Assembly (NCBI GenBank): GCA_039715015.1
Contig: JBDLIE010000059.1
Span: forward strand, 1-15,464
Length of the DNA: 15,464 nucleotides
Reading direction: 5' to 3'
Source of the DNA: Thermodesulfobacteriota bacterium
Lineage (GTDB): Bacteria > Desulfobacterota > Desulfobulbia > Desulfobulbales > SURF-16
The first letter of the stretch is position 1. Every line of letters starts with the position of its first letter. The position numbers and the translations under genes are program-made. Under the pieces are notes generated by a model, which ran no database searches, was not told where the DNA came from, and saw only the letters and a list, made by a program, of their open reading frames with translations. Below, one piece after another: positions 1-15,464 of this stretch.

Positions 1-20
1 TAACATTACAATATACGGCG
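1..20 (-). other. attI: Candidate integron attI recombination site (truncated by window edge)
   Basis: The minus strand reads ...CGCCGTATATTGTAATGTTA-end. GTTA (4..1) is the start of a GTTRRRY core and is the only minus-strand GTT in the 162 bp upstream of intI. It is in the canonical position and orientation, upstream of and opposite to intI. A degenerate L box (CGTATAT/GTATATT) lies 5-6 bp before it. The last 3 bases of the core are outside the window. Confidence 0.7.
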
Positions 21-114
21 TGGGGTAATCGGTTATCGATTGGGGGCGGGGTATTCTAATCGGGCCCATGCTTTGTAATCGTATTTAGGGTTGCTAATTG
101 TTCGAATATTTTGG

Positions 115-143
115 ACTATGAAGTATCTGTTTTGTTAAGTCAA
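115..143 (-). promoter_or_regulatory. Candidate sigma-70 cassette promoter (Pc) firing toward attI
   Basis: Minus strand TTGACT (143..138), 17-bp spacer (137..121), CATAGT (120..115). The -35 matches 5/6 and the -10 matches 4/6, keeping the conserved A2 and T6. It points at the candidate attI about 110 bp away. Confidence 0.55.
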
Positions 144-162
144 TGAAAAAGGGTGTCAGGTT

Positions 163-1488
163 ATGGATTGGAATGCTTATGATGAACGAGTTGCTGTGGC
201 AGGCGTTCCTAGCAATCGTATCCAGTGGTATGGGCGATGGGCGCAGCGATTTGTGAAATTTTTGAGAGGTGATGTGGCTAAGACTGGGCCACATCAGGTC
301 AACGAGTTTCTGCGCAAACTCTATCATCGAGAGTTTCGTGAGGAGTGGCAGCTCATGCAGGCGGCTGAGGCATTACGATTGCTTTTTGAACAGGTTGGTA
401 ATGGACCATTGCTTGCTGTTTGGGATAAAAAGGTAGTTGTGCCTGGCCAGGTTATGCAGCAAGACGTTGGTGCCAAACTGGAATTTAAGGAGAAAAGAGC
501 CTCGCTTATAAATAAGCCGGTGCATGAGGTTGAGAGGGATATCCTGGAGCTGGTGCGGAGTGTTGCCCGGCTCAGACATTACTCGCCGCGCACTGAGCAG
601 TCCTATGAGGGGTGGATAAGGCGTTTTTTGTTTGAGAATCAGGGAAAGATGCTGGTCAAGCTCGGCGCTGCTGATGTTCGTGTTTTTCTCGAGTATTTGG
701 CTCGCAGGAAAAAGGTGGCGCCAAGTACTCAAAACCAGGCCTTAAACAGCCTGGTCTTCTTTTTTGATCAGGTTCTGGAGCGAACCTTGGGTGATATCGG
801 CAACTTTGCCCATGCTAAGAGATCAAAGCATTTACCTGTGGTACTCAGTGTTGACGAGGTACAGCGCCTGTTTTCCTGTTTGGCTGGTCTGCATCAGATC
901 ATGGCTGGCACGCTGTATGGCAGTGGCTTGCGGCTTATGGAGTGTATGCGTTTGCGGGTTATGGATGTGGATTTTGACCGTCAGGAGATCATAGTGCGCA
1001 ATGGTAAGGGTAAAAAGGATAGGGTGACCATTTTGCCGGGCCGCCATGTTCAGGCCTTGCAGGAACATCTGGAGCAAGTGAGGATGATCCATGATCGTGA
1101 CCTTGCCTTTGGCAATGGTAATGTCTATTTGCCTGAGGCATTGGCCCGAAAGTATCCAGGGGCCAGTAAGGAGTGGGGCTGGCAGTTTGTGTTCCCGGCC
1201 AGCAGAAATATGGTTGATAGCAGGAGTGGTGAGGTGCGGCGTCATCACCTGCATGAGAGTGTGTTGCAGCGCGCCATAAAGAAGGCTTCAAGTGAGGCGG
1301 ATATTGCCAAAAAGGTGAGCTGCCATGTGTTGCGTCACTCCTTTGCCACCCATATGCTGGAGAGTGGCTATGATATCCGGACCATTCAGGAGTTATTGGG
1401 CCATAGTGATGTGAGCACCACCATGATCTACACCCATGTCTTGAATAAAGGGGGCAAAGGGGTGCGTAGTCCGCTGGATAGTTTGTAG
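163..1488 (+). CDS. intI: Integron integrase (tyrosine recombinase), long form with N-terminal extension, 441 aa
   Basis: Catalytic residues are intact: R257 (YGSGLR), K282 (GKGKKDR), H388-x-x-R391 ([10 protein letters not shown]), LLGH414 and Y423 (TTMIYTHV). The IntI-specific insertion [26 protein letters not shown] is present, as is the typical C-terminus GVRSPLD. Confidence 0.97.
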
Positions 1489-1502
1489 TTTGACCAAGAG
1501 TC

Positions 1503-1548
1503 CCAATAAAAAAGCCCGGGCCATGATGGCTGCGGGCTTTTTTATTGG
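1503..1548. terminator. Bidirectional intrinsic terminator between convergent intI and valS
   Basis: Perfect 16-bp inverted repeat CCAATAAAAAAGCCCG (1503-1518) / CGGGCTTTTTTATTGG (1533-1548). A6/T6 tracts flank the GC stem, so both strands have a U-tail. Confidence 0.9.
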
Positions 1549-1566
1549 TGATGCTTATGAGGCAAT

Positions 1567-4233
1567 TTAGGCCAGGTCCTGGAGACGAGCGATGGAGTCG
1601 TCGATCTTGCTGAGTTTAGTGGTAAACTCTTCGAGCTTGGCCTTTTCTTTGGCAATGATGTCATCCGGGGCATTGGCCAGGAATTTCTCGTTATTAAGTT
1701 TGCCGTTGGTCTGGTTGTATTGCTTGTCTATCTTCTGCTTGCTCTTGTTAAGCTTAGCAATCTCCTTGTCGACATCGATCAGGCCCTTGAGGGGCACGTA
1801 GATCTCCATGTCTTCGAAGATGTAGGTAGCTGCGCCCTTGGGTACGGCGCCCGACTCGATAATTTCCAGGCTTGAGGTGCGGGTAAGGCCCATGATGGAG
1901 GTGCTATGCTCCCCAAGGCGCTGGCCTTTCTTAATGTCCGGGCAGATGGCAAAGGCCTCGATTTCGGCGGAGGGATGGATCTGCATCTCGCTTCTGATAT
2001 TACGGATACCACCGATGACGCCCATGATTAACTCGGCAGTCTCTTCAGCTTCGTTGTCATCCCAGTCCGGATTGGCCACCGGGTACGACTCGGTCATGAT
2101 GGTGGAGCGTTCACCTGGCAGAAAATGCCAGATCTCCTCTGTGACAAAGGGGGCAATGGGGTGGAGGAGTTTGAGGACGGCCTCAAGGACGGTGAAGAGC
2201 ACGGCCTGGGCCTCTGCCTTCTTGGTCGCATCGTCACCATAGAGGTCGGACTTGGTCCACTCCAGGTACCAGTCGCAGAACTCATGCCAGATAAACTGGT
2301 AGATACTGGAGGCGGTGTCGTTAAAGCGGAAGCCGGCCAGGGAGTCGTGGACCTCGTTGATCGCCTTGTTGAGGCGGCTTAAGATCCAGCGGTGGGCCAG
2401 GGCCATCTCTTTGGGCTGCACGTCGGCGGTGACGCTGGCGTCACAGGAGTTGATGTGCATCAGGCTGAAACGGGCGGCGTTCCAGATCTTGTTTATAAAG
2501 TGGCGGTAGCCTTCGATGCGTTCCTCGGAGAGCCTGATATCACGGCCCTGGGCGGCAAAGGCGGTCATGGTATAGCGCAGGGCATCGGTGCCATACTCAT
2601 CCATCACCACCAGGGGGTCAAGGACATTGCCGGTGGATTTGGACATCTTTTTGCCGTGCTTGTCGCGAACCAGGGCATGGAGGTAGACGTCCTTAAAGGG
2701 CACCTCATCCATGAAGTGGAGGCCCATCATCATCATCCGTGCCACCCAGAAGAAGAGGATGTCAAAGCTTGTGATCAGCACTGAGGTGGGGTAGAAGAAT
2801 TTCAGTTCCTCGCTGTTGTCCGGCCAGCCCAGGGTGGAAAAGGGCCACAGGGCTGAGGAGAACCAGGTGTCAAGGACATCGGTTTCTTGGCTCAGCTTGC
2901 TGGAGCCGCATTTGTCACAGCTGCTGGGGTCTGTTTCTTCCACCATGAGCTGGCCGCAGTCATCGCAGGTCCAGGCCGGGATCTGGTGGCCCCACCAGAT
3001 CTGGCGGGAGATACACCAGTCGCGGATATTGTTCATCCAGGCGTAGAAGGTGTTGTCCCAGGTCTTGGGGTGGATGTTGATATCGCCGCTGTGCACCGCT
3101 TTCACGGCCTTATCGGCCAGCGGTTTTACCGAGACAAACCATTGCAGGGAGGTGGTGGGCTCCACCACGGTGTGGCAGCGGTAGCAATTACCCACGGCAT
3201 GGTCGTAATCTTCGATTTCTTCTAGAAAACCCTGCTCTTCAAGATCGGCAACGATTTTCTTACGGCAGTCAAAACGGTCGAGACCAGCGTAGGCGCCGGC
3301 CGCGTCATTCATAATGCCGGAGTCATCCATGACCTTGATGATCTCCAGGTCGTGGCGCAGGCCGATTTCATAATCGTCGCGGTCATGGGCCGGGGTGACC
3401 TTAAGGGCGCCGGTGCCAAAGTCGCGCTGGACATGGTGGTCAAAGACCACGGGGATGGTGCGGTCGGTGAGGGGCAGTTTGATGCCGATATCTTTGAGGT
3501 GGTTGTAGCGTTCGTCATCAGGGTGGACGGCCACGCCGCTATCACCGAGCATGGTCTCAGGGCGGGTGGTGGCGACGATTACGTGGCCTGAGCCATCGGC
3601 AAAGGGATAACGGATATGGTAGAGTTTTCCCTTCTTGTCTTCGTGTTCAACCTCGTCATCAGCCAGGGCCGTGTGGCAGCGGGGGCACCAGTTGACGATA
3701 TAATCGCCTTTGTAGATCAGGCCTTCCTTGAAGAGGCGGACAAAGACGGTGCGCACGGCCTTGGACAGGCCTTCATCCATGGTAAAGCGTTCCCGGTCCC
3801 AATCACAGGAGCAGCCCAGATGCTTGAGCTGGTTGATGATGGTGCCGCCTTTTTCTTGACGCCACTGCCAGACCCGTTCGATGAATTTATCGCGGCCCAG
3901 GTCATGGCGAGTTTTGTCTTCGCTGGCAAGTTGGCGTTCAACAACATTCTGGGTGGCAATACCGGCATGGTCGGTGCCAGGAACCCAGAGGGCGTTAAGG
4001 CCCATCATCCGTTTATAGCGGATAAGGACATCCTGCAGGGTGTTGTTTAAGGCATGGCCAACATGGAGAACGCCGGTGACATTGGGGGGCGGAATAACAA
4101 TGGAGAAGCTGTCGCGTTCCGGGTCCATCTTGGCGCTGAAGGTTTTGTCTGCCTGCCAGGCGGCGTACCATCTCTTCTCTACTTCTTTGAACTCATAGGC
4201 CTTGGCCAGGGTTTCTGGGCTGCTTGTATCCAT
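1567..4233 (-). CDS. valS: Valine--tRNA ligase, 888 aa
   Basis: PPPNVTGVLHVGH (HIGH motif), GTDHAGIATQ, DWCISRQIWWGH, DVLDTWFSS, KMSKS motif, and a C-terminal coiled coil with KLNNEKFLANAP. Confidence 0.99.
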   Translation of the reverse strand: MDTSSPETLAKAYEFKEVEKRWYAAWQADKTFSAKMDPERDSFSIVIPPPNVTGVLHVGHALNNTLQDVLIRYKRMMGLNALWVPGTDHAGIATQNVVERQLASEDKTRHDLGRDKFIERVWQWRQEKGGTIINQLKHLGCSCDWDRERFTMDEGLSKAVRTVFVRLFKEGLIYKGDYIVNWCPRCHTALADDEVEHEDKKGKLYHIRYPFADGSGHVIVATTRPETMLGDSGVAVHPDDERYNHLKDIGIKLPLTDRTIPVVFDHHVQRDFGTGALKVTPAHDRDDYEIGLRHDLEIIKVMDDSGIMNDAAGAYAGLDRFDCRKKIVADLEEQGFLEEIEDYDHAVGNCYRCHTVVEPTTSLQWFVSVKPLADKAVKAVHSGDINIHPKTWDNTFYAWMNNIRDWCISRQIWWGHQIPAWTCDDCGQLMVEETDPSSCDKCGSSKLSQETDVLDTWFSSALWPFSTLGWPDNSEELKFFYPTSVLITSFDILFFWVARMMMMGLHFMDEVPFKDVYLHALVRDKHGKKMSKSTGNVLDPLVVMDEYGTDALRYTMTAFAAQGRDIRLSEERIEGYRHFINKIWNAARFSLMHINSCDASVTADVQPKEMALAHRWILSRLNKAINEVHDSLAGFRFNDTASSIYQFIWHEFCDWYLEWTKSDLYGDDATKKAEAQAVLFTVLEAVLKLLHPIAPFVTEEIWHFLPGERSTIMTESYPVANPDWDDNEAEETAELIMGVIGGIRNIRSEMQIHPSAEIEAFAICPDIKKGQRLGEHSTSIMGLTRTSSLEIIESGAVPKGAATYIFEDMEIYVPLKGLIDVDKEIAKLNKSKQKIDKQYNQTNGKLNNEKFLANAPDDIIAKEKAKLEEFTTKLSKIDDSIARLQDLA

Positions 4234-4364
4234 TAATTAAGCCACTAAAGCGGAATGTTGTTTTATGTTTACTAGGATAAGTGACTCGGAGTAAATCCGC
4301 GAAAATCGCTCCGAAACCTGCTTTCCTTTTTTTGTTTTTCCGGCAGAAATTGTGGGGTGAGTCA

Positions 4365-5426
4365 CTAGACCACGCTCCACGGTTTGGGGAAGAAAATTTG
4401 TGTATATAAATCAAGGGCATAACGGTCGGTCATGCCGGCAATAAAGTCACAGACCCGGCGGTGCCTGGGCGTGTCTTGCGGGTAGTTGATTTCAGCGCCC
4501 CACACCTCGCCTGAGGGCAGCTTGATGTCCTCCTCCATGAAGTATTCATAGAGCTCGCGCAGGATCTTCATGGCCTTTTTGAAATCATTATGGACCCGGC
4601 TGGTGCGGTACACGTTGTTGTAAAGATAGAGGCGGAGGGCGGCAATGGCCTCCAGCAAAACCGGACTCATGGCAAGGGTTCGGCCTTCTGTTTCATTGGT
4701 GCGGATGACCAGGTCGTTGACCATATTGGAGATGCGCTGGGAGTTCTTTTCACCGAGGATCTGGAGGATTTCTTTAAGCTCGCCCTTGATTTCCAGAATG
4801 CCGGCCCGGATGGCGTCATCAAGATCATGGTTAACGTAGGCCAGGATATCTGAAACACGGACCACCTGACCCTCCAGGGAATCGGGAAGGCTTGAAAGGT
4901 CAATGGGCAGAATATCTTTAAGGCCCTTGGAATGGCGGACAATGCCGTTGCGGACTTCATGGGTGAGGTTGAGGCCACGTCCCTTATTTTCTAAATAATC
5001 GACAACACGCAGGCTCTGCTCAAAATGACGGAAGCCGCCGGGGTAGAGTTTGTCTAACACTGATTCGCCGGCATGGCCAAAGGGAGTGTGGCCCAGGTCA
5101 TGGCCCAGGGCAATGGCCTCGATAAGATGCTCGTTAAGGCGCAGAGACACGCCAATGGTACGGGCAATTTGGGAGACCTCCAGGGCATGGGTCAATCTGG
5201 TGCGGTAATGGTCGCCTGTGGGGGAGAGAAAGACCTGGGTTTTATGGGTGAGACGGCGAAATGTTTTTGAGTGGATGATCCGGTCCCGGTCACGCTGGAA
5301 GGGCAGGCGGATGGGGCACTCTTCTTCTGGACGCATGCGACCCTCGCTGTTTTTGTTCAAACAGGCGTAAGGGGAGAGATTGTCTGCTTCTCTCTCCTGC
5401 ATTTCTAGGCGTAGGGTGGCGGACAT
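4365..5426 (-). CDS. dgt: Deoxyguanosinetriphosphate triphosphohydrolase-like HD-domain protein (short form), 353 aa
   Basis: FQRDRDRIIHSKTFRRL.HKTQVF, RTRLTHALEV, GHDLGHTPFGHAGE (HD motif), HDLDDAIRAG and DFIAGMTDRYA. Confidence 0.93.
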   Translation of the reverse strand: MSATLRLEMQEREADNLSPYACLNKNSEGRMRPEEECPIRLPFQRDRDRIIHSKTFRRLTHKTQVFLSPTGDHYRTRLTHALEVSQIARTIGVSLRLNEHLIEAIALGHDLGHTPFGHAGESVLDKLYPGGFRHFEQSLRVVDYLENKGRGLNLTHEVRNGIVRHSKGLKDILPIDLSSLPDSLEGQVVRVSDILAYVNHDLDDAIRAGILEIKGELKEILQILGEKNSQRISNMVNDLVIRTNETEGRTLAMSPVLLEAIAALRLYLYNNVYRTSRVHNDFKKAMKILRELYEYFMEEDIKLPSGEVWGAEINYPQDTPRHRRVCDFIAGMTDRYALDLYTQIFFPKPWSVV

Positions 5427-5522
5427 TTTTTTATTACAAAGAAGGGGTGAAATTTAAATGTAATTTTTTTTACGGCATGGGCTCCACAGCCCTTTATTTT
5501 CAAGGAAAATTTTACACACACA

Positions 5523-5581
5523 AAAACCGCAATAAGCAGAGAAAAGCAACTAAAAAAATGCCTTTCGCCTATTGCGGTTTT
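5523..5581 (-). terminator. Long hairpin, probable intrinsic terminator of the carbonic anhydrase gene
   Basis: Minus-strand RNA: AAAACCGCAAUAGGC-GAAAGGCA-loop-UGCUUUUC-(UCU bulge)-GCUUAUUGCGGUUUU, a stem of about 23 bp. Its two mismatches are G-U pairs only on the minus strand. It ends in a U5 tract and begins 47 bp after the stop codon. Confidence 0.7.
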
Positions 5582-5628
5582 GAAACAGCTTCCGTTGAAA
5601 GCTGTATGCTTATGTCTGAAAAGCTACC

Positions 5629-6417
5629 TTATTTGGCGTGTGAGCCAACGTGGGTAACGATCTCGGCCTTGCTGAGTTCATTAAGAACCGGATGGTTCAT
5701 GATCTCCTGGGGATGGGTGGTGCCGTTGACATTAACAACAACCAAAGAACCGCGGCCTTTGCCCCAAAGATTATTAAAATCATAGACAGCTCCCACAACG
5801 GCAAGCTCACCAGCGCCTATTTTGTCGGCATAGAGCTCCTGGGCTTTTTTGACCTGGAAATCAACATTGCGCTCAACGTTCTGGGCCCAGCGATCGTTGA
5901 AAGGACCCTGCTGGTCATCCATGGCAATTACGGGTTTTAAGGTGTCAAGCTCTGCCTTGATGCCGGAAGTCTCACCAGAGTAATCGCCCATGGCTGCCTT
6001 AACAGCACCGCAACTGGAGTGGCCAAGAACCAGAAGGACCTTGGTGGGCAGGTGATGGATGCCGTAATCAACGGAACCTTCAGAGTTTTCTATCTGGTTA
6101 CCGACGTTGCGGATGATAAAGATATTATTGTCCGGCTCAAAATCAAAAAGCTGCGTGTGAACCCGGGAGTCGGAGCAGGTAATTACCGTGATGGCAGGGA
6201 CCTGGCCGCTCTGAAAGGCGTCAAAATGGTTGTCGTGATGGGTATGACGAAAGGCATCATTCCCCTGGATAATTTTTTTAATTGTTGCTTGGGGCGTGGA
6301 AGGGGCTGTGGCAGGGCCGTGGCCACTGCCACCACCTGATGCGAGAACAGATGTTACCATGCCAAGAAGACCGCAGACAGCAAGTGTGAAGAATTTTGTT
6401 GGTGCGAATTTTTTCAT
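5629..6417 (-). CDS. Beta-class carbonic anhydrase with predicted Sec signal peptide, 262 aa
   Basis: Zn-ligand motifs CSDSRV (CxDxR) and HSSCGAV (HxxC), plus FIIRNVGN and GSVDYG. The N-terminus MKK...hydrophobic...VLA/S resembles a signal peptide. Strong SD AGGAGG upstream. Confidence 0.93.
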   Translation of the reverse strand: MKKFAPTKFFTLAVCGLLGMVTSVLASGGGSGHGPATAPSTPQATIKKIIQGNDAFRHTHHDNHFDAFQSGQVPAITVITCSDSRVHTQLFDFEPDNNIFIIRNVGNQIENSEGSVDYGIHHLPTKVLLVLGHSSCGAVKAAMGDYSGETSGIKAELDTLKPVIAMDDQQGPFNDRWAQNVERNVDFQVKKAQELYADKIGAGELAVVGAVYDFNNLWGKGRGSLVVVNVNGTTHPQEIMNHPVLNELSKAEIVTHVGSHAK

Positions 6418-6563
6418 GTCTCTCCTCCTAAAGAAAGATACAGCTAGAACGTGATATTAATAAATTCCCCATAACCGTATAAATACAGTAAAAACTGTGA
6501 CACCTTATACCTTATTAATTGGAAATTTAAATTCCGCTTTAAAAAAATATTAATTGAGCTTTT

Positions 6564-8540
6564 TTAATTTTCTTCGAGCTTTGCTGTGGCTTTTTCCAGT
6601 TTTTCCTGGCTATCCTCCCAGGTGGTATAGGCCCGCTCCAAGCGCCGTTCCAGCTCGGCGTATTCCTTGCTCTTATCCATGAATTTTGCTTGATCCTGGT
6701 AGAGTTCCGGGTCGGCCAGGATCTGTTCCAGGTCATTTTTTTGGTTCTCAAGTTTTTCAACCAACTTTTCATTGTCGGCTGCGGCTTTTTTTAAAGGGGC
6801 CAGGATTTTGCCTTGGTGCTGCCTGAGACGGGCCTGCTCTTGGCGGGCTTTTTTGCCCTTGGCAGAGGATGTTTTGCCTATGGGTGAAGGTGCTGCAGGC
6901 TTGCCAGTTGTTTGCCCCGGAACCTGCTTGCGCTGTTCCTGGGTCTTTGCGATGTAATAGCTGATATTACCCTCAAAGAGGGTGGATTTGCCGTTTTTAA
7001 TCTCCAGGGTCTTGTTGGTGAAATGATCGAGGAAGAAACGGTTATGGGAGACAACGATGATTGAGCCATCGTACTGAGACATGGCCTCCATGAGAATGTC
7101 CTGGCTTGTCATATCAAGATGGTTGGTGGGCTCATCCATGATAAGGAGGTTGGCAGGAGTGGCAATCATCTTGGCCAGGGCAAGGCGTGATTTTTCACCA
7201 CCGGAAAGCACTCCTACCTTTTTGTCCACATCGTCGCCTTGAAAGAGAAAGGTGCCGAGCAGAGAGCGGATCTGGCTGATGCTCTTGTCAGCATCGATCA
7301 TGTTCATGGTTTCCAGCACTGAGTAATTAGGACTAAGCTCCTGGGCCTGGTGCTGGCCAAAATAGGAGATGATGACATTATGGCCGGGCCGGATTGCACC
7401 CTTGTCTGGCTTAATAAGCCCACCAAGAAGCTTGACCAGGGTGGACTTGCCGGCACCGTTGACCCCCACCACAGCCATCTTATCTCCCGCTTCAAGCTCA
7501 AAACTGAGGTCGTTGAAAACTTCCTTGGCATCAAAGGATTTCTTAAGGCCCTCCACCACCATGGCCATCCGGCCGCAGGGGGATGAGGGAGGGAAGCGGA
7601 AGGAGATGTGGCGCTCGCTCTCCTCAAGCTCAATGATGTCCATTTTTTCAAGTTGTTTGAGGCGGGATTGGGCCTGCTTGGCCTTGGTGGATTTGGCCTT
7701 GAAACGATCAACAAAACGCATGGTCTGGTCAATCTTGGCCTGCTGATTGGCATAGGCCCCTTTGAGGATGCTCAGGCGTTCCTCTTTGTCCTGCACAAAG
7801 AAGGAATAGTTACCCTTATAGATGGTGAGATTGCCCAGGCTCAGCTCCCAGGTGTTGGTGGTCAGATTGTCTAGAAAAAGGCGATCATGGGAGATGATGA
7901 CCAGGCCGCCCTGGTAGGAGGAAAGAAACTCTTCAAGCCAGGTCAGGGTCTCCACATCAAGATGGTTGGTGGGCTCGTCAAGCAGGAGAAAAGCGGGGCA
8001 GGCCAATAGCTGTTTGGCCAGCATCAGGCGCATGAGCCAGCCACCGGAAAAGGTACTGCACTGCTTTTTGAAATCCGCTGTCTTAAAGCCAAGGCCCATG
8101 AGCACCTTCTCGATCTGTGACTGCATGGTAAAGATGTCAGCCTGGTCAAGTTCATGCTGGAGTTCGCCCTGTCTGGTGAGGAGTTCCTCCATTTGGGGCG
8201 ATTCTGAATCAACTTTTGTTAACTGGTCATGGATGCGATCAAGCTCATGTTGTTTTTGAATCAGATCGCTGAAGGCTTGCTGGGCTTCGTCGTAAAGGGT
8301 GCGATCAAGCTTGATGCCGGTGATTTCCTGGGGCAGATAGCCGGTGGAGTCGTTTTTTGCCTTGGTGACGATACCGGGATCTGCCTGGTTAACTCCAGCG
8401 ATCAATTTTAACAATGTCGATTTGCCGGCACCGTTGGAGCCCACGAGGCCGATGCGGTCGCGGTTATTTATCCGGCACGAGATATTGCGAAAAATATGTT
8501 TTTCCCCGTATTGCAGGGAGAGGTTGTTGATGGTAATCAT
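6564..8540 (-). CDS. ABC-F family ribosome-associated ATPase (YheS/Uup-like architecture), 658 aa
   Basis: Two ABC domains: Walker A GSNGAGKST and GVNGAGKST, signatures FSGGW and LSGGE, Walker B LLLDEPTNHLD and LIMDEPTNHLD. Inter-ABC linker YKGNYS...RFKAKSTKAKQAQSR, C-terminal coiled coil, no transmembrane segments. Confidence 0.95.
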   Translation of the reverse strand: MITINNLSLQYGEKHIFRNISCRINNRDRIGLVGSNGAGKSTLLKLIAGVNQADPGIVTKAKNDSTGYLPQEITGIKLDRTLYDEAQQAFSDLIQKQHELDRIHDQLTKVDSESPQMEELLTRQGELQHELDQADIFTMQSQIEKVLMGLGFKTADFKKQCSTFSGGWLMRLMLAKQLLACPAFLLLDEPTNHLDVETLTWLEEFLSSYQGGLVIISHDRLFLDNLTTNTWELSLGNLTIYKGNYSFFVQDKEERLSILKGAYANQQAKIDQTMRFVDRFKAKSTKAKQAQSRLKQLEKMDIIELEESERHISFRFPPSSPCGRMAMVVEGLKKSFDAKEVFNDLSFELEAGDKMAVVGVNGAGKSTLVKLLGGLIKPDKGAIRPGHNVIISYFGQHQAQELSPNYSVLETMNMIDADKSISQIRSLLGTFLFQGDDVDKKVGVLSGGEKSRLALAKMIATPANLLIMDEPTNHLDMTSQDILMEAMSQYDGSIIVVSHNRFFLDHFTNKTLEIKNGKSTLFEGNISYYIAKTQEQRKQVPGQTTGKPAAPSPIGKTSSAKGKKARQEQARLRQHQGKILAPLKKAAADNEKLVEKLENQKNDLEQILADPELYQDQAKFMDKSKEYAELERRLERAYTTWEDSQEKLEKATAKLEEN

Positions 8541-8607
8541 GGCTTTTGTTGAAGTTTAAGATGTGTGGCATCAGGTATCATATATTCGTCCCTTTAGCAT
8601 TGAGAAA

Positions 8608-9432
8608 ATGGCAATGACAGAAAACAGTAAGGTTTTCAGTACCAATTTTACCTCCTGGACTGACAGTGTCCGAAAGATATGTGAGGCTGGAGGATTAAAA
8701 GAGCAGGTAGAAAAAAATGGCAAGCCTGTCCTCATTAAACCAAATCTGGTTGAAAATCTGGCACCACCTATTACCACTCCGGTGCAGGTGGTTGAGGGGC
8801 TGGTGGCCTTCCTCCAGGAGGAGATTGCCGGGGTTGAGATTGTCATTGGTGAGGGGTGCGGCGCCACTGAGTATGACACCCACTTTGTCTTCAAGGAGCA
8901 AGGTTATGAAGAACTGGCAACAAAGAGAAGTGTCAGGTTGGTGGACTTAAATGATGAGCCGTTACAACATCTTGAGAACCCAAAGTGCCTTTGTTGGCCG
9001 GAGATGTATCTGCCGGAAATTCTTTTTGATGTTTTCTTGTTGTCGGTGCCGGTATTAAAGGCCCATAGCTTGGCCGGGGTGACCCTGACCATGAAAAATA
9101 TGATGGGAGCGGCACCGCCCAGCCATTTTCAGCAGGGTGGGGCGTGGAAAAAAGCGGCCTTTCACGCCCGGATTGATCCGGCCATCTTTGATCTCAACAC
9201 CTATCGCACCCCTGACTTTACCCTTCTTGATGCCACCATCGGCATGCAGCAGGCCCATCTCTGGGGACCAACCTGTAATCCCCCGAAAAATCGTCTGGCA
9301 GCGGCATCTGACCCTGTGGCCATTGATGCCTGGGGGACCGATCTTCTTGGTTTTGACTGGCAGCAGATTGGCTATCTTAAGATGGCTGATGGCGTCTTGG
9401 GGTCAGCTCGTTATGAACAGTGCATTATCTGA
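8608..9432 (+). CDS. DUF362 family protein
   Basis: Motifs VLIKPNLV, IVIGEG, VPVLKAH, VTLTMKNMMG and ASDPVAIDA. The ORF is open from GTG 8563, but ATG 8608 or 8614 is more plausible because 8563 is only 22 bp from the divergent ABC-F start. Confidence 0.85.
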   Translation: MAMTENSKVFSTNFTSWTDSVRKICEAGGLKEQVEKNGKPVLIKPNLVENLAPPITTPVQVVEGLVAFLQEEIAGVEIVIGEGCGATEYDTHFVFKEQGYEELATKRSVRLVDLNDEPLQHLENPKCLCWPEMYLPEILFDVFLLSVPVLKAHSLAGVTLTMKNMMGAAPPSHFQQGGAWKKAAFHARIDPAIFDLNTYRTPDFTLLDATIGMQQAHLWGPTCNPPKNRLAAASDPVAIDAWGTDLLGFDWQQIGYLKMADGVLGSARYEQCII

Positions 9433-9464
9433 GAAAGAGGAAACTTTAAGCAGGGTAAGAGTCA

Positions 9465-10277
9465 TTAGTTTTTACGGGAAATACCCATCTCGTGGCAAAT
9501 TTGGGTGGCGATCTCCTCAATGGATTTGCCGGTGGAAGAGATGTAAGGGATGTTGTATTTGAGGTAGATTTGCTGGGCCTGCTGCACCTCTTCCCGGCAG
9601 GTGGAGAGTTTGGCATAGGTGCTGCCCGCGTAACGTTTCTCTCGCATCTGGTGCAGTATCTCCGGCGAGGAGGTCAGGCCGATGGCCCGCTTGCGGTTGT
9701 TGATGATGTGTTCAGGCAGGCTGTAGAGGTTCAGGTATTCTGTGGTGAGCGGAAAGTTTGCTGACTTAATGCCCAGCTGGGTGGCAAGATAGACGCTGAC
9801 CGGTGTTTTGCCGGCCCGGGAGACACCAAGGACGATGAGGTCTGCCTCGTCGTATTCCTTAGGGTTTGTACCATCATCGTGTTCGAGACAATAATGGATG
9901 GCCTCCACCCGTTTGTCCATTTTTTCGTCGTCTTGATGGTGGGTAAAGCCGGGAGTGCGAAGGGCCTTGGCCTCAAGGCAGCCTTCAAGGCGATCAAGAA
10001 GAAAAGCAAAGCCGTCAAAGAACTCCACCTCAGGTTTGTCCAGGACGTTTCGAACCTCAGGGTCCATAATGGTGGAAAAAATAACCGGGCGCAGTCCGGT
10101 GGATTGGCTCATTATTTTTTCAAGTGCTTTCTGGGCCTCGTTTACTGTCTGGATGAAGGGAAAGGTCTCTTCATGGAATGAGATTTCCGGGAATTGACAG
10201 GTAAGGGCCTGGCCAAGAGATTCAACGAGAATTCCTGTTGAGTCTGAGATGTAATAGATATCTTTTGAGCTCCACAT
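9465..10277 (-). CDS. ppsR: PEP synthase / pyruvate,phosphate dikinase regulatory protein (kinase-pyrophosphorylase, DUF299), 270 aa
   Basis: YISDSTG at the N-terminus, RVEAIHYCLEHDDG, P-loop LGVSRAGKTPVSVYLA, and STGKSIEEIA. Confidence 0.93.
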   Translation of the reverse strand: MWSSKDIYYISDSTGILVESLGQALTCQFPEISFHEETFPFIQTVNEAQKALEKIMSQSTGLRPVIFSTIMDPEVRNVLDKPEVEFFDGFAFLLDRLEGCLEAKALRTPGFTHHQDDEKMDKRVEAIHYCLEHDDGTNPKEYDEADLIVLGVSRAGKTPVSVYLATQLGIKSANFPLTTEYLNLYSLPEHIINNRKRAIGLTSSPEILHQMREKRYAGSTYAKLSTCREEVQQAQQIYLKYNIPYISSTGKSIEEIATQICHEMGISRKN

Positions 10278-10336
10278 GGACCCTATCTTGCTCTATAAAA
10301 TTTTGTGTGGCAACGGAAAAGAGCTGACTGGTCTAT

Positions 10337-11131
10337 TTATGCCCTTAATGATCTATTGGGCATTTTTTCATGATCATTACCTGGTTTCATTTTCAGTTGT
10401 TGGTCAACTATGGCCTTGTCCGCAAGTTTTCTGATCAGCGGAGCGAGGCGCTGGTGATGTTCAAGGGTCTTCTCGATCATCTTTCTCATTTCCTGTGAAT
10501 GATCCCTGATTGGTTCAACCTCTTCTGAGGTCAGGTGAGCCATCCCTTGTTTTCTCTTATCTAGATAGCTGAGAATCTGCTGCCACTGGGCCTGACGATG
10601 GCGGGCCAGGGCCTGCTCTTCGCTGTGATCTGTTTTGGCAAGATCAGCTGCTGCATAGGGGTGCTGGCTGGTGATTTTGCTGGCGGTAATTTCAGCCTTG
10701 CTGAAGGTGGCGGATAGCGATGAAAGTGATCCCAGGTCCCCAAGATTAAGGGCACCGGCCACGGCCTGCTCCAAGTCGCCTTGATAGAAATCTTCAGCAA
10801 TCAGCGAAAGGGCGTCAAAGAGTTCGCCGATATCTTTAAGCTCTTCCTCACTTAAATCGCCCTGTACTTCATATGAAAAACTGTGGTTGTCGAGGCTCTG
10901 GCTCTGAAGAGCTGTTGCCTGTGAGGAGCTGGTTTGCCATTGGCTATAGCTGCTATGGGCCATATGGCTGGTGCTGCGCTGCAAGGAAACAGTATCACCA
11001 TCACTGGTGGTGATATCGATAGAAGCTTTTTCAAAGCTGGCGTGAACCTGGGTTGCTGATGTCTTGAAGGGCTGCAGGTCAGCTGGGTAGGAAGCAAGGC
11101 TGTTGAAGGCGGCTAAAGGTGAAAGGGCCAT
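10337..11131 (-). CDS. Hypothetical protein, 264 aa, sigma-28 promoter-preceded
   Basis: Long ORF with SD AGGAG 7 nt before the ATG. It has a Ser/Thr/Gln-rich N-terminal half, an acidic core (SIDITTSDGDTV...FSYEVQGDLSEEELKDIGELF...DFYQGDL) and a helical C-terminus, with no signal peptide or transmembrane segment. Confidence 0.85.
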   Translation of the reverse strand: MALSPLAAFNSLASYPADLQPFKTSATQVHASFEKASIDITTSDGDTVSLQRSTSHMAHSSYSQWQTSSSQATALQSQSLDNHSFSYEVQGDLSEEELKDIGELFDALSLIAEDFYQGDLEQAVAGALNLGDLGSLSSLSATFSKAEITASKITSQHPYAAADLAKTDHSEEQALARHRQAQWQQILSYLDKRKQGMAHLTSEEVEPIRDHSQEMRKMIEKTLEHHQRLAPLIRKLADKAIVDQQLKMKPGNDHEKMPNRSLRA

Positions 11132-11179
11132 GGTGTTCTCCTGATATAATGATGAAGACAGGTTATGTTATCAGGATAT

Positions 11180-11206
11180 GTATCGGCCTTAGGCTGGAAA
11201 CCTTTA
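11180..11206 (-). promoter_or_regulatory. Sigma-28 (FliA) promoter
   Basis: Minus strand TAAA (11206..11203), exactly 15-bp spacer, GCCGATAC (11187..11180), against the consensus TAAA-N15-GCCGATAA. The -10 element ends 48 bp upstream of the start codon at 11131. Confidence 0.85.
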
Positions 11207-11237
11207 GCCTAATTTGGTGAAGAAAATATGCTGAGAT

Positions 11238-11689
11238 TTAAGGAAGAACGACCAGGCAGTGGTCCTCACCGGTCAGTTTTTCATCGATGATTGCGACAAT
11301 GATTCCCCCGTCGCCACCGCAAGATCTGCGCCTATTTGGGAATAACAAATTTTTTACCAGAAAATTGTTATTTGATTTGGGCCAGAGCGCTGCGGATGGC
11401 TTCATAGTCGGCTTGGATGGTGGAGCTTGAATAATGAAATTGGCTGTAAGCGTTAATTATAAAGATGATATGGCCGTTTTTTGTTGATTTGGGCGCCAGA
11501 GAGAGTGCCGAGTTTATTGCGGTCTCCTTCCTGGGGGGCCAGGTCAGCCTCACAGGCATCCGGGAAAACATCTTTAATGGCTTTTGCTATACCGGCCCCC
11601 ATGGTGCAAAAGCAATTGCCGCCGTGAATAATGACATCAACATAATTATCCTGGGCAAGCTCAATGAGGTTGCCGGTGATAGTTTTCAT
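11238..11689 (-). pseudogene. Disrupted macrodomain (ADP-ribose / Appr-1''-p processing, Poa1p-like) gene, about 150 aa when reconstructed
   Basis: Successive frames give MKTITGNLIELAQ...IIHGGNCFCTMGAGIAKAIK, then IINAYSQFHY...ADYEAIRSALAQIK*QFSGK, then KICYSQIGADL, then GGDGGIIVAIIDEKLTGEDHCLVVLP* (stop 11238-11240). Lesions: +1 in the A6 run at 11477-11482, TAA at 11368-11370, -1 near 11350-11355 and -1 near 11319. Confidence 0.88.
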
Positions 11690-13902
11690 TTCAGCTCGTC
11701 ATTAATGTCATTACTTATATAGGCGCGTTGAAGGGCCTTTACCTTTTTAGCAACGGCAGAAGGCAGTTTAATGTCGTAACGGTCAACATACTCGGCACCC
11801 ATGCGGTGGGTATTGAAGGTTGGGATGTTAAGCTCAATATTCTTGATACATTTATCCAGGTAGAGTTCGTGAAGTTCTCTGTCGTAGAAGGTGTTAAGTA
11901 CCTCTGGCAGGATGGCATAAAGGGAGGCCGCGTCCTCTTCATAATAAAGAGATGATTTGGTTTCGCTCAGGCATGCCTCGGAAACGTCTGTTTCAATGCC
12001 GAATTTCCAGCCGGTAAGGCCTTCATGGTGGCCTTCTGCCCACCAGCCGTCCATGGTGGAGATGTTTGGCACGCCGTTCATGGCGGCTTTCATGCCGCTG
12101 GTTCCCGAGGCCTCCAGGGGTCTTTTGGGGGAGTTAAGCCAAACATGAACACCTGAGACCATTAGTTTGGCGATGTGCATGTCGTAACCAGAGATAAAGA
12201 CGAGCTTTGCCAGGCCCCTGGTTTTTGCATAAAGATCTTCCTGGACATCAAGGACCTGCTGGATAAGTTTTTTCCCTGGTTCGTCAGCTGGATGCGCTTT
12301 ACCGGCAAAGATAAAATTTACAGGTTTATTCTGGTCATTGATGATCTTGGCCAGAATGTCGAGATTGTCAAAAATAAGATCTGCACGCTTGTATGTAGAA
12401 AAACGCCTGGCAAAACCTATGGTGAAAACGCCAGGCTCAAGGGAATTATCATCATCTATCTGGGAAAGATAGTTTGGCGGATCGATCCAGGTCTCATGCA
12501 TCATTTTACGATGGTGCTGGAGCATATTGTTTACATAGCTGATGAGGGCGTCATTGTCTTCCTGCCAGGCCTGTTCAAAATAGGCCCGGAATTTCTGATG
12601 GGTCATTAACAGATGAGCATTTTTGAAGACCAAGGGGTTTTCCTGCCAGTTCTTGAACTCTTTAAAACTATCATAAAGTTCTGCTTTGGCATCGCTGATC
12701 CAGGTTAGGTGATGGACTCCATTGGTTATAGCTGTGATTTTTGGGGCAAATTCCGGAAATTGCTTCTGGGTTACGCCGCGATGCAGGCGGCTGACACTAT
12801 TGGTTGCCCTGTTTACCCGCATGGCAAAGGCGGTGAAGTTAAAGAGATTGCCTTCTTCGTCATCCAGGGCGAGAAGGTGGAGCATGCGTTGGCAGAAGTC
12901 GTGACCAAACTGACTGTATAGGGTTTTGTCAAAGCGGTCATGGCCTGCCTTAACAGGAGTGTGGATGGTGTATACGATCCTTTTTGCCACAGATTCCGCG
13001 GCCTCATTGATATCTTCATCAGTGGCAATAAATTGATATTCATCGCCCAGCTTTTTTTTAAGTTGTTCGGCAATAAGGTGAAGGACCACCACCACCCCAT
13101 GCTGTTCATTAAGATGAAGAATGTTGGAGGTAATTCCCAGAGCTCTCAGGGCCGGGATCACTCCGGCCCCAAGAAGGCGGCGTTGGATAATTTTTGACTG
13201 GGCAGTACGGCTATCATAAAGGTGTTGGGCCGCATCTTTGACCCAATCTGGGGAGGAGGGGATGGCGTAGTCGAGCAGAATTTCGGGGGTGAAAAAGTCC
13301 AAGTCTTTACTGATCTCCATCTTTAACCAGATCCGGGCGTAGGCACTGGTCTTGCGGTCCTGCTCATCAAAAAATGGAATTTCGATTTCCAGGGGAAGGT
13401 CGGGATTGTCGGGGTCCTTAAGCAGGTAAAGTGATGGCGTGTTTTCCGGTTGCCAATCAGTCGCCGTGGAAATCTGACCGATATGGGCATCGACAAGCTG
13501 TGAAAAATAGCCCTTACGGTACATAAGGGAGACGGCCACAGTGGGGATCTTCATCTCGGCCATGCTCTTTAGGCTGTCACCAGCCAGGATGCCAAGACCA
13601 CCACCGTAATTAGGGATCTTCTCCGGGCCGTGTAAAAAGAGTTTGGCATAATGGTCAAAGACGGAGTTGGTTGAGTCGGTGATTTCAAGGTCCCGAAGAT
13701 GTTTCTGGACCGGGTGGAAGACATCAAGGTCAGCACCGATCTCCATAGTTATGTAGACAACGGAGTTGCCTTCCGGGGAGGTGAGGTTGCCCCAGACTTT
13801 GTCCAGAGTTTCCTGGGAAACACCAAAAAAGGTGCCCCATTTATTTTTGGCAACCATATCCTTAAGAGCGCTTTCTGGGTCTGTTGTGGGATGTATGCTC
13901 AT
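11686..13902 (-). CDS. glgP: Alpha-glucan (glycogen/maltodextrin) phosphorylase, GT35, 738 aa
   Basis: YGGGLGILAGD, HLNEQH, YTIHTPVKAGHDRF, NSVSRLH, ITNGVH, GFARRFSTYKRADL, FAGKAHPAD, the PLP-lysine motif EASGTSGMKAAMNG, DGWWAEG and FNTHRM. Confidence 0.95.
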   Translation of the reverse strand: MSIHPTTDPESALKDMVAKNKWGTFFGVSQETLDKVWGNLTSPEGNSVVYITMEIGADLDVFHPVQKHLRDLEITDSTNSVFDHYAKLFLHGPEKIPNYGGGLGILAGDSLKSMAEMKIPTVAVSLMYRKGYFSQLVDAHIGQISTATDWQPENTPSLYLLKDPDNPDLPLEIEIPFFDEQDRKTSAYARIWLKMEISKDLDFFTPEILLDYAIPSSPDWVKDAAQHLYDSRTAQSKIIQRRLLGAGVIPALRALGITSNILHLNEQHGVVVVLHLIAEQLKKKLGDEYQFIATDEDINEAAESVAKRIVYTIHTPVKAGHDRFDKTLYSQFGHDFCQRMLHLLALDDEEGNLFNFTAFAMRVNRATNSVSRLHRGVTQKQFPEFAPKITAITNGVHHLTWISDAKAELYDSFKEFKNWQENPLVFKNAHLLMTHQKFRAYFEQAWQEDNDALISYVNNMLQHHRKMMHETWIDPPNYLSQIDDDNSLEPGVFTIGFARRFSTYKRADLIFDNLDILAKIINDQNKPVNFIFAGKAHPADEPGKKLIQQVLDVQEDLYAKTRGLAKLVFISGYDMHIAKLMVSGVHVWLNSPKRPLEASGTSGMKAAMNGVPNISTMDGWWAEGHHEGLTGWKFGIETDVSEACLSETKSSLYYEEDAASLYAILPEVLNTFYDRELHELYLDKCIKNIELNIPTFNTHRMGAEYVDRYDIKLPSAVAKKVKALQRAYISNDINDELK

Positions 13903-14234
13903 GATTTCAATGAGTTATGAATTGTTGGTCTGGGGTTGGTTTCAATGTTAAAAGATACTCTATCACAGCATGAGCATCAATGTCCTGTGATTAGGACTTT
14001 AAAAAAAATGGGAAGAAGTTGAAGTATTTAGATGACGTATCTAAGGCAATGTTATATTAAAAAAAATATTGAATTTTTGAAGAATGTTCTATAGGGTGTA
14101 AAAAATATTTTTCTAGCTATTATGCTGGGAAAGAGGTTCATGTTTTAATTGCATATTTTTTGGGGCGAAATTTTTTTTAGAAGTGAATCTCTTTTTTACA
14201 ACAAAAAAATCCATTTTTAATGAGGAGAAAGTTG

Positions 14235-14810
14235 ATGAGAGGAAATATATTAAAAGTAGTATGTGTTGCTGGTTTGATCGCCTCAGTATCTTTTTTTACT
14301 GCTGGTTGTACACCTAAACAGACTGTTGATTCAGACGACACTGGTGATTCAGCTTCCAGCTCAACCACAACCACATCAACAACACCCGACACTGGTGATA
14401 CTGCCGGCACCTATGAACCTATTGATTCCGGCAGTGATACTGCCAGTGCTGATGCCAAAATCTCTGAGGGCCGCACCAATGAAGGCCTGCTTCCTATCTA
14501 TTTTGATTTTGACAAGTCCAATATCCGTGACGATCAAAAAGCACGTCTTGAAGGCAATGCTGAATTCGTCAAGGCTGACAGCAATTTAAAAATTACCATT
14601 GAAGGTAACTGTGATGAGCGCGGTACCAACGAGTACAATATTGCTCTTGGTGAACGTCGCGCCCAGACTGCCAAGAAATACCTGATCAACCTCGGTGTTT
14701 CTGCTGACAGTCTCTATACTGTAAGTTATGGCGAAGAACGTCCCCTTCTCTATGGTCATGATGAATACTCATGGTCACAAAATCGCCGTGATGATTTTGT
14801 GATTAAGTAA
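14235..14810 (+). CDS. pal: Peptidoglycan-associated lipoprotein (OmpA-like C-terminal domain)
   Basis: SD GAGGAG at 14222-14227 favours ATG 14235 over 14220. Lipobox TAG/C (Cys25). Motifs IYFDFDKSNI, IEGNCDERGTNEYNIALGERRA, VSYGEERP and NRR. Confidence 0.95.
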   Translation: MRGNILKVVCVAGLIASVSFFTAGCTPKQTVDSDDTGDSASSSTTTTSTTPDTGDTAGTYEPIDSGSDTASADAKISEGRTNEGLLPIYFDFDKSNIRDDQKARLEGNAEFVKADSNLKITIEGNCDERGTNEYNIALGERRAQTAKKYLINLGVSADSLYTVSYGEERPLLYGHDEYSWSQNRRDDFVIK

Positions 14811-14833
14811 TCTTGTCCTGTAAGTATATCTCT

Positions 14834-14864
14834 AAAGCCGAGAACAATGTTCTCGGCTTTTTTT
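14834..14864 (+). terminator. Intrinsic terminator after pal
   Basis: AAAGCCGAGAAC (14834-14845), loop AAT, GTTCTCGGCTTT (14849-14860), running into a T7 tract. Confidence 0.9.
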
Positions 14865-14889
14865 ATGAGTTTTTAAAAGGAGTTTTCTT

Positions 14890-15432
14890 ATGAATCTGCG
14901 CAGATTGTTTTCTCTTTCTTTGCTTTGCTCTCTCTTTGTTATCAGCACCTCTTTTGCCGAGGTTCATGCTGCTGATACAAAAATTGGTTTTATTTCAGTC
15001 CAGGCGATTCTTTTTGGCTGTAAGGATGGGCAGGTTGCAAAAAAACAGCTCATGGCCAAGCAGGAGCAGTTGCAGAAGAAGTTCGCTCCAGAAGGCGCCA
15101 AGCTTGAAGCACTCGCTAAAGAAATTGAAAAAAAACAATCTGTATGGTCTCCCGAGGTGCTTGCAAAGAAAAAACGCGATGCAACAATGATGGATCGGGA
15201 TTTGAAGATGAAGGCTGAGGATGCTCAGTACGAGATAGGTGAACTCCGGAAAAAGCTTCTTGATCCCATCATCAAAAAACTCGATATAGTTCTGAAGGAA
15301 TATGCCCAGAGCAATGCGTACACGATGATCATAGATTCTGATGTTGCGGCCCGTTCCGGCATGATTGTCTATGGTGATAATACCTTAGATTTGACGGACA
15401 TTATGATCAAGAAGATTGATACGGCGAAATAA
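14890..15432 (+). CDS. skp: OmpH/Skp family periplasmic chaperone, 180 aa
   Basis: SD AAGGAG, signal peptide, KIGFISVQAIL N-terminal strand, long coiled coil, and C-terminal YTMIID...IVYGDNTLDLTDIMIKK. Confidence 0.88.
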   Translation: MNLRRLFSLSLLCSLFVISTSFAEVHAADTKIGFISVQAILFGCKDGQVAKKQLMAKQEQLQKKFAPEGAKLEALAKEIEKKQSVWSPEVLAKKKRDATMMDRDLKMKAEDAQYEIGELRKKLLDPIIKKLDIVLKEYAQSNAYTMIIDSDVAARSGMIVYGDNTLDLTDIMIKKIDTAK

Positions 15433-15464
15433 ACCGTAACGTTTTCTGCGGAGATAAAAAAAGG

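Follow-up and report, generated by a model that had tools for sequence, protein, structure and literature searches.

What does an integron integrase do with a second domain of the core-binding (CB) type in front of the usual one? The question is raised by an intact intI gene at the left end of the window, that is, the whole stretch of DNA analysed (15,464 nucleotides). The gene, its parts and its surroundings are as follows.

1..16, minus strand: attI core, with the L box at 16-10, a 5-bp spacer at 9-5 and then G/TTA, the stroke marking the putative crossover.
17..162, no strand: putative accessory and promoter region of attI; TAATCG occurs at 26, 57 and 76 and TAATTG at 95.
163..1488, plus strand: intI, an intact open reading frame for an integron integrase of 441 aa.
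163..402, plus strand: extra N-terminal domain of predicted CB fold, residues 1-80 with the fold reaching to about residue 90; signature W22 (226-228), W62-Q63 (346-351) and Q66 (358-360).
403..537, plus strand: variable linker, residues 81-125, partly helical in the model.
538..777, plus strand: canonical CB domain, residues 126-205, with the R-x-R-H-Y-S-x-R-T-E and S-T-Q-N-Q-A motifs intact.
838..1488, plus strand: catalytic domain, with the catalytic residues and the integron-specific insertion.
1503..1548, no strand: hairpin with perfect 16-nt arms, A/T runs on both sides and a folding z of -6.8, likely a bidirectional terminator between intI and valS.
1567..4233, minus strand: valS (valyl-tRNA synthetase), convergent with intI and marking a fixed chromosomal position.

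By score, catalytic residues and insertion, the protein is a member of the IntI family. Residues 128-441 reach 451.8 bits against TIGR02249 (integron integrase; cut-off 265), and the tyrosine-recombinase catalytic residues R257, K282, H388, R391, H414 and Y423 are all present. The best solved relative is VchIntIA (2a3v; E 1.5e-84), to which the catalytic domain aligns gap-free except for one residue; this alignment runs through the integron-specific insertion, where alignments with XerA break. A translation start at 163 is supported by conservation: the ATG is also kept in two relatives, and W3 (97%) and Y6 (89%) are conserved among homologues in line with it. A database gene call (P0002) puts the start about 30 codons downstream, which would remove the conserved first helix of the extra domain.

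The original prediction held that the N-terminal segment is a SAM-like domain with motifs that pair by eye with those of the CB domain, and proposed separate Pfam searches and a structural superposition of the two. Residues 128-210 match Pfam Phage_int_SAM_4 strongly. Residues 7-78 match the same family with an E value of 2e-5 at 25.3-25.9 bits, just below the gathering score of 27 bits, which the extra domain of the 441-aa protein thus does not reach; among 21 homologous N-terminal segments, 19 match it at E ≤ 0.1, the best at 4e-11. BLASTP aligns the extra domain with the CB domain of the same protein (32% over 59 aa, E 0.001), and profile-profile comparison of the 21 segments with the 21 matching CB domains gives a probability of 97.7% over 83 columns (E 1.5e-12), so that the paired motifs are indeed in register. 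The best match of the extra-domain profile among PDB sequences is VchIntIA residues 10-88 (E 3.7e-5). Modelled alone by AlphaFold2, the segment forms four CB-like helices (pLDDT 90.4, pTM 0.82). In a structure search over 48,161 chains, VchIntIA 2a3v is among the top matches (Z 12.6, rmsd 2.6, 89 residues aligned) and the archaeal Xer protein XerA, 4a8e, ties at the top (Z 12.6, rmsd 1.6, 85 aligned), the top 26 rows being almost entirely CB domains of tyrosine recombinases. Foldseek gives the same ranking, yet zero matches at E ≤ 0.001. Sequence comparison and modelling together confirm the extra segment as a homologue of the CB domain with a predicted four-helix CB fold. The linker that had been put at about 48 aa has this length (residues 79-126) but is coil only in part, with a predicted helix at 102-115 and a pLDDT of about 72 over residues 91-110. 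Among relatives the linker ranges sixfold in length, from 16 to 104 residues in 116 representatives, and holds a semi-conserved F-R-D motif. The full-length model has high local confidence and a pTM of 0.61, against 0.82 for the domain alone, which together with the linker lengths fits a tethered module.

Across an alignment of 116 homologues, from which five short or self entries were excluded, the CB domain keeps R136, R138, Y140-S141, R143-T144-E145, R154, a basic residue at 183 and S188-T189-Q190-N191-Q192 at 84-100%. In the extra domain the R-x-R, Y-S-x-R-T-E and S-T-Q-N-Q motifs are lost, and only the equivalents of Y148, W151 and Q192 are kept; S147, S188 and T189 of the CB domain, small residues that clamp the backbone, correspond to W22, W62 and Q63, and Q192 is kept as Q66. 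These four residues, at CB-equivalent places on helices B and D, are themselves conserved in the 116 homologues (W62 and Q66 100%, Q63 97%, W22 94%) and in 150 cluster representatives (W62 95%, Q63 96%, Q66 98%, W22 77%), a set that was chosen by the profile and is hence biased. The net charge of the extra domain is +3.1 and is positive in 91% of the 116 homologues; none of its basic positions is conserved (best 62% K/R), whereas the CB domain has five at 91-97%. Since the conserved CB motifs are gone, any binding of DNA by the extra domain cannot follow the canonical CB mode; contact with DNA as such is plausible from its sequence. In Cre, helices B and D are the recognition helices, and K86 and Q90 at the start of helix D contact major-groove bases, according to the available passages of two papers (PMC5766204, PMC3575804). 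W62 at the start of helix D and Q66 (i+4) share the spacing of Cre K86/Q90, as mapped by helix position and not by superposition. In VchIntIA, W157 contacts an extrahelical base of attC, as an available part of the report states (PMC2095811). W22 and W62 are probably exposed at the surface. The cores of long and short integrases differ at positions 129, 161, 163, 195, 215, 349, 351 and 358, and F215, L349, V351 and V358 are hydrophobic residues specific to the long ones. Residue 163 of the protein is His in 26 of 27 short integrases and not in long ones.

The original prediction of a tandem duplication stands in that the two domains are homologous, but not as a recent tandem event. In a joint tree of 91 domains (82 columns), the 33 extra domains all fall in one group (SH-aLRT 100), away from every one of the 58 CB domains; of the CB domains that belong to long forms, 32 of 33 cluster at 86. 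As the extra domains group apart from every CB domain, the duplication is ancient, and a recent or local one was ruled out. Fusion of the CB domain of a relative is a possible source. Several independent origins had been considered after a first quick tree of 78 cores, in which long forms fell in three places and near the Xer root. After removal of 19 redundant, truncated or outgroup rows, a tree of 59 rows that held one long clade together was not rejected and had the higher likelihood (p-AU 0.52), and with two Xer outgroups (47 rows) such a tree gained 20.5 log units (p-AU 0.76). A single long clade thus scored higher with or without outgroups, and independent origins were set aside. The long forms, whose monophyly the original prediction had put up for testing, are compatible with one origin, but the clade is not proven; a single ancient duplication or fusion behind the long forms, with the root unsettled, is the simplest reading of the trees. 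Purifying selection on the segment was found as anticipated: each of the 12 pairs compared has a dN/dS within 0.07-0.37, and several are close to saturation at synonymous sites. The rate of change of the extra domain is two to three times that of the CB domain.

Long forms, defined as ≥410 aa, make up 115 of the 119 best homologues, the protein itself being left out. The extra-domain profile matches 1,216 clusters (50% identity) at E ≤ 1e-10 and 4,101 at E ≤ 0.001, the latter including ordinary CB domains among the weaker matches. Within the phylum, 131 of 401 genomes match it at E ≤ 1e-6, which is an upper bound because of such ordinary CB domains. Of 61 close relatives, an integrase match is present in 42 and a long form in 23 (two result sets cross-read), so that about a third of the Desulfobulbales-level genomes searched carry the three-domain integrase. 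Short integrases often co-occur in genomes with long ones. Some long forms carry the labels Nitrospirota, Verrucomicrobiota and Gammaproteobacteria. The matching plasmid records number at least 5000, and just one of them, NZ_CP020372.1 (a 485-kb Thiodictyon plasmid), carries a long form, which lies beside bacteriochlorophyll genes. Of the best 150 profile matches, 118 have an IntI core after the domain, and 32 seem to be cut or frameshifted. A weak search among short proteins gave no stand-alone gene for the extra domain (0 of 9 candidates), and two lone copies that were inspected are remnant-like; Atlas clusters of 95-111 aa with the domain exist and may be fragments, and lone forms of it may exist. 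No fusion of the extra domain to other enzymes was seen in 30 loci of the phylum, with proteins of up to 772 aa covered. A decayed second copy of the extra domain, interrupted by two stop codons and not followed by an integrase core, was observed at G000:C86:21-242.

The gene lies in divergent orientation to attI, which sits on its 5' side, and valS follows its 3' end. From the layout of the attI core, the crossover presumably falls between positions 4 and 3, and bases 1-3 would come from the first cassette, itself off the contig. The resemblance to two relatives ends precisely at TAAC, after which these read GTTATGC and GTTATGT; the contig thus appears to break at the crossover, leaving the cassette array off the contig. 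The same order of AAC, five bases and L box also precedes many other intI genes. In the region 17..162 one weak sigma-70-like site points toward the array (143 to 115, minus strand), and the count of promoter-like sites there is two, at chance level (mean 1.7). The TAATCG/TAATTG repeats and inverted boxes of the attI region are retained in two relatives. The hairpin at 1503..1548 was not picked up by a terminator scan. As intI adjoins valS also in two relatives of the same genus and in the nearest named relatives, which are Desulfurivibrionaceae records, the locus is read as a sedentary chromosomal integron. Rfam gave no match within the window. Two further open reading frames of the minus strand were observed in the window: one of 78 aa (11453-11689), without a Pfam match and possibly a truncated gene, the start of which we take to resemble a macro-domain protein, and a Ser/Gln-rich one of 264 aa (10337-11131) without a Pfam family.

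Sequencing run X1, a possible source of this DNA, gives a main and longest contig that also starts at base 1. Its summed depth is 77.8 in bases 1-54 and 54.3 beyond, and three records overrun contig ends, one of which accounts for the right end. At least two different first cassettes would seem to be present in the population, hence recent activity. Apart from this hint of active first-cassette exchange, the locus is not special within the long-form clade. Hairpins of attC type lie near the starts of contigs C20 (1650-1721) and C66 (3089-3175), which are unlinked to the intI contig. Lower-GC cassette-like genes were observed in both, with a VapB/PIN pair and DUF2459 in G000:C20:1-2500, which begins GTTAGC, and with DUF6602, an acyltransferase-SGNH fusion and a cation-efflux gene in G000:C66:1-3800. 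The starts of the two contigs are likely tails of cassette arrays.

The original prediction had drawn from the extra domain a changed recognition of sites and a mechanistically distinct subclass of integrons, and on neither count do the loci lend it support. Sites of attC type, 57-129 bp long and on the divergent strand, accompany 10 of 15 long-form loci (one of them doubtful; one 432-base long-form locus was left out of the scan) and 3 of 5 short-form loci. Sites beside long and short integrases look alike, and a special attC class for long forms was rejected because those beside them are ordinary. Of 41 long loci 25 had a scorable attI core, as did 20 of the 32 short ones; in these related rows, and with a test that misses repeats of the attI1 kind, inverted L-box copies occur in 12 of 25 long versus 16 of 20 short loci and direct copies in 9 long versus 5 short ones. 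No long-specific motif upstream of intI was seen by eye in about 40 regions. L-box copies, inverted or repeated, were observed between the crossover and intI beside long as well as short integrases (L072-L078, L061, L064, L082, L083), often right after a TATAAT-like hexamer; self-repression of intI through such copies is possible. As for LexA, the source genome (99.99% completeness) encodes no full-length protein, just the C-terminal half of a LexA-like one. Overall, 17 of 61 relatives possess full LexA, as do 6 of the 23 with long forms, and two long forms sit directly upstream of lexA. The extra domain as a substitute for LexA control was rejected, LexA being equally frequent in long-form hosts. 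Scans for LexA boxes with two motifs showed no pattern. In 7, probably 8, of the 17 genomes with LexA, a full-length lexA was observed directly downstream of intI and on its strand, behind long and short integrases (G013:C122, G033:C38, G042:C8, G044:C198, G048:C56, G050:C59, G057:C194, probably G043:C436). Collectively, none of the tests of attC, attI boxes and LexA points to a new cis-element, attC class or SOS substitute, and a mechanistically distinct subclass is doubtful.

What the extra domain does is tentatively read here as an accessory grip on DNA, with unpaired or distorted DNA as the ligand, although we hold this with less than even confidence. It would be an old, diverged CB copy that acts as a tethered module and helps to load or hold ordinary attI and attC rather than to read a new site. 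The grip might be formed by a face of helices B and D, with the aromatic W22 and W62 plus Q63 and Q66. Unpaired or distorted DNA, for instance an attC hairpin or a junction of single and double strand, would fit an aromatic face of this kind better than a regular major groove would. The CB homology and fold, the near-invariant W62, Q63 and Q66 with their Cre-like spacing, the net basic charge, the selection, the signs of a tethered module, the ordinary attC sites and the tryptophan with which VchIntIA grips an extrahelical attC base are counted in favour. On the other hand, no basic position is conserved, which would suit a protein-binding face as well, and short integrases function without the domain, often in the same genomes. 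The long-core hydrophobics F215, L349, V351 and V358 might serve for docking, but common descent accounts for them just as well. As the main rival reading, it is possible, if rather unlikely, that the Trp/Gln face docks on the catalytic domain of the same protein, on a neighbour in the tetramer or on a host factor and tunes activity, and a damping of activity in hosts without SOS control, as an example of this, is similarly doubtful. Protein contact would agree with the loss of the basic and hydroxyl residues of the CB domain and the gain of two tryptophans on one face, with the long-specific hydrophobic core positions and the F-R-D motif of the linker, and with a nearly complete source genome lacking full-length LexA. 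It agrees less well with the net basic charge of the domain and the sixfold variation of linker length, and long forms are not enriched in LexA-less hosts, two of them even lying directly upstream of lexA.

The invariant residues are at base-reading positions of helix D, which, with the repeats and inverted boxes kept in two relatives, would also suit the idea of the original prediction, a sequence-specific arm-type binder of sites near attI or the intI promoter that sets direction or autoregulation. An invariant reading head leads one to expect a shared motif across long-form loci, but none emerged by eye from the upstream regions, and extra L boxes are as common or commoner beside short integrases, albeit in a crude test on related rows; we regard this idea as improbable. 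Very improbable is a tolerated relic or folding aid with no role in recombination. The faster change of the extra domain would be expected of a relic, and a large N-terminal tag leaves IntI1 activity unchanged, according to the part of the report available (PMC2095811). Against it stand the purifying selection in every pair, the near-invariant polar residues and the retention across several phyla and more than 1000 clusters at 50% identity. Returning to the accessory grip, a broader picture, speculative and rather unlikely as a whole, would be an old integron clade of more than 1000 clusters in Desulfobacterota, Nitrospirota, Verrucomicrobiota and some Gammaproteobacteria, active in this population, in which the Trp/Gln face takes hold of single-stranded DNA, hairpin DNA or a host factor and sets the balance of capture and excision. 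If true, it would be a control layer absent from all integrases studied so far. As the signature consists of only three or four residues, the role is directly testable by deletion and point changes.

The mechanism of integrons rests on a few two-domain enzymes, and the three-domain form is mentioned once in the literature found. No functional study of the extra domain was found in that literature, which hardly extends to subscription journals, and the available passages of six papers (PMC4889954, PMC9668308, PMC8876359, PMC3108266, PMC7790495, PMC8371274) give no account of it. VchIntIA (IntI4, 2a3v), IntI1 and IntI3 share with the present protein the CB and catalytic domains, the insertion, the catalytic residues, a divergent attI and ordinary attC sites; unlike them, it has about 120 additional N-terminal residues with a second domain of predicted CB fold. 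In inverted (reverse) integrons, attI is at the 3' end of intI and the cassettes are co-oriented, whereas attI here is 5' of intI. Arm-binding recombinases such as lambda Int and ICE integrases also have an extra N-terminal domain before the CB and catalytic domains, according to passages of one paper (PMC8138268), but the extra domain here is predicted to be an all-helical CB fold, and a crude test found no dedicated arm-like site. A group of integrases of clade 15 (Deltaproteobacteria) was described in 2008 as about 120 aa longer through a gene fusion that may be functional (PMC2426708, passages available). By description they agree with the long forms in the excess of about 120 aa, in a single origin and in host group, and the long forms here very likely belong to the same clade. 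The available passages speak of 'gene fusion' and neither name nor test the added domain, which is identified here as one of predicted CB fold. The long IntI is thus a real, uncharacterised variant of a known system, of which the size was noticed in 2008. New here, from the alignments, are the loss of the CB motifs and the near-invariant W62, Q63 and Q66, with W22, on helices whose counterparts in CB domains are turned to the DNA. RitA, the recombinase in trio, likewise has two CB domains ahead of the catalytic domain, and in the passages available two sequential CB domains are said to occur only in RitA and to be absent from all other tyrosine recombinases (PMC8138268). A long IntI with tandem CB domains contradicts this restriction. 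RitA belongs to a different subgroup and to three-gene elements, whereas the gene here is a single recombinase gene between attI and valS, and the long IntI would add to RitA another tyrosine recombinase that has, independently, CB domains in tandem.
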